Virus record (IMG/VR): IMGVR_UViG_3300020455_000892
Location: 1 to 64,000 of that record
Length of the DNA stretch: 64,000 nt
Strand: one strand, 5' to 3'
DNA from: a virus
Numbering within the stretch: position 1 is the first letter of the stretch; the number at the start of each line of letters is the position of its first letter. A program made the translations under genes and the position numbers. The notes under the pieces were generated by a model that saw nothing but the letters and a program-made list of their open reading frames with translations, had not been told where the DNA came from and ran no database searches. Shown in pieces: positions 1 to 64,000 of the stretch.

Positions 1-629
1 ATATCAACAGGATCAAGTCCTAGTGCCGCCATTGCTTTAGGTGTATGCGGATTTTGTTTTTGATAGTGACAGTATCTGTTTTGTTTACGTTTAATTTGAT
101 CTACATCTAATGTATTACTAGTGTATTTAGGTAGTTCTTCAAAGTACATGTCTAAATTATCCAATGCCATAGTTACAACTTGGTCCATTTCATCTACTTT
201 TACATTACTTGCGGCTACCATATGTTTACTGAATATAGCTTGAGCCCAAGGAGGAAGTTCACGTTGTTTTTTCCATTCTAAATCTTGCACACAATCTCTA
301 AACAAATGACACATAGAATGTTCCCAATCTACAGTAGGTGAATAGTCATGGAAAGCACCAGTAACTTTGTTTTTACCTGCTATAATATCAAATCCATATA
401 TAGGTGCATCATTATTAAATTTTGGGAACACACATATATGAGTCATATATAAACCTTTTGAGTCTCTAGCATCTACACTGTCTATATGAGCTCGTCTAAA
501 ATGCTCTCCTTCGTACACTTTGTTAAGCCAATCAAACTCTGGATCATCAAAATTTTCTGTACCTAAACTAGCACATTTTCCAATAATCTTTTGTTCGCAA
601 TCAATAAGTTTATCCCATATTTCACTCAT
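1..629 (-). CDS. pcyX: Ferredoxin-dependent bilin reductase, PcyX/PcyA-like (3' end runs off the window; missing from the ORF track)
   Basis: Manual translation from ATG at 629: [16 protein letters not shown]...[26 protein letters not shown]...[23 protein letters not shown]...[12 protein letters not shown]...[23 protein letters not shown]. These are FDBR family motifs. The start overlaps the hemA stop (ATGA). Confidence 0.88.
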
Positions 630-1810
630 AATACTTCCTCTAATCGTTCTGCTAAATCACTAATCATAGCGTTACTGTGCATTGGTGTAGGTGCAAATCT
701 CAAACGTTCTGTGCCTTCAGGCACTGTTGGATAGTTAATCGGCTGTACATAAATGTTATGATCATTTAGTAATGTATCACTTATTTGTTTACAACGAACT
801 GGATCTCCTACTATTACAGGCACAATATGTGTGTCGTTTTCAATCATGTTTATGTTTTTGTGTCTTAGTATTTTCTTTAGTCTTGTTGCACGATTTTGAT
901 GTTGTTCACGGAGTTCAACTCCATGCTCACTACGCAAATATTTTATACTGCTCAATGCTCCTGCACATATAACCGGACTCATGCTTGTGGTAAAAATAAA
1001 ACCACTTGCTACACTTCTAATTGCATCTATAGCAACATCATCTCCTGCAACATAACCACCTTGACAGCCAAATGCTTTGCCTAGTGTACCATTTACGAAG
1101 TCTACTTGGTCTTGTAAGCCAAGTAGTTCTAAATAGCCAGCACCAGTAGTGCCATATAATCCAACAGCATGTACTTCATCACAATATGTAATAGCTTGAT
1201 ATTCTTCAGCAAGTGCAACTATTTCTTTTGCTTTGCTTGTAAAACCATCCATGCTGTATACACTTTCAAACACAATACAAGCTGTACCTTGTACTTGTTC
1301 TAGTACTTGTTCTAAACTATCCATGTCGTTGTGTTCGAATACATGTTTAGGTGCACCACTGTGTCTGATTCCTTGTATAAGACTAGCATGGTTTTTACTA
1401 TCACTTACAAACTCAATGTCTTTTACTATCTTACTAAGTGCTATTAGTGTCCATTCGTTGGCAACATAAGCACTGGAGTATAACAAAGACGACGGCTTGT
1501 TGTGTAATTTCGACAGTTCGTATTCTAGTGCAACATGATAATGACTGGTACCACCTATGTTTCTGGTACCTCCACTACCTGCTCCTGTTTGATCTAGTGC
1601 AGTATGCATAGCATCTAATACAACTTTGTGTTGGCCCATGCCCAAATAGTCATTGCTACACCAGTTAACAATGTTTTTTATATTGTAAGGGCCGTAGTAA
1701 ATTGCTTGTGGATACTCTCCACGTTCTCTAAGTATATCGTTGAATACCCTGTAATTACCACTACTCTTTAAGTTGCTTATAATGTCTTGAAACTTGTTTT
1801 TTTCTATCAT
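626..1810 (-). CDS. hemA: 5-aminolevulinate synthase (PLP-dependent, Shemin/C4 pathway)
   Basis: Motifs [37 protein letters not shown] (PLP lysine), [17 protein letters not shown]. Probable start MIEKNKF at 1810; the ORF track extends to 1855. Confidence 0.95.
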
Positions 1811-1946
1811 GATATTCTTTATACATTTCTTTGTCGACATATGTGTAAGATCCAAACCAAGTACCTAACGTAAAATAACCCATTTTGTTCATTTCTTCAG
1901 TAGCGGCTTGGTAATCTTTAATCCATTCTTTAATGTACTTTAACAT
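1761..1946 (-). CDS. Small hypothetical protein (61 aa), probably leaderless, overlapping the hemA start
   Basis: [25 protein letters not shown]...; ATG lies 5 nt downstream of a perfect TATAAATA box. Confidence 0.5.
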
Positions 1947-1951
1947 AATTA

Positions 1952-1959
1952 TATTTATA
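1952..1959 (-). promoter_or_regulatory. T4-late-like promoter TATAAATA for small ORF-hemA-pcyX
   Basis: Exact T4 gp55 late consensus on the minus strand. Confidence 0.65.
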
Positions 1960-1966
1960 GTTAATC

Positions 1967-1995
1967 TTGACAAGAAAGATTTTTTACTATATACT
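1967..1995 (+). promoter_or_regulatory. sigma70-type promoter for the heptose operon
   Basis: TTGACA-17 nt-TATACT, followed by AGGAG RBS before ATG 2017. Confidence 0.8.
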
Positions 1996-2016
1996 GTTAC
2001 AAAATAGGAGTCAACT

Positions 2017-2886
2017 ATGCATATCGTTACGGGTGCGGCTGGATTTGTAGGTAGTAATCTAGTTGCATATTTAAACAAACAAGGACATGATGATGTGTTG
2101 TTAGTGGATAATCTATCTATGGATAAAACAAAAAACATTGCAGGATTAATTTTTGAAGACTTTATTAGTCCCAACGAATTGTTAGATATGCATATAGATA
2201 AAAGTGATACTGTATGGCATATAGGTGCTAACAGTAGCACAAAAGAAACAGATTGGCAAAAAATATACACAAGTAATGTTGTATATACTAGACAATTATT
2301 GGAAAAATGTAACACAATGGTTTTTGCTAGCAGTGCCAGTGTTTATGGTGACAATATAACTACACAAGAGCACCCAGTTAATGAATCTCCTAAAAATTTA
2401 TATGCCAGTAGTAAGTTAATATGTGATAATATTTTTAGAAACACCATTGGCTGTAAAGTACAAAGTTGGAGATTCTTCAATGTGTATGGAAATAGAGAAG
2501 GTCACAAACAAGCTATAGGAATGGGCAGTCCGTATACAAACTTCATAAAGCAAGCAAAAGATACAGGTGTAATTAAGATATTCGAAGGTAGTGATAAAGT
2601 ACAACGTGACTTTATTTGTGTTGATGATGTGGTACATATAATGTATGAAAGTTTAACATACAATGATAGTTTTATTTGTAACTTAGGTACAGGAACAACT
2701 AATACTTTTGAGTATTGGGCAAAACTTATTGCTAGTCATTATAATGCAGTGATCGAATATATTCCTGTGCCTGATGATCTCAAAGGCATTTATCAAATGT
2801 ATACTTGTAGTAACAATGAACAGTTAGAGACACTTATAAATCATAAATTTATAACACCTGATGAATTTGTTGAGGCTAATTTGTGA
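2017..2886 (+). CDS. hldD: ADP-L-glycero-D-manno-heptose 6-epimerase
   Basis: IVTGAAGFVGSNLV, GANSSTKE, ASSASVYG, YASSK, RFFNVYG.REGHK, RDFICVDDV, YQMYTC. Confidence 0.88.
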   Translation: MHIVTGAAGFVGSNLVAYLNKQGHDDVLLVDNLSMDKTKNIAGLIFEDFISPNELLDMHIDKSDTVWHIGANSSTKETDWQKIYTSNVVYTRQLLEKCNTMVFASSASVYGDNITTQEHPVNESPKNLYASSKLICDNIFRNTIGCKVQSWRFFNVYGNREGHKQAIGMGSPYTNFIKQAKDTGVIKIFEGSDKVQRDFICVDDVVHIMYESLTYNDSFICNLGTGTTNTFEYWAKLIASHYNAVIEYIPVPDDLKGIYQMYTCSNNEQLETLINHKFITPDEFVEANL

Positions 2887-4067
2887 TTGTAGTAATTGGT
2901 GATATTATTATAGATGAATATGTTTATGGTACAAGCACACGCCTTAGTCCAGAAGCACCAGTGCCTGTTGTAAAACACCAAAAGACAGAACGTAAATTAG
3001 GTGGAGCAGGAAATGTTTACAATAACATAAAAAGCCTGTTTGAAACTACAAATCTAAGTTATCCAAATGATGTAACACTTATTGGTTATAGAAATGATAC
3101 TACAGATTGGCCCGTAGAACTATTTTGTACACATATGCCACTAAAGCAAAGAATTTATGCTGACAAACACTATATTACTAGAATTGATAGAGAACAAACA
3201 ATAGACAATAGCACATTGTTTGATTATGTAAAAGAACGTGTACATAACTGTACAGTGGTAATAAGCGATTACAACAAAGGTACCATACAAGATCCGCAAC
3301 GTTTAATAAAGATACTCAAAGATAATCACTGTTATGTAATTGTCGACCCTAAACAACATTTAGATTTATATGCAGGTGCTGATGTAATCAAACCCAATAA
3401 AAAAGAATATGAAGAATATAATAATGGTGTTGATACTAATATGGTTGTAACAATGGGTGCAGATGGTTATATGATAAATGATGTACACTATCCAACACAA
3501 CAACAAGATGTATATGATGTTACAGGTGCAGGTGATACATTTTTAGCAGTGATGTCATACTTTTTAGACATGGGTGAAAGTTTAGAGTTTGCCTGTGAGA
3601 TGGCTAACAAAGGTGCTGGTGTAAGTGTACAACACAATGGTGTTTACGTTGTTGCTTGGAAGGATTTGGATCCTCGCCCTACAGTTGTGTTTACAAATGG
3701 ATGTTTTGATTTACTGCACCGAGGACATGTTGAAATGCTAAAAGCAAGTAAAGCACTCGGAGGGCATCTTGTAGTAGGATTAAATACTGATGCTAGCGTT
3801 AAGAGATTAAAAGGCGATACTAGACCAATTAACAACGAAACTGATAGAAAAGTTGTGCTTGAAAGTTTGGATTTTGTTGACGAAGTAATATTATTTGATG
3901 AAGATACTCCACAAAAATTAATAGAAAGAATACGTCCGGATATTATTACAAAAGGTGGAGACTATACTGTAGATACTGTGGTTGGAAATGAGCTTGCAAA
4001 AGTTGTAATAATACCAACAGTAGAAAACCAAAGCACAACAAATACAATCAAAAGGATGGCATTATGA
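2883..4067 (+). CDS. hldE: Bifunctional heptose-7-phosphate kinase / heptose-1-phosphate adenylyltransferase
   Basis: RLSPEAPVPVV, GGAGNV, SDYNKG, DVTGAGDTF (PfkB domain); FTNGCFDLLHRGH, GLNTDASVKRLKG.RP, KGGDY (cytidylyltransferase-like domain). Confidence 0.93.
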   Translation: MIVVIGDIIIDEYVYGTSTRLSPEAPVPVVKHQKTERKLGGAGNVYNNIKSLFETTNLSYPNDVTLIGYRNDTTDWPVELFCTHMPLKQRIYADKHYITRIDREQTIDNSTLFDYVKERVHNCTVVISDYNKGTIQDPQRLIKILKDNHCYVIVDPKQHLDLYAGADVIKPNKKEYEEYNNGVDTNMVVTMGADGYMINDVHYPTQQQDVYDVTGAGDTFLAVMSYFLDMGESLEFACEMANKGAGVSVQHNGVYVVAWKDLDPRPTVVFTNGCFDLLHRGHVEMLKASKALGGHLVVGLNTDASVKRLKGDTRPINNETDRKVVLESLDFVDEVILFDEDTPQKLIERIRPDIITKGGDYTVDTVVGNELAKVVIIPTVENQSTTNTIKRMAL

Positions 4068-4432
4068 CACGATTAAAAGGTGAACAACAGAAAGGCTGGG
4101 GTAAAGAACTTATATTTGCAACTACCGACAAGTATTGTGGTAAACTAATGTTCTTCGACAAGAAAGGTGCAAAATTTAGTATGCACTTTCATAAAGAAAA
4201 AGATGAAAGTTGGTATGTTTTAAACGGTAGTTTTACCTTACACACACTAGATACAAAAACAGCAGATATGGAAACACATATTCTCACAAAAGGAGAAACT
4301 TGGCGTAATACCCCTTTATTACCTCATCAGCTTATAGCTATGGAAGATAACAGTATTATAATTGAAGTAAGCACACCAGATAGTGTGGAAGACAATTATC
4401 GTATTTTCAAAGGAGATAGTCAAAGTGAGTAA
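4064..4432 (+). CDS. Cupin-fold protein (sugar isomerase-like)
   Basis: KGWGKELIF...YCGKL...SMHFHKEKDESWYV...PHQL...EVSTPD: two-motif cupin signature. Confidence 0.75.
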   Translation: MTRLKGEQQKGWGKELIFATTDKYCGKLMFFDKKGAKFSMHFHKEKDESWYVLNGSFTLHTLDTKTADMETHILTKGETWRNTPLLPHQLIAMEDNSIIIEVSTPDSVEDNYRIFKGDSQSE

Positions 4433-5180
4433 TCTTTGGGTATTCGGTGATAGTTTTGTAAGTGATAAAAATCATTGGTATTATTACAATGAACGAGGCG
4501 GCGAATGGAAATGTCCTGATTGGCATTGGCCTAGACAACTTTGTACTAAACTAGGCACTGAATATGTAGCAGGTGCTAGTTTGCCAGGAGTAAGTAATGA
4601 GTGGATTGGATACCAAATAAGTCAATATCTAAACAAAAACAAATTTAGAAAAGATGATTACATTGTAGTGGTAAGCACAAGTATTCACAGAAGATGGCTA
4701 CTCAAAGAGCCTAGTTTAGGAAATTTGTATGTAAACAATTTAGATAAGTTATTACCTAAAAGAACTTTCAAAGCAGTAGAATTGTATCAAGAAGAATTTA
4801 CTGAGCAACATGAAAAGTGTAGTGAGATTTACTATGAGTGGTTTCTAACATGGGTTAGAGAAATTTTAAAACCTTACAAATTTTGTTTACTACCTGGATT
4901 TGATAGCACTAGGTTACATCATGTACCCAATGACTGGGGTATGGTGCAAGCTGAAGAAGCAGAATTTAAGAACCGTGCTGATGATAAATGGATGCAAGAA
5001 AAAATATGGAACGGATCAGATAAAAGATTAGGACATTTTAGTAGATGCAATCATGACATATTATCAGATAAAATAACAAAATACTTTAGAACAGGTGAAC
5101 TGGTTAACTTTCAAACAGATTTTAAACAGTCACTTTTTACTTGTGAGCAAGATTTAATAGACTACAAAATAGAATTATAA
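4425..5180 (+). CDS. SGNH/GDSL-like hypothetical protein
   Basis: LWVFGDSF, G.SNEWI, GHFSRCNH. Probable GTG start at 4425 behind AGGAG. Confidence 0.55.
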   Translation: MSNLWVFGDSFVSDKNHWYYYNERGGEWKCPDWHWPRQLCTKLGTEYVAGASLPGVSNEWIGYQISQYLNKNKFRKDDYIVVVSTSIHRRWLLKEPSLGNLYVNNLDKLLPKRTFKAVELYQEEFTEQHEKCSEIYYEWFLTWVREILKPYKFCLLPGFDSTRLHHVPNDWGMVQAEEAEFKNRADDKWMQEKIWNGSDKRLGHFSRCNHDILSDKITKYFRTGELVNFQTDFKQSLFTCEQDLIDYKIEL

Positions 5181-6013
5181 GGAAACTTTCCTTCATATTT
5201 GCTACACCTAGGTTGTGCAGTACATTCTCTACAATGTGGTAATCTAATGTTCTCCCCATTCTTTGTTGTATTGTTTCCGTCATATGCATAACCATTTGCG
5301 TCCCATTGCATGTTGTTTACTTTGTGCATATCACCTACAGTGGTAACACTGTCAACAACTTTTTGATCAACTTCAGGATGAACATTTTTGTGCCAATAAC
5401 TAATTACACTTGGTATCTTTTTGCTATCGTATTTGCCTTTTGATGTTGTTCCAAAAAATATAAAATTTTCACAAGCACCTCCATCTAGCCATGCTTTGTC
5501 ATTCTTTTCGTTATAGTGTATTGCTTGAGCTGGGCAAGCGTTAATACAATCATAACAGCCAGTACATTTTTTCCACATGTTGTGTTGAATTTTTTTACTT
5601 TTATTAGGTATGTTAATAATTTCTGTTTTAAATCCTACCATTGCAAAATGACAATCAAAACCAAATTTATAACTGTATACTAATGTATTTCTTGCTCTTA
5701 CTCCTAGTCCACTTAGTATAGCCGCTTCTTTATAATTGGTATACATAGGATACCAACCAAATATTTTACTTTGTTTAATTGTATCGAGTATTTCCTTGTA
5801 AAAACTATAGTCCCAACTTTCTCCAAATTTACACATAACAATTCCGTGTGTTATGTCAGGAAAATGAATACCATTTGTAAAATCTCTACCAAATACATGG
5901 TACTTGGCTTTTACAGGAGACATACTGGCTTGAAAAGTATCTTCGCGTGACAAGTATGCCATATCCCATGTATCATCAAATAAACTTCGAAACTCATCGA
6001 AATCAACTGACAT
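5162..6013 (-). CDS. 4Fe-4S protein, epoxyqueuosine reductase (QueG)-like
   Basis: KEAAILSGLG..ARNTL...FG, CTGCYDCINACPAQAI, second cluster C...CRECT...C. Confidence 0.65.
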   Translation of the reverse strand: MSVDFDEFRSLFDDTWDMAYLSREDTFQASMSPVKAKYHVFGRDFTNGIHFPDITHGIVMCKFGESWDYSFYKEILDTIKQSKIFGWYPMYTNYKEAAILSGLGVRARNTLVYSYKFGFDCHFAMVGFKTEIINIPNKSKKIQHNMWKKCTGCYDCINACPAQAIHYNEKNDKAWLDGGACENFIFFGTTSKGKYDSKKIPSVISYWHKNVHPEVDQKVVDSVTTVGDMHKVNNMQWDANGYAYDGNNTTKNGENIRLPHCRECTAQPRCSKYEGKFPYNSIL

Positions 6014-6668
6014 CTTTAGCTATCTCAATGTAGTAAACAAAGTCTGCATGTGTAACACTTTTACTGACATTTGTAATTTTTAAATTATTTTTATGTATCA
6101 TATCTGAAAATGTTTCTGGTGTACTACCTGTAATGTTTTCCATTAACATTATTTTACCATCTTCTGTCAGATACTCATTTACATTATCAAAAAAGTTTCG
6201 GTGAATGTTCCAATCTAAATCTCTCATCTTTCTTGGTTCGTGTTCTTTTACTGTAAGGTCATCTCTATAGTCCGGAACAGTAAAATTAAAATGAGGAGGA
6301 TTTGCTATGATAAGATCAAATTTTTGTTTTGGAATATTTTTAAAATTATCTGACAGATAAAATTCGCAGTCTAAGTTATTAACTTGTAGGCTGTTTAATA
6401 TTACTGACTGTGCATGTTCACTTATATCACTGAAACTTATTTGTTTTGTAAGTTTAGAATGTAGTGCTGAAAACCCAAAATATCCAGGTCCACAACACCA
6501 TTCTAATGCATTTTCAAATTGTCGACCTTGAGCAAAATGAAGAAAGCAACTAATAGCATCTTTTACAGTTAATGCACCATATCCGTCAGTCTCTTGATTA
6601 GTGATTACAGTATAGTTGCCGACTTTTATACTATTCGATAAAGTTTCCAAAATATAATAACTTTCCAA
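6003..6668 (-). CDS. Class I SAM-dependent methyltransferase (HemK/MTS-like)
   Basis: LEWCCGPGYFG (motif I) and FDLIIANPPHF (NPPx motif). Confidence 0.8.
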   Translation of the reverse strand: MESYYILETLSNSIKVGNYTVITNQETDGYGALTVKDAISCFLHFAQGRQFENALEWCCGPGYFGFSALHSKLTKQISFSDISEHAQSVILNSLQVNNLDCEFYLSDNFKNIPKQKFDLIIANPPHFNFTVPDYRDDLTVKEHEPRKMRDLDWNIHRNFFDNVNEYLTEDGKIMLMENITGSTPETFSDMIHKNNLKITNVSKSVTHADFVYYIEIAKDVS

Positions 6669-8466
6669 ATTCAGGTAGATATAGATATTCTATATCACTT
6701 TGTTGCAAAGTATTAAATGCATCTTGTAAGGTTTCTACCAACGGTTCACCTCCTAAATTAAAACTTGTATTAAACACAATAGGAACACCTGTTTGTTTTT
6801 TAAATTCTTTAATAAAGTTATAATAGTTAGGATTTTCTTCCTCAGTAACAGTCTGGATTCTACAAGTCCCATCTACATGAATGATACAAGGTATTTTTTC
6901 AGCAACTCCTTCTTGACAGTTAACTGCATACATCATATGTGGTGTATCTTCCATGCCTCGCAAGTCAAACCATTCGTGTACATCTTCTGCTAGAATAGTG
7001 CCTGCAAAAGGTCTAAAATATTCTCTATTTTTAACTGTGTTAACATGATCCTTTCCTTTTGGATCTCTCGGATCATAAAGTATACTTCTATTACCTAATG
7101 CTCTTGGACCACTTTCACTGCGTCCTTGAAACATAGCTACAATATTTTTTTCAGTAATAAGTTTTACTACATCACTTTGACTTGCATCAGACATTTGACA
7201 ATCAAATTCAGCAACAAGTTCATCTATATCACTCTGTTCGTAACTGTATTCAGGTCCTAGATAAATGTCACGTCCTCTACGCATTTCGTCTCTGCTTGCT
7301 TCATGATATCCCCAAAGGGCCGCTCCAATAGCAGTACCAGCATCACTACTAATTGGCTCAACATAAAGGTTTATTCCTTCTTCTTTAACCTTTTCTAAGA
7401 AGCTATAATTTGCTACACAATTCAAAGCATAACCTCCCGTAAGAACAACATTTTTCTTATCAGCTAGTTTACTTGCAGTAAGAATGTAATCTAATGCTTT
7501 TACTTGTGTTGCTTGTTGTACTGCATAAGCTAAATCTCTTCGACTAGTTTCTTTAGATACGTCATGATCCGGATTCATCCAAGGTACATTTAGTTCTGGA
7601 TACAACTGCATATTTACTTGAGCACTATTAGGATATGTTGGTATGATAACATTTGCATTACTAAGAGAAAAAGGAGTATGTGGATCAATTAAAGGCGGAA
7701 TAGCTGGATTTTCTTTTCCATAAGGAAATAAGCCCATTGTTTTGCCTGCTTCGATAGCTTGAAATCCACAGTATTGTGTTACTGCTTCATAACATTTTAC
7801 TAGACCAGCTCTATTGGAAATTAAACAAGTGTAATTATTATCTAGTTCTCCAAACTCTTCACCGCTTCTATTAAAAACCAATTGAGTAGTTGCTGGATCA
7901 CGTGTGCCAAAATGTTTAAATTTTGAATTAAATTCAGCAGGATATTCACAATCAATTATTGATTCAACTTCCCAAATTGCATGAGGAGTATCTTCTGAGA
8001 AAGTATCATTTTTCCAAGAGGCTGAAAGTACAGAGCCTGCTCCATCAATTACAACTGCAACTGCATTATCAAATCCACTTCTATAAAAAGCACATGCGGC
8101 ATGTACTTTGTGATGTTGTCTGGACAAATCAGTAAACTGTGGATGATCCCACAAGTTTACTTTTCTATCAATTAGTCCCAGCTTCCTACATAGACCCGAA
8201 TATATGTTATCGCCTGTATAGTCAACTATCAAGTCAGGTTCAGATTCTAATGTTCTAGTATGTGATAGATAAACATGATCTACTTTGTCTGTGTATTTTA
8301 ATACTTCAGTAATGCCTGCCATTGGCATTCCGTCATATTTTGTTCTGGTAAGTCTTTCTTCTTCTATATTAAAAACTATCTTTCCGTCTTTAAGTAGACA
8401 TACACTTGAGTTATGTCCTCGGCTTATGCCTAAAATATAGCCAGATTCATATCGTTTTTTATACAT
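6631..8466 (-). CDS. Carbamoyltransferase (NodU/CmcH family)
   Basis: GHNSS, EEERLTR.K, HHKVHA, DGAG, GKTMGL, GGYALNCVAN, DAGTAIGAA, GPRALGNRS, REYFRPFA, HVDGTCRIQTV, NTSFN. Confidence 0.93.
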   Translation of the reverse strand: MYKKRYESGYILGISRGHNSSVCLLKDGKIVFNIEEERLTRTKYDGMPMAGITEVLKYTDKVDHVYLSHTRTLESEPDLIVDYTGDNIYSGLCRKLGLIDRKVNLWDHPQFTDLSRQHHKVHAACAFYRSGFDNAVAVVIDGAGSVLSASWKNDTFSEDTPHAIWEVESIIDCEYPAEFNSKFKHFGTRDPATTQLVFNRSGEEFGELDNNYTCLISNRAGLVKCYEAVTQYCGFQAIEAGKTMGLFPYGKENPAIPPLIDPHTPFSLSNANVIIPTYPNSAQVNMQLYPELNVPWMNPDHDVSKETSRRDLAYAVQQATQVKALDYILTASKLADKKNVVLTGGYALNCVANYSFLEKVKEEGINLYVEPISSDAGTAIGAALWGYHEASRDEMRRGRDIYLGPEYSYEQSDIDELVAEFDCQMSDASQSDVVKLITEKNIVAMFQGRSESGPRALGNRSILYDPRDPKGKDHVNTVKNREYFRPFAGTILAEDVHEWFDLRGMEDTPHMMYAVNCQEGVAEKIPCIIHVDGTCRIQTVTEEENPNYYNFIKEFKKQTGVPIVFNTSFNLGGEPLVETLQDAFNTLQQSDIEYLYLPEFGKLLYFGNFIE

Positions 8467-8476
8467 ATTTTCTCCG

Positions 8477-9562
8477 TTATCTTTTACGTCTTTTAGATCT
8501 TTTAGAATCGTTGTTTTGTATATTCAAATAATTTTGAAAATTTTGTGTCAATGGCTTTTGATGTACAACTCCGTGTGTAGGACATACATCACCTTGATTA
8601 GGATTTGCCAATGGTAATTGTTGCGGTGCTTTGTTTTTTGGCTTGCCTAACTTTTTAATTACACTACTGATTATTTCATCAAACACATCATCTTCAAAAA
8701 TCATCAAGTCTTCGTTGTCACGTTCTAATGCCCAATCCATTGTAACTCTAAAAGGCATGTACTGTCTTTTTTCTTTACCTGCATCAATTACTGTAAAATC
8801 TTTATTTCCAGGATATGTAATGTTTTCTGGAAAAGTACTTCCTATAACTACTGTGGCTGGTTTTCCTAGTGCATGAGCATAATGTTGTCCCATACTATCA
8901 CATCCAACAAAGTAATCACATGCATTGATAATACCCATCCACTGCAATAAGTTAGTATCATTTGGAATAACTACACTGGCATTTGGTTTCTCAGGTGGAG
9001 GAAGTTGTATTGTACTCATAATAACTACTGCATAATGTTCTGTCAGTTTATCTATAGTTCTATACACATCTCTTAGCTCAAAACTTCTACCACTACTATC
9101 ATATATAAATCTTCCGTCTTGTTTTGCTCCAGAACCAAAAGGTTGAAACACTACAATTTTTTCTTTGCCTGTTTGCATTTTTATTTTGTCACACATAGAA
9201 TGACCATGTATTTGATCTACCTTGTTTATATCTAAGTTAATAGCTTTGCTTTCAGGCATTTCGGTATGATCATTTACAAGCATATCAAATGCTTGTATCA
9301 TATTACAACGTTGATTAAAGTATGCATTAAGTCTATATGGTTCTGGACTTATAAGCTCTGTGTCTCTAATTTTTTCCCACAAACCTTTTGCACCTAAGGG
9401 CCATACGTTGTGTCTAAGATTTTTGTTAACAAGAAACAATTCGTTCCATGCTTCAGCAATAATAACAACATCTTTATCTACATTTTGTTGATACCATTCA
9501 AGTCCAGGCAATGAGCATAACACTCTGCCAGCCCCGCCGTTAATAAAAAAGGATTTTTTCAT
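8477..9562 (-). CDS. Glycosyltransferase, GT9/heptosyltransferase-like
   Basis: N-terminal GGAGRVLCS; VFQPFGSG; C-terminal GT9-type FVGCDSMGQHYAHALGKPATVVIG. Confidence 0.7.
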   Translation of the reverse strand: MKKSFFINGGAGRVLCSLPGLEWYQQNVDKDVVIIAEAWNELFLVNKNLRHNVWPLGAKGLWEKIRDTELISPEPYRLNAYFNQRCNMIQAFDMLVNDHTEMPESKAINLDINKVDQIHGHSMCDKIKMQTGKEKIVVFQPFGSGAKQDGRFIYDSSGRSFELRDVYRTIDKLTEHYAVVIMSTIQLPPPEKPNASVVIPNDTNLLQWMGIINACDYFVGCDSMGQHYAHALGKPATVVIGSTFPENITYPGNKDFTVIDAGKEKRQYMPFRVTMDWALERDNEDLMIFEDDVFDEIISSVIKKLGKPKNKAPQQLPLANPNQGDVCPTHGVVHQKPLTQNFQNYLNIQNNDSKRSKRRKR

Positions 9563-9616
9563 ATGATTCTTTCATCGCGTTTATATAAATGCTCGTACAT
9601 ATAGTACTATATATCT

Positions 9617-9645
9617 ATAATAAACTACGCAGTTTAAAATGTCAA
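9617..9645 (-). promoter_or_regulatory. sigma70-type promoter for the GT-carbamoyltransferase-MTase-FeS operon
   Basis: TTGACA-17 nt-TATTAT. Confidence 0.7.
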
Positions 9646-9663
9646 TGATTTTTTAAGAAAAGA

Positions 9664-10773
9664 TTAGCAACAACACCAGCTTATACAGACCATGCCCATT
9701 CGACCACTGTCTCCGCCACATGCATTACAGCCACCAAAAGTACTTCCTGCCGCTCCGCCTGAACCTGGAATTTGTCTATGGTTACATCCTGTATAGTTAC
9801 ATCCAAAACAACTGCTACCACCCTGCCATGAAAATTTACAAGTACAATCCTCATAACCATAAACTGGTGCTGGACATGTCTCACTGCCATTGTTAAGATC
9901 TGATCCGATTTTCATATAAGGATACATACTTGGAATACCAAAACAACATGCATTTCTGTCGGTTGCTATACAAGTGTAACACCAGGATCTTTGATTTGAA
10001 TATACAAAATCAATTTCTAACATATCACTACCACTATCCCAACAAAAATTCCATCCGCTACACTGATATGCACCGCACAGGTTGTTTGAAGCACCTGATG
10101 GTATTTCAGCTGATTGGTTTGTGTTTCCTACAAATTTATTTCCTGAATGGCTTCTTGTTGACGTCATCCAGTCTGTAAAACATGCTAGTCCACTTAGTGT
10201 ACACAAGAATAATCCTGGTCCACAAATACAAGTATTGCCTCCACAATATCCGTTTGTAGTTTGATATGCATAACAACAATAAGCACAACCAACATCCATA
10301 TAGTAGGATTCACCTGCAGTTACATCCATTTCAATTACAGTATATGCTCCACTAGGTCCAAAAGGTGCACCGCCACAACAACAGTTTGATCCTGTTCCGC
10401 CGCCGGATCCCCAACTTTGAAAAGTTGCTCTTGTCACTCCAGATGGCACTGTCCAAGTACATGTTGTACCACATCTGAAATAACCACTTGTATCACACGC
10501 TTTAAAACCATTAGGTTTTGCGGCTGTTAAATTTCCAAGAACTGCCGCCCATTCTGTTTTTAATCTAGCTGTAGAAGCCGTGCCACCGCCGCCACCTGAT
10601 TCAGGAGCCGCACAACTAATTCCAGTAATTCTATCTGAAGAACTTGTACCTAATGCACCATTTGCGGCTGTATAGACATTTGCGGAACCAGCGGCTCCAT
10701 CTTTAAAATCTCTCCACATATCGCGGAGTCTTTGGTTTTCTTTCATTGCGGCATATAAAAGTACATCACTCAT
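9664..10773 (-). CDS. Cys-rich, Gly-rich protein (probably virion/fibre-associated)
   Basis: About 34 Cys in 369 aa; CTWTVPSGVTRATFQSWGSGG...CCCGG...GRMGMVCISW Gly-rich domain pattern. Confidence 0.6.
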   Translation of the reverse strand: MSDVLLYAAMKENQRLRDMWRDFKDGAAGSANVYTAANGALGTSSSDRITGISCAAPESGGGGGTASTARLKTEWAAVLGNLTAAKPNGFKACDTSGYFRCGTTCTWTVPSGVTRATFQSWGSGGGTGSNCCCGGAPFGPSGAYTVIEMDVTAGESYYMDVGCAYCCYAYQTTNGYCGGNTCICGPGLFLCTLSGLACFTDWMTSTRSHSGNKFVGNTNQSAEIPSGASNNLCGAYQCSGWNFCWDSGSDMLEIDFVYSNQRSWCYTCIATDRNACCFGIPSMYPYMKIGSDLNNGSETCPAPVYGYEDCTCKFSWQGGSSCFGCNYTGCNHRQIPGSGGAAGSTFGGCNACGGDSGRMGMVCISWCCC

Positions 10774-10782
10774 TAGCTACTC

Positions 10783-11466
10783 CTATACATCTTCATTTTC
10801 GGATACCTTAGAAGGTAGTGATTCAAATAACGTACCTAACTCTGCTGGTATCTGAGGCATTGAACCTTCTGAGATTGTTATAAATTTCCAAGGGTAACAA
10901 TTGGCATATGATGCAATATATGTATCTATATCACTGATAAATGTGTCAATAGCAGATTGTTGATCTGTAGTAAAAGCATATTGGTTATTGTATCTTTCAA
11001 CATATGCTTTTCTAGCTTTTGCTTTTACTTCAGGAGCAGTGTCTGTTGTCTTGTAAATAGGTGTTAATTTAATTTTTGAGCTATCTGATGGGTCAACAAT
11101 ACAATCCATCCAATCTCTTAATCTAGGATTGGTAATTTTTTTGTATACACTGTCATCAAAAGCGTTTGTTTCATCTTCAAATGTATGTGTAAAGTCATCA
11201 GCAATAGGTTGTGACCACATACCAACTTCTGGTTGTGCATCACAATCAACTTCAATTACACTAATACCTGATTGAGTTAACATTGCAAGTTCATCACTAT
11301 CTGGCTCATCAAATGAAATATAGTTTATTTGTTCTTCGTTGTTTGATCCTAACCATACTTTATCAGGTCCAGTATATGTGTAGGTAGCTGTATTGGAATC
11401 GTCATGCTTATCGATCCACAGCTCGTCTGGAACATCAATTGTAAATTCTTTTGTAATATCTGCCAT
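10783..11466 (-). CDS. Hypothetical protein, possible assembly chaperone of the Cys-rich proteins
   Basis: 227 aa acidic ORF between the two Cys-rich paralogs, with its own TAAATA box at 11486-11493. Confidence 0.45.
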   Translation of the reverse strand: MADITKEFTIDVPDELWIDKHDDSNTATYTYTGPDKVWLGSNNEEQINYISFDEPDSDELAMLTQSGISVIEVDCDAQPEVGMWSQPIADDFTHTFEDETNAFDDSVYKKITNPRLRDWMDCIVDPSDSSKIKLTPIYKTTDTAPEVKAKARKAYVERYNNQYAFTTDQQSAIDTFISDIDTYIASYANCYPWKFITISEGSMPQIPAELGTLFESLPSKVSENEDV

Positions 11467-11501
11467 ATTTTTTTACCTTCGTAATTATTTATCTTTTCTC
11501 A

Positions 11502-12512
11502 TTAAGCTGTCCACCAAGTTAATCGTACCATTCCCGGTCTACCAGAATCTCCACAATTACTATTTCCACCGCCCATAACGTGTGTTGCTGTACCACCTGC
11601 TCCATATACTTGTCTATACCCAGCGGATGCACTACAACAGCTACCACCACAACATGTACCACTACTATAACTAAAGCAACATTGACATGTGTTTGCCGCT
11701 ACTGTATGATCCACATCAATTACCGGAGCATGAAACTTGTATCCATAATGGTTTGTATCAAAACATGCTTTACCGTACAAGCTAGGAAGTCCGCAAGTAC
11801 AATCACCCATGTTGTAATTTGTAAATGAAATATCAGTATCTTTATGGAAATCAATTTCTCCACAAGTTGCACAACTACTAGTAAAACAATAATCATGTCC
11901 ACCATTACATAGACACGCACCTGAATCTCTATTTCCATCTGGAGATCTATATCTACAATATGTTTCACCATGCAACATTTCAGCAGATCTACCCATGCCA
12001 CTACATGCACCCATAGCTATTAAACATTGTGTTCCATTTGTGTTAGTTACATAACTCTGACACATAGTAGCAGGACCAGTACCTCTACTTGACCAACAAC
12101 AATATGTACATGCCGCACACATAAGCCAACTTTCACCTGCTGTAACTGGAAGAATACTTACTGCATATGCACCAGTTGGTCCATAATGACTTCCTCCACA
12201 ACAACAACCTGTGGCTGTGTACGCACCTGCACCCCATACTTGAAACATAGCTCTATTAACACCAGCTGGTACTGTCCAAGTACAAGTCGCTCCGCAACTA
12301 TTTTGTGTATTTGAACCCCATGCCGCACAAGTATAAATTTCTCTAGTAGCATCATAATTGCTATTATCATAAGGAAGTAAATTCCAGTTAGTTGGATCCC
12401 AGGGCGTATTGGTTAATTTTGCTTCTATTTTTTTAAACTCTTCTTCATCGATAAGGAGCCTGAGAGTTTCATTCTCTCTCATAAGTGCGTTATATAATAG
12501 TGCGTTTGCCAT
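11502..12512 (-). CDS. Cys-rich, Gly-rich protein, paralog of 9664-10773
   Basis: About 30 Cys in 336 aa; shares LLY.A..(K/R)EN..LR, CG.TCTWTVP.GV.RA.FQ.WG.G, CCCGG...GP.GAY and GDSGR.GMV with the paralog. Confidence 0.6.
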   Translation of the reverse strand: MANALLYNALMRENETLRLLIDEEEFKKIEAKLTNTPWDPTNWNLLPYDNSNYDATREIYTCAAWGSNTQNSCGATCTWTVPAGVNRAMFQVWGAGAYTATGCCCGGSHYGPTGAYAVSILPVTAGESWLMCAACTYCCWSSRGTGPATMCQSYVTNTNGTQCLIAMGACSGMGRSAEMLHGETYCRYRSPDGNRDSGACLCNGGHDYCFTSSCATCGEIDFHKDTDISFTNYNMGDCTCGLPSLYGKACFDTNHYGYKFHAPVIDVDHTVAANTCQCCFSYSSGTCCGGSCCSASAGYRQVYGAGGTATHVMGGGNSNCGDSGRPGMVRLTWWTA

Positions 12513-12537
12513 TTTTGTTCCTGTTTCTTAGTTATAT

Positions 12538-15500
12538 TTATGTCACTGTTATAGTGTCAACTTCACCATTTGTTTTATATGTAAGAGCTACAGTTTCTGT
12601 AGTAGCACCTACTGCTTGTGTAAAACTAGTTATTCTTTTGTATCTACCAAAGTCTATGTCGTCTATTGGAGCTCTACCTTGATACTCATATGTTACTGAA
12701 CTTACTGCAACACCAGTACTAGTTGCCGCTGTTACAAAACCGTCACTATCTTCAGTAGTTCCTGAGCTAGCATAAGGTGTAGCCGCTCCGCCACCAGATG
12801 AATCTCCCCATTCGACTGCATTTGCACTAGCATTAACTACTAGAACCTGTCCAGCATTTCCAATAGCCAATCTCTGTGGGCCTGTAGCATCTCTGTATAA
12901 CACATCACCTGCCGTAGACAGTAGTGAATTAGGTATAGCATTGTTATCAACATAACCTTTAACAGCCTGTTCTGTTGGAACAGCCGTGTTACTGTTTCCA
13001 CTTAGTGTGTTATCTGCACTAAATTCGTTAATACTTTCACCTAACTGAGCACCAATACTACCCAATCTCAAACTTGTCAAACCACTTAGGTCAAATGCAC
13101 TAGCATCCAATGTAGCTCTACCAGTTGACTGATCAACTCTAAAGTAGTTACCAACTCTAAAGTTACCATCTTGGTCTGTACTTACATAGTAAACACGACC
13201 TGGGTATGTCTCTGTAACTTCATTACCTTGTGAAGACGCTTGTGTTGGTTCACCTGGGTAGTTTGTAGATGCTCTACCACCAGTACCAATACTTAAGAAG
13301 TCATGTCCAGTAAGTCTAACTTGACTGTACTTGTATCTCAATCTAAACATTTGTCCATAATATGTATCGCTAGTATCAGGTTTTTCTGTTGCCAATGTTA
13401 CTGTACATGTTCCAAGTATAGTTGGATCACTGCTTGCAGTGTATCCTGAAACTGTAGTTACAATGTAACTAACTGTGTCTAAACCTGTGTTAGGTGTCCT
13501 AGTAATATCTACATTGTCTGTAGGATTGTATACTGGTCCTGTTACGAATTCAATACTTGCACCTGGTCTAGGTTCTTCACTCAATCCGGCTAGTACCATA
13601 CTAAATCCATGCTGTCCTTTGGCACTGTCAGCGGCTATAGTTGTAGCAGTTTGACCATCTTGTGCAGTAATTGTCGAAGCATCAGCTATGCTATCTGTTC
13701 TGTAAATTCCTGTAAATCTTTCCCAATGTGTATCTGCTGTACTGTGTTGTGTTGTTGTATTGTAAATAATAGTCGGTTTATCACTTGAACTTGTTTGAAT
13801 ATTATTACTAATTGGTGTACTCACATAATTATGTGTGGTTGTATTACTACTGATTCCAACATTAACTGTTATTGTAGTTGCTGTTGTGTCTATAACTTTT
13901 ACAAATACGCTTGTTTTTGCAGGATCACTACTTCTTGGGTAATCATGATTTGAACCATCTCCGTCTTGGGCACAAGTAAATCTAATACTGTCTTGCAATA
14001 TTTCTACATTGTCGCCAGGCTGAAGACTGTGCGTTCCGATATCCATTAGCAAAATACCAGTTGTTGGTGTGTATGTTGCGTTTGTAGATGTATAGCCAGT
14101 TCCGCCACCCATTCCAGAATGATTTACACAAACAGAGTATAGTTTTGCGGCTGTAGCACCTACTACCCAAACTTCTCTGCTAGTTGCGGCGTTAAATCCT
14201 GAATTATATGCGGCTAAGTCTGCCTGTTTAATTCCATCTAAGTAATATTCTACAGCATTACCTGTAAGCCCTGTTACAGCATCTTTAGCAGGATTATATT
14301 CTGTTCCACCATTATGTGTTCCGTCTTGTGTTTCGCTGAAATACAAAGGATGTCCATTATTGCTTAAATCATTTTGTTCAAAGATATACATTCTATGTTT
14401 TGTATCCATTTTGTGAGAACCTAGTTCTTCACCGTCGAATACATATCTGTTGCCTGATCCACTGTCTCTTACAGCCACTTTAATTGTTTTGCCTGTATAA
14501 CCTTTTATAGTACCATTTACAACCAATCTGTGATTAGCCGCTGGCTGAATATTGGTTTGAATATTAGCAACTGTTGATTTCATTTCTTTGTAATTAATTA
14601 TATCGCCACTAGTAAATGCTGTACCTGTTAATACTCTTTCAGCATTACCGCCACTTACATATGCACTAAAAGCCGTTCCGTCTAGTGTCGTTGTTAAGCC
14701 TGCATCTGTGTAAAGTTCGACTGTATTGGCTGTAATATTGTTTGCATAATAACTTTGACCATTCAATTGAGTCATACCAACAATACCAGAAATGTTCTGT
14801 ACTACACTACCATTGGAATATCCATGTCCTGTTATTGTTACAACAACTGGATTGGCTCTTGTAGCATCTGAGATTGTTTCATTTACTACACCCCAGCCGT
14901 TTATGCTTCGTGTGTCAAAGTAATTTGATAAATCTGGATTTGTACATATTCTAAATTGTGTTGCACTTACTACATCAGCATACCAAGTTCTATTGTACAT
15001 AGTAGCAGTACCATGACTTCCAAATGTCTTAGCCCAATCATTAGGAACAGTATCTTTGAACGCAACCATATCGCCTTCTGCAAGTCCATGTGGGTTAGCT
15101 GTTGTGATTGTACATTGTTGTTCGTTGGACACTGCGGTAATTGCAACATTGTTTGTGGTCGTACCACCATATGTTAGTGTATCGCCAACTGTAAATCCTT
15201 CTGATGTACCAAGTGTACTTGCTTGATAGGTAATTGTGTCACCGTAGACATATCCATCTGCGGCAACTTCGTTTGTATCAAAGCCAGCACTTAACGCACC
15301 GTAAGTACCATAACTGTTGTTTCCGTTCAATGCACGAATCTTACCACCGCCAGTTGATACATATCCATAATCATTATAGTAAGTAAAGCATGAAACAATT
15401 TCACTCAATCCATTGTTGCTTACCCAAAAGCCAATGCCGCCGTCATGTACTTGGGTGTATGTGTGAAACACCATACTGCCCGCTGTGCCTGCGGCAACTA

Positions 15501-17196
15501 CTGATCCATCAACAATAGCACCAACGCCTCCTGTTGAAAACGCACTTGATTCTTTGATGTAAGGTGATTTAAGTATTGTTGCTCCTGGTTTTAATCTTAA
15601 GTAACAACCTTTTACTGTACTAGTTGTTGGATCTCCAGGAGTACCCATTACAAATCCTGTTAGACCTTTCATTAAAATACCTTCAATCATTACACCACTA
15701 TCTAAGAAGAACATGGTTTCCTCATTGTTTGGTATTCCGTTATCCCCATTTCCAGCCGCTGGTTGAATAATACAGTTACGCTGTCCGTCACCAACAATAG
15801 TAACATCTGCTGGTACTGTGATTGGTAAAACCTCGCTGTATGTTCCGTCTTTGATAAAGATTGTAGCTGGTGTTCTGTTAGCTGTATCTGCCGCAATATA
15901 TTGACACGCATATTTTACACTTGCAAAAGCATAGTCAATTGCCGAACCGTGATTCACATCATCAGCACTACTAGTTGCATCTTCTGCTACATAGAAAATT
16001 TTGTCATTTGCACCTGCAAATTGCCAACTATATGTTGCTCCGTCTGGTGTTTGTAGATACTTACCAGCATTACCTGCTGTATTTGGAAGCACATAACTAG
16101 CACCTGCAACAAACTCTTCCCAATAATTATTTGTGTTCAAATCTATAAAAAAGTCTGCGCCAGCTGTATGATCTATTAAACAAATATATGTACTAACACT
16201 ACTCTTAACAATATCATCTTTAAGATAATTTGTAGCTGTGGTCCAATTACCCATGTAACGTATACCACTATTAAATTTCTGCCATTTTCCTGAAGATAAA
16301 TCTGTAGCAAATACACCTGATGTATGTCCTTCTAATACAATATATGTATTACCACCGTAGGTCACAACATCATTGATAGCATATGAAGTTGCACTTGCCC
16401 AATTTCCTCTACTATTAACTCCAGTTGAGAACGCTTCCCATTCAGTTCCATTTGTGTCTGGTTGTTTGTTTACGTTATCAATTTTTGCTCTATAAACATT
16501 ACCGCCGTATCGTACAGTTTCACCGATGTAGTAGCTTGTACTGTTTGACCAACTACCTTTAAAGCTATTACCATTAATAAAGTTTTCAAAGTATGCGGGA
16601 TCTGTTGGAAGATTTGCTGAACTGTTTTGTGTACAACGATATAAATTAGCACCATAAGCTACAATATCTCCTGGTGTGTATTGTGTCGCGGAATTGTAAA
16701 CACCTTGTGGGCTAACACCTTCTACAAACTTATCCCAATAACCTATATCAGTTGGAAGATTTCCTGTACTATCTTGTTTTGCAATATAAACCTGCGACCC
16801 GTATTTTACAAGGTCATTTTTTTGATATCCAGTGGAACCGACATAGTCGCCTTCCCATTGAATACCATCTGCGAATTGACTCCAGTATATTGCATTTGGA
16901 GGGTTATTGCCTTGTGTGTCAAGTATACATATGTAAACTTTACCACCATAAGTAACACCATCTCCTACTCTATACTGTGTTGCACTGTCATACACTTGTC
17001 TAAACTTAAAGCCTTCGACCATCAAAGTCCAATAAGTTTGATTGCTTGGTAGATTTCCTGTTGTTTTTGTTACATTTGCATATACATAAACATTACCACC
17101 GTACTTGACGATGTCATTTAATTCATATTCAGTGGCGGCGTCATATTCGCCTGCAAAATGAAATCTAAGTTTTCCGAGGTCTATAATTGTTGCCAT
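12538..17196 (-). CDS. Large virion/fibre protein (1552 aa) with N-terminal aromatic repeats, beta-helix-like region and cupredoxin-like insert
   Basis: About 7 repeats of W/Y..T.Y...D.V.YG...Y (CBM5/12-like); IFIKDGTYSE.LPI...GDGQR pectin-lyase-like start; C-terminal SQVRLTGHDFLSIGTG...STDQDGNFRVG. Confidence 0.7.
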   Translation of the reverse strand: MATIIDLGKLRFHFAGEYDAATEYELNDIVKYGGNVYVYANVTKTTGNLPSNQTYWTLMVEGFKFRQVYDSATQYRVGDGVTYGGKVYICILDTQGNNPPNAIYWSQFADGIQWEGDYVGSTGYQKNDLVKYGSQVYIAKQDSTGNLPTDIGYWDKFVEGVSPQGVYNSATQYTPGDIVAYGANLYRCTQNSSANLPTDPAYFENFINGNSFKGSWSNSTSYYIGETVRYGGNVYRAKIDNVNKQPDTNGTEWEAFSTGVNSRGNWASATSYAINDVVTYGGNTYIVLEGHTSGVFATDLSSGKWQKFNSGIRYMGNWTTATNYLKDDIVKSSVSTYICLIDHTAGADFFIDLNTNNYWEEFVAGASYVLPNTAGNAGKYLQTPDGATYSWQFAGANDKIFYVAEDATSSADDVNHGSAIDYAFASVKYACQYIAADTANRTPATIFIKDGTYSEVLPITVPADVTIVGDGQRNCIIQPAAGNGDNGIPNNEETMFFLDSGVMIEGILMKGLTGFVMGTPGDPTTSTVKGCYLRLKPGATILKSPYIKESSAFSTGGVGAIVDGSVVAAGTAGSMVFHTYTQVHDGGIGFWVSNNGLSEIVSCFTYYNDYGYVSTGGGKIRALNGNNSYGTYGALSAGFDTNEVAADGYVYGDTITYQASTLGTSEGFTVGDTLTYGGTTTNNVAITAVSNEQQCTITTANPHGLAEGDMVAFKDTVPNDWAKTFGSHGTATMYNRTWYADVVSATQFRICTNPDLSNYFDTRSINGWGVVNETISDATRANPVVVTITGHGYSNGSVVQNISGIVGMTQLNGQSYYANNITANTVELYTDAGLTTTLDGTAFSAYVSGGNAERVLTGTAFTSGDIINYKEMKSTVANIQTNIQPAANHRLVVNGTIKGYTGKTIKVAVRDSGSGNRYVFDGEELGSHKMDTKHRMYIFEQNDLSNNGHPLYFSETQDGTHNGGTEYNPAKDAVTGLTGNAVEYYLDGIKQADLAAYNSGFNAATSREVWVVGATAAKLYSVCVNHSGMGGGTGYTSTNATYTPTTGILLMDIGTHSLQPGDNVEILQDSIRFTCAQDGDGSNHDYPRSSDPAKTSVFVKVIDTTATTITVNVGISSNTTTHNYVSTPISNNIQTSSSDKPTIIYNTTTQHSTADTHWERFTGIYRTDSIADASTITAQDGQTATTIAADSAKGQHGFSMVLAGLSEEPRPGASIEFVTGPVYNPTDNVDITRTPNTGLDTVSYIVTTVSGYTASSDPTILGTCTVTLATEKPDTSDTYYGQMFRLRYKYSQVRLTGHDFLSIGTGGRASTNYPGEPTQASSQGNEVTETYPGRVYYVSTDQDGNFRVGNYFRVDQSTGRATLDASAFDLSGLTSLRLGSIGAQLGESINEFSADNTLSGNSNTAVPTEQAVKGYVDNNAIPNSLLSTAGDVLYRDATGPQRLAIGNAGQVLVVNASANAVEWGDSSGGGAATPYASSGTTEDSDGFVTAATSTGVAVSSVTYEYQGRAPIDDIDFGRYKRITSFTQAVGATTETVALTYKTNGEVDTITVT

Positions 17197-17249
17197 TTAT
17201 TGCGTCCTGTCTTTTAAAATACTATTGATATTTATGCCAATGCGTCTCA

Positions 17250-17531
17250 CTAGCTCAAAAATTTCATTTGAAGATGACCATTGCTGTCAATAGCAAATTC
17301 TATTGTATCAATACTAAAAAAGTGAGCTTTGTAATCATTGCTACCGCCAACAATCTCAGAATAAATTGTATCTGGTAACGCTATAGGGTCTGTGTCGTTA
17401 GCATCTATTACAGTGACCGTACAATCTCCAGTTGTATGTTCCATTTTAAATCCATAAAATGTTTTATCTCCATACGCTGTTCCGGTATAAATTCCGCCTG
17501 TGCTATCTGTTCTTGAATTGTTTACTGTCAT
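17250..17531 (-). CDS. Hypothetical virion protein
   Basis: 93 aa ORF in the structural operon. Confidence 0.5.
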   Translation of the reverse strand: MTVNNSRTDSTGGIYTGTAYGDKTFYGFKMEHTTGDCTVTVIDANDTDPIALPDTIYSEIVGGSNDYKAHFFSIDTIEFAIDSNGHLQMKFLS

Positions 17532-17532
17532 T

Positions 17533-17859
17533 TTATATTGCCTGATCCAATAAGCTCACTGATACAGTGAAAGCACTTCCTCTGTCTGCTTTTACTTTTA
17601 ATGCATCTCCAGTCAAGAGATATATTTTGTTTTGAGAAACCAAATCCACTGTTTCATTGGGAAAAACTTTCAACTTGTGAGCTACATGAGTCACCGTTGT
17701 ATCAGCATGTACTATTTCTAATGTAATAGGTAATGCACTGCCTTCAACATTTGTAACATATGCACTATGTAGGAAATGTTGTCCAGTACCACAAGTAACT
17801 AAAGTTGTACCTGTAGTAGTGTTAATAGTTGCTGTTTTATATGTTGTAAATGAAGCCAT
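17533..17859 (-). CDS. Small virion protein, paralog of 34196-34504
   Basis: Beta-rich 108 aa; KI.L..GD.L.V-like segment shared with 34196-34504. Confidence 0.55.
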   Translation of the reverse strand: MASFTTYKTATINTTTGTTLVTCGTGQHFLHSAYVTNVEGSALPITLEIVHADTTVTHVAHKLKVFPNETVDLVSQNKIYLLTGDALKVKADRGSAFTVSVSLLDQAI

Positions 17860-17886
17860 GTTCTTCCTTGTCTATATACTTATTTA

Positions 17887-18540
17887 TTAAAAGTCTAACA
17901 AGGAAAACAACCCACCTCCGCCACCACCACCGCTTACGGTACCTGGTTCGAATCTACTGTTTGCCAAGCTATAAACCAGAACTTGACCATCTGTCACGCC
18001 TGTTGTATCAACATCATTTAAGTCACCAATATTTGCGGCGGCTGTACCAGGTTCAAATTTTCCACTAGTACTATTCCAAACAATAGTTTGCCCATTTGTG
18101 GGAGGTGTTGTATTAGTATCAACATCAGTTAAATCATTAATGCTCATACCTTCAATGGTTGCAAACAAAGACTTGTTCATTGTCCAACGATCATTGGTAG
18201 CATCGTATGTAAATGTTGCATTAGCTCCATCTACAGTTAGTCCAGCTCCATCTGCCGCGGCGGCATTTGCCGATCCTTTGGCTACAGTGATATTAAGATC
18301 ATCTACGTCAAGTGTTGTACTGTTTATAGTAGTTGTTGTACCATCAACTTGTAGATTACCTTTGATTTGTAATAAGCCAGTTGCATCACCTACAGCCGCA
18401 GGATCAATAATAAATGTACTTGGACCTCTTAGTTCACCTGTAAGTGTGATATTGTTGGAAATTTCTGTATCACCAGTACTTGGATCATGATCCACATTAT
18501 TTGCAAAACTACCTAATTCAAAGTTCTTACTTGTTGGCAT
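17887..18540 (-). CDS. Virion structural/fibre protein
   Basis: GNLQVDGTTTTINS...AADGAGLTVDG module; two L.DVD...GQ.(I/L)V(W/Y)...FEPG repeats. Confidence 0.6.
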   Translation of the reverse strand: MPTSKNFELGSFANNVDHDPSTGDTEISNNITLTGELRGPSTFIIDPAAVGDATGLLQIKGNLQVDGTTTTINSTTLDVDDLNITVAKGSANAAAADGAGLTVDGANATFTYDATNDRWTMNKSLFATIEGMSINDLTDVDTNTTPPTNGQTIVWNSTSGKFEPGTAAANIGDLNDVDTTGVTDGQVLVYSLANSRFEPGTVSGGGGGGGLFSLLDF

Positions 18541-18551
18541 CTTTTATTCCT

Positions 18552-18794
18552 TTATGATTTCCAATATGTACGACCAGTTGCTATTACTTCATTGATTCTT
18601 GTCAAACTTTTACCTGCTGTGGTATATTTGTCGTCCAGTATCTCTGCTTCTAATTGCATTACTATACCTCCCACAGAGCTTTTTTTATCTGTGTCAGGTG
18701 CATCAGCCATTTTCATACCAGCGATAATATTTTCTATTATATCACAACTGTGTAACATTCTCTGATAATCTCTGTCAAGTTCGTTAACTGCCAT
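18552..18794 (-). CDS. Small hypothetical protein downstream of a fibre gene
   Basis: 80 aa helical ORF starting 2 nt after the upstream fibre stop. Confidence 0.5.
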   Translation of the reverse strand: MAVNELDRDYQRMLHSCDIIENIIAGMKMADAPDTDKKSSVGGIVMQLEAEILDDKYTTAGKSLTRINEVIATGRTYWKS

Positions 18795-18796
18795 TT

Positions 18797-21133
18797 TTAA
18801 CCTCCATTTTTCAATGTATTTACTTCAGCTTGTAAGCTGTCAACTTTAGCTGATAATTCTTGTATTGCTTTAATTAGTATTGGATATGATTGCATAGGTG
18901 CCGCAAGTAATTTGCTAGGATCCTCATCATTGACCATGTGAGTTCTATTTTTTGTGTTGAAATCCATTTCAACTTCTTGCAGTTCTTGTGCTATAAATCC
19001 TACTTCTTTTCTAGTACCTAGTGTACCATCTCTGCGATTCCAAGTGAATTGTACTGGTCTCATTGCTTTGATAAAATCCAGTCCAAGTGTCAAATCTTGT
19101 ATATCTGTTTTGTCTCTTTCGTCTGATAATGCACTGATAGATTGTACATTACATGTAAAACTTGTAATATTAGCATCTCCTAGTACAATAGTATTGGACA
19201 TACTATCACTTGTACTTTGTGCGAGAGCACCAATAATTGTATTGTTAGATCCACTGATTAAATCATTTGAACTAGTTTGTGCCGCGGCATATCCAACGAA
19301 TGTATTATTACTTCCAGTGGTAAGATCAAATCCTGCATTATTGCCTACGAATGTATTATTATTACCGCTTTCTACGTTGCGACCAGCTCCTCTGCCACAG
19401 GCGGCATTATGTGCTCCGTTGGTTAGATCTCTAAGAGAATCCACACCAATTGCGGTGTTATAGCTACCACTACCTCCTGCATAACCTGAGGCATATCCTA
19501 TGAAAGTACATTGATCTCCGCCATCCATGTCATAGCCAGCATATCCTCCAACCAATGTAGTATAGTCACTTTGATTATACATACTAGAACCAGCATATGA
19601 TCCTAAACTTGTACCATTTGTATGACCGTGTTTAGTATTATAACCTAAACTAACTCCATAACTACTGTTATTGTAGTAGCTTCTAGCATAACTGCCTATT
19701 TGTGTGTTATAATCGCCAGTTGCAGTGTATTGACCTGCTCCAACGCCAATAAAAGTGTTGTATTGTAGACTGGCGGCAGAACCATGTGTGCCTACGTTTA
19801 TACTACCTATTGCTGTATTGTAATTATGACCGGTTCCAACTCCCAGAACACTTTCGCCTATAGCAATGTTGCCACTGCCGGTTGTTTCTGAGTCTATGCA
19901 ATTCTTACCTATCGCAAAATTCCTATCACCTGTTGTCAGAGCAGTTAAATTTTGATTACCAATAACTATATTTTTGATTGCACCAGCTTCGATGCTAGCC
20001 ATTGGTTGTCCTGTGGCTCCATGAGAAATAATTAAATTTCCATTATCATTAGCAGGATCACCGCCTAGGTTTTCGTTTGTTAAAACTGTGTTGATATCAA
20101 GTACGTTTGCATCAAACATATTGTATGCAATTACATCTACAAGATCATTTTGGTAGAGATTGCTAGCAAACACAACACTGTTTCCTGTGGTTGCTTGATA
20201 ATCTTTGCCTGTACCTTCTTGTTGTTTAACACCATTAACAAATACTTCAACTACATTGTTTCCAGCAGTATAACTTAGTGTGTTGCCATTTACGTCAGCA
20301 CCACTTACGCTGGTCACTGTACTAGATATTTCATATATGTATTTTGCATAAGCAGTTGAGGGTCCACCGATACCTAAATCTGCTGGAGTAATTTTTTTCA
20401 ACACACCGCCGTCGCTGATTAAAATATGATCTGCGTCACTGCTACTAGTTGAAGTTGCTCCAACATCTGCATTTCCGGTAGTGACCACAGTACCACTAGC
20501 ATCAGGTAGTGTGATTGTTTTGTCTGAAACAGTAGGGTCTTCAACAGTTAAGGTTGTTTCATAAGCATCACCTGTACTTCCTTCAAATCTTAAAGTTTTT
20601 CCAGTAGTTAAATAAAGACCACTAGAAGTAATACTTGCAACATTACCATTACCATTATTAAAAAATATAGAATAACCAGCTTTTGCATTTATATAAGTTG
20701 AACCACTAGCATTTGCTAATAGTGCATAATCATTTATTGAAGTACGATCTACATGGCTAAAAGTAGCATTATCTGAAGTTGGTGAATGTATTAATGCTCT
20801 GCCTAATGAAGCTGTTGCGTCTGTATCTGCATCTACTGATAGAGTTCCAGTAATAGTTTGACTATTCAAGTCTAATTGACCACCCAGTTGTGGCGTAGTA
20901 TCATCTACTAAATCTGACATGCTACCGCCACCACCACCAGCGCCTGGTTCCCATTGACTGTTAGCATTTACCCAAATCAGTGTTTGACCATCTATTGCTC
21001 CACTTTGATGCAGTTTGGCGGCAGTTATTTCACCGTCATTGATATCTGCTAATGTAATAGATCCTGTAGCCAACAAGTCGGCTGTAATAGCATCTATTTC
21101 AATTGATGTTGTTTTTAATTTATTTAAAGGCAT
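18797..21133 (-). CDS. Tail fibre/adhesin-like protein with C-terminal intramolecular chaperone (peptidase S74)
   Basis: YadA-like N.AIG/NTF(V/I)G..AG repeats; C-terminal SDERDKTDI...GLDFI..MRPV.F.W...GFIAQE...LIKAIQELSAKV. Confidence 0.8.
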   Translation of the reverse strand: MPLNKLKTTSIEIDAITADLLATGSITLADINDGEITAAKLHQSGAIDGQTLIWVNANSQWEPGAGGGGGSMSDLVDDTTPQLGGQLDLNSQTITGTLSVDADTDATASLGRALIHSPTSDNATFSHVDRTSINDYALLANASGSTYINAKAGYSIFFNNGNGNVASITSSGLYLTTGKTLRFEGSTGDAYETTLTVEDPTVSDKTITLPDASGTVVTTGNADVGATSTSSSDADHILISDGGVLKKITPADLGIGGPSTAYAKYIYEISSTVTSVSGADVNGNTLSYTAGNNVVEVFVNGVKQQEGTGKDYQATTGNSVVFASNLYQNDLVDVIAYNMFDANVLDINTVLTNENLGGDPANDNGNLIISHGATGQPMASIEAGAIKNIVIGNQNLTALTTGDRNFAIGKNCIDSETTGSGNIAIGESVLGVGTGHNYNTAIGSINVGTHGSAASLQYNTFIGVGAGQYTATGDYNTQIGSYARSYYNNSSYGVSLGYNTKHGHTNGTSLGSYAGSSMYNQSDYTTLVGGYAGYDMDGGDQCTFIGYASGYAGGSGSYNTAIGVDSLRDLTNGAHNAACGRGAGRNVESGNNNTFVGNNAGFDLTTGSNNTFVGYAAAQTSSNDLISGSNNTIIGALAQSTSDSMSNTIVLGDANITSFTCNVQSISALSDERDKTDIQDLTLGLDFIKAMRPVQFTWNRRDGTLGTRKEVGFIAQELQEVEMDFNTKNRTHMVNDEDPSKLLAAPMQSYPILIKAIQELSAKVDSLQAEVNTLKNGG

Positions 21134-21167
21134 TTATTGCGTCCATCTGCTATACATATTTAGCGGA

Positions 21168-22427
21168 TTATCCCGCAACTGTGAACTCGTAGAAATAAGT
21201 ATCACTTGTTAGCCCTTGTGCATCAACATCGAAGAACCAGCTTTTGTAATCATTATTTCCAAAATATCCAATTTGACTGCTTACGCCGCCTGAAATAGTA
21301 AATGTTTTACTAGGACTAAACGGAGCTCCTACTGTAATAGTATCGCCCGCTGTCTTATCATCTAATGCATTTCGAAGATTTACTGCTAGTGTAGATTGTG
21401 ATTGTCCACCTATTATTTGTTGTCTAATCCATATCTGTGTATTACTTGTTGTACTAGTTGATGCAGTTCTCCATTGTCCATGTGTTATAGAAGATGCAGA
21501 ATAATATTCACCTCCTGTATAATTTTGATATGAATGATTAAAAGGATTGGTTACTCCCCATACTATTCTAACTGCTCCGTGTGCTCCGTTACGCATACCT
21601 TCGTTGTGGTATCCACCTGCGGCTCCACCTCCGTAAAGTCCACCAGTGCCTGCGGGCCATGCCGCGGCATCACCGCCTCCAGCACCACCTGTAGCCGGAG
21701 GATATGGATAAGTGCCGTATTCACCACCTTGTCCATCATTTGCATTATATCCAGTAGGACCGTCGAGACCAACACCTCCGCCACCTCCAGCATAAGAGCC
21801 ACCAGTAGGTCCACCAGCACCTCCGCCACCTCCGTATCCTATAGATCCTCCAGATGTTGTCCATGCTATCTGTCCTGTATCACCACCAGGTCCGCCTGCT
21901 CCAGTGTAGCCTCCTGCTCCACCTCCGCCTCCTGGACTATGATATTGACCTCCTGTACTATCTCCACCATCGCCGCCGTTACCACCGCCTAGTCCGTTAA
22001 ACTCACCGCCAGTCCCTCCTGCTTTTAATCCGCTTTCATTTAAAGCTCTACTTGCTCCATTTCCTCCACCATATCCGGCAACAGTTTGTTCATTGATGAA
22101 AGAACTGTCGGCGCCACTAGCACCACCAGATCCACTGCCAACTACTACTGTATAGCTTTGTCCAGGAGTTACTGCTATATTATTTCTATAAGCAAGACCG
22201 CCTCCGCCTCCGCCTCCAGCGTAACCATATGTTATACTACCCGGTGCAGATCCTCCTCGTCCGCCGGCTCCAACAGCCACAACGTGTACTGTGGTTACAC
22301 CAGCTGGTGCTGTCCATGAATCTATTCCAGGAGTTGTAAATATTTCGTCACTTCCACCAGCGGCTCCAGATGATCCACCTATACCGCCGAAAGCTCTAAC
22401 ACTTGTTGCTGAACAAATTATAGGCAT
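21168..22427 (-). CDS. Glycine-rich-domain virion protein (adhesin-like)
   Basis: FTTPG..SWTAPAGVTTVHVVAVGAGG...GGGGGG...GAHGAVRIVW. Confidence 0.6.
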   Translation of the reverse strand: MPIICSATSVRAFGGIGGSSGAAGGSDEIFTTPGIDSWTAPAGVTTVHVVAVGAGGRGGSAPGSITYGYAGGGGGGGLAYRNNIAVTPGQSYTVVVGSGSGGASGADSSFINEQTVAGYGGGNGASRALNESGLKAGGTGGEFNGLGGGNGGDGGDSTGGQYHSPGGGGGAGGYTGAGGPGGDTGQIAWTTSGGSIGYGGGGGAGGPTGGSYAGGGGGVGLDGPTGYNANDGQGGEYGTYPYPPATGGAGGGDAAAWPAGTGGLYGGGAAGGYHNEGMRNGAHGAVRIVWGVTNPFNHSYQNYTGGEYYSASSITHGQWRTASTSTTSNTQIWIRQQIIGGQSQSTLAVNLRNALDDKTAGDTITVGAPFSPSKTFTISGGVSSQIGYFGNNDYKSWFFDVDAQGLTSDTYFYEFTVAG

Positions 22428-22436
22428 TTTATCTCC

Positions 22437-24395
22437 TTATGCAAATTGTGTAAATGTACCATAAACTTCAAACTGTGAGGCGCCTGTTTTTACTATACTG
22501 AAAGTATACCAATCATCACTACTAGCATTGCCACCACTTGGTGCAGTACCACCTGACCATTTAGGTGTAACTGAGCTACCATCAATTTGTACAGCGTTTA
22601 TGTAATAAGGAGTTGTACCATTTTGAAATGATACTGCTATTGTTCTAACTTCATTAGTAGCCATACTATTATTAAATGTAGTGCCACTGTCGCCACTTAT
22701 ACTCAATGTTCTATTGTTATTTTGATCTACATTCAGTCTTAAAATTTGATAATCGTTAGCAAAGAAAGTAATAGTACCAGCATTGGTATTTGAAGTAGTT
22801 GACTGTTCTATTAGACTTCCTACAGTTCCATACTCAGAGGAAGTTGTTACAATGTTTTTCCAAGCACCATTTTCTGAAACGTAGGTTTTATTCAAAGTAC
22901 TATCATAAACCAAGTCTCCGTCTGCTAGTGTAATTAAATTTCTGTTTGTTGTTGATACATTGTACAATCTTAAAGGACTTTGACTAACATGTACTCTACT
23001 GCTAGTATCAGCTTCTAGTGTAATACTACTGGCACTTGTTAATACAGGAGCACCTGCTTGACTACTAGTGAGTGTACCTGTTACTGTTAAATTATCATCA
23101 ACTGTAACTGTAGTTCCACTACTGGTTATTGTACTACCGCTAAAACTTATATCGCCTGTTGTTGCACTTGGGCCTAGTATTTTTATAGTTCCATTCATAC
23201 TACTGTGTGCATTACAATAGTAATACAATTCACTAGGAGCATCCATTGGAGGTATAAAGGTTACTGTACCACTACCATTATTATTACTAACACCTGCGTT
23301 GTATAAGGAACCGCCCGCAGTGTTTTGGCTTTGTATTCTAAATGGGTGACTGCTACTAATATTAGTAAATTTGTATTTTACGCCTCTCGACAAGTAAAGC
23401 GTAGGATTGTTTGTAGCACCACTAAAAAAGTGATTACCTCCAGCAAATATATAGTTAGGCGATGAACTGCCTGATAAACTAAAACTGTATTCAATAGCAT
23501 TTCCGTTGACATCTAAATCACCACCAAGTTGAGGTGTCACGTCATCAACTACATCTCCTCCAGAACCAATGTCACTGTAGGTTGCGCCGTCATTTGTAAA
23601 CTCCCATTTATCAGTGGTTTCGTTCCATCTAATATCAACATTTGAACTTGTGCCTCTTTCAACAGCAATACCTGCATTTTGACTTGGTGTGCCTGTTTCG
23701 TCATTGTTGAGTGTGATAATATTGTCGCTTACTGTTAGTTCAGTTGTGTTAATCGTAGTTGTAGTTCCATTAACTGTAAAGTCACCACTTACTGTAAGAT
23801 TGCCTGTTACTTCTATACCTGTTGATATTGTTTTAAATTTTTCAATTCCATAATGATATAATATTGCTTCGCCAGTTGATCCATCTGCCTTAAAGTAATT
23901 TGCGATACTACCGACGCCATCATCTGAAACTATTGTAACATCTGCATCGTCAGCATAAGTTCTAATAACAATATCGCCAGTATTCACATTAACAACAAAT
24001 CTTGTACCAGTATGTTTGATATTTGCATCATCATTACTTCCAAACACAACTTCATCACTGTCAGCCATTTTAATGTTACTGCCGTTTGATAGTAGATTAC
24101 CACCTAGCTGTGGAGTCGTATCATCAAGCACATCATTCATTGTTCCGCCGCCACCGCCACTTACTTGTGACCAAGCAAAGCTGGTAGTTGCATGATCGTA
24201 TTTTAAATAATACCCATCGTTACTGGCACTTACTGCGGCTACATCTGCTATGTCTTGTAAATGTATATTGGAAATTGTACCATTTGCATCCAAATCAGTT
24301 GTTTGGATCATATTTGCAATATATTTGACTCCGGCACCGTGTGTGTAATCTTCACCTGCAAATTGAAAATCTGCTTTATCTCTTACTCTACTCAT
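22437..24395 (-). CDS. Mosaic fibre/virion protein with cupredoxin-like domain
   Basis: Two TPQLGG modules, GTTTTINT module, HPF...YYYCNAHSSM, C-terminal KWSGGTAP...D.YTF. Confidence 0.65.
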   Translation of the reverse strand: MSRVRDKADFQFAGEDYTHGAGVKYIANMIQTTDLDANGTISNIHLQDIADVAAVSASNDGYYLKYDHATTSFAWSQVSGGGGGTMNDVLDDTTPQLGGNLLSNGSNIKMADSDEVVFGSNDDANIKHTGTRFVVNVNTGDIVIRTYADDADVTIVSDDGVGSIANYFKADGSTGEAILYHYGIEKFKTISTGIEVTGNLTVSGDFTVNGTTTTINTTELTVSDNIITLNNDETGTPSQNAGIAVERGTSSNVDIRWNETTDKWEFTNDGATYSDIGSGGDVVDDVTPQLGGDLDVNGNAIEYSFSLSGSSSPNYIFAGGNHFFSGATNNPTLYLSRGVKYKFTNISSSHPFRIQSQNTAGGSLYNAGVSNNNGSGTVTFIPPMDAPSELYYYCNAHSSMNGTIKILGPSATTGDISFSGSTITSSGTTVTVDDNLTVTGTLTSSQAGAPVLTSASSITLEADTSSRVHVSQSPLRLYNVSTTNRNLITLADGDLVYDSTLNKTYVSENGAWKNIVTTSSEYGTVGSLIEQSTTSNTNAGTITFFANDYQILRLNVDQNNNRTLSISGDSGTTFNNSMATNEVRTIAVSFQNGTTPYYINAVQIDGSSVTPKWSGGTAPSGGNASSDDWYTFSIVKTGASQFEVYGTFTQFA

Positions 24396-25918
24396 ACTGG
24401 CATATACCTTAGATCTATTTGTTGTCCGTTAAGCGGAGCACTACCAAATGTAAGTGTTGTTCCGCTTACACTATAATCAGCTGGAGGAAGTATAAGTCCA
24501 TCTAATATTACAAGAATGTCAGCTGAAGTATGTCCTGCTTCTATAGTAAAATCAGTTAGTGTTCCGTTACCTGTGTACTGATTACTTGTATATGTTAAGT
24601 TCAGTTTTACATTTGTAACAGTGCCATCGCTAGGTGCACCAATATTATTAAGTATTCCATATCCTCTGGCTTCAACTATTTGTCCGTTACTTGGTGTTCC
24701 ACCAAGTGTTAAACTTGTGCCACTTAATGTAATGTTGCTGTTAAGCTGTGGAACTCCATCTACAAATATCAATAAATTTGTTTTTGATCCTGGATCTTGA
24801 CTAAGTGTAAAACTTGCTGATCCGCCATTTGCTGTAAACTCGTCTACAAAACTGTTTGTGGTATTAATATTAGATGGAGAAATTAAACCTGGTTGATATT
24901 CACCAGCACTTTGGTTGTAAATTAAAACTCTATTGTCTGCCAATCCAGTATTGACAACATCACTTAAATCATGTATACTTTTTGTTGCAAAGTCAGTATT
25001 GAAGTTACCAGTTGCATATCCATCTCCTGCAACAAATTTACTGCTCGAACTATTGTATACAAGTATTTGACCATTTGTGATACCTGTAGTATCAATTTTT
25101 GCGGCAAAATCAGTGTTAAAATTTCCTGTATCATATGGAACAGCTGGCACAAATTTATTGACATCCCATACAAGCATATTGCCTTGTGAAGGTGCGTTGG
25201 TAGTTATATCAACATCACTTAATTCACCAATACTATTTGTGCTTAAACTTGTTACACTACCAGAACTACCACTTGTATTTCCTGTAACATTACCTATTAC
25301 ATCTCCAGTAAGATTACCATGTACTCTAGAAACTGTAAGTTCTCTATTTAGGTTCCATCTATTATTACTAGCTGAATATGTAAATGTAGCTCCAGAACCA
25401 TCAACTGTGAGTCCTGCGCCATCAGCGTCTAGTGCAGTAGCCGCACCACTAGCTATAGTAATATTAACGTCATCTACGTCTAATTGGGTACTATTTATAG
25501 TGGTGGTAGTTCCATTCACGGTCAAGTTACCATCAATGACTGCATTACCCGCCATATGCAAGTCTTTCCACTTTTTAGCTGTACTACCTATGTCTCTTAA
25601 ATTATTTTGATCTGGTATCAAATCTGATGTAAGATTAGATGTATCAACAACTGCATTTAAGGTAAGTTGATTATTAGCATCATCATAGTTTACTGTAATA
25701 TTGTTACCAGCTTGTATTAATGATCCGACTCTATCGTCAATACTTTCGTTGGTTGCATACAAGTTTGTTGTACCTTGTGCAACATCATCACTATCAAATG
25801 CAGTGTTAACACGGATCAACGCTTCCCAACTGCCAGAAGTTGAATTGTATTGCCAACCTCTGCCTAGTGCTACGAATGTTTGTCCATTAGTTGGATTTGT
25901 AGGAAAATTTATTGCCAT
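24392..25918 (-). CDS. Virion/fibre protein
   Basis: MAINFPTNPTNGQ start; DGAGLTVDG module; C-terminal LVILDG...P.DYSVSGTTLTF..AP repeats. Confidence 0.6.
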   Translation of the reverse strand: MAINFPTNPTNGQTFVALGRGWQYNSTSGSWEALIRVNTAFDSDDVAQGTTNLYATNESIDDRVGSLIQAGNNITVNYDDANNQLTLNAVVDTSNLTSDLIPDQNNLRDIGSTAKKWKDLHMAGNAVIDGNLTVNGTTTTINSTQLDVDDVNITIASGAATALDADGAGLTVDGSGATFTYSASNNRWNLNRELTVSRVHGNLTGDVIGNVTGNTSGSSGSVTSLSTNSIGELSDVDITTNAPSQGNMLVWDVNKFVPAVPYDTGNFNTDFAAKIDTTGITNGQILVYNSSSSKFVAGDGYATGNFNTDFATKSIHDLSDVVNTGLADNRVLIYNQSAGEYQPGLISPSNINTTNSFVDEFTANGGSASFTLSQDPGSKTNLLIFVDGVPQLNSNITLSGTSLTLGGTPSNGQIVEARGYGILNNIGAPSDGTVTNVKLNLTYTSNQYTGNGTLTDFTIEAGHTSADILVILDGLILPPADYSVSGTTLTFGSAPLNGQQIDLRYMPV

Positions 25919-25956
25919 ATGTATATCCTAGTCTGTTATACATATTTATGTTTAAG

Positions 25957-26250
25957 TTAGATGTCTTCTACTTTTTCTCTAGCTTCTTGTCTTTTGGTCA
26001 AAACATCATCAGGTATAGCTTTGCCAGTTTCTGCTTTTCTAGTCACATACCAATCTGTTTCTGTTAGGTATTTCCTAGCTTCATAATTTTCCATTGCTAC
26101 TAAATTATTGGCAATTTCTTCTGCTGTAGGTTCTTGTCTTTCTAACTCAGGCATGTCTTCTACAGTATCACCTTCCTCTACAATGCTGTCTAAGAATGCT
26201 TCTACCACATAAGTTACTGTACCATCTGCTTTTGTAACTTTTTTTGTCAT
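25957..26250 (-). CDS. Tail fibre assembly chaperone-like protein
   Basis: ARKYLTETDWYVTR..ETG..IP......RQEAR motif. Confidence 0.6.
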   Translation of the reverse strand: MTKKVTKADGTVTYVVEAFLDSIVEEGDTVEDMPELERQEPTAEEIANNLVAMENYEARKYLTETDWYVTRKAETGKAIPDDVLTKRQEAREKVEDI

Positions 26251-27821
26251 TAGTATTGCCTTCCTGTACTACCGTTCCATGTATATTGAGTGAGTGTAAG
26301 TGGACTATTTCCAGTAATTGTATCAGTGCCTCCAAAAAACAAATAGCTACCCCATCTATTACCAGTACCACCTGCACCTGTATCAATTACTAGTTCAACT
26401 CTATTTTGAATATTTTGGTATACTGCTACACAATGCCCACTAACTGCACTAGAATACAAACCTGCCTGACCAGCGGTGTTATAGATGTATCCACCGGCGC
26501 CTCCACTCCTGTATCTTCCGCCATAATCATAACCTAAGAAATGAATGTGTAACATATCTCCACCTTGTGCTTGAAACTGTACATGCATGTATTGACCACC
26601 ACTGCCATTATTACTAACACTACAAATTGGAAATGTCATATCTCCTTGTTGACCTACTTCAGGATAAAATACTACACCATTATTTCTAAATTCAATATTT
26701 TTTCTTCCGCCACCTAATAAGTTAATAGTGTTGGTGCTTCCTGTTGCACCACCAATGTTAATATTATCGGGTGAATAAAACCAAACTTCTCCAGCATTAG
26801 CGCCATGAGCACCATAACTGGAACCTAGTACTGCTATATCAAGTGTAGCACTACCATCACTGTTATCAACATATATGCCAGATGCTGTAGCACTGGCTCC
26901 TCCAACATTCAAACCTGTGTTGGTTCTAGCATTTGAATTTATTCTCACTGAAGTAGTTGTATTAGTTGCAAGATCTAAATTACCATTTGTATAAAATATT
27001 GCTTCGTCATTACCTACACCATTGTAATTAAATCTCAAAGTATCATCATTGTAAGTGTATACATACCATTGATTTGTTTGGTCATCTATAGTTCTTAACC
27101 GTAGATGTTGATCTGCTACTATGTCTCCATTAAACTCACTAACACCACCATGAGTAACAATAATAGCACTTCCTGCTAGATCTAAATTACCACCATCATA
27201 GTTAATATGTAGCGTTTGACTAACATCACTGGAGTCATAAAAGTTAAGCTCGTTAGTATCTTTTAAAGACAAATAGTTTGTGGTTACTCCATTAACAGGA
27301 TGAATTTTTCCACTAAAACCAGCTGATGTAGTAATGCCAGTAATATTAACATTACCGCTACTGTCTGCTGTGAGTAATGTGCCATCAGCATCTGGAAAGT
27401 TTATAGCTCTACCCGCAGTTAAATCATTTACACCTACAAATAGATCATTTGTCGTTCCTTTGTGGTCAACCCATCCTAATTTAGGATTATAACCTTGGAA
27501 ATATATATCACCCCAACTGTTCATAAACATAGTTTCTTGCAAGGTGCCTTGCCTCATACTCATAAATTGAAGTCTTCCGTTTTCAGTACCATCTGCTACA
27601 TCTTCAATTTGAGAATTTATCCGAAAATACTCTATACTTTCATCTGCATCGTTTCTTCCTGTGAATACTATCGTACCAGTTTTATCCCAATTGGCAGGGC
27701 TTGCTGAATTTCTGTCAAGAGTTATAATTGGGCCTACATCAGAACCAGCATCAGTTGATCCTAAGGTAAGTGTATCAAATGATAAATCTGCTTGATTTGC
27801 TAAATCTCTTGCCCTAGTCAT
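26250..27821 (-). CDS. Tail fibre-like protein
   Basis: MTRARDLA start, beta-strand/Gly repeats, followed by a chaperone-like gene. Confidence 0.6.
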   Translation of the reverse strand: MTRARDLANQADLSFDTLTLGSTDAGSDVGPIITLDRNSASPANWDKTGTIVFTGRNDADESIEYFRINSQIEDVADGTENGRLQFMSMRQGTLQETMFMNSWGDIYFQGYNPKLGWVDHKGTTNDLFVGVNDLTAGRAINFPDADGTLLTADSSGNVNITGITTSAGFSGKIHPVNGVTTNYLSLKDTNELNFYDSSDVSQTLHINYDGGNLDLAGSAIIVTHGGVSEFNGDIVADQHLRLRTIDDQTNQWYVYTYNDDTLRFNYNGVGNDEAIFYTNGNLDLATNTTTSVRINSNARTNTGLNVGGASATASGIYVDNSDGSATLDIAVLGSSYGAHGANAGEVWFYSPDNINIGGATGSTNTINLLGGGRKNIEFRNNGVVFYPEVGQQGDMTFPICSVSNNGSGGQYMHVQFQAQGGDMLHIHFLGYDYGGRYRSGGAGGYIYNTAGQAGLYSSAVSGHCVAVYQNIQNRVELVIDTGAGGTGNRWGSYLFFGGTDTITGNSPLTLTQYTWNGSTGRQY

Positions 27822-27826
27822 AATTG

Positions 27827-28108
27827 TTATCCTTTAGCGTCTAATTCATCATCAAATTCAGCGTTGCGTTGTGCAACTGTTTTGGTCCAACCTCTATCAA
27901 AAGCGTCCAATACTATTTCATCTTTAGAACCAGGCACTGTAATTCCTTCTTCTAAATATCTGTCAACAGTAGTACTATATATTTCATTATATGCTTCTCT
28001 GCATCTTAACTCTATTGCACTTTTTGCCCATTCAGCAGGATCTAATGCCGCTGATTCTAATGCTTTGTACATTGCATCGCTTATTTCAGTTGTAATTGTT
28101 TTTGTCAT
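27827..28108 (-). CDS. Small fibre-associated protein, paralog of 32349-32627
   Basis: IT..ISD...K.L......W..........A(F/Y)D.G..KT...R. Confidence 0.55.
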   Translation of the reverse strand: MTKTITTEISDAMYKALESAALDPAEWAKSAIELRCREAYNEIYSTTVDRYLEEGITVPGSKDEIVLDAFDRGWTKTVAQRNAEFDDELDAKG

Positions 28109-28114
28109 TTTTCC

Positions 28115-30145
28115 TTATCCTAAAAAGTATATTGCACAGGCAGTTTCAACGCCACCTTTTACTGTGTGTCCGCCGCCTGATCCAGTCATTTTCCATTCTA
28201 TATAATCACCACTGCTACACTTTAAAATACAACTGTGAGTATGATGATAGTATGTAGCATTTGGTGAATCTTGAGGTACAAAGTCTGCAAAGTTCATACC
28301 ATTACTTGCATTAGTTGCTCCGTTTATACATGGAAAAAAGTATCGCCATACTGATCCACCGTTGTTTTCCATTTGTACACTTGTTGTACACAAATATAGT
28401 CCAGTTTCTGGACAGGTATATCTTCCATTGCCACTATCCCAAGCACTGGTGTTTCCCTTTTGATAAACCACAGTAGTTAAATTTACTTTTACCCAATTAT
28501 TACCACTTGCCCAGGTCTGACTGCTGGGTAATGTAAGACAAATACCACTTTGTCTCGGACGCAGATTGTTGCCGTTGGATTTAAGTTCAAGTGCTGGATC
28601 GTCTGTAATTTGATGTGCAAGTTTTGTTGCCGCCGGTGTAGCAGGTATTTTGAATTGCATACTACCATAACTACTCCAAAGAGTCATACGTTCATTGCCT
28701 TTGTGATCGTATTGTATTCCGCCTCTGGTATTGTTGTCATAACCAAATGCCATACCCCATACAGTGTGATCGCCGCTAGTATCTCTGTTGTTGTTATCAT
28801 GGAAAAAGTTCATGTAATGTCTTCCAAGATAAGTTGTTTCAGTAGTATACAGTTGAGCTATATCTTCTTGATATCCAGTTGAATGTCCAGTGGCAGGTTT
28901 GTTTACTGTAAATTTTGCTGATAAATTTCCACTAGCACCAACACCAACAACACCACCATACGGATTTATTAAAAAGTCATTTGCAGTATTATCGCTTGTA
29001 TCAAATGTTTGTAGACCACTTTGATTTCCTTGACCCATTGAACCCATTGAAAAGCCTTTTGTTCTTGCTTCTCTATGAGGTGATACAACTAAAGCCATAT
29101 TTGCATTGCTCGCTTCTGCAACACTAACAGCGGTCCATGCCGCCGCACTATTATCTATTGTTAAACCTCTACCGCCAGTTTTTACAACTCCATCGCCATC
29201 TATTTGCAGACTCACTCTGCTGTCTGTAACATCATAAAACTGCAATGCACCATTTATAGTCTCTCCGTCTACTATTCTCCAAGACTGTGTAGTTGATCCT
29301 GTTTTTTTAATTTCTAATCCAACAGTACTGTTTGCGTTGACTTCTGCTTTGTATAAAGTTGTACCTGCACCAGTATAGAGATGCATTTTTTGATCAGGAC
29401 TAGCAGTGCCAATACCAACATTACCAGTTGACATTAAAGTCATTACCACACTGTCATTGTCATCTTCCCAAAACTGGTATTTTCCTGCTACTCTTTCTCC
29501 AATTTCCCAATTTGTACCAGATGTAGTTGCGTCTTGTCTGATGATACTGTCCATAGATGCAGTACCCCCAAGATGAAGTTTTTGGCTTGGACTCGTTGTA
29601 CCAATGCCAATTCTGTTATTAGAACTATCCACATGTAACGTATTTGTATCCACTGTCAATCCGTTACTGACTATTGTTCCTGTAGTAGTAATGTTAAATG
29701 CTTGTCCATCTAAATTACCACCTAGCTGTGGAGTAATGTCGAGTACTAAATCTGTTGATATGCCACTAAGATTGCTTCCGTCTCCACTATAACTGGTAGC
29801 TGTTACTGTACCTGTTACACTTACATTACCACCAAATGCACCACCTGATGCTTTGCTTACTGCATCGCCTACTTCAAATACTGCGAAACTTTTAACACTC
29901 ATGACATCGCCAGTTGTTGCTCCTATTGCAAGCACAACACTGGTACCGTTTGTTGCTGTAAAGTCTGCTTCTTCTAAGCGTACACCATTCAAAAATACTT
30001 CCATATTACCAGGATTGTATTCCAGCGTTTTGCCGTCAGAATCTACACCAGTAAATGTAGTTTGATTACTGGTTGCAGTAAAATTAAATTCGTCAAAAGT
30101 ATTTTCACTTACTATTGTGCTTGGAGCTTGTCCAATATATGCCAT
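28115..30145 (-). CDS. Tail fibre-like protein with C1q/TNF-like C-terminal domain
   Basis: MAYIGQAP start; GNVGIGT repeats; C-terminal WDSGNGRYTCPETGLYL...GDYIE...YFLG. Confidence 0.65.
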   Translation of the reverse strand: MAYIGQAPSTIVSENTFDEFNFTATSNQTTFTGVDSDGKTLEYNPGNMEVFLNGVRLEEADFTATNGTSVVLAIGATTGDVMSVKSFAVFEVGDAVSKASGGAFGGNVSVTGTVTATSYSGDGSNLSGISTDLVLDITPQLGGNLDGQAFNITTTGTIVSNGLTVDTNTLHVDSSNNRIGIGTTSPSQKLHLGGTASMDSIIRQDATTSGTNWEIGERVAGKYQFWEDDNDSVVMTLMSTGNVGIGTASPDQKMHLYTGAGTTLYKAEVNANSTVGLEIKKTGSTTQSWRIVDGETINGALQFYDVTDSRVSLQIDGDGVVKTGGRGLTIDNSAAAWTAVSVAEASNANMALVVSPHREARTKGFSMGSMGQGNQSGLQTFDTSDNTANDFLINPYGGVVGVGASGNLSAKFTVNKPATGHSTGYQEDIAQLYTTETTYLGRHYMNFFHDNNNRDTSGDHTVWGMAFGYDNNTRGGIQYDHKGNERMTLWSSYGSMQFKIPATPAATKLAHQITDDPALELKSNGNNLRPRQSGICLTLPSSQTWASGNNWVKVNLTTVVYQKGNTSAWDSGNGRYTCPETGLYLCTTSVQMENNGGSVWRYFFPCINGATNASNGMNFADFVPQDSPNATYYHHTHSCILKCSSGDYIEWKMTGSGGGHTVKGGVETACAIYFLG

Positions 30146-30177
30146 ATGTACACCTTATTTGCTATACATATTTATGT

Positions 30178-30435
30178 TTAACTTGGTGCTGGAGGATCTT
30201 CTACGTCAAATGCCGCTTCTATCAATTCATCACTAAAAATTGTTTTACAATGAGCTAAAAGTTCAGCATCAGTCATTGTTGCGATGCCTAGTTCATCAGC
30301 TTCGCCTATAACTTCTTGTGCTGATATTTTTTTGGTTACGCCATCTTTTACAAGTGTTACTCTATGTGCAATACCCAACAGATCTCCAAAGTCATCTGTT
30401 CTTTTGTTGTATGCGTATGTTTTTGTTATTGCCAT
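30178..30435 (-). CDS. Small fibre-associated protein
   Basis: 85 aa ORF directly downstream of a fibre gene. Confidence 0.5.
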   Translation of the reverse strand: MAITKTYAYNKRTDDFGDLLGIAHRVTLVKDGVTKKISAQEVIGEADELGIATMTDAELLAHCKTIFSDELIEAAFDVEDPPAPS

Positions 30436-30444
30436 TTTATATCC

Positions 30445-32349
30445 TTATGAATGCGACTGTATACAATTTACTTTAGTAGTTAATGAACCCGAACTGTATC
30501 TTAAGTATAATGCATACCCACTTCCTGTATAAATTCTGCTAGGTGGTGATCCAGCAATAGTCTGTTGTGCTATTATTGTAGGACTAGCATTGTATCCAAA
30601 GTAAACTAGATCACAAAACTGCCCGTTGCCATATCCAGCTACAAATACCAATGCTCCAAAAGCACTGTTTACGACCTGTATATTTGACGTTCCTATACTT
30701 GTTCCTGAGCCACCTGTATACTGTGAAGTTTTGATCGACAGTTGATTCCCTCCATTGCCCCAAAAATTAAATGAACCACTGCCACTTGGAGTAAAATCCA
30801 TACCGCCTGTTGACATTACTGCCATTTCATTATAGGTTCCTGCACCTTGAGGATCAACTGATTTCTGAAAACTAATTTCGCCGCCAGTATAGATATCAGT
30901 TGAATTACTTGAAATTCCCAAACCACTTACCCAGCTACCGTCATTTTGTAGCACAATCTTATTCGGTCCTCGTTGAGTATCTGAATAGTCAGTATCAAAG
31001 CCAATTCTTCCATCCATAGAGGTAAAAGCTGTTGAACTGTTTGTTCCAATAGAACTATTTAAAGTAAGTGTCTGATCTGGAGCATTTGTACCAATACCAA
31101 CATTGCCACCTGATAGTATAGTTAGTTTATCACCTACTCCGTTTTCATGTATTTTAAAACTGCTAGCACTTGCCACAATCCACCATTCAGAAGTTCCATT
31201 TTTTTGAAATTCTAACTGATAATCTGTATTAGTACTATCAAGTGATAATGGATAAGCAGATGAACTGCCAACTATTCTCATTTTTCTTGCACCTGGATTA
31301 TCAGTACCAATACCAACATTACCATTATTTTTAGCAACTAAAATATTATCAAAAGTTCCATGTGTGGCATTATTAGCGGCAATTCTTAGTACATTACCTG
31401 TACCAGACACCGCATTTGTGCCTTCTGTTTTAACTACTAATCCTTGATCTACATTATTATTACCACCTCCGCCAGATTGAGTAATATACATAACAGCTTC
31501 ATTGCTTGCCGAAGCTATAGTTGCCATTACTTGACCAGTTGCTCTGGCTTCAAAACCTGTCGTAGCACCATCAGAAATATTTTTAGCTACTAATAAATTA
31601 CCAGACGTATCAATAACTAACCTATTTGCACCTGCATCAAAATCTACAACAGAAAAATATGAACCTGCTCTGTCTGCTCTAATTCCAAAAGTTTTATTAT
31701 CATTTATTAGTTTAATATCTGTGTCTGTAGTTTGAGCACTTATTCCTACGTTTATTCCAGCTGTGGTTGTTTCAAATTTAGTAATATTATTATGTCGTAA
31801 CTGCACTTGTGCATCTGCGTAAAATATAGCATAATATTCAGCGGCATTTTTCTTAGTTAATGCTAGATTTCCGTCTGTTTGAATCCAAGTATTATGACCA
31901 TTGGTGGCTCTTATAATGTTATTATTCCCGTCATGATGTATTGTAAAATCACCGTTATCACCCAGGCTAATTTTATCAGCATCACCCATTGCCAGTGTTT
32001 GTGCAGTTGAAGTATCAACTGTTATAGTTGTGCCTTGTACAGTTAGGTTACCTGTCACTGTAACGTCACCTGTAAAGGTTCCGCCAGTACTAGCACTTAC
32101 TACATCTGCTAAACTAAACAAATGTTGTGAAATAATTGTAATTTCATCATTGACAGCGGCGCCAACAGCTAGTACAACTGTGGTTCCATTGGTTGCAGTA
32201 TAATCACTAGGTGCTAGCAAAATACCATTTTGATAAACGTCTACATAACCTTGTGTGTATGAAGCACTAAAAGTTGTCTGGCTGGCTGTAGCAGTAAATG
32301 TATTGAGCTGTCGTCTACCTTGTTGTAAACCTTGTCCAATATATGGCAT
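30445..32349 (-). CDS. Tail fibre-like protein
   Basis: MPYIGQG start; VYQNGILL...DYTATNGTTVVL module; GNVGIGT repeats. Confidence 0.65.
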   Translation of the reverse strand: MPYIGQGLQQGRRQLNTFTATASQTTFSASYTQGYVDVYQNGILLAPSDYTATNGTTVVLAVGAAVNDEITIISQHLFSLADVVSASTGGTFTGDVTVTGNLTVQGTTITVDTSTAQTLAMGDADKISLGDNGDFTIHHDGNNNIIRATNGHNTWIQTDGNLALTKKNAAEYYAIFYADAQVQLRHNNITKFETTTAGINVGISAQTTDTDIKLINDNKTFGIRADRAGSYFSVVDFDAGANRLVIDTSGNLLVAKNISDGATTGFEARATGQVMATIASASNEAVMYITQSGGGGNNNVDQGLVVKTEGTNAVSGTGNVLRIAANNATHGTFDNILVAKNNGNVGIGTDNPGARKMRIVGSSSAYPLSLDSTNTDYQLEFQKNGTSEWWIVASASSFKIHENGVGDKLTILSGGNVGIGTNAPDQTLTLNSSIGTNSSTAFTSMDGRIGFDTDYSDTQRGPNKIVLQNDGSWVSGLGISSNSTDIYTGGEISFQKSVDPQGAGTYNEMAVMSTGGMDFTPSGSGSFNFWGNGGNQLSIKTSQYTGGSGTSIGTSNIQVVNSAFGALVFVAGYGNGQFCDLVYFGYNASPTIIAQQTIAGSPPSRIYTGSGYALYLRYSSGSLTTKVNCIQSHS

Positions 32350-32627
32350 TAACTCTCACCTGGCGCATCTGGCACATCATTTAATCTATCTTTTGCAGTT
32401 TTTACTACACCCAAATCATATGCTTGTGTAATTTGTGCATCTTCTCCGGTTGCAATAGCTATATCATTTGCGTTGCAATGTGCAACCAACGCTGATATAA
32501 TTTGTGATTTCAGAACATTGGCTTTGTTTTTAATAATAGCATCTGCCCACACGTCCAAATCATCTGCAATATCATATTGCAAACATTTTTCTTCTGTGTC
32601 TGAGATAGTAACTGTTATATCTGGCAT
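32349..32627 (-). CDS. Small fibre-associated protein, paralog of 27827-28108
   Basis: MPDITVTISDTEEKCL...AYDLGVVKTAKDR. Confidence 0.55.
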   Translation of the reverse strand: MPDITVTISDTEEKCLQYDIADDLDVWADAIIKNKANVLKSQIISALVAHCNANDIAIATGEDAQITQAYDLGVVKTAKDRLNDVPDAPGES

Positions 32628-32648
32628 GTTTTCTCCTATTTGTATTAT

Positions 32649-34196
32649 TTAACCTAAAAAGTATACCCAATAACCACAGTATGGCGAATATACTTGGAAT
32701 GAACCAGTCCCAGCGACATATACGCCTATTTGTACATAATCAGTATCAGTCATATAGACTATAACACTATGGCTGTTCATTTTGTCATTTGTATCTCCAC
32801 CATAGTTAATAATATGTCCACCAAACTGATTACTGCCATTTTTATATACATTTGCATATCCATAAGGACTGCTGTTTGAACCTGTGGTAGCATAAATTTC
32901 TGGGTTAACCAAATACCAACCTGCTACGGGGGCGTAAAATCTACCAGCGTCATCTATTGTATTAGCACCAGAGTTTTGTTGCCATGCCGCCGGAGTGTAC
33001 CAACTGCTAAAAATATTATGATTGTTACCATTTAAAGTAATCCAAGTGTTAGAAGCAGAAACATTTCTTCTATATCCAACTGGTTGATTAGGTGTTGAAA
33101 TATGACCATCTTCAGTTATTTGCATTTGCTTGGTGTAAGCACCTGTAGCACTATCTGTGTAGAACTCCATTTGACCACCATGACTTGTATCAACTTGCCT
33201 AAATCTTATACCAGAGGCATAACTAGAGTCTGCTGACGAGTACTGCCATTTTAAATCACTATACGTTCCTGCTGAGTTATTGTTATTTGTTAATAGTATG
33301 CCACCACCTGTTGCTGATGCTTCTTGTATATGCAGTTTTGTTCCAGGATTAGCTGTACCAATACCAACATTACCACCCTCAGCCTGTAATGCAATTTGAT
33401 AAGCCGCATTGGAACTGATTGTTTTACCTTGTATGTTTAGTAAAGCACCAGTTGTAGTCCCTAGCAGTAATTGTAAATTGTCTGCTGTGTTTCTAATAGA
33501 ACTGGCATATTGTGCAGTCGTTCCATGATCTACTTGTAATTTGTACCCAGAACCAGTTGTACCAATACCAACATTTCCAACACTATCAATTTTCATATGT
33601 GAAGTCATAGTAGTCAAATTATTATCTGTAGCACCAAGGTCATCGGTAGTTTGAAAAACTATTTCTCCAGATTGTTGATAAATCCTACTAGCTTTACCTG
33701 AGCCTAAATACTTAAAAGCTGAACCGTTCCAATAAAAATTATGTCCTATTTGAGTACTCGTATCATTTCCAAGAAGCACACCTTGTTCTCCTAGTGAAAT
33801 ATTACCAGGAAAAGTAGAAGCACTTATATTACTATTAGGAGTTACACCAATACCTATTCTACCACCGTCATCAATTCTCAAGCGTTCATTTGTGCCAGTG
33901 GCAAATCTCAAAGTTGATGCTCGCATACCCATACTACGCAAGCCGTCATTTGCATCATTTGTTGCTTGAAATCCTGGTACACTACCTATTTCACCTATAT
34001 TACCAGAGAATCTAATCTTTTTATTAGTACCCATGTCTATAGCAGGATCAGTAATAGGTAACTTTGTTGCTAGACTATTTGTTACTGTGGTTGCAAAGTT
34101 TGCGTCATCACCTAATGCCGCGGCAAGTTCATCCAGTGTGTCTAGTGCCGCCGGAGCATCTGTCAACATTGTTGCTATTTGTTTTGACTTACCCAT
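32649..34196 (-). CDS. Tail fibre-like protein with C1q/TNF-like C-terminal domain
   Basis: APAALDTLDELAAALGDDANFATTV module; GNVGIGT repeats; GRFYAPVAGWYLV...DYVQ...YFLG. Confidence 0.7.
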   Translation of the reverse strand: MGKSKQIATMLTDAPAALDTLDELAAALGDDANFATTVTNSLATKLPITDPAIDMGTNKKIRFSGNIGEIGSVPGFQATNDANDGLRSMGMRASTLRFATGTNERLRIDDGGRIGIGVTPNSNISASTFPGNISLGEQGVLLGNDTSTQIGHNFYWNGSAFKYLGSGKASRIYQQSGEIVFQTTDDLGATDNNLTTMTSHMKIDSVGNVGIGTTGSGYKLQVDHGTTAQYASSIRNTADNLQLLLGTTTGALLNIQGKTISSNAAYQIALQAEGGNVGIGTANPGTKLHIQEASATGGGILLTNNNNSAGTYSDLKWQYSSADSSYASGIRFRQVDTSHGGQMEFYTDSATGAYTKQMQITEDGHISTPNQPVGYRRNVSASNTWITLNGNNHNIFSSWYTPAAWQQNSGANTIDDAGRFYAPVAGWYLVNPEIYATTGSNSSPYGYANVYKNGSNQFGGHIINYGGDTNDKMNSHSVIVYMTDTDYVQIGVYVAGTGSFQVYSPYCGYWVYFLG

Positions 34197-34504
34197 TACG
34201 TCTGCTCTAGTACACTTATTATAGCATCACAGCTACTAGCAGTGTCACTGGTTACTACAATAGTATCAGCGGCTTCTGCAATAATTTTTCCTTCTAGTAC
34301 ACTTAATGCACCACCACTCGGTATAGGTGCATCTTTAACAATGTATGTCGTTCCTAGTTGAGCACTAACTGTAATTTGTGATGCTGTTGTATTTGCTAAG
34401 TTAACTCCTATTAGTATAGAAGTTGTTGCACTTGCTACTGTGTAAACAGTTGTTGGTGATGTTCCTATGCTAGCTGATGTATAATTTTTAAATGTTTGTG
34501 CCAT
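34196..34504 (-). CDS. Small virion protein
   Basis: MAQTFKN...TVYTV...LAN...IVKDAPIP.GGAL...KI......D.I.V.SD...S.D..IS.LE. Confidence 0.6.
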   Translation of the reverse strand: MAQTFKNYTSASIGTSPTTVYTVASATTSILIGVNLANTTASQITVSAQLGTTYIVKDAPIPSGGALSVLEGKIIAEAADTIVVTSDTASSCDAIISVLEQT

Positions 34505-34507
34505 ATT

Positions 34508-35641
34508 CTATCCTAACGCTATTGCCAATGCAGTTGCTTCAGCAATAATATCTGTAAATTCCTTGTCGTCTAATTTGTCAGCGTTCAAGTTGCTGACCAT
34601 TGTTGTACTTGTTACTGTTAATGGTGCAGTACCTGTTGCTATTGTACTTATTAGTGTTTCACTTGTTGTACTTCCTGTGACTGCTACACCAGTACTAGTT
34701 GTTGCAATTTTCTTAGAACCATAATGATATAATTCAGTTGCACCAGTTGAACCGTCTGCTATAATGTAGTTTGCTATACCACCACTGCCGTCATCTGAAC
34801 TGATTGCAATAACTTCGTCATTGTCATAAGTTCTAATATCAATGCCACCAGTAGTACTGAAAAGTAGTAACTTGCCACTAGCACCAGTGTGTTCTAACTT
34901 GCCTCTTTCACCTGTGCCTAATGCAATTTTATTATTGTCGGCCATTTCTATATTAAAGCCGTTTGATTCTAAATCGCCACCTAGCTGTGGACTTGTATCA
35001 TCTACTACATCAGCAATACCACTTGATTGTGCCACCCATGCATAATCTGAACCATTCCAACTTAATACATATCCTGATGTTGGATTGCTTTGATTTAAAT
35101 GTGTGTCAACTCTTGCATCTGTGTAATATAAATTAGTACCTTCTGATAAATCTGATGTTGACTTTGCACTTAATCTTGTGTCAAATCTTGCATCTGTATA
35201 ATATAGATTTGTTGTTCCTTCGCTCAATGAGTCTGTGTCGTGATTGCTTATATCACTTACTGTGCCTGTAATATTTCCTGTAACATTTCCTACTATATTA
35301 CCAGAAAGATCCTTGTTGATTGCCCAACGATCATTTGTACTATCATATGTAAGTGTTGCTCCAGCTCCGTCTACCGTAAGTCCAGCTCCGTCGGCGGCTC
35401 CTGCATTTGCCGCTCCTTTGGCTACTGTAATGTTGAGATCTGCTACATCAAGTGTTGCACTGTTGACAGTAGTTGTTGTGCCGTTTACTTGTAGGCTACC
35501 TTTTATTTCAACAGTACCGGTATCATCACCAACACCTGCTGGATCAATTACCAAGTTACTTGGACCTGCTAAGTATCCGCCTACAGTAATATGCCCTGCC
35601 ATTTGGGCATTGCTTTTAATCATAAAATCTTTTAATGCCAT
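34508..35641 (-). CDS. Virion/fibre protein
   Basis: DGAGLTVDG module, two EGT.NLYYTDAR repeats, SPQLGG, C-terminal ALAIALG. Confidence 0.6.
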   Translation of the reverse strand: MALKDFMIKSNAQMAGHITVGGYLAGPSNLVIDPAGVGDDTGTVEIKGSLQVNGTTTTVNSATLDVADLNITVAKGAANAGAADGAGLTVDGAGATLTYDSTNDRWAINKDLSGNIVGNVTGNITGTVSDISNHDTDSLSEGTTNLYYTDARFDTRLSAKSTSDLSEGTNLYYTDARVDTHLNQSNPTSGYVLSWNGSDYAWVAQSSGIADVVDDTSPQLGGDLESNGFNIEMADNNKIALGTGERGKLEHTGASGKLLLFSTTGGIDIRTYDNDEVIAISSDDGSGGIANYIIADGSTGATELYHYGSKKIATTSTGVAVTGSTTSETLISTIATGTAPLTVTSTTMVSNLNADKLDDKEFTDIIAEATALAIALG

Positions 35642-35642
35642 A

Positions 35643-38600
35643 TTACACCAACATACTTTGTCTAATTACTTTATATTGTGTGCTATTAGTACTAGCACCG
35701 GTTGCTAATAATCTAGCATTGCCACTGTTTGTATCTGCATCTAGTGTAAACAATTCTGCACTACCTGTCATTACAATACCATAAACACTGACATATGCAG
35801 TGGAGCCATCATGTACCAGTAATGCTTCTGTTATTTGATATTCGCTACTGACTGTATCAGTAGCTTGGATTACATATTTGCAACTTCTAAATTTTGTAAG
35901 TGCAAAAGTGTCTATTGCCGTCTGAGTTGTTGTTGCGAGAGTGGTTGCGGCTGTTTCGAGTGTGCTTACACCATTAATACGGATGGCTCCATCTACATGT
36001 AGTTTTTCCAACGGATTTGTCTGACCGATGCCAACATTACCTGTAGTGTCTGGCATGATCTCAATGTCTCTGCCACTACTGCTTACAATTTGATGTGTTA
36101 TTACATCTAAGTTGCCACCTAGTTCTGGACTAGTGTCTTCGTTAACATTTTGCATGCCACTGCCACTTAGGTTTTGTACACTGGTAAACACCAGTTGTCC
36201 ACTACCGTTAGTTGCTAGTACTTGGTCTATATTTCCATCTGCTGTTGGATAATTAATACCACTGATTTGTACTTTACCAGTACCATCAGGTTGAATAACA
36301 ATATTACCACTATTAGTACTAGTAATTGTTTTATTGTTAACTACTAAGTTACCACCTAATTGAGGAGTTGTATCGTTTACAAGATCAGCTCTAGCTTGTG
36401 TAAAGTATAAGTTTGTGCTACCTTCTGGTAAATCATCTGTGCTAACTTGATTTGTACCTGTACCGAAATCAATGTGTGTATCATTTATACTGTTTGCTGT
36501 TGGACTAAAAGTTGGAGTAACTGTGCTTACTCCAGTAACATGTCCTTCTGCATCAACAGTTACTATTGGTATAAGTGTAGCTGATCCATAAGCGCCTGCA
36601 CTAACACCACTATTTCCACTATGTACATTAGCACCATTTATTTGTGTTGCGCCGGTTGTGTAATCTATTGTAAACTTGTTTAAGCTAGCTCCAAAAGCAA
36701 AATTACCAGTTGCGCCAATTTGCATACGCTGTGTGCCAGCAGTAAAGAAATCCATTTCATCATTGTCACTGGTACCTGTTTCAAATTCAATTTTTGTATC
36801 ACCGTCGCCGTCTTGTGTTGCACCAGCACCTTCAACTGCTAGTTTTTTCCATACAGTATTAGTACCATCATAGTACTCCATTTTTTGGTCATCTGTATTG
36901 TACCTAAAAATACCTTGCACAGGAGTTGGTCGTTGTGCAGTTGTTCCAGTTGGCCCTTGTATACCTCCTGTACCTACTGCACCGAATACATTACCTGTCC
37001 AGTATAATGCGTTTGATCCAATTAATTCACCGCTTATAGCTGTGTAAGGAATCTGTGTAGAACTTAAATTTTGTGCTTTTAAACTAGTTGCTTCTAAGTT
37101 ACCTGCATTATCAATACTAATTAATGTGTGGTTTGACAACCCTAATTGTGGAAGTGTAATAGCAACTATCTCACCAGTAACAATAATATCAATCTGATCA
37201 CCATTCTGAGGAGTTGATAAAAATGTGATTACACCACTTGACTCAGTATAGTCATTTGTTTTTTGCATCAACACACCGTTTAAAAACACCATGCTTACAG
37301 TACCATCACCTGCAACAGGATCAAATACTGTAGTTGATCCATTAGCTGTAAAGTTTACTGGAATAAAACCTGTGTCAGCACCACTAACAACAGATACCCA
37401 TTCGCCGCCTGTATATACATAAAGTTCAGCTGTAGTACCTGTATCAAACCAAAGGTCACCAGCATTAACACCTACAGTAGGTGCATTGTTTTGATAGTAT
37501 GCTGTTCCGCTTCCGCTAGCAATAGTTTGGAATGTTGCAACTCCATTTGCATCTAATACCGGTACTTGTCCTGTTGTTCCTCGTACAGTTGGTAATTTAT
37601 AGAATGTTGAACTGCTGGAATCACCAATAATAAAATCACCATTGGCATCTATCATTGCTCTTTCTGTGCCAGCTGTAGTGAATCTTATTTTGTCTTCATC
37701 AGCTGAAGCTTCTACTTTAATATGTGTGTCTGCATCTTGGTCTGTGATTGCATCACCAGAACCTCCACCACCACCGCCTGTGATAGTTATAGTTTTGGTT
37801 GCGCCTGTACCTGTTGCTGTAACACCAGGCCCTACAAAATTAAGTGTAGTAGCGGCTGTGGTTAAATTTGTACCTTCGTCTTGTACTGTAATTTGACCAC
37901 CAACAGTTCCCCAACTGTAATCTGCACCATCATAAATTAATGCTTGACCAGTTGTTGCTGTGCTTAGATTTAAGTGTGCGTCAACATCACTATCGCCATA
38001 TTGAGCTACACCTGTAATTGTAATTTCATCTGTAGTAGCATCTGTGGTAATTGTAATACCTGTTCCTGCTACTAGTGTTAGTGTGTCAGTACTGCTATCT
38101 GCTTCTACTGTAGTTTGTCCACTTACTGCAATCTTATCAAATACATTTTGTGAACCACCAGAAACAGAAAATATAACTCTGTCGTTGATGTCATCAGTTG
38201 TAAGAGTCATACCAGGACCAGCAACAAATGTTAATGTGTCTGCTACGTTATCAGCATGGATAGTATTTTGTCCACTTATAGCAATTTTATCAAACAAGTT
38301 CTGTGCAGATCCACCTCCACCTCCTACAGTTTGAATAGTAATTTCATCTGTATTAGGATTAGTTGTAATCGAAATACCAGTGCCACCTACAAGTGTTAGT
38401 GTATCAGTACTGCTATCTGCAACAACATCTGATTGTCCACTTACTGAAATAGTTTTGAATGTTTCAGTAACTTGTGAATTTTCTATTGTTATTTCATCTG
38501 TAGTTGCATCTGTACTAATTGTAATACCTGTGCCAGCTACAAGCGTGAGTATATCTTCTGCTTGATCTGCTACTATGCTGTCTTGTCCAGTTACTGAAAT

Positions 38601-39293
38601 AGTTTTAAATGCTTCATTAACTGGAGGTGTTGTGCCAACTTCTACCCAAGCTGTACCATTGTAAACTTCTGCTTTGTTATTAGTTGTACTAAAACGTAAC
38701 ATACCAGTTTGAGCAGTACCTGGTCTTTCTGCATCTGTACCTTGAGGAAGGATAAATGACTCTGTGCTAGCACTAGCATCTATAGTGCCTCCTATAAAAA
38801 TATTTTTCCATTTTTTAAGAGAACTACCTAAATTGTATGTACTATCTAAATTAGGAAGTAAACTGTTATTAAAGTCTGAATTAACGTTGATGCCATCTGT
38901 GTCTGCATCACCTATTGTAATATCTCCTCCAATAGTAACATTACCTTTTAATTCTGTATTGCCTTCAACTGTAAATTTACCAGTGTTATCAATGCTTACA
39001 CGTTCTGTGCCAGCAGTAAAGAATTTTATAGTATCATTATCTAGAGGATTATCAACTTCAATATATGTATCTTGGTCGGCATCGATTACGCCACCAATAT
39101 TTTTCCATGCTACACCATTGTAGCCTTCAAACCTGTTAAGTTGTGAATTAAATCTTATTTGACCTGTAGCCGCTGTACTAGGTCGTTGAGCTGTATTACC
39201 AACAGGAATTCTGATACTCCCGTTGGTGTTAATGTTAAGTGTACCACTTTGAGTGGTAATTCTATCCTTCTGATGATCTAAATTTAATGCCAT
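35643..39293 (-). CDS. Large mosaic virion/fibre protein (1216 aa)
   Basis: Three P.G..A.RP...G..RF/YN modules; three D.D.DT.I modules; four F..I.V.GQ....AD...D.LT.V.G.G repeats. Confidence 0.65.
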   Translation of the reverse strand: MALNLDHQKDRITTQSGTLNINTNGSIRIPVGNTAQRPSTAATGQIRFNSQLNRFEGYNGVAWKNIGGVIDADQDTYIEVDNPLDNDTIKFFTAGTERVSIDNTGKFTVEGNTELKGNVTIGGDITIGDADTDGINVNSDFNNSLLPNLDSTYNLGSSLKKWKNIFIGGTIDASASTESFILPQGTDAERPGTAQTGMLRFSTTNNKAEVYNGTAWVEVGTTPPVNEAFKTISVTGQDSIVADQAEDILTLVAGTGITISTDATTDEITIENSQVTETFKTISVSGQSDVVADSSTDTLTLVGGTGISITTNPNTDEITIQTVGGGGGSAQNLFDKIAISGQNTIHADNVADTLTFVAGPGMTLTTDDINDRVIFSVSGGSQNVFDKIAVSGQTTVEADSSTDTLTLVAGTGITITTDATTDEITITGVAQYGDSDVDAHLNLSTATTGQALIYDGADYSWGTVGGQITVQDEGTNLTTAATTLNFVGPGVTATGTGATKTITITGGGGGGSGDAITDQDADTHIKVEASADEDKIRFTTAGTERAMIDANGDFIIGDSSSSTFYKLPTVRGTTGQVPVLDANGVATFQTIASGSGTAYYQNNAPTVGVNAGDLWFDTGTTAELYVYTGGEWVSVVSGADTGFIPVNFTANGSTTVFDPVAGDGTVSMVFLNGVLMQKTNDYTESSGVITFLSTPQNGDQIDIIVTGEIVAITLPQLGLSNHTLISIDNAGNLEATSLKAQNLSSTQIPYTAISGELIGSNALYWTGNVFGAVGTGGIQGPTGTTAQRPTPVQGIFRYNTDDQKMEYYDGTNTVWKKLAVEGAGATQDGDGDTKIEFETGTSDNDEMDFFTAGTQRMQIGATGNFAFGASLNKFTIDYTTGATQINGANVHSGNSGVSAGAYGSATLIPIVTVDAEGHVTGVSTVTPTFSPTANSINDTHIDFGTGTNQVSTDDLPEGSTNLYFTQARADLVNDTTPQLGGNLVVNNKTITSTNSGNIVIQPDGTGKVQISGINYPTADGNIDQVLATNGSGQLVFTSVQNLSGSGMQNVNEDTSPELGGNLDVITHQIVSSSGRDIEIMPDTTGNVGIGQTNPLEKLHVDGAIRINGVSTLETAATTLATTTQTAIDTFALTKFRSCKYVIQATDTVSSEYQITEALLVHDGSTAYVSVYGIVMTGSAELFTLDADTNSGNARLLATGASTNSTQYKVIRQSMLV
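38000..38620 (-). repeat. Four tandem ~45-50 aa intragenic repeats
   Basis: FKTISVTGQ.../FKTISVSGQ.../FDKIAISGQ.../FDKIAVSGQ... each followed by (I/T)LT(L/F)V(A/G)G.G. Confidence 0.75.
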
Positions 39294-39321
39294 GCATGTC
39301 TCTCACAACTGTTTTATATAT

Positions 39322-39855
39322 TTAGTTGTTTGAGACCGCCATTTGTTTAAAAAGCTCTGTGGCAAAGTCGAAACATATTTTTGCTTCATCTGCCATACTA
39401 TCATCTAGTTTTGTACGAATTTTGTCTTTGAGTACATCTACTTCTTCATCAAATTGGTACATAGTTCCTGCACCAGGAGTGCGTTTAGCAATCATTTGTC
39501 CACCACTAAGGTCACCCATATGACGTACATATATGTGTGCCATAAGTTTGTTAGGGTCGTCTTTGATTGTTAACAAATGATTTGCATACTTTTCAACTAC
39601 AGGATATATTGTTGGTTTATAATCTGTAAGTTGTTGTTCTAATTCTAGTATATCGGCATGTATCTTCGGAGCAATAATTACATCAGTGAGGTTATGCAAT
39701 CTTGCAAAATTTTCTAATATATTATATTGAGGGTGTTGGTTGTGTAAAAAATCACAGTAACGCTCGGCACTAATACCGCCCATTAGTTCTTTCACAAAAT
39801 CTTGCCGTTCAGCATTTTTGTGATGTTCCCAAGTTAGTTCTTTAAGATTACTCAT
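39322..39855 (-). CDS. hemO: Heme oxygenase
   Basis: LKELTWEHHKNAE (proximal His), AHIYVRHMGDLSGGQMI, EAKICFDF. Confidence 0.92.
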   Translation of the reverse strand: MSNLKELTWEHHKNAERQDFVKELMGGISAERYCDFLHNQHPQYNILENFARLHNLTDVIIAPKIHADILELEQQLTDYKPTIYPVVEKYANHLLTIKDDPNKLMAHIYVRHMGDLSGGQMIAKRTPGAGTMYQFDEEVDVLKDKIRTKLDDSMADEAKICFDFATELFKQMAVSNN

Positions 39856-39860
39856 ACTTT

Positions 39861-39888
39861 AATGTAGCACACTTCTTAGATTTGTCAA
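39861..39888 (-). promoter_or_regulatory. sigma70-type promoter giving a leaderless hemO mRNA
   Basis: TTGACA-16 nt (ending TGC)-TACATT; ATG 5 nt downstream; no RBS. Confidence 0.65.
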
Positions 39889-42293
39889 TCTCTTTGAATA
39901 TTCCAAGTACCACTAACAGTTAACCCACTTCCGATGGTAAGATCTTTAGCTGTTGTTTCTTTAGTAGTATGACTGTATGTACCACCTTGATATATTACTC
40001 TAGCAGTTGCACCTTGAAGTTTATTATAATCACCATGTCCTGCATCTGTAGCACCAGTATCTTCTACACCATCATAAAAATCATTTGTAGTGTCTTGATT
40101 CTGTAGTGTTGCAAGCCAAGTTTTTATATCAGCTGTTGACCAACTACGATTGAATTCAACTACTGTTGCAATTAATCCTGCCGCTATAGGACATGCCGCA
40201 CTAGTGCCACTGAATCTTACATCTCTGCTAGTACTAGCTGATCCAGTTTGTCCATCACTCCAGGTTGTATTGCCACTTTTACTCACATATGAATTATCAT
40301 ATCTAGGAATGTCAGTACCATAAGTTCCTACAGTTGCGGCTAAACTTCCATCTCCTGGTGAAAACAAATCAATCATATTTCCCATATCACTGTAATTTAC
40401 TTTGCGTTCTTTTGTGCCAGTGGCAAATTGATCATCTAAACAACCAACATTAATTGCTGGGTTTGTTCTATTTCCTGGCTGTACAATAATACTACCTTGC
40501 ATTGCACCGTGGTATTCGCAATTATAATAAAACTGTTCACCACCTGTGCTTGATGCTGTACGCTGGTTAGGTGACCAGATTACTGTACCACTTTGTGCTC
40601 CGTTACCTGATGCTGTAGGGTAATCCACAGCATTTGCTGTGCCTGTACCAGCTGTATGATTGATATAAAAAGGATGCCCGTTAGCACTTACACTAAATTG
40701 AACAGTATCTCCTCTGTTAATAGTAACAGTAGGATTGCTTCCGCTTACACTTCCGTTTCTATCTGTACCACTTAATGTATAAGCACTTGATCCACTTGCG
40801 GTTACTGTAATATTAAATGTCTGAGGATCTCCCCAAGTCGCTCCTGCATGTTGTGGGAACCCTGGTCTATTAGTTGTGGGCATAACTTGATATCCAAATT
40901 GATAAATGCCTACACCATCTCCAAAGTGTCCTGTATTACTAGTATGCCAGTAGTTGTCATAGTCTGGATGATCCCATCGTGTTTGTTTTTGATTACTGTT
41001 TCCAGATGCACATACAAAAAGAACACCAGCGTCAACCATTTCTTTTGCACTTGTTACTATACTTGAATCTAAGAATTCACTTTTCATTCTACCGCCATCA
41101 CCTGTATCGCCTACATAACGCATAAACTGTGGTTTGTTGGAATCTTGAGTGTAAGATATTGCACTACCGGTTCTATGAAATGCATAAGCACTACTGTTAG
41201 GGGTTGCTCTATATCCCCAACTGTTTGAACTTATTGTTGGATCTTGTGTTCCGTAGTTTGGATTAACAGGTTTAGCTTGATGAAATATTTTTTGTACGTC
41301 CCATACTCTGGTGAGTCCTAATCCATATCCACTATATCCATCAATTACCCATTTGTTGGCATTGTATGCCCATCCGTGTGTTCTTCCATATATTTGACTA
41401 CCACACTGTGTACCATGTGTACCGTCATATGTATTTGTGTTAAAATCACCGTTTGCTCTTAGTCTTGTATAACCTGATGGTACTGCTACTGTACCATAAC
41501 TAGAAAAAGCGGCACTTCTATTACTTGTGCTTCCCCACCAACTTCTAGCTTCTGATTCAGTAGGCACTGTAGTTCCATCCCATCTAGTTTCTAGTCTACT
41601 GCCAGGAGCGGCATCAAACCATGCAGGGTCTATATAATAAGGACCGTCCAAAACTAAATCTAAACAATCGCATATACCATCACCTGGTAATACATTTCCA
41701 CCAATGTAATCTTGTGGTGATTCACTAGCTGGTCGGTTGTTAATAAATTCTATATGTCCAATCCAAGTACCATTGTCCATGCACACAACATCTACATCTT
41801 TACCTGTGCCATACTTTTTAATATTAGCATTTACTGTAAGTGCATCACTTGACCAAATATCTCTTTTTGCTTTTGGACCATTTTCTCTTGTTGTTCTTAA
41901 TAACTGATATCCACATCTTTTTAAGTCAGTGATGTCCGGAACAGAAGGATAATCACTAGCACTTGCATATCGATTCCTATGCTTGACTGGTGCGTTATAT
42001 CTATAAGTTTCTGTAATCATACAGTGTAATTCATCAGCAGGTGGTTGAGGATAGTCATCAGGGTTTCTGTCTGGATCTTTATGTAAAAAAGCAATCTGCG
42101 GATCTTTTTCTAGTTCTGCCGCTTCCTCTTCGCTTAACCAAAACACACCTCTTGTAGGACTATGTAATATATCATCAGTTTGCTCTACTTCTCTAGCAAT
42201 ATATGTTGGATCATCAGGATCACGTAAACTAGAGTCTAGTGCGTCATATTGTTCTTTGGTATGTGTACCTAAATGATAATGAAAACTTGCCAT
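39885..42293 (-). CDS. Subtilisin-like (S8) serine protease with inserted cupredoxin-like domain
   Basis: VVCMDNG (Asp), GTHGTQCG (His), ASGNSN (oxyanion Asn), FSGTSAACP (Ser); insert HPFYI...YYNCEYHGAM. Confidence 0.82.
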   Translation of the reverse strand: MASFHYHLGTHTKEQYDALDSSLRDPDDPTYIAREVEQTDDILHSPTRGVFWLSEEEAAELEKDPQIAFLHKDPDRNPDDYPQPPADELHCMITETYRYNAPVKHRNRYASASDYPSVPDITDLKRCGYQLLRTTRENGPKAKRDIWSSDALTVNANIKKYGTGKDVDVVCMDNGTWIGHIEFINNRPASESPQDYIGGNVLPGDGICDCLDLVLDGPYYIDPAWFDAAPGSRLETRWDGTTVPTESEARSWWGSTSNRSAAFSSYGTVAVPSGYTRLRANGDFNTNTYDGTHGTQCGSQIYGRTHGWAYNANKWVIDGYSGYGLGLTRVWDVQKIFHQAKPVNPNYGTQDPTISSNSWGYRATPNSSAYAFHRTGSAISYTQDSNKPQFMRYVGDTGDGGRMKSEFLDSSIVTSAKEMVDAGVLFVCASGNSNQKQTRWDHPDYDNYWHTSNTGHFGDGVGIYQFGYQVMPTTNRPGFPQHAGATWGDPQTFNITVTASGSSAYTLSGTDRNGSVSGSNPTVTINRGDTVQFSVSANGHPFYINHTAGTGTANAVDYPTASGNGAQSGTVIWSPNQRTASSTGGEQFYYNCEYHGAMQGSIIVQPGNRTNPAINVGCLDDQFATGTKERKVNYSDMGNMIDLFSPGDGSLAATVGTYGTDIPRYDNSYVSKSGNTTWSDGQTGSASTSRDVRFSGTSAACPIAAGLIATVVEFNRSWSTADIKTWLATLQNQDTTNDFYDGVEDTGATDAGHGDYNKLQGATARVIYQGGTYSHTTKETTAKDLTIGSGLTVSGTWNIQRD

Positions 42294-42303
42294 TTATATC
42301 TCC

Positions 42304-42543
42304 TTATGGGGCAAAAGGTCGCCCGTTTTTTAATCCACCTGTGTTTGGGTTATCTATCATGCTAGAATGAGTGTTGTCATTTGGTCTATATCTAGTTGGT
42401 AATTCTGTTGCATCTGCTGTGGTTACTGCATAGCGTCCTGGTGTTACAGTATTTGCATTTGTTCTATCCGTGCTAGCTAGTGCTAGTTTTTGATCTTGCC
42501 TATCTCTTTTATAGGTTAGTGTGGATATTCCGTTCTGTGCCAT
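42304..42543 (-). CDS. Small hypothetical virion protein
   Basis: 79 aa; AGGA RBS; MAQNGISTL..K..RQ..KL.LA...LPT.Y...GGL..GRP. Confidence 0.55.
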   Translation of the reverse strand: MAQNGISTLTYKRDRQDQKLALASTDRTNANTVTPGRYAVTTADATELPTRYRPNDNTHSSMIDNPNTGGLKNGRPFAP

Positions 42544-42552
42544 TGTTATTCC

Positions 42553-43230
42553 TTAATGTAAATCTACCCAACTACCATTTGCGTAGCCTTGAAATTTGTT
42601 TGTTGTACTATTATAAATCATATCGCCGTCTGCACTAGTAAGTGCATCTCTTTGGGTTGTAGTAAAACTATGTAACTTTAGAGGAGTATCTGCAACGATA
42701 GTTCTTGTTGTTGCTTGTAAGGTAAGTGTTGTAGCACTAGTTAAAACTGGTGCACCTGCTTGACTACTAGTAAGTGTGCCTGTTACAGTTACATTATCGT
42801 CTAGTGTAATTGTTGTTCCACTACTGCTCATTGTACTTCCGCTTACAGATAAATCTCCTAATGCGCCACCACCTGATGTTGCATCATCTGCTATTTCCCA
42901 ATTACCTGAAGTACTATTATATTTTAAAATTTTGTCATTTGCTACTCCAGTTGTATCTACATCTGTTAGTCCGCCTATTGTACTTGACCCGCCTGCGATT
43001 GTAACAGTTTTAGTAGCACCAGTACCACTAGCTGTAACACCTGCACCAACAAAGTTAATTGTTGTAGCCGCAGTAGCTAATGCACTACCTTCATCTTGAA
43101 TATTCAGTGGATTTCCGCCACCGCCTCCACCGCCTGGTAAATTTGTTAAAGCACTTCCATCACCAACAAATGCTGTTGCTGTTGCTGTACCTGTAACATT
43201 TATATTTTGTTCAAAGTTTGTTGCCATCAT
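42553..43230 (-). CDS. Virion structural protein (possible head decoration)
   Basis: Immediately downstream of the major capsid gene; shares modules with 22437-24395 and 35643-39293. Confidence 0.55.
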   Translation of the reverse strand: MMATNFEQNINVTGTATATAFVGDGSALTNLPGGGGGGGNPLNIQDEGSALATAATTINFVGAGVTASGTGATKTVTIAGGSSTIGGLTDVDTTGVANDKILKYNSTSGNWEIADDATSGGGALGDLSVSGSTMSSSGTTITLDDNVTVTGTLTSSQAGAPVLTSATTLTLQATTRTIVADTPLKLHSFTTTQRDALTSADGDMIYNSTTNKFQGYANGSWVDLH

Positions 43231-43262
43231 ACACTCCTATTAAACATATTTATTAGAAATCC

Positions 43263-43294
43263 ACAAACAAAAACAGGGCCCGTAGGCCCTGTTT
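43263..43294 (-). terminator. Rho-independent terminator after the major capsid gene
   Basis: AAACAGGGCC-TACG-GGCCCTGTTT hairpin (cUACGg loop) followed by TTGTTTG. Confidence 0.88.
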
Positions 43295-43314
43295 CGTTTC
43301 TTTGAAAATACCTA

Positions 43315-44475
43315 TTAGGTAAATGCAAGTTGACCAGTTGTAACTGCGATTTTGCTGAGGTAATCAGCCGCGTTACCAAGTGAGCTAGCCTGGTTTGAAA
43401 GCTCTACATAACCATATCTGGTCATAAAGCTAACTACTGGCTCAAATGTTTGTGGGTCAAGTACTGTACCGCTTGACATCAACGGAATGTATGGGCAATA
43501 GAACGCCGCGGCGTCTGTCTCTGTTGCACCTTTGTAACCAACTAGTACGTCATCATCTGCCGCATACTGGTTTACATAAATTCTCATTGTGCCGTTCAAA
43601 GTACCTACAAATTTAGTATTTGTTGGTGCTTCAAAAGCGCCTTCAGTTGATCTTGCGAACGCTGAAGTTGTAGCACTTTGTAGTACTGTTAGTACTGTTG
43701 GGCTTACAACTGCCCAGTTACCAGCGCCACGTCTTGTTCTTGCGGCGATAGTGTTTGCGTTCTTGTTGATAAGAACTGCAAGAGCGGCATGCTCGTCACC
43801 TACGAATGTTGCAGTACCTGATACGCTACCTTGAGCATATGTATCAGCCGCCGCACCAGCAAGTGATGTTAAGCTAGCAATGATCTCTTGATCGATTTCA
43901 GCAGTAATCTCTTGGGCTAGTGCCTGCATGATTTCTGCTTCTACGTCCAAGCCATGCATTGATTGTGCATCTTGAGCCGCTTCAAAAGTCCAGCGAGCTG
44001 ATAGCTTTCTGGTTTTTGCTTCGACTGTTTGCTTCAATACTTGGATTGAAAGCTTCTTACCACCAAGACCCTCTAGGGCTGAAGTAGCATCTGCTTTGTT
44101 AGTACCTGCATTACCTGAATATCCAGTTGCGATTTGGAATGGGCTCAATGCCTCATCACCAGCTACAGCTGAATCAAAAGTTTCTGCATAACGCACTCTA
44201 AGAGTGTGAATTTGTCCAACAGGGCCTGTCATAGGCTGTACACCAACGATCTCGTTGGCGATAACTGTTGGCATGACACGTCTAATCACTGGAAGAATAA
44301 CCTTGTTAAGTGTCGCAATGTTGCCTGCTTGAGTAGCACCACCGGAAGCCGCCTCTGAGAGGTACTTCTTAGTGTTTTCAAGCGTAGTTTCCATTACTTG
44401 CTTTTTGGTTCCAGTTAGACCGTCAGTTAGAGCTATTTTAGTTTCGCTCCAATTTTCCATTAAATTGTCTGCCAT
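43315..44475 (-). CDS. gp23: Major capsid protein (T4 gp23-like)
   Basis: VIRRVMP..IA.EIVGVQPMTGPVGQI, VEAKTRKL.ARWT.EAAQD..S.HG.D.E.E, FYCPYIPL, FMTRYG. Confidence 0.95.
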   Translation of the reverse strand: MADNLMENWSETKIALTDGLTGTKKQVMETTLENTKKYLSEAASGGATQAGNIATLNKVILPVIRRVMPTVIANEIVGVQPMTGPVGQIHTLRVRYAETFDSAVAGDEALSPFQIATGYSGNAGTNKADATSALEGLGGKKLSIQVLKQTVEAKTRKLSARWTFEAAQDAQSMHGLDVEAEIMQALAQEITAEIDQEIIASLTSLAGAAADTYAQGSVSGTATFVGDEHAALAVLINKNANTIAARTRRGAGNWAVVSPTVLTVLQSATTSAFARSTEGAFEAPTNTKFVGTLNGTMRIYVNQYAADDDVLVGYKGATETDAAAFYCPYIPLMSSGTVLDPQTFEPVVSFMTRYGYVELSNQASSLGNAADYLSKIAVTTGQLAFT

Positions 44476-44486
44476 TTTCGGTCTCC

Positions 44487-45584
44487 TTAACTTATACCGG
44501 CTAATTTTTGAAGGTAAACAATATCAGCTGTCTTGCCGTCAGCTGATGCTGATGCTTCTGCTTTGTTTCCAGTGATTTCTGTAGTAGATTCACTTAATAC
44601 CTTCTTTTCTGGTTGTTTAGCGTCTTCCTTCAAAACTGAAGGGAGATACTTGTTGAATGCATTTTGTAACTTGTCTGTTTTAACACTTTCAAGTAACGCA
44701 CCCATAATTTCTTTGTGATCTTTGCTGAGGGGTTGCATCATTTCTTGCATAATTGCTTTTCTTTCTGCTGTGTCTTTAGCAATCCGTACAGTTTTTGCAC
44801 TTTCTGCTATCATCACTTCCTTATCAGCAATGGCTTTATCTTTGTTTTTAATCTCGCCTTGCAGATCTTCTACTACCTTATTCAACTTAGCAACTTCCGT
44901 TCCTTCGTTGAGGTAGCTTGACATAAATTCAGCGGCAAATGTTTCAAATATCTTACGTCCAAAGGTATTTTCTTTGGCTGATTTGATATCTTCACGCAAT
45001 GTATTAAGTTCTGACTTAATGGTGTTTTCCATTATGCCTTCAACTTTCTTTGCGGCTGTGTTTACAAAGTTCTGTTTAGTTTGATTAATAACCTCTTTGC
45101 CTTCTTTGATCATTTTGACTTTTGCTTCAACTAGTGAGCGTTTGTCTTCATGAAACTCATTGAGCTCTTTAGTTAACTGCTCTAGTACAAATCCTTCCAA
45201 CTTGGACATATTTGCATCTTGAGCAGAACGGTCATTACGAAGTTCGTCAATTTCCTTCGCAAGTGTCTCCATCACAAACTTATCAAGAACTTTTGCATGT
45301 TCTTTCATGTGCTTGCGATATGCAACACGGTCTTCGCTGACTTTTGCTTTATCTTCTTTGAACTCTTCGAGTTCTTTTCCGATAACATCGCCAATCATTT
45401 TATCCATAGCTTCTACCATTTGCTCTTTGTCATTTTCATAACGCTGTGCAAACTCTTCTCTAAGTTCTGCTGTGATTGTCTCACGAGCTTCCGTTAGTTG
45501 GGTATCCCAAGCTTCAGATATCGAAGATCTAACCTCTTCGGAGAGCGTATTTGAGTTTAATAGTTCATCCATTGCATGAGCCAT
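44487..45584 (-). CDS. gp22: Prohead core/scaffolding protein (T4 gp22-like)
   Basis: Coiled-coil, acidic; FGRKIFETFAAEF; lies between the protease and capsid genes. Confidence 0.8.
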   Translation of the reverse strand: MAHAMDELLNSNTLSEEVRSSISEAWDTQLTEARETITAELREEFAQRYENDKEQMVEAMDKMIGDVIGKELEEFKEDKAKVSEDRVAYRKHMKEHAKVLDKFVMETLAKEIDELRNDRSAQDANMSKLEGFVLEQLTKELNEFHEDKRSLVEAKVKMIKEGKEVINQTKQNFVNTAAKKVEGIMENTIKSELNTLREDIKSAKENTFGRKIFETFAAEFMSSYLNEGTEVAKLNKVVEDLQGEIKNKDKAIADKEVMIAESAKTVRIAKDTAERKAIMQEMMQPLSKDHKEIMGALLESVKTDKLQNAFNKYLPSVLKEDAKQPEKKVLSESTTEITGNKAEASASADGKTADIVYLQKLAGIS

Positions 45585-45585
45585 A

Positions 45586-46224
45586 TTAATCTCTCCTGTA
45601 TCTTAGGTTTTTAATAAAGTTAGTCACCTCTTCCTGGAGATAACGTTGTGCGCCACGGTCGTGTCTAGTTGCATCAGCGACATCCATCAACACATTACCC
45701 CGTCTATGATTCATTATTCTTTCATAGATTGGATCAGGGTAGGCATCTGGAGCACTTGGATTTGCAACGATATCGACAGTAATGATTTCAAAATCCTTTA
45801 CTATGCCGCTTTCGTTAACATTGCCACTGCCTCGGCTTGACACGCCTAATTTTACACCACTCTCCAATAAGGTTTTACAAATATTTCCCATTGGAGTTGG
45901 TAAGATTTTTAGCTTGCCGATCCCATTTGCGCCATCAGTATCCATTTCAGTGATCATGTGACTTACACGATCTAAATTGATATTCAGGTCATCTGGGTGA
46001 TCAGCTTCGCCTAATACACTATATCCACCTTTGATTTTTTCATTGATTGCTTTAACTGCACTATGAATTTCTTCTTTGGTGTATATCCTGTTGTTCTGGT
46101 TTCGAACATCGCCTTCAATAAAAATACCTTTCATATACAAGTTCTTACCGTTACCTTCTTCTAATGTTTCAGTAACAATATTCGCTTGATTATATGTTAA
46201 GTGTTCTTTTAGCGAGGTCATCAT
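45586..46224 (-). CDS. gp21: Prohead protease (T4 gp21-like)
   Basis: GIFIEGDVRNQNNRIY, GEADHP, LPTPMG, GVSSRGSG, DIVANPSAPDA. Confidence 0.93.
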   Translation of the reverse strand: MMTSLKEHLTYNQANIVTETLEEGNGKNLYMKGIFIEGDVRNQNNRIYTKEEIHSAVKAINEKIKGGYSVLGEADHPDDLNINLDRVSHMITEMDTDGANGIGKLKILPTPMGNICKTLLESGVKLGVSSRGSGNVNESGIVKDFEIITVDIVANPSAPDAYPDPIYERIMNHRRGNVLMDVADATRHDRGAQRYLQEEVTNFIKNLRYRRD

Positions 46225-46225
46225 A

Positions 46226-47050
46226 TTACTTTACGCCTTTAATTGGACTATCGGACTTGGTGTCTTCGTCTTTTGCTTTAGGCGCCGCACTTGGTGAACC
46301 AGCTTCTTGTGGACCATCAACACCCATATCCTTAGCCGCTGGAGCAGGTCTACCCTTCTCTTCACCGCCTGGGGCTGAGTGTGCTTTAGCATCGTTAGGT
46401 GCTTTAGCTTGTGATGCTACAGGTGAGCCTTTGTCAGATGTGTCACTGTGTGATACACTAACTGCACTCATTGAAGCGCCTTCTTCAACGGCTTCCACTT
46501 CTTCAGTTGCTACTGATTCCATTTCGTCGTCCATTTCTGGCTCTTCATCACCTGGCTCTTCACCTTGCATTTCTGCAAAAGCGGCTCTAAGTTCGGCAAT
46601 AGCATCTTCTACGTTGTCCATAGCTTCTTCAGCGTCTGGGGCTTCTTCGTCGCCCATTTCTTCTGCGTCTGCTTCTGGTTCCATGTCCATAGCTAAATCC
46701 ATTTCAGCTTCTGGCTCTTCCATGTCGTCGTCGTCCATGATTTCTTCTTGGTCAATCTCTTCTTCAGCTGTTTCAATGTCGTCTAAGAAATCTTCTTCAG
46801 CATCGGAAGCGTCAATCGCTTCTTCTACTTCATCCTCAGAATCATCGTCAGCTTCGTCAAGATCGATAGTTTCGTCTAGGTCTTCATCGGCAATCTCGTC
46901 TTCTACAATTTCATCATTCTCTTGTAGTGATGCCCAATGATTTTTAGCTTTTTCTACAAACACGTTGTGAAGTAGATCAGCCGCTTTATCTTGCTCATCA
47001 TTAACGATATATTCGAGGACCTTTACTAAAGATTCCTTGTGTTCGCTCAT
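46226..47050 (-). CDS. Highly acidic prohead core protein (gp67/68-like position)
   Basis: D/E-rich low-complexity 274 aa in the head module. Confidence 0.6.
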   Translation of the reverse strand: MSEHKESLVKVLEYIVNDEQDKAADLLHNVFVEKAKNHWASLQENDEIVEDEIADEDLDETIDLDEADDDSEDEVEEAIDASDAEEDFLDDIETAEEEIDQEEIMDDDDMEEPEAEMDLAMDMEPEADAEEMGDEEAPDAEEAMDNVEDAIAELRAAFAEMQGEEPGDEEPEMDDEMESVATEEVEAVEEGASMSAVSVSHSDTSDKGSPVASQAKAPNDAKAHSAPGGEEKGRPAPAAKDMGVDGPQEAGSPSAAPKAKDEDTKSDSPIKGVK

Positions 47051-47194
47051 ATCATTCTCCTTAAAAAATTACAGGCTTACCAAGATGGTTTACATCTATA
47101 TTTACACAACCAAGACGTTTTGCTTGGAAAACACCCTAAAAAATGGGTATTTTATGATTATCTCTCTGAGATAAGTAAATTTTACGTTAAAAAA

Positions 47195-47398
47195 TTACTG
47201 TGCAGGGGGTTTTGCATAGATCTTTTTAATCTTTTCAATACGAGTAGCATGTTCAATATTATGCACTTCTCTTTGCTTTCTAAGACGATTAATATGCTTT
47301 AAAGTTAGTCTCTGCTTACGAACATCGTCTATCTTTCTGTTACTATAATTGTCTTTTTCTGCATCATAATACTCGTTTAAAATATCTGTACTACGCAT
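47195..47398 (-). CDS. Small basic head-module protein
   Basis: Start MRSTDILNE behind AGGAG; RKQRLTLKHINRLRK. Confidence 0.6.
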   Translation of the reverse strand: MRSTDILNEYYDAEKDNYSNRKIDDVRKQRLTLKHINRLRKQREVHNIEHATRIEKIKKIYAKPPAQ

Positions 47399-49070
47399 TC
47401 TCATCTCCTGCTGGTGCCGCTTCTGCTCCACTAATTGGGCTTGCACCTTCCTCTGTACCTTCTGCTCCGTCTACATCTGGGATATCCATATCTGCACCGC
47501 CATCTGGTACATCAAATCCTCTTACACCAACATTGCCTAATCCTGGTAATGCATCTCCTTCAGGAGCAACGCCACTTGAGTTCTCTTCTTCCCACATACG
47601 TTCATTTTTAATGATTTCTTCTTCAGATAGACCCAAGTATTTTTCCATTAAGAAACGTCTACTCATGTAAGGTACACCTTCTAATCCACTGAATACATTG
47701 GCTCTAGCCGCATGTACTTCAATTTCTTTATATTGACTAAAGCTCTGTGGTTCAACAAATTGTAAATCAAACAATCCAGCATCAATATTAATACCTTTGT
47801 TTTTCATAAACAATTTAAATTCTTTATCCATTACAGGTGCAACTGCATTTTGTAATCTCATACAGTATTGATTAAATCTGTATTCTTGTATAAATGCTGT
47901 ACCAACTCTTCCATCTACATAGCTTGCTGTTCCATCATCTGGTCCTGTTGGCAAGTAACTGCTAGGCACACGCAATGCTCTAAGCATTTTGTTTGTAAAG
48001 TATCTCAGATCATCAATCTGACCTAAGTTCTCACCACCCGGAAGAACTTCAACTTTACTACCTCTGCCTTCACTAGTCTGTGCAAAAAAGTAGTCTTCCA
48101 TAATTGATAGCGGATTATAAGCCGCATCCATAATAGTAGTACCGCCACCTGTTTTGTTTGGAATACGTTTTTGATGTATTTCATTTTTAACACGTTCAAC
48201 AAAACCCATTGCTTTGTTAGGTGGCATGTTACCTACGTCTACATAAAACACACGTCTTTCAGGTGCTCTTTGTACTCTGTAGATAATAATACTATCTTCT
48301 AATAATTCTTTTTGTTTGTATGTTTTAAAGATTGGATCAAGTATACTGCTTCCAAAAGGCCAATTCATGTCCATGCCTTCGGTCATACCCATATGAACTA
48401 TGTGTTGTGCATCTACTGTGTACTCTTGTATGTTACCCATGTTTCCGCCATAATCTCCTGGCGCACCACCATAGTTACTTCGATCCATAGTTTGACCACG
48501 CATCATACTGTTAACTGTACCGTATGTTTGTGCATGTTGCACAGGTTTACTTACAGTTTTTTCCTGCATGTTCATATCTATATTTTTTACAATATACTGC
48601 TCAGGCTTTTTGCCTTTTGCTTCATTGACAACTGCTTTGGTTACATCAACTGGATTGACATAATACAGTTCCCAAGTTTCAGGATCTCTGATAAAAAATT
48701 GATCTCCATATTTAATAGTGTTTCTAAACATACGGAAAATACGTTTATCCCAATCTTGCAACGCACACCATTGACTTAGTGTTTGCTCAAGTATTTTTGT
48801 TTCACTTTCTGTTGCTTGTTCTTTGAATTCTATTTTAAACGGAAGACCATTTGTCTCATCGACTTGTGTACTAAACTCACTAATAATGTCAAGAGCCGCG
48901 TTGATTTCGCTGTCCATATCCATTTGATCGTATTGTGTATATCTTTCAACACGATTAGGTTGTCCACTATAGACTTCAGGTAGCCAGCTTTGAAAACGGC
49001 TAGCACTACTAGGCTTCATGCTATCTGAGCCTTGTGCTCCGTATGCGGTAAAATGTTTTTTCCAACTCAT
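47391..49070 (-). CDS. gp20: Portal protein (T4 gp20-like)
   Basis: LLEDSIIIYRVQRAPERRVFYVDVGNMP, EDYFF...GRGSKVEVLPGG.NLG, LRVPSSYL. Confidence 0.93.
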   Translation of the reverse strand: MSWKKHFTAYGAQGSDSMKPSSASRFQSWLPEVYSGQPNRVERYTQYDQMDMDSEINAALDIISEFSTQVDETNGLPFKIEFKEQATESETKILEQTLSQWCALQDWDKRIFRMFRNTIKYGDQFFIRDPETWELYYVNPVDVTKAVVNEAKGKKPEQYIVKNIDMNMQEKTVSKPVQHAQTYGTVNSMMRGQTMDRSNYGGAPGDYGGNMGNIQEYTVDAQHIVHMGMTEGMDMNWPFGSSILDPIFKTYKQKELLEDSIIIYRVQRAPERRVFYVDVGNMPPNKAMGFVERVKNEIHQKRIPNKTGGGTTIMDAAYNPLSIMEDYFFAQTSEGRGSKVEVLPGGENLGQIDDLRYFTNKMLRALRVPSSYLPTGPDDGTASYVDGRVGTAFIQEYRFNQYCMRLQNAVAPVMDKEFKLFMKNKGINIDAGLFDLQFVEPQSFSQYKEIEVHAARANVFSGLEGVPYMSRRFLMEKYLGLSEEEIIKNERMWEEENSSGVAPEGDALPGLGNVGVRGFDVPDGGADMDIPDVDGAEGTEEGASPISGAEAAPAGDENA

Positions 49071-49091
49071 TGAGTACTCGATTCCTGTTTT

Positions 49092-49119
49092 ATTATAATG
49101 TATTTATAGGATTTGTCAA
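49092..49119 (-). promoter_or_regulatory. Nested sigma70 and late promoter upstream of the portal gene
   Basis: TTGACA-16 nt-TATAAT, with TATAAATA (49101-49108) inside the spacer. Confidence 0.65.
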
Positions 49120-49125
49120 CCATTA

Positions 49126-51003
49126 TTAATCCGTAGGATTAATATCAGTGTTTTGGTTTGGTGTAGTTTTAAATGCGTTTGCTAGCTTCTCTATTGATGA
49201 CTGTGCAATCGCAACTGTCGAAGATCCCATGTGTTCTACAATTTTGTTATAATCTAAATCTGGTTTACCGTCTCCATCAGCATCTTGACCTGTTAGAAAG
49301 TTTGGGTCATTGCCGTACTGAGCTCGAAGGAATGCGTCACCTCCAGCCAGCAAAGCTCTACCTCGTTGAGGCGTCTGCATTAGATTTGCTAAATCCTCAG
49401 GTATAACACCTGCCGCATTTCCAAATAAACCTGCTAAGAACATCGCTTCAAGTCCATCTACATCACCATTAAATGCATTTAAGAAAGGTTGCACAGTTAC
49501 CATACCGATTGAAGTACCAAATGCTTCAAACAACCCTTTTGTAAATTCGCTTGACATCATTTCAGTTGATCTATCAATAAAGCCTTTCATACTAGTTACT
49601 AAGTCAGCATCTGATCCACCACCTAGTTTCATTATAGCACTAAGAGCAAGATTTGCCGCTTCAGCATCTCTTTTGTTAAGTCCAAGTGTAAAAGATCTCA
49701 TAATTTCTAATTCTTTTTGTCTTTCAGTTATGAATTGTTTTTCAACTTCGTTACGTTCTTTTGCAAGATCAATTCCTGTTTCATTGATATTAACTGCCAT
49801 TTGCATTAGTTTCATAGCATCTTCGTTACCACCAAATGCTTGAACTTGAAACAGTTTAGTATCAGCATTTTGTTTAAAATTTTGTAATAATTGTGCTATA
49901 GCAACATTTGTATCAGTACCACTGTCTCCTGATCGAATTCTAGCAATGCCTTCTGTTATAATAGCCATAAGATTTCCGGTTGTATCTAACTGTGCCATTC
50001 TACCACCAGCAGTTGCCATTTCACTACCTTCTACAGCAACACCTTGAATAATAGCATTCATTATTTCTTTTCCAGCTGGTCCCAAGTTGTCTGTTAAATT
50101 GCCAGTTACATCTTTAATTGCTTGAATTTGATCTTTTGTCATACCTTGCATAGCAACTTGTAGTCTTACATCTTCTTGTGCCGCCATTTGAGCTCGTATT
50201 CTTTCACGAGTATTTTGACCAGTGACCCTAGCCATTTTTTCTTGTTCTCTATAATTGGCAACCATAGCATCAGTAAGATCATTTTGTACATAAAGTCTAA
50301 GCTGTTCAGCATCCATACTTTTTCTTCGTATGTCAATTTCTTCAGCTAAAAACTGTGCTTGTTCATCTGCCGCCAGTCCGAAGTTTCCAAACTGTTCTGA
50401 ACTTTTTTGTAGATTTTCTAAAATACCTATAAAATTCTGACTTCCTTCTTCAACACTGCCTCCAAGTTCTCTCATAGCACCTGTGTTTTGTGCAATAATA
50501 TTTCCAAACATATCAAGTTGTAAACCTGTTTTAGCAAGTCTTCTCTGAGTAAGCATTACATCTTCGCCAAATGTAACACCAACATCTCCTGCAAAAGCAA
50601 ATGTACTGCCAAGCTCTTTAGCTAGTCCAGATACCATACCAAATGCAGTAGCCATTGTGCCTAAGCCAAGTGCTTTCATAAAACTTGTAACCATACCAGG
50701 TTTAGCTACACTTTGCATCACACCCATAGAACTTGCTTTGCCAACTTCTTTAGCAAACTTAGTATTTTGTACTCTGCTTTTTGTTTCGTTCCAAACTTTT
50801 TGATAACCTTTAAGATCATCAACAGCAGATTTAATACTCATTTCACCTGCACTTGTGCCTTTGTTACTTGTTTGTAAACCTGTTAGATTTGTGGCTAAAT
50901 CGGATAAAACCGCTTTGATATCTGACTGTGTTGACTCCATTGCAAAGTCTGGAACGTCAACAGTCATTGGTCTTCCGCCCATATTAATTTGGATAACTGC
51001 CAT
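49126..51003 (-). CDS. Tape-measure-like helical protein
   Basis: Long alpha-helical, Ala/Gly/Met-rich with hydrophobic segments; divergent from the gp26-like gene. Confidence 0.5.
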   Translation of the reverse strand: MAVIQINMGGRPMTVDVPDFAMESTQSDIKAVLSDLATNLTGLQTSNKGTSAGEMSIKSAVDDLKGYQKVWNETKSRVQNTKFAKEVGKASSMGVMQSVAKPGMVTSFMKALGLGTMATAFGMVSGLAKELGSTFAFAGDVGVTFGEDVMLTQRRLAKTGLQLDMFGNIIAQNTGAMRELGGSVEEGSQNFIGILENLQKSSEQFGNFGLAADEQAQFLAEEIDIRRKSMDAEQLRLYVQNDLTDAMVANYREQEKMARVTGQNTRERIRAQMAAQEDVRLQVAMQGMTKDQIQAIKDVTGNLTDNLGPAGKEIMNAIIQGVAVEGSEMATAGGRMAQLDTTGNLMAIITEGIARIRSGDSGTDTNVAIAQLLQNFKQNADTKLFQVQAFGGNEDAMKLMQMAVNINETGIDLAKERNEVEKQFITERQKELEIMRSFTLGLNKRDAEAANLALSAIMKLGGGSDADLVTSMKGFIDRSTEMMSSEFTKGLFEAFGTSIGMVTVQPFLNAFNGDVDGLEAMFLAGLFGNAAGVIPEDLANLMQTPQRGRALLAGGDAFLRAQYGNDPNFLTGQDADGDGKPDLDYNKIVEHMGSSTVAIAQSSIEKLANAFKTTPNQNTDINPTD

Positions 51004-51022
51004 TAACTACTCACTTAACTAT

Positions 51023-51054
51023 GATAAATAACTTTAACATATATTGTATTTATA
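51023..51054. promoter_or_regulatory. Face-to-face late promoters
   Basis: GATAAATA on + (51023-51030) and TATAAATA on - (51047-51054). Confidence 0.55.
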
Positions 51055-51065
51055 GGCAAAAACTA

Positions 51066-51929
51066 ATGGAAAATCCACTACAGAATTATTATCGACATAA
51101 AGATATCTATGTTAGACTTCCAACTGGAGGTAAATGGATGAGAGAACAACCAAATCTTACCGCTGATGGTGAAATTGGTGTTAGAGCTATGACTGTAAGA
51201 GATGAACTTTTGCTTAACATACCAGATGCATTATACAATGGGCAAGCCATTTACGAGCTTATAGAAAGCATTTGTCCTGACATTGGTGATGCTAGCGATA
51301 TGAGTTTGCCTGATGTAGATGTAATTATGCTAGCCAGCAGGGCTACCAGTTACGAAAAAACTTTTCCTGTTGAGGCAACATGTTCACATTGTGAAACTGC
51401 TCAAATGTTTGAAGTAGATTTACAAAAAGTTTTAGGTAATGTGAAAAGTGTATGGGAGCAAACAGAATTAGAAGTTGATGGTCTAGTTGTAGAAATGAGA
51501 CCAAACACTGTATCTGCCATACATGCAAGCAATATCAAAGTAAGTGAGACCAGCAGAGTGCTATCTTCAATGAAAGAGACTGAAACAGTAGATGAGCAAT
51601 TAAAAGTACAGTACAGCGAAAACATTCAGCAGATTGCGGCGGCAAATGTAGTTTTACTAGCAGATTCTATTGTTAAAGTTACAATGCCAGACGGAAAGAC
51701 AGTCGATGAACCACAACACATTATTGATTGGTTAACAAATTCAAATAGAAAAGTAAATGACATACTCACCAAACAACGCTTGAGAATGAATCTAAATGGA
51801 ATAGATAAAACTTTTAAGTTTACTTGTGCTCAAGAAGATTGTGCAAAAACATTTAGTGCAGATATAGAATTTAACCCAAGTTTTTTTTTCACCAGCAACT
51901 CCGACTTCAAAAGAACTCTGAACAAGTAA
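51066..51929 (+). CDS. Baseplate hub assembly protein / tail assembly chaperone (T4 gp26-like)
   Basis: MENPLQNYYR...YVRLPTGG, MTVRDELLL..PDAL.NG, D.DVI..A.R.ASY-like segment, CSHC and C..EDC, ends NPSFFF. Start at 51066 preferred over 51021. Confidence 0.72.
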   Translation: MENPLQNYYRHKDIYVRLPTGGKWMREQPNLTADGEIGVRAMTVRDELLLNIPDALYNGQAIYELIESICPDIGDASDMSLPDVDVIMLASRATSYEKTFPVEATCSHCETAQMFEVDLQKVLGNVKSVWEQTELEVDGLVVEMRPNTVSAIHASNIKVSETSRVLSSMKETETVDEQLKVQYSENIQQIAAANVVLLADSIVKVTMPDGKTVDEPQHIIDWLTNSNRKVNDILTKQRLRMNLNGIDKTFKFTCAQEDCAKTFSADIEFNPSFFFTSNSDFKRTLNK

Positions 51930-52144
51930 ACAAACTTATTTCATACCACGAAAACAATAGTCAACGCATAAGAGAAAGTCTATTAGAAATAGTTCTATAT
52001 ACTGAAGGTGCATTTAATTACACAGACCTTGAACAATATCCTTTGAGATTAATACAAGATATCAACAAAGCAATCAAGAACAAGAATGACAAGATGTCTG
52101 AAGCTATGGATAAAGCAAAAGGTACTAATCGTAGAAGATTTTAA
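51881..52144 (+). CDS. -1 frame extension of the gp26-like protein (gp51-like), probably via programmed frameshift
   Basis: Open -1 frame from the T9 run: FHQQLRLQKNSEQVNKLI...YTEGAFNYTDLEQYPLRLIQDINKAIK...RRRF*; no early ATG. Confidence 0.65.
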   Translation, partial: FFFHQQLRLQKNSEQVNKLISYHENNSQRIRESLLEIVLYTEGAFNYTDLEQYPLRLIQDINKAIKNKNDKMSEAMDKAKGTNRRRF

Positions 52145-52149
52145 ACATT

Positions 52150-52535
52150 CTTTCGAAGAGCTAAAGCTCATCGTCATACTCATTTCATTTCGTATGATAA
52201 TTTTTTTAAACATTTTTTTATATGATACGTTATTACCTTGTTTTCAGTCGCACTTAGCTTGTTACAGCCAAGTGCAAAAAAAAAACGAAACGGTCATTAC
52301 CCCTCTCCAGCTCGCATCGTTATAGTATAACCTATTGCTAGGCAGAGGCGGTTTTGCTATACCCCTTTACATACTGCTTAAAACGCAGAAACACTCTAAG
52401 CCATAACGACGACTTTTGAGTTATCCGTGGGTTACAATGGCACAGTAGAGCCCACTCTTTTGGTTCGTTTCCCTCAGGCAAGTTCCGACGGCCCGCATTG
52501 CTACGAACAATCTCAATGCTTTTAACAAAGAGGGT
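52150..52535 (-). ncRNA. Putative structured non-coding RNA or cis element, family not recognised
   Basis: About 390 nt with no credible gene and many inverted repeats, some closed by GNRA-like loops on the minus strand (see findings). Confidence 0.55.
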
Positions 52536-52538
52536 ATG

Positions 52539-52967
52539 TTACGACTGTTGTCTGTTAAGTGATTCTATAAGTGCCTTGGAACTGCCAACTCTTACGTTTA
52601 TAATGCCGTTATAGTATTCATCAGTTTTAAGAACTTCACGGTCAAACTGTTCTTTGGCTTCTAAATAGCTTAGTTCGCCTCTGCTGGTGCAGTAGTACAG
52701 TATTTCTCTTGTAAAGTTTTCAGGGCCTAATTGTTCAACATCTTCATTTAAATGGTCACTGCTTCCCCAATAAGTTCGCCAGTCACTTTCTTTAGTTGAA
52801 CGTCTTTTGTTTTTCTTGCCTTTGAGAGGTTTTTTAGTTACTTTAAATTTTGCCAGTTTTTTGCCAATGTACTTTTTGCCGTTTGTGAGGTTGGTAATAA
52901 GATATACAAATCCTATGTATTCCTCACTGATCTCTTCTACTATTTTGCCTTGATAAGTCCATTGCAT
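52539..52967 (-). CDS. GIY-YIG family endonuclease (single domain)
   Basis: GFVYLITN..NGKKYIGKK, WRTYWGSS, REIL......LSYLEA.EQ, YYNG.I. Confidence 0.82.
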   Translation of the reverse strand: MQWTYQGKIVEEISEEYIGFVYLITNLTNGKKYIGKKLAKFKVTKKPLKGKKNKRRSTKESDWRTYWGSSDHLNEDVEQLGPENFTREILYYCTSRGELSYLEAKEQFDREVLKTDEYYNGIINVRVGSSKALIESLNRQQS

Positions 52968-52984
52968 TGTTATTCATTACAACA

Positions 52985-53014
52985 ATTATATATATCTTCT
53001 TTGCCGTTTGTCAA
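52985..53014 (-). promoter_or_regulatory. sigma70-type promoter for the GIY-YIG gene and downstream element
   Basis: TTGACA-18 nt-TATAAT. Confidence 0.6.
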
Positions 53015-53019
53015 CCGGT

Positions 53020-53712
53020 TTAGTGCATGTTTTTTAAGATTTCCCAAGTTTGTTTATATCCTTGATCAATCTGATGAAAATGTGTACTTGCTTGTGCGGC
53101 TGTAAAATCATTACCGCCTGGGTTGCAATGGTCACCAAAATAAATTGTTGTACCTTCTTGTTCTCTTATAGCTTGACTCTTGTCACAGCTTTTCTTAAAA
53201 ATATCTATGCTGGTCTGACCAGCTACTTGTGCAATGCTATCATCGAATTCTTGATTGTAATACATTGCTACTGTATCTCTACCTTTGTTAGTCTTTTCCC
53301 AATTGGCGTATCTAGCACGTTGATCCCAGTTAGCATTACGTCCAACTATGCTAAAGTTTGCAGTACCTGTACGGTGTTCGATATGATTACCAGTCATTTC
53401 AGGATAATCAAAAGTGTGTAAGATAGTTTGTAAAAAAGTTTGTTGAGCTTCTGATAATGTCCAATCGCTTTTGTATACTTCTTTATTACCAACAAACACA
53501 TGGTTACCACTGCAATGATATACTCGTGCAAAACTATTGGTCAAGTCTTCTCCAATTTGTTCAATTGTTTTAGGTCTATCACTTCCTGTTACAATCATAC
53601 ATGTATTGTTTGCAACAAAATCAAACATAAACTCTTCGAAATCTGGCTCTATTGCACGTCTTGGGTCAGTAAGTGTGCCATCAACATCAAACATAAAAAT
53701 TTTATTCGTCAT
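53020..53712 (-). CDS. HAD-IIB hydrolase, eukaryotic-type phosphomannomutase-like
   Basis: FDVDGTLT, VTGSD, IEHR....NFSIVGR, GQTSIDIF....DKSQ, YFGD..NPGGND. Confidence 0.8.
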   Translation of the reverse strand: MTNKIFMFDVDGTLTDPRRAIEPDFEEFMFDFVANNTCMIVTGSDRPKTIEQIGEDLTNSFARVYHCSGNHVFVGNKEVYKSDWTLSEAQQTFLQTILHTFDYPEMTGNHIEHRTGTANFSIVGRNANWDQRARYANWEKTNKGRDTVAMYYNQEFDDSIAQVAGQTSIDIFKKSCDKSQAIREQEGTTIYFGDHCNPGGNDFTAAQASTHFHQIDQGYKQTWEILKNMH

Positions 53713-54049
53713 CTATTTCTTTCATTTGTTCAGGATACCATTTGTGTAGTAAATCGATTGGCAACTTTTTTTGTTTTGTTGGTGCAAAATGTGGCATGTC
53801 TTTTATAGTAAACGTTGGCGACAGTCCTGTGATAGTACTACCGCCGCCTAGCATAGTGCTTGTGCATGTAGCATGTTGTGACAAATCAACTGTATATGCC
53901 ATTGAGCCTTCTGCAAGTGTTCCAATAGTTGCGTCTTCAGGTACAAATGGTGCTTCATTTGCCATCCATGTTTCAAAGTCGTCATCACCTTTGTTACCTT
54001 TATTATTAAAGCTATCTATGTGTATTGTGTATTCGTCATCATCATTCAT
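53702..54049 (-). CDS. Hypothetical protein
   Basis: Acidic ORF overlapping both neighbours; probable start MNDDDEY. Confidence 0.5.
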   Translation of the reverse strand: MNDDDEYTIHIDSFNNKGNKGDDDFETWMANEAPFVPEDATIGTLAEGSMAYTVDLSQHATCTSTMLGGGSTITGLSPTFTIKDMPHFAPTKQKKLPIDLLHKWYPEQMKEIDDE

Positions 54050-54359
54050 TGCTTTGTCCAAATAGTTTATAGTATACGTCAATAGGTAATATCTTGCTTG
54101 TTAGTAATTCTTGTGGATAATATCCGAATAGTTTTTCACCTGTAGTTTTGTACATCTTCTTCTGAAAAGGAGTTTGCTTCCTATTTCCTGTTGCTTCAGT
54201 TTCTCCACACCAATCACATTCTGTACCTTTTGGAAATCCCATAACATCTTGTTGGGATTCACAATAGTGTTCCCAAAATGTATCCTGCTTCCATGCACTT
54301 TGATCATGTCTTGGATCCATCATTTGTTTAATATGTTCTTTAGAGTAATTACTTGGCAT
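54042..54359 (-). CDS. Hypothetical protein with putative Zn-binding motif
   Basis: WEHYC...ECDWCG. Confidence 0.5.
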   Translation of the reverse strand: MPSNYSKEHIKQMMDPRHDQSAWKQDTFWEHYCESQQDVMGFPKGTECDWCGETEATGNRKQTPFQKKMYKTTGEKLFGYYPQELLTSKILPIDVYYKLFGQSNE

Positions 54360-56118
54360 CTACAAACTCCGTATCAGTACTGAATGTAGTAAAGCCACCT
54401 TCTTTGATAACTTGTAGTATTGTGTTTACACGACCTACAAGTTCGTCTCTGTGTGAGATTAAGAAGATGTTTTTACTACGTTCACGTTCTATCTTTTTAA
54501 GTACACCCAATGCACCATCAACACCATTAGTGTCCATACCACTATCAATAAGCTCGTCAATAGCTAAAAAGTTTATTGGTGTGTTCATACTTTCAAAAAC
54601 ATCTCTGAAACTCCAACTAAGTCCTAGTATAAGTCTATTACGTTCTCCTCTGCTAAGATTGTCAAAGTCTAAATCTCTGCCTAACTCTGTTATTTCAACT
54701 GTTAGGTCTGGCTGGAACGCAACCTCATGTGGCAAGCCTAGCTTTGTCAAATAGTAAGCTAATCTACTGTTCAAGTATTGCAAGTTCTGTTCAATAATGC
54801 GTTTTCTAATAAAACTATCTTTGTTTGTTAACAGTTTATACAAAAAGTCCTGATGATCTTTTACTGTATTCAATTGATTCATAGTATCCCAGGTTATCTC
54901 TTGTACGCCAGTTTCTCTTAAACTTTCTATCTGTTCCTGATAAGTGTCAACTTCGCTAGACTTTGTAGTAGCTTGACTACGCAAGTTTTCTAGTTCCATA
55001 TTGTGTTTGTGTGCTTCTGTTTCTGTATTGTAGTGTGTAGCAGGAATCTGTCCAAGTTCTCCAAGTTGTGTAATAGCATCAAACCACTCTTTTTCTTGTT
55101 CATGATTTGTTTTAACTTGCTGTTGAGCATCACTAAGTTGTTCTTGTTTGCTACCTAAAATACTTTCTTGTTTTTCGTCGTGTAAATCTTGTCCGCAAGA
55201 GTGGCACTTGTGGTCTTTCAATAAATTGATTTCTTTGTTAAGTTTATCAATCAGCTTTTGCTGTTTAGTATTATCAGTTTGAATATTAGATAACCAACGT
55301 TCTGCTTCGTCTTTCAGCTTTTTCTTTTCTAGGTAATCACTTAACAGTGTATGATTGCTAAGTTCAGTTTGGATATCTATTTTTTCCAGTGTGTTTATTT
55401 GTTTCTGGATACCTTGGACAGTAGTTTCTTGTTGATCCCGCCAAATTTTCTGCCTGCGTTCCAAATCACTGATACTTTTCTCAATCCTGGAATTTGCTTC
55501 TTCAACTGCATTAATTCGATACTCTTCTTCTTTAATTGCATCTCTCGTTAACCTTTGTTGTTCTTTGAGAACCTCTGCTTTTTCACTAAGCATTGTTATG
55601 CCTAGTAACTGCTCAATAATTGCTCGCTGATCGTTTGCCCGCATACTGAGAAAAGGTTCTGTGTATGTGTTGAGTGCAACAATGTGTTTAAACATGTCAT
55701 GGCTCATACCAAACAGTTTTTCTATTTGTGTCTGAGTTTGACGATTTTCACCTTGTGCTTCGTCTTCTTCAACATTCTCTTCGTTGACATAGTATTTAAG
55801 CACATTAGGCTTTCTACCCCGCTCAATGCGGTATTGAGTACCATCTATTACAAAATCCAGTGTAACCATCATGCTTTTGCCGTTGGTTTTGTTTACTAGA
55901 TTGTCTTTTCTAATATTAGTAAGTGCATTTCCAAATATTGCATAACTGAGTGCATTTATAATAGTAGTCTTGCCAGTACCATTTCTACTACCATCTCCAC
56001 CCAAGTCTACATTGTTTCCAAGTACAAGTGTTAGTCCATTATTAGTAAAACGTACAGCTTGTGTAACGTTGCCAACACTCATAAAGTTTTTTACAGTTAA
56101 ATCTTTGATTACTATCAT
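54349..56118 (-). CDS. gp46: Recombination endonuclease ATPase subunit (gp46/SbcC/Rad50-like)
   Basis: KNFMSVGN, NGTGKTT (Walker A), CHSCGQ zinc hook, LSRGE signature, IDELID (Walker B), ISH. Confidence 0.92.
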   Translation of the reverse strand: MIVIKDLTVKNFMSVGNVTQAVRFTNNGLTLVLGNNVDLGGDGSRNGTGKTTIINALSYAIFGNALTNIRKDNLVNKTNGKSMMVTLDFVIDGTQYRIERGRKPNVLKYYVNEENVEEDEAQGENRQTQTQIEKLFGMSHDMFKHIVALNTYTEPFLSMRANDQRAIIEQLLGITMLSEKAEVLKEQQRLTRDAIKEEEYRINAVEEANSRIEKSISDLERRQKIWRDQQETTVQGIQKQINTLEKIDIQTELSNHTLLSDYLEKKKLKDEAERWLSNIQTDNTKQQKLIDKLNKEINLLKDHKCHSCGQDLHDEKQESILGSKQEQLSDAQQQVKTNHEQEKEWFDAITQLGELGQIPATHYNTETEAHKHNMELENLRSQATTKSSEVDTYQEQIESLRETGVQEITWDTMNQLNTVKDHQDFLYKLLTNKDSFIRKRIIEQNLQYLNSRLAYYLTKLGLPHEVAFQPDLTVEITELGRDLDFDNLSRGERNRLILGLSWSFRDVFESMNTPINFLAIDELIDSGMDTNGVDGALGVLKKIERERSKNIFLISHRDELVGRVNTILQVIKEGGFTTFSTDTEFVDAK

Positions 56119-57131
56119 AGGTTGTTATATATGTCCACTAGCAGTTTCTTATCTATTAGATCGCTGTCCACAGCATTTAAACTATTATACACTATTTGGT
56201 CTACATTTTCAACTTCAATATCTTCTACTACTCGCCAATCTTGTGCATGTTCTTCTTTCTTAGTAGGCATAAGTGTTATCTCTCTTACGCCATACTGTTG
56301 ACTAAATGTTTCTTTAATAAATGTTGCTTCTTCATAACTTATTGCAATATCCAGTGTAGCTCTACAATAAGTTTTGTTGTTGAGTATTACATCTGGTTCA
56401 TCAATCAGTCTGCTCAAACTTACTGTTCTATAACGTGGACCTGCAAAGTCTATGTACTCAGGTTTACCTCCCCACTCTAATACCATCATACCACGCTCGT
56501 CGTCCCAAGCATCAGCATAGTTGTGTGGAAAAGGTGATCCCAAGTAATGTACATTGCCTTTGTTTTGCCGTTTGTGAAAATGTCCAGTAAACACATACTC
56601 TGGACCTTGCAAGTGTTCTGCATTCAGTTGTCCGTGGTCTGGCATTTCTACCATAGCATTCATTTTAAAGTAAGGAAGTTCGAAGTGTCCAAACATATAT
56701 CTACATTTTGTTTTGCTTATGTGTGTCCACTCATCTCCAACTAACCACGGAACAAGTGCAACATCATCTTGTACAAGTGTTTGCTCGTTTATAAGATGAA
56801 CATTCTCAAACAGTTCTGCATAAGGTAAACTGTTATAGTCACGTTTTTCTCTGTAATATAAATCATGATTGCCAGTAATCATGTATACTTGCTTAAATGC
56901 ACGACTGAGCTTTGCTACGTTTTCCACACTATAGTTAAGTGTACTCACGTTTACACTAGCACGATGATGGTGCCAATCTCCTAAGAATATACAAGTTTCA
57001 CAGTTTTGCTCTTTGGCTTGTTCAACAAACCAATCAACAAATTCTACACAATCGCGATTGTGTTGTTTGCTATTATTCTTGTTTCCGAAATGTATGTCCG
57101 TGAAACAAGCCGCACGGTTAAAGAATGTCAT
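56115..57131 (-). CDS. gp47: Recombination endonuclease nuclease subunit (gp47/SbcD/Mre11-like)
   Basis: TDIHFG, FLGDW, GNHD, GHFE, GHFH metallophosphoesterase motifs. Confidence 0.92.
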   Translation of the reverse strand: MTFFNRAACFTDIHFGNKNNSKQHNRDCVEFVDWFVEQAKEQNCETCIFLGDWHHHRASVNVSTLNYSVENVAKLSRAFKQVYMITGNHDLYYREKRDYNSLPYAELFENVHLINEQTLVQDDVALVPWLVGDEWTHISKTKCRYMFGHFELPYFKMNAMVEMPDHGQLNAEHLQGPEYVFTGHFHKRQNKGNVHYLGSPFPHNYADAWDDERGMMVLEWGGKPEYIDFAGPRYRTVSLSRLIDEPDVILNNKTYCRATLDIAISYEEATFIKETFSQQYGVREITLMPTKKEEHAQDWRVVEDIEVENVDQIVYNSLNAVDSDLIDKKLLVDIYNNL

Positions 57132-57164
57132 GGATTTCCGTTCACTCAGTTTAAACTTTCACTT

Positions 57165-57193
57165 AGTATAGCTTCATAACTATACATTGTCAA
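57165..57193 (-). promoter_or_regulatory. sigma70-type promoter for gp47-gp46
   Basis: TTGACA-17 nt-TATACT. Confidence 0.75.
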
Positions 57194-57196
57194 TAC

Positions 57197-58075
57197 CTAA
57201 ACGTTGTATCCGTGTTCTTTACGTTCTTTGTCAGCTTTTTCGTCCCATTTGGCTCTTTCTGCCATCTCATGTTCAATTTGGCGTGTCCAACTAGGCATTT
57301 GACCTGCTTCTTGCAATAGGTCATCTCTTATGTTTTGATTACGTTTCTCTAGGTTAAGCACCCTAGTAAAACTGTTAGTAACTGCCGCTGTATAGTATGC
57401 AAATGGATTTTCACTTTTCAGTTCGTTAAACTGCAATCCAATCTGCGATAGTTGCAATAATGCATGACTACGCATCTCATCTACATATGTATATCCACGC
57501 CAGTTGCTACGCATACTGTAACGTTCGCAAAGTTTAATATACATCTTTGCTAAATTATTTGTAATTTTACCATGTTGTGTATTAAATTTACCGTTATCTA
57601 ATCCACCTTCCCAATGACTACGCAAACATTCTTTTATGTCATCATTGATATAAGCATAATGTTTAAAAGGTGGAAAGTTGCATTTACTATGATGATCAGC
57701 AGTTGTTTTAGGTTTATTTTTTCTACCAGGTTCCAATGGTATATGATCATAAGTCATCAATCTAAAAACTAATGATTTCTCTTCAATTGTGTTTGGATCG
57801 ATTTTAAAATTAATCTGTTTTGGTTTTTGACTTTGTTTTCTACTACTGTTGTCATACCATTCTAAATATGCTGTTTCATATGCTTGAGTACTTAATTGCC
57901 TAGCTCTATTTTCTTTAGCAGTTTGTATTACTTCTGGAAGTTTAATATCATCTATTGATTCTACTATTGTATCAAACCTACTATATTCATCGTCTAAGAC
58001 ATAACAATAGCTTAATTTGCTTTTGTGTATTTCTTTAAGCATATCTTTGTTGTTTAAATAATTTTGTTTCCTCAT
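57197..58075 (-). CDS. gp55: Late-transcription sigma factor (T4 gp55-like)
   Basis: NYLNNKDML.EI, NWRGYTYVDEM, F....S.NPFAYYT....NSF.R....EK; adjacent to gp47 as in T4-like phages. Confidence 0.8.
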   Translation of the reverse strand: MRKQNYLNNKDMLKEIHKSKLSYCYVLDDEYSRFDTIVESIDDIKLPEVIQTAKENRARQLSTQAYETAYLEWYDNSSRKQSQKPKQINFKIDPNTIEEKSLVFRLMTYDHIPLEPGRKNKPKTTADHHSKCNFPPFKHYAYINDDIKECLRSHWEGGLDNGKFNTQHGKITNNLAKMYIKLCERYSMRSNWRGYTYVDEMRSHALLQLSQIGLQFNELKSENPFAYYTAAVTNSFTRVLNLEKRNQNIRDDLLQEAGQMPSWTRQIEHEMAERAKWDEKADKERKEHGYNV

Positions 58076-58097
58076 CGTAATTCCTTATTCTGATTTC

Positions 58098-58126
58098 ATT
58101 ATACACAATTTAATTCGAGTTGTCAA
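58098..58126 (-). promoter_or_regulatory. Consensus sigma70 promoter for the gp55-like gene
   Basis: Perfect TTGACA-17 nt-TATAAT. Confidence 0.85.
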
Positions 58127-58147
58127 TAACTACACATATAATTATTC

Positions 58148-58155
58148 TATAAATA
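58148..58155 (+). promoter_or_regulatory. Late promoter TATAAATA for the baseplate operon
   Basis: Exact consensus followed by AGGAG and ATG 58174. Confidence 0.7.
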
Positions 58156-58173
58156 CAACTATAGGAGACACCA

Positions 58174-58767
58174 ATGAGAATATCGCATTTGAAAGAAGAT
58201 ATTGCAAAAGATGTTGCTGTATTTTACGGTGGCAGATTCCAGCCTATGCACAAAGGTCATAACAAAGTGTATATGGGTTTGGTAGAGCAATTTGGTTCCT
58301 CTAACGTATTTATCGCTACTACAGTTAGCAAGACAGCAACACCGGAACGTGATCCATTTTCGTTTGAGGAAAAGAGAAAAATAATGAATGAGATGTTTAA
58401 CATTCCTACTAGCAATGTTATTCAAACACAACCTTACAGACCAGATGTAAGTTTAACCGGAAAAGACCCTAACAACACTGCGGTAATATTAGTTTTTAGT
58501 GCTAAAGATGCTGGCAGACTCAAGCGTGGAGGTTTCCTCAGAGATTATGTACCAGGTGCTGAAATGGTGCCTAGTGACCAAGGTGCATACATATTAGAAG
58601 TACCAATCCAAGAAGGTGGCATGAGTGCTACAGACTTTCGAAATGGTATGAAAAATGACAGTCTAAATGACAATCAAAAAGTTATGCTGTTTAGAGAATT
58701 TTTTGGTTCTATTGAGCCAAAAACATACGAATTTGTAAGGGATAAACTAAATGCCGGTACTAGCTGA
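58174..58767 (+). CDS. HxGH nucleotidyltransferase (cytidylyltransferase/NMNAT-like)
   Basis: YGGRFQPMHKGH, DPFSFEEK, MSATDFR. Confidence 0.72.
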   Translation: MRISHLKEDIAKDVAVFYGGRFQPMHKGHNKVYMGLVEQFGSSNVFIATTVSKTATPERDPFSFEEKRKIMNEMFNIPTSNVIQTQPYRPDVSLTGKDPNNTAVILVFSAKDAGRLKRGGFLRDYVPGAEMVPSDQGAYILEVPIQEGGMSATDFRNGMKNDSLNDNQKVMLFREFFGSIEPKTYEFVRDKLNAGTS

Positions 58768-59368
58768 AAATAGAGCAAGACTAATGTTAAAACCTGGTGC
58801 AAGAAGCATTTACTTCAATGGTAATAGTATATTGTCTCCTCTAGTACCACATCATGGTATTATGTTTCCAATACAACCTGACATCACATATTCACAAAGT
58901 GTATCATATACTCCATATGACCTTACACATACCAACTATACATTCCAAGCATATAGAAATACACCTAGTCCTGATATACAGTTGACTTGTCAATTTGCTA
59001 GTGTTACAGATGAAGAAGCTAGATATACATATGCAGTGATACATTTTTTAAGAAGTGTTTCCAAAATGTGGTTTGGAGCAAATGAAGGCGCAAGCGGTGT
59101 TGCACCTGGTACACCTCCTCCTGTTTTATTGTTTAGTGCATTTGGTCAACAACAATTTTCAAATATTCCGGTAGTAGTTACACAGTTTAGTACGACTTAT
59201 GATAGTAATGTAGACTTAAAATTAATCGATGGTAATTTACAAATTCCAGCAATGATGAATATGTTTATTGGAATTGCAGTTCAACAAAATCCAGATAGAC
59301 AAAAGAACGTGTATAGTACTACTGATTTCATATCAGGTAGATTATATGGCGAGCAAGGATTTATTTAA
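58751..59368 (+). CDS. Baseplate/tail-tube initiator-like protein
   Basis: FP.QPDI.Y...V.Y....THTNY, HFLRSV.KM.FG, GTPPPVL.FSAFG...F.NIPVV. Confidence 0.55.
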   Translation: MPVLAENRARLMLKPGARSIYFNGNSILSPLVPHHGIMFPIQPDITYSQSVSYTPYDLTHTNYTFQAYRNTPSPDIQLTCQFASVTDEEARYTYAVIHFLRSVSKMWFGANEGASGVAPGTPPPVLLFSAFGQQQFSNIPVVVTQFSTTYDSNVDLKLIDGNLQIPAMMNMFIGIAVQQNPDRQKNVYSTTDFISGRLYGEQGFI

Positions 59369-59670
59369 TGGCTACAAGATATAATGAAAGAAGTAATTAC
59401 GCAGGTACAAGTCAAAACAAAAAGTATCTAGAATTATACGACCCACCGCTAACTACTGAAACACTTTCTGAACAGACAGTAACATTTGTAATAGAAGCAA
59501 AATACAATAGACGTCCTGATTTACTTGCATTTGATATGTATGGAAGTCCAAAAATCTGGTGGGTGTTTGCACACTACAACAGAGATCAATTAAAAGACCC
59601 TGTGATGGATTTTACGTCAGGTCTTAAAATAAAAGCACCAAAGACGTTTAGAGTATTAGGGGCTACCTAA
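59368..59670 (+). CDS. Baseplate wedge protein (gp53/LysM-like)
   Basis: KYNRRPDLLAFDMYGSPKIWWVFAHYN...DP..DF..G..I..P. Confidence 0.72.
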   Translation: MATRYNERSNYAGTSQNKKYLELYDPPLTTETLSEQTVTFVIEAKYNRRPDLLAFDMYGSPKIWWVFAHYNRDQLKDPVMDFTSGLKIKAPKTFRVLGAT

Positions 59671-62390
59671 TGGCTATACAGCAAATCTTCGAAGATAACG
59701 TACTCAACAAGTACGATAACGTTACTTATAAATGGACCATGTATATGATGCGTCCAGAAGATGTCAATCAATATGATGCAATTCTAAATACAAATCCTCC
59801 TGCATATAGAATTATTGCTGAATCCGGAGTTGAGAGTGAAATCAACATCGAAAGTGTTGAACATGATATGAAACTTACGTTTAACAAGCGTATGACTGAC
59901 AGAGAAGCAGTTGCAAATATGTTTAGTATACAACTTGTTGAACCACAAGGTGCAACATTGTACACAAGAATATTTGTTGCGGCTCAAGAATTAAAAATTA
60001 TAAATCATCTTAAAGCATGTTATCTATTAGAATTAAAATTCTTAGGTTATCATGAAGATGGCTCACCAGCAAATAATATCACTTCTCCTTATTACTATGC
60101 TTGTACAATGACTGGTTTAGATTTTCAATACAACGAAGGTGCTACACGATACAGAGCTGATCTAATCGAAACTACACAAGATGCATTTAAAAGACTTACA
60201 CTACACCTCAAAGAAGATCTTACAATACAAGCAAGTACATTTGGAACGTTCTTACAAAATTTAGAAGTTAAAGTAAATGAACAAGAAGCAAGGCAAGTCC
60301 TTAATAGTATTTCTAAACAATGGCCTCATGTTTACAGGTTTGCAACTGGAGGTAATGGAGCTGAAAGTTGGGGTAGCTGGGCTTTTGATACTGGTGCAGG
60401 CATAAGTGGTGAAACACCAGATCTTAGCAGTGTGAGTATTACAGGTAGTGGTAATTTAACTTTTGTAATCAAACAAGGTACAAGTATCAGTGATATTATT
60501 ATTATAGCTTTGATGCAGACAAAAAACTTTAGAAAATTGCCTACAGATGACGGAGGATTTCACAAAGACAATCCAAATGATCAGGTAGCTAAACCACCTA
60601 CATTTAGAGAACTAAGCAAATGGTTTGCTTTTGATTGTAAAACTGTGTACATGATATACGACACAGTTGCAAAAGATTTTGCAAAAGAGTTTACACTCAG
60701 TATAGCAGGTTATACTGTACCTGAATTATCGCATGATGCTAAAACATTCGAAGAAGTAGTTACTAACAAGTCAATACAAGTTGCAAGACTTAGAAATCTA
60801 GTAAGCAAAGAACTATTGAAAAAACGTTTTGATTATCATTATACTGGTCTTAACACAGAAGTTTTAGGTTTAGATATCTATTTAAACAACACTTACTATC
60901 AAATTCAAGCCCTAAACCAAGGTGAAGGTAGATTTGAAGGACAAAGTCAAGCTGGAGAAGGAAAACCAGATAATGAATTTAACCGTAACTCAACAGAGAT
61001 CGATGCCTTAAAGAAAAAACTAAGGATCTTAGAAGATGAACTTGTAACACTCAGAGGACAGAAGGATAGTTTTTTCAGTGATCAAAACAGACTGAGAACA
61101 ATGAATCCACCAGAACTAGCCGCCAAAGAGGCAGAGTTCAAAAATCAAATAGATGCAAAAGAAGCAGAAATAAAACAGACTAAAGAAGCAACAGAACAAA
61201 TTGTAGAAAAAACTATACCGTTATTACAAGAAGCGGCGGCGGAAGAAAGACTAAGACAAGGCGCCGGAGTTAACTTAGTAAGTGGTGATAGATATCTTAC
61301 GCAAAGTGAATTGTTTGGAAGAAGCAAACTTGATGATAATAAAAGTCACCCTGTAAGTTTTGATATTACAAACATTAATAGTAAAGCAACCAATGGTCCT
61401 GATGAAAATGACACAAGTGGTGCTGTTTTTCTAGGAGCTGTTGAACTTAATCTAAACAGTATGGGTGATTTAGTACAACAGCAAATTAATATTAGAGGAG
61501 ATCCTTATTGGCTTGGCAGACCTAAAAGTAGAAAATCTACTTTGTTTGGTGCAAACTACGAAAAAGGTGGCGTAAGTTACTTTTTAAATGTTAACTTTCC
61601 TACATATCCAAATCAAGATTCAGGTTTGATGCAAATACCAGAAGCAAACTTTGGTATAGTAGGCGCTTATCGTGTGCATACTGTAGTTGCTAGATACCAA
61701 GATGGTCAATTTACTATGACGTTGCAATCCTACAGAGACATACAAACTAATGTTGGATTGTTATACGACCTATTGCAAAAAGGCACAATAGAAGCAGACG
61801 AAACTGACCAATTAGATCCAAATAAAATAGAAGAGCAAGGTGAAGGTGACAGTGAAGGCGAAACAACAGAAGAAAACCAAGGACCACAAATAATTGAACC
61901 TCCAGTAGATGGTGATGCAACTGGTGTAGTTACACAAAGTCAACTTGGTTCAAGTAAAATTAGAAATCAAGCGGTTGCAAGTGATTTAACTAGCATTCTA
62001 CAACAAGCAGGTGCGGCGGCTGGAGTTAATGTTAATGTTACTAGTGGCGGACAACCTGCAAAAGGTAGTGGTGGTAGAAGAACAGGAAGTACAAGACATG
62101 ATAATGGACATGCGGCTGATGTGCAACTATCATTAGCTAACGGAAGAGTGCTTAGTTTGAATAATCCTGGTGATGTGCCTATTATTCAAAACTTTATCAG
62201 AGAAACAAAAAGATTTGGAGCTACTGGTGTTGGTGCAGGAAACGGATACATGGGAGATAATACTTTCCATATTGACAATGCTAGTTTATATGGACAAGGC
62301 AGTGCAGGTTATTGGGGTGGACATTTCGACAATGGCACATACAGAGCAAGAAATGCTCCGCGGTGGTTAAGAGATATATTTACAGCATAG
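59670..62390 (+). CDS. Baseplate hub-like protein with C-terminal M15-type peptidoglycan peptidase
   Basis: N-terminal NVL.KY.NVTY; IRGDPYWLG hub motif; C-terminal VTSG...STRHDNGHAADV...GVG.....FHID. Confidence 0.65.
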   Translation: MAIQQIFEDNVLNKYDNVTYKWTMYMMRPEDVNQYDAILNTNPPAYRIIAESGVESEINIESVEHDMKLTFNKRMTDREAVANMFSIQLVEPQGATLYTRIFVAAQELKIINHLKACYLLELKFLGYHEDGSPANNITSPYYYACTMTGLDFQYNEGATRYRADLIETTQDAFKRLTLHLKEDLTIQASTFGTFLQNLEVKVNEQEARQVLNSISKQWPHVYRFATGGNGAESWGSWAFDTGAGISGETPDLSSVSITGSGNLTFVIKQGTSISDIIIIALMQTKNFRKLPTDDGGFHKDNPNDQVAKPPTFRELSKWFAFDCKTVYMIYDTVAKDFAKEFTLSIAGYTVPELSHDAKTFEEVVTNKSIQVARLRNLVSKELLKKRFDYHYTGLNTEVLGLDIYLNNTYYQIQALNQGEGRFEGQSQAGEGKPDNEFNRNSTEIDALKKKLRILEDELVTLRGQKDSFFSDQNRLRTMNPPELAAKEAEFKNQIDAKEAEIKQTKEATEQIVEKTIPLLQEAAAEERLRQGAGVNLVSGDRYLTQSELFGRSKLDDNKSHPVSFDITNINSKATNGPDENDTSGAVFLGAVELNLNSMGDLVQQQINIRGDPYWLGRPKSRKSTLFGANYEKGGVSYFLNVNFPTYPNQDSGLMQIPEANFGIVGAYRVHTVVARYQDGQFTMTLQSYRDIQTNVGLLYDLLQKGTIEADETDQLDPNKIEEQGEGDSEGETTEENQGPQIIEPPVDGDATGVVTQSQLGSSKIRNQAVASDLTSILQQAGAAAGVNVNVTSGGQPAKGSGGRRTGSTRHDNGHAADVQLSLANGRVLSLNNPGDVPIIQNFIRETKRFGATGVGAGNGYMGDNTFHIDNASLYGQGSAGYWGGHFDNGTYRARNAPRWLRDIFTA

Positions 62391-62399
62391 GAAAAAACA

Positions 62400-63821
62400 A
62401 TGAGATACAACGCAAGTAATACACCAAGTCAAGGAGTACCAAGAACTACTTTTAACAAAAACGCAAGCGTCGGCGGTGTAGTTAAAAATGCTGGTTTGTT
62501 TGTAGGAAAAGTTATCGAGACAGTTGATGATCGCTATGAAGGTTATTTGCATGTAGAAATTTTTGGACAAGGCTATGTTGGCGAAACTGATAGCAAGGCA
62601 GAACGTGCAAATTATGTAAGAGTAAGACGAGGTAGTCCTTACGGAGGCAGTTATCAATTTGCAAATGCAACAAATAGCTACGGAATGAGTAGTCACCCAC
62701 CAGCACCGGGTACATCAGTATTGGTTGCTTTTCCTGCTAATAGTAATACAGGAATAATGGTATGTGTACTACCTGATATTACAAGAAACGCAAGTGTTCC
62801 GACAGATCCTACAGCTTTTGTAGATAGTGAAAACAATGCTATTGGACCTACATTAGATCCAAGTGTAAAAAAACAAACAGGCAAGAATAAAAAACCAAGA
62901 GCTACTCCTGAAACAATTCAAAGCGAAGCAACAGATCAAAAAGACAAAATAAATGACAGTGAAATTACAAGTCAAGGTATTGGTTTAGACAGTATTAGAG
63001 GATTAAGCAGTAGTAGCCAAAGAAGAGAATCTCCTACACAAGTTTTTGGTTTTAACACACCGGGTGGACATCAGTTTGTTATGGATGATGGTACACTGCC
63101 TAACAGTGACACATGCTTAACTCCTGACAAAGAAAGAGAAGGTGGATTAAGCAAACTTACACGTTTTAGAAGTGCCGGCGGTGCTCAAATATTATTCCAT
63201 GATGGTGTAGGGATTGTTTACATTATTAATCAAAACGGAAGCAGTTGGATTCAAATGGGAAGTGATGGCAAAATTGATGTCTATTCTGAGAGTGATATTA
63301 GTATGCACACAGAAACTGATTTTAATTTTCACTGTGGTGGAGATTTTAACATAGATGCTGATAGTATTAATATGAAAGCCAGAGGAACTGATGGTGCTAC
63401 TATTGAAACTGCAACTGGAGAATTTAATTTACATGCAAACAAAGATATAAAATTAACATCTGATCTAAATGGACACATAAAATGTAGTGGATTTATTAGA
63501 GAAACAGCAAGTTTAATTGATATGAATGGTCCCGAAGCCACAGCCGCTACAAAAACCACTGCTAACAATCTCACAGTTAATAGAACAGTAAAAGAAAGTA
63601 TTACAGGTAGAGTACCCGAAGCAGAGCCTTGGGGCGGACATGATGAGGAACAAGAAAACGTTCCACAAGCCGCTAGTCCTGATACTAACTTTGCCGCAAC
63701 TGATATTGACATGGCAAGTATTATGAATAATCAGCAACCTGCTCCTGAACAAACTACACAGCAAAAATCAAATACAAGAGTTGCCAATCCAAGAGCATTT
63801 GCAAAGGATGTGCCAAGATGA
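62400..63821 (+). CDS. Baseplate central spike (gp5/VgrG-like, no lysozyme domain)
   Basis: OB-fold (G.V....D....G.L.V; SYGM...PP..G..VLV.F); TPGGHQFVMDDG; beta-helix repeats; RVPEAEPWGGH. Confidence 0.75.
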   Translation: MRYNASNTPSQGVPRTTFNKNASVGGVVKNAGLFVGKVIETVDDRYEGYLHVEIFGQGYVGETDSKAERANYVRVRRGSPYGGSYQFANATNSYGMSSHPPAPGTSVLVAFPANSNTGIMVCVLPDITRNASVPTDPTAFVDSENNAIGPTLDPSVKKQTGKNKKPRATPETIQSEATDQKDKINDSEITSQGIGLDSIRGLSSSSQRRESPTQVFGFNTPGGHQFVMDDGTLPNSDTCLTPDKEREGGLSKLTRFRSAGGAQILFHDGVGIVYIINQNGSSWIQMGSDGKIDVYSESDISMHTETDFNFHCGGDFNIDADSINMKARGTDGATIETATGEFNLHANKDIKLTSDLNGHIKCSGFIRETASLIDMNGPEATAATKTTANNLTVNRTVKESITGRVPEAEPWGGHDEEQENVPQAASPDTNFAATDIDMASIMNNQQPAPEQTTQQKSNTRVANPRAFAKDVPR

Positions 63822-64000
63822 CAACTACAGTTGAAGAAAGATTTACAAGAAATTGGAATGACTACACAGTAAAGGATCATACTGCATATCACACTGTTCT
63901 CAATATAGCAAATGTAACATCTAGTCAAAAAGCTATAGATTGTGCATTAGGCTTTTTCTCAAATTACAGTGGATTTGATCAAACTGCATACGGAGAAGGA
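63818..64000 (+). CDS. Partial ORF after the spike gene, truncated by the window end
   Basis: ATGA overlap; MTTTVEERFTRNWNDYTVKD...FSNYSGFDQTAYGEG, open to the end. Confidence 0.55.
   Translation, partial: MTTTVEERFTRNWNDYTVKDHTAYHTVLNIANVTSSQKAIDCALGFFSNYSGFDQTAYGEG

Follow-up and report, generated by a model that had tools for sequence, protein, structure and literature searches.

The DNA analysed, hereafter the window, is a 64,000-nt stretch of viral origin (positions 1 to 64,000 of IMG/VR record IMGVR_UViG_3300020455_000892). Between two convergent genes lies an ORF-poor gap of 394 nt (52145-52538), in which the longest ORF encodes 47 aa. The GC content of the interval 52250-52550 is 45-52%, against about 30-39% in the surroundings. 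The gap is bounded on the minus strand by a gene for a GIY-YIG nuclease (52539-52967), and at the opposite side by a plus-strand gene for a gp26-like baseplate hub protein (51021-51929, PF12322, E 4e-14, phrog_150), prolonged by an out-of-frame extension to 52144. The initial annotation of this DNA had described a gene-free interval of about 390 nt beginning at the nuclease stop codon, and both points agree with the present data, as the first helix of the element described below (P1) begins 4-7 nt past that codon. The gp26 extension is kept (65% aa) at a related locus, L003, which carries a different RNA and an additional 86-aa ORF with no Pfam match. The AT-rich spacer adjacent to the extension (52145-52215, assigned to neither strand) features hairpins at 52158-52169 and 52174-52197, followed by a T7 run on the plus strand. 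These hairpins had been viewed as terminal parts of the element, a reading that was discarded: since the spacer stays conserved in L003 in spite of the replaced RNA, they lie outside of it. The spacer is probably where the plus-strand transcript of gp26 ends; a pattern scan for terminators returned 0 terminator-like sites here.

A sigma70-type promoter (TTGACA-18-TATAAT, 52985-53014, minus strand), matching the consensus at 12/12 positions, is located 5' of the nuclease gene. The best promoter score is at least 10/12 in 58 of 77 loci of the RNA class described below. The site is probably the start of a joint transcript of nuclease and RNA. As P1 is only 4-7 nt away from the stop codon, no space is left for a separate RNA promoter. 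The junction between ORF and RNA, at the stop codon, is spanned by RNA-library contigs of four studies. Their depth is low (2-7x), and they could contain DNA; in two studies they break at a run of ten U residues, the length of which differs between strains, and parts of the region are uncovered. The promoter noticed in the initial annotation is thus confirmed by its consensus match, and its further claim, that nuclease and RNA are co-transcribed, is one that we infer from the layout and from the contigs spanning the junction.

The nuclease is a SegE-type protein of 142 aa (phrog_447), recognized by PF19835 with E 3.3e-36 and 124.7 bits (cut-off 25). Residues 3-123 align to positions 1-123 of the profile and about 20 residues are left after the domain, so that the protein consists of the catalytic domain alone; according to the Pfam extent, the C-terminal DNA-binding domain of Seg and I-TevI proteins is absent. 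TIGR01453 scored 27 bits, below its cut-off of 56, over profile positions 2-86 of 215, and no relative was found by a PDB sequence search. The idea that a split DNA-binding domain, or another coding remnant, resides in the gap was ruled out by ORF content and by a codon-phase test. The alignment of 8 homologues, which reveals strong purifying selection, has 79 invariant columns, including the GFVY and KKY(I/V)GKK motifs. Residues G19-F-V-Y22, Y33-(I/V)-G35, R55/R56, E88 and N120/N124 are invariant in 8/8 sequences; the arginines, glutamate and asparagines we take to be active-site residues.

The interval 52216-52538 (minus strand, about 320 nt) has 57 distinct homologues, from a collection of 85 IMG/VR contigs, here called the W class. 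These support a fold of 55 base pairs arranged in 10 helices, one of which is a pseudoknot. Across the homologues 94.5% of the pairs are formed, against 88.3% in shuffled controls and 36-45% when the pairing was slid. In 20 pairs both sides have changed, a number reached by 0 of 500 shuffles; the covariation score (0.223 vs 0.114 in shuffled sets) was likewise equalled in 0/500. RNAalifold, run on 14 sequences, denoted 17 of 59 pairs as compensatory. The minus strand folds better than shuffled sequences (z -2.63, plus strand -1.54), and invariant G-U pairs are valid on the minus strand only. This G-U covariation indicates selection on RNA folding across the whole 320 nt. No 3-nt periodicity was observed: variable columns are distributed by codon phase as 53/47/44, and of 831 gap runs, 751 have a length not divisible by 3. 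The proposal of a new phage ncRNA is therefore borne out by the covariation downstream of homologous nuclease genes, by the lack of a coding signal and of an Rfam match, and by the RNA-library contigs bridging the junction; absence of covariation, a known Rfam family and a degenerate gene, which the initial annotation had listed as outcomes speaking against it, were all looked for and none was found.

All parts of the RNA are given on the minus strand. P1 (52530-52534 with 52471-52475) closes an element extending from 52471 to 52534, which encloses the variable hairpin P2 and the invariant words AAGCAUUGAG and CGGANCUUGC. P1 occurs as CCCUC/GAGGG, GCCUC/GAGGC, GCUUC/GAAGC, CCCCC/GGGGG and UCCCC/GGGGA, and in P2 (52504-52508 with 52491-52495) both sides have changed in all 5 pairs. 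Two pairings suggested earlier for this region, GCATTG/CAATGC and CTCTTT/AAAGAG, were abandoned: they are 69% paired, feature 0 compensatory pairs and are no better than shuffles. The latter had been thought to compete with GTGGG/CCCAC; the competing partner is unsupported, and GUGGG/CCCAC itself is an invariant helix, P3 (52427-52455), which holds the inner helix P3b (UAC/GUA); the latter is 100% paired, and in 2 of its pairs both sides have changed. The hairpin P4 (52393-52421) is found in at least 12 different stem sequences, and has 4 pairs changed on both sides; native stems measure on average 6.9 bp, against 4.7 bp when partners are swapped. Its loop, CGUUAU (52403-52408), pairs with AUAACG (52318-52323) to form the pseudoknot PK1, a long-range pairing seen already in the initial annotation. 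All 6 pairs are formed in 100% of the 57 homologues, and changes from CG to UA and from GC to UG altered 2 of them on both sides.

Helices P6 (CUGC/GCAG), P7 (AGGGGU/GCCUCU, invariant) and P8 (CCUA-GCAA-UAGG) are located at 52331-52388; P6 and P8, which had been proposed from the single sequence, hold in the 57 homologues. A GUUU/AAAC pairing over the P7 loop shows covariation in a separate alignment. The 3' module begins with box 1, GGGGUAAUGACC (52292-52303), the first copy of a word discussed below, which reads GG(U/A)AAU in 57/57 sequences, followed by the U10 run (52276-52285) and the hairpin P9 (52250-52275). P9 has 12 pairs, 100% paired, with a UA to CG change and several G-U/A-U alternations; its G-U pairs are valid on the minus strand only, as had been noticed for the hairpin at this position. 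The linker GACUGAAAAC (52240-52249) and box 2, GGUAAUAAC (52229-52237), are both conserved in 57/57 sequences. The form of an intrinsic terminator, a GC-rich hairpin followed by a U run, is not featured by this module, as the U10 run comes before P9.

The RNA corresponds to no catalogued family. Rfam 15 gave no match on the region at E <= 10, nor, with gathering scores as the threshold, anywhere in the window; 20 related loci were empty or at chance level, as were 12 loci searched at E <= 1. Covariance models of group I and II introns, tmRNA, RNase P and ribozymes in Rfam did not match, and ARAGORN found no tRNA or tmRNA in the window, in agreement with the earlier statement that the element is none of tRNA, tmRNA, RNase P or intron. 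A tmRNA identity, an idea that goes back to the paper on phage Melnitz, was ruled out by the same Rfam and ARAGORN searches. The Polynucleobacter-1 motif (RF01718), likewise an RNA motif of aquatic metagenomes, was not matched in the phage record at E <= 10, in 5 related records at E <= 1, or in 12 loci of the sister class described below. By blastn in 'distant' mode neither the W RNA nor an RNA of the sister class matched any of 50,697 phage records. In the literature, covered at the level of abstracts, no account of an RNA beside the SegE-type nuclease family was found; supplements may hold motif lists. Like the large 'ornate' phage and bacterial RNAs GOLLD, ROOL and OLE (preprint 10.1101/2024.12.08.627333), the W RNA is heavily structured, phage-borne and non-coding; unlike them it is smaller (about 320 nt), and it matches none of them in sequence or model.

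A short word, GGUAAU in the window, occurs twice in the 3' module. The repetition had been noticed as GGTAAT(G/A)AC, and is confirmed: the window contains this motif 5 times, where 1.23 occurrences are expected. In the W class both boxes share the word in 57/57 sequences. One of these (L168) has GGAAAU in both boxes, a double U to A change; the word being nearly invariant in this class, its co-variation in W rests on that one sequence. A sister class, type 2, collected from more than 120 contigs, has the same order of hairpin, UGACUGAAAC and box. In type-2 RNAs, AC plus 5 nt are identical in the two boxes at 99/99 loci and in 102/102 distinct sequences, and the word is found in 8 variants: ATGAA, ATAAT, ATGAT, ATAAA, ATCAA, GTGAA, AGGAA and ATGAG. 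Mutual information over the RNA, together with the tracking of columns across 1.4 kb including the nuclease gene, revealed that only the other box tracks each box. No 7-mer complement of the type-2 words is found within ±1.5 kb. Three explanations of the words were tried and rejected. Pairing of box with box through CAUG is broken by variants; likeness of the word to the 5' UTR of the nuclease gene, seen in this window, is not kept at other loci; a small ORF or a ribosome hop via the boxes does not fit, as the spacer lengths are not divisible by 3, and start/stop logic is lacking in the variants. We know of no bacterial or phage RNA, GOLLD, ROOL and OLE included, in which direct repeats are bound to match yet free to change. 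Two repeats mutually identical yet changeable suggest that an unseen partner is involved, in a mechanism of the base-pairing or copying type. A W nhmmer profile matched no type-2 sequence, and a covariance model of the W 3' module hit 2 of 26 type-2 loci, at the right places, with E-values of 0.17 and 0.99, so that W and type 2 are not established as one family; with homology unproven, the twin-box argument for this window rests on shared architecture.

The W RNA follows the GIY-YIG gene at 83/83 loci of its class, and the type-2 RNA at 89/99. At 8 of the 99 type-2 loci the RNA follows a PF24608 PD-(D/E)XK nuclease, a class II aldolase or ORFs of unknown function; GIY-YIG fragments are present at locus L245, and 10/99 type-2 loci lack an intact nuclease gene. 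Conversely, none of these RNAs is found at 19 of 62 loci of GIY-YIG homologues, among them that of the cultured phage Melnitz, in which the homologue follows nrdB. Nuclease homologues 71-96% identical in amino acids adjoin the W RNA, the type-2 RNA, a third structured element, or none. The third element (L038 group) resides at the other side of the nuclease gene, and its plus strand folds better (-74.7 vs -58.2 kcal/mol). A block of 1.65 kb (about 52100-53750), made up of the RNA, the GIY-YIG gene and a PMM-like gene, shows 92-100% identity across phages in which gp26 is 59-70% identical at the protein level (tblastn). Among relatives the GIY-YIG gene may be present or absent, and is differently oriented. 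The nuclease would thus be a movable, habitual neighbour of the RNA rather than its dedicated protein partner; the ribonucleoprotein partnership proposed in the initial annotation is not supported in that form, as near-identical nucleases sit beside RNAs unrelated in sequence or none, and the sister RNA follows other genes as well.

The reading that we prefer, with a probability of about 0.5 for all its parts jointly, is that 52216-52538 (minus strand) is a genuine, multiply pseudoknotted ncRNA gene of about 320 nt, of a hitherto uncatalogued RNA family carried by giant marine phages of the T4 type that are uncultured, made as part of an early transcript next to a nuclease that is its habitual neighbour, and endowed with a trans-acting 3' module. 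The transcript would begin at the sigma70 promoter and encode the small nuclease first, the RNA being its 3' part. Most likely the RNA works in trans, and its knotted core would serve as a scaffold; the 3' module, made by the hairpin, the linker GACUGAAAAC and two flanking single-stranded words, may engage two copies of a 6-7-nt complement outside the RNA locus, or toggle on it. Identification of the partner of the words would reveal the function, and settle whether the domain-less nuclease is RNA-directed. In any case the RNA family is widespread and strongly conserved in giant marine T4-like phages for which there is no cultured representative.

The nuclease, free-standing and of the homing type, would lodge beside conserved RNA genes and, as the 1.65-kb block indirectly hints, take its surroundings with it by gene conversion. 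In T4-like phages, homing endonucleases of the free-standing GIY-YIG kind, the Seg proteins, adjoin conserved genes, and SegB is located in the T4 tRNA cluster. The present locus resembles this arrangement, as a T4-like phage here has a SegE-type gene (PF19835) next to a conserved gene for a structured RNA, the high-identity block covers the nuclease and both flanks, and the gene is variable in presence and orientation. It differs in that the protein is limited to the catalytic domain (142 aa) and the neighbour is a 320-nt RNA, not a tRNA; moreover, conservation of 71-96% over very different contexts is uncommon among genes that are purely selfish. Even when read conservatively, the locus illustrates cleanly how nuclease genes of the homing type colonise the region next to an RNA gene.

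An unlikely alternative is an RNA-dependent nuclease, in which the RNA is the targeting module and the identical words, acting as short guides, recruit a pair of nuclease molecules to DNA whose target sequence is repeated or symmetric, serving either homing or an attack on competing phages. Linkage to the nuclease at 83/83 and 89/99 loci, the start of the RNA at the stop codon under a common promoter, and a protein lacking a DNA-binding domain all agree with it, as do words that differ by lineage like guides while being identical to each other, and a third structured element which too adjoins the nuclease. The absolute linkage in W, purifying selection and the missing DNA-binding domain fit a functional nuclease-RNA pair too. 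Against this stand closely related proteins beside RNAs with no detectable sequence similarity, or beside none (the 19/62 loci, Melnitz among them), RNAs behind unrelated genes, words of just 6-7 nt, and the lack of a complementary target within 1.5 kb. The HEARO/omega RNAs of IscB and TnpB are similar in that a large structured RNA adjoins a small nuclease gene, probably in one transcript, and has a short variable segment near its 3' end. Here, in contrast, the nuclease is GIY-YIG and not RuvC/HNH, the context is not a transposon, Rfam gives no HEARO match, the variable word measures 6-7 nt, occurs in two copies and has no complement within ±1.5 kb, and RNA and nuclease are not obligate companions (apart at 19/62 nuclease loci and 10/99 type-2 loci). 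To our knowledge the GIY-YIG fold has never been seen with guide RNAs. The narrower idea of a dual-guide scaffold, whose two 6-7-nt words at the base of the hairpin-linker handle would align a pair of nuclease molecules at a site in DNA that is symmetric or repeated, is doubtful; if true, it would add a programmable RNA-guided nuclease on a new fold.

Slightly less probable than the RNA-dependent nuclease is a cis-acting 3' UTR element, in which the fold would protect, terminate or process the nuclease mRNA and have no function of its own. In all contexts observed, the RNA directly adjoins the ORF 5' of it, and it ends an early transcription unit that faces a convergent late gene. Yet a 3' stabiliser needs far less than about 320 nt of sequence containing pseudoknots and long invariant single strands, the U run precedes P9 rather than following it, the same RNA is found behind unrelated genes, and its nucleotides are better conserved than the flanking protein genes.

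A self-processing RNA, about as doubtful as the dual-guide scaffold, would have a ribozyme core, or be acted upon by an RNase and a ligase of host or phage origin, and be cut at the twin words, with the hairpin module released, circularised or spliced out. The compact pseudoknotted fold with invariant junction nucleotides, two identical sites around a defined module, and homing-type nuclease neighbours, as found in introns, are compatible with such a process. However, the contigs of the 4 RNA-library runs feature no joints or skipped segments (rare forms would escape contigs), no Rfam ribozyme or intron matches, and identical cleavage sites of a fixed catalyst need no free co-variation.

It is improbable that the RNA is the transcript of a replication origin, as the initial annotation had also proposed, an early RNA which would hybridise to AT-rich DNA nearby and prime the leading strand, the words and the U/A run acting as DNA. 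The strong early promoter, the AT-rich region 3' of the RNA (52145-52228) and the U10/A10 run are in keeping with this, and the position next to a baseplate gene recalls T4 ori(uvsY), which adjoins genes 25 and 26. The G-U covariation denotes instead selection on RNA folding over 320 nt, type-2 members are often devoid of the U run, and the family occurs also in other genomic contexts. A decayed gene or a functionless chance structure, which has in its favour nothing more than the lack of annotation, is negligible in view of the compensatory changes, the lack of codon periodicity and the conservation in the 85 W-class contigs.

The minus strand at 52216–52538 encodes a genuine ~320-nt RNA that belongs to a new family; with its homologues it is called class W. 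A scan with a degenerate pattern of the W core returned 84 stretches, which with the window make 85 loci and 57 distinct RNAs. The initial annotation had taken the gap as gene-free and inferred in it a new phage ncRNA, not recognisable as tRNA or tmRNA; both points were borne out, the second also by the Rfam and covariation checks that it had proposed. No ORF exceeds 47 aa within 52145–52538, and GC content is 45–52%, against ~30–39% in the surroundings. The minus-strand fold beats shuffled sequences with z -2.63 (plus strand, z -1.54), and the RNA strand is identified as the minus strand by several G-U pairs that recur in many or all of the sequences. Rfam searches gave chance-level matches only for the RNA region at E ≤ 10, and none for the whole window at gathering scores; no family, RF01718 included, matches the RNA. 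ARAGORN finds neither tRNA nor tmRNA.

Among the 59 pairs predicted by RNAalifold from 14 W sequences, 17 show compensatory changes. Ten helices (55 pairs) were named and counted over the alignment of the 57 distinct RNAs. The named pairs are formed in 94.5% of cases, against 88.3% in shuffles, and both sides have changed in 20 pairs (222 cells). Covariation measures 0.223 versus 0.114 in shuffles, a value reached by 0/500 of them; when partners are slid along, pairing drops to 36–45% and covariation to ≤0.053. The region is not coding: the three codon phases hold 53/47/44 of the variable columns, and of 831 gap runs, 751 have a length that three does not divide.

On the minus strand, P1 starts 4 nt past the flank of the stop codon, and is followed by the variable hairpin P2, hairpin P3/P3b, P4, helices P6, P7 and P8, and the 12-bp P9. 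The long-range pair CGTTAT/ATAACG noticed earlier is genuine: it is pseudoknot PK1, formed between CGUUAU in the P4 loop and an AUAACG segment located 80 nt downstream. The helices GCATTG/CAATGC and CTCTTT/AAAGAG, also suggested at that stage, were dropped, being 69% paired with 0 compensatory pairs. P2 and P4 are only 73–77% paired in the alignment because MAFFT partly misplaces variable stems; an alignment-free check gave at least 12 different P4 stems, with a mean of 6.9 bp against 4.7 bp with swapped partners. Covariation was seen, in a separate alignment, also for an extra GUUU/AAAC pairing across the P7 loop. Searches found no cultured phage carrying the W RNA or its sister type described below, and no description of the RNA in the accessible parts of the literature searched.

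The window comes from a virus record in IMG/VR that is 82 kb long, with an estimated completeness of 21%; as related records of 108–198 kb are only 31–55% complete, these are giant phages. T4-like genes surround the locus. The gap lies between convergent transcription units, since the gp26-type baseplate hub gene (51021–51929; PF12322, phrog_150) is on the plus strand and the GIY-YIG group on the minus strand. The latter includes a Rad50/gp46-like gene, two small ORFs, a eukaryotic-type phosphomannomutase-like (PMM-like) gene of the phage early region (53020–53712; PF03332, E 3e-21; phrog_29277), and the 142-aa GIY-YIG gene (52539–52967; profile match). The gp26-like ORF stops shortly past a T9 run (51881–51889), and a second frame, open up to 52144, yields a product 65% conserved (aa) in the close relative L003; a programmed frameshift at 51879–52144 is possible. 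The 108-kb contig NZGL01000008.1 of the Gammaproteobacteria MAG MED685 features the same gp46, PMM, GIY-YIG, RNA, gp26 layout; here phage sequence was binned with a bacterial genome, at most a weak hint of the host.

The sigma70 promoter placed upstream of the nuclease by the initial annotation (53014–52985, TTGACA-18-TATAAT) matches the consensus in 12/12 positions, and is kept (≥10/12) in 58/77 W loci. P1 is so near to the stop codon that there is no room for a separate RNA promoter. Parts of the stretch occur in 13 RNA-library rows. The ORF-RNA junction is crossed by low-depth contigs (2–7x; 52460–52664, 52366–52552, 52527–52816, 52422–52664, 52457–52913) in four runs from four studies, which mark presence in RNA libraries rather than ends, strand or level, DNA carry-over being possible.

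In L003 the gap position hosts a different non-coding element of ~350 nt, the prototype of type 2. A nuclease protein search of IMG/VR gave at least 584 relatives, 80 of which were kept. Leaving out duplicates L005 and L014, 62 loci with ≥300 nt downstream were counted: 13 carry W (window included), 30 type 2, and 19 neither. In many type-2 loci GGTAAGTA replaces the Shine-Dalgarno-like sequence 8–12 nt before the GIY-YIG start codon, and these loci lack the sigma70-type promoter of W loci. In L003 nuclease gene and RNA are separated by an ORF of 86 aa (3009–3269, minus strand), CxxC...H-rich in appearance; it has no Pfam match, and could be a split-off DNA-binding module.

The initial annotation viewed the nuclease as a possible protein partner of the RNA. 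The linkage stood: the upstream gene is GIY-YIG in 83/83 W loci with enough sequence and in 89/99 type-2 loci found by RNA pattern alone. A co-evolved ribonucleoprotein is possible, and is kept alive by the strong conservation of the nuclease and its lack of a DNA-binding domain, but the pair is not exclusive. In eight type-2 loci, often in other genomic contexts, the upstream gene is a different one: L288 has a PF24608 PD-(D/E)XK endonuclease there and L254 a class II aldolase, and ORFs without family also occur. In another contig, L245, tblastn detects only fragments of the nuclease (residues 55–142 and 109–137), and an intact RNA appears to flank a decayed or rearranged gene. Nuclease homologues are 71–96% identical across contexts, with motifs intact in all, yet the one in the cultured OM43 phage Melnitz follows nrdB and has only a short gap behind it, and 19/62 nuclease loci lack both RNAs. 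Five of these 19 (L038, L045, L052, L058, L081; about 1850–2500) feature a third conserved, GC-enriched structured element (~400 nt) that lies upstream of the nuclease instead of behind it, between gp26 and the nuclease gene. It folds better on the nuclease's strand, and 22/94 predicted pairs are compensatory (5 sequences). The three RNAs share no detectable sequence similarity.

The gap is 89–96% identical in contigs found through gp26, whose gp26 proteins are 57–70% identical. The high-identity tract (~52100–53750) is wider than the gap, and spans RNA, nuclease and PMM-like genes. This 1.65-kb block is 92–100% identical between the window and three related contigs (L004, L005, L007), flanking genes 40–80% per 50-nt bin, and resembles a recent gene-conversion or transfer tract. 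One protein family found beside at least three dissimilar RNAs or none, together with such a recombination-like block, fits a mobile endonuclease gene settling beside conserved RNA genes; on these sequence comparisons, a dedicated nuclease-RNA system fits less well.

The 3' module carries one short word twice. In the window, boxes GGGGUAAUGACC (52303–52292, minus strand) and GGUAAUAAC (52237–52229, minus strand) enclose a U run, P9 and GACUGAAAAC. The repeated GGTAAT word spotted earlier recurs as GG(U/A)AAU in 57/57 W sequences, one having GGAAAU in both boxes. Type-2 RNAs have the same order of parts in different letters (..CUCAC-AUGAA.., hairpin, UGACUGAAAC, ..CUAC-AUGAA..). Following AC, both boxes show the same five letters in 99/99 loci and 102/102 distinct sequences, and this pentamer comes in eight forms; the letters just before stay different, and box-to-box spacing varies. 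Columns tracking the word were sought in the RNA, the nuclease gene and 500 nt downstream, and only the other box did so; no 7-mer complement occurs within 1.5 kb. Boxes identical yet co-varying suggest either a partner outside the locus, which would pair with both copies, or a process requiring their identity. Homology of W and type 2 is not established, so for the window this argument rests on shared architecture. The twin words are an unexplained, unusual repeat constraint. The U run before P9 (52276–52285), where RNA-library contigs from two studies break, measures about 7 to 10 U among relatives, some of which have CUUUUGUC or GUUCGGUC in its place.
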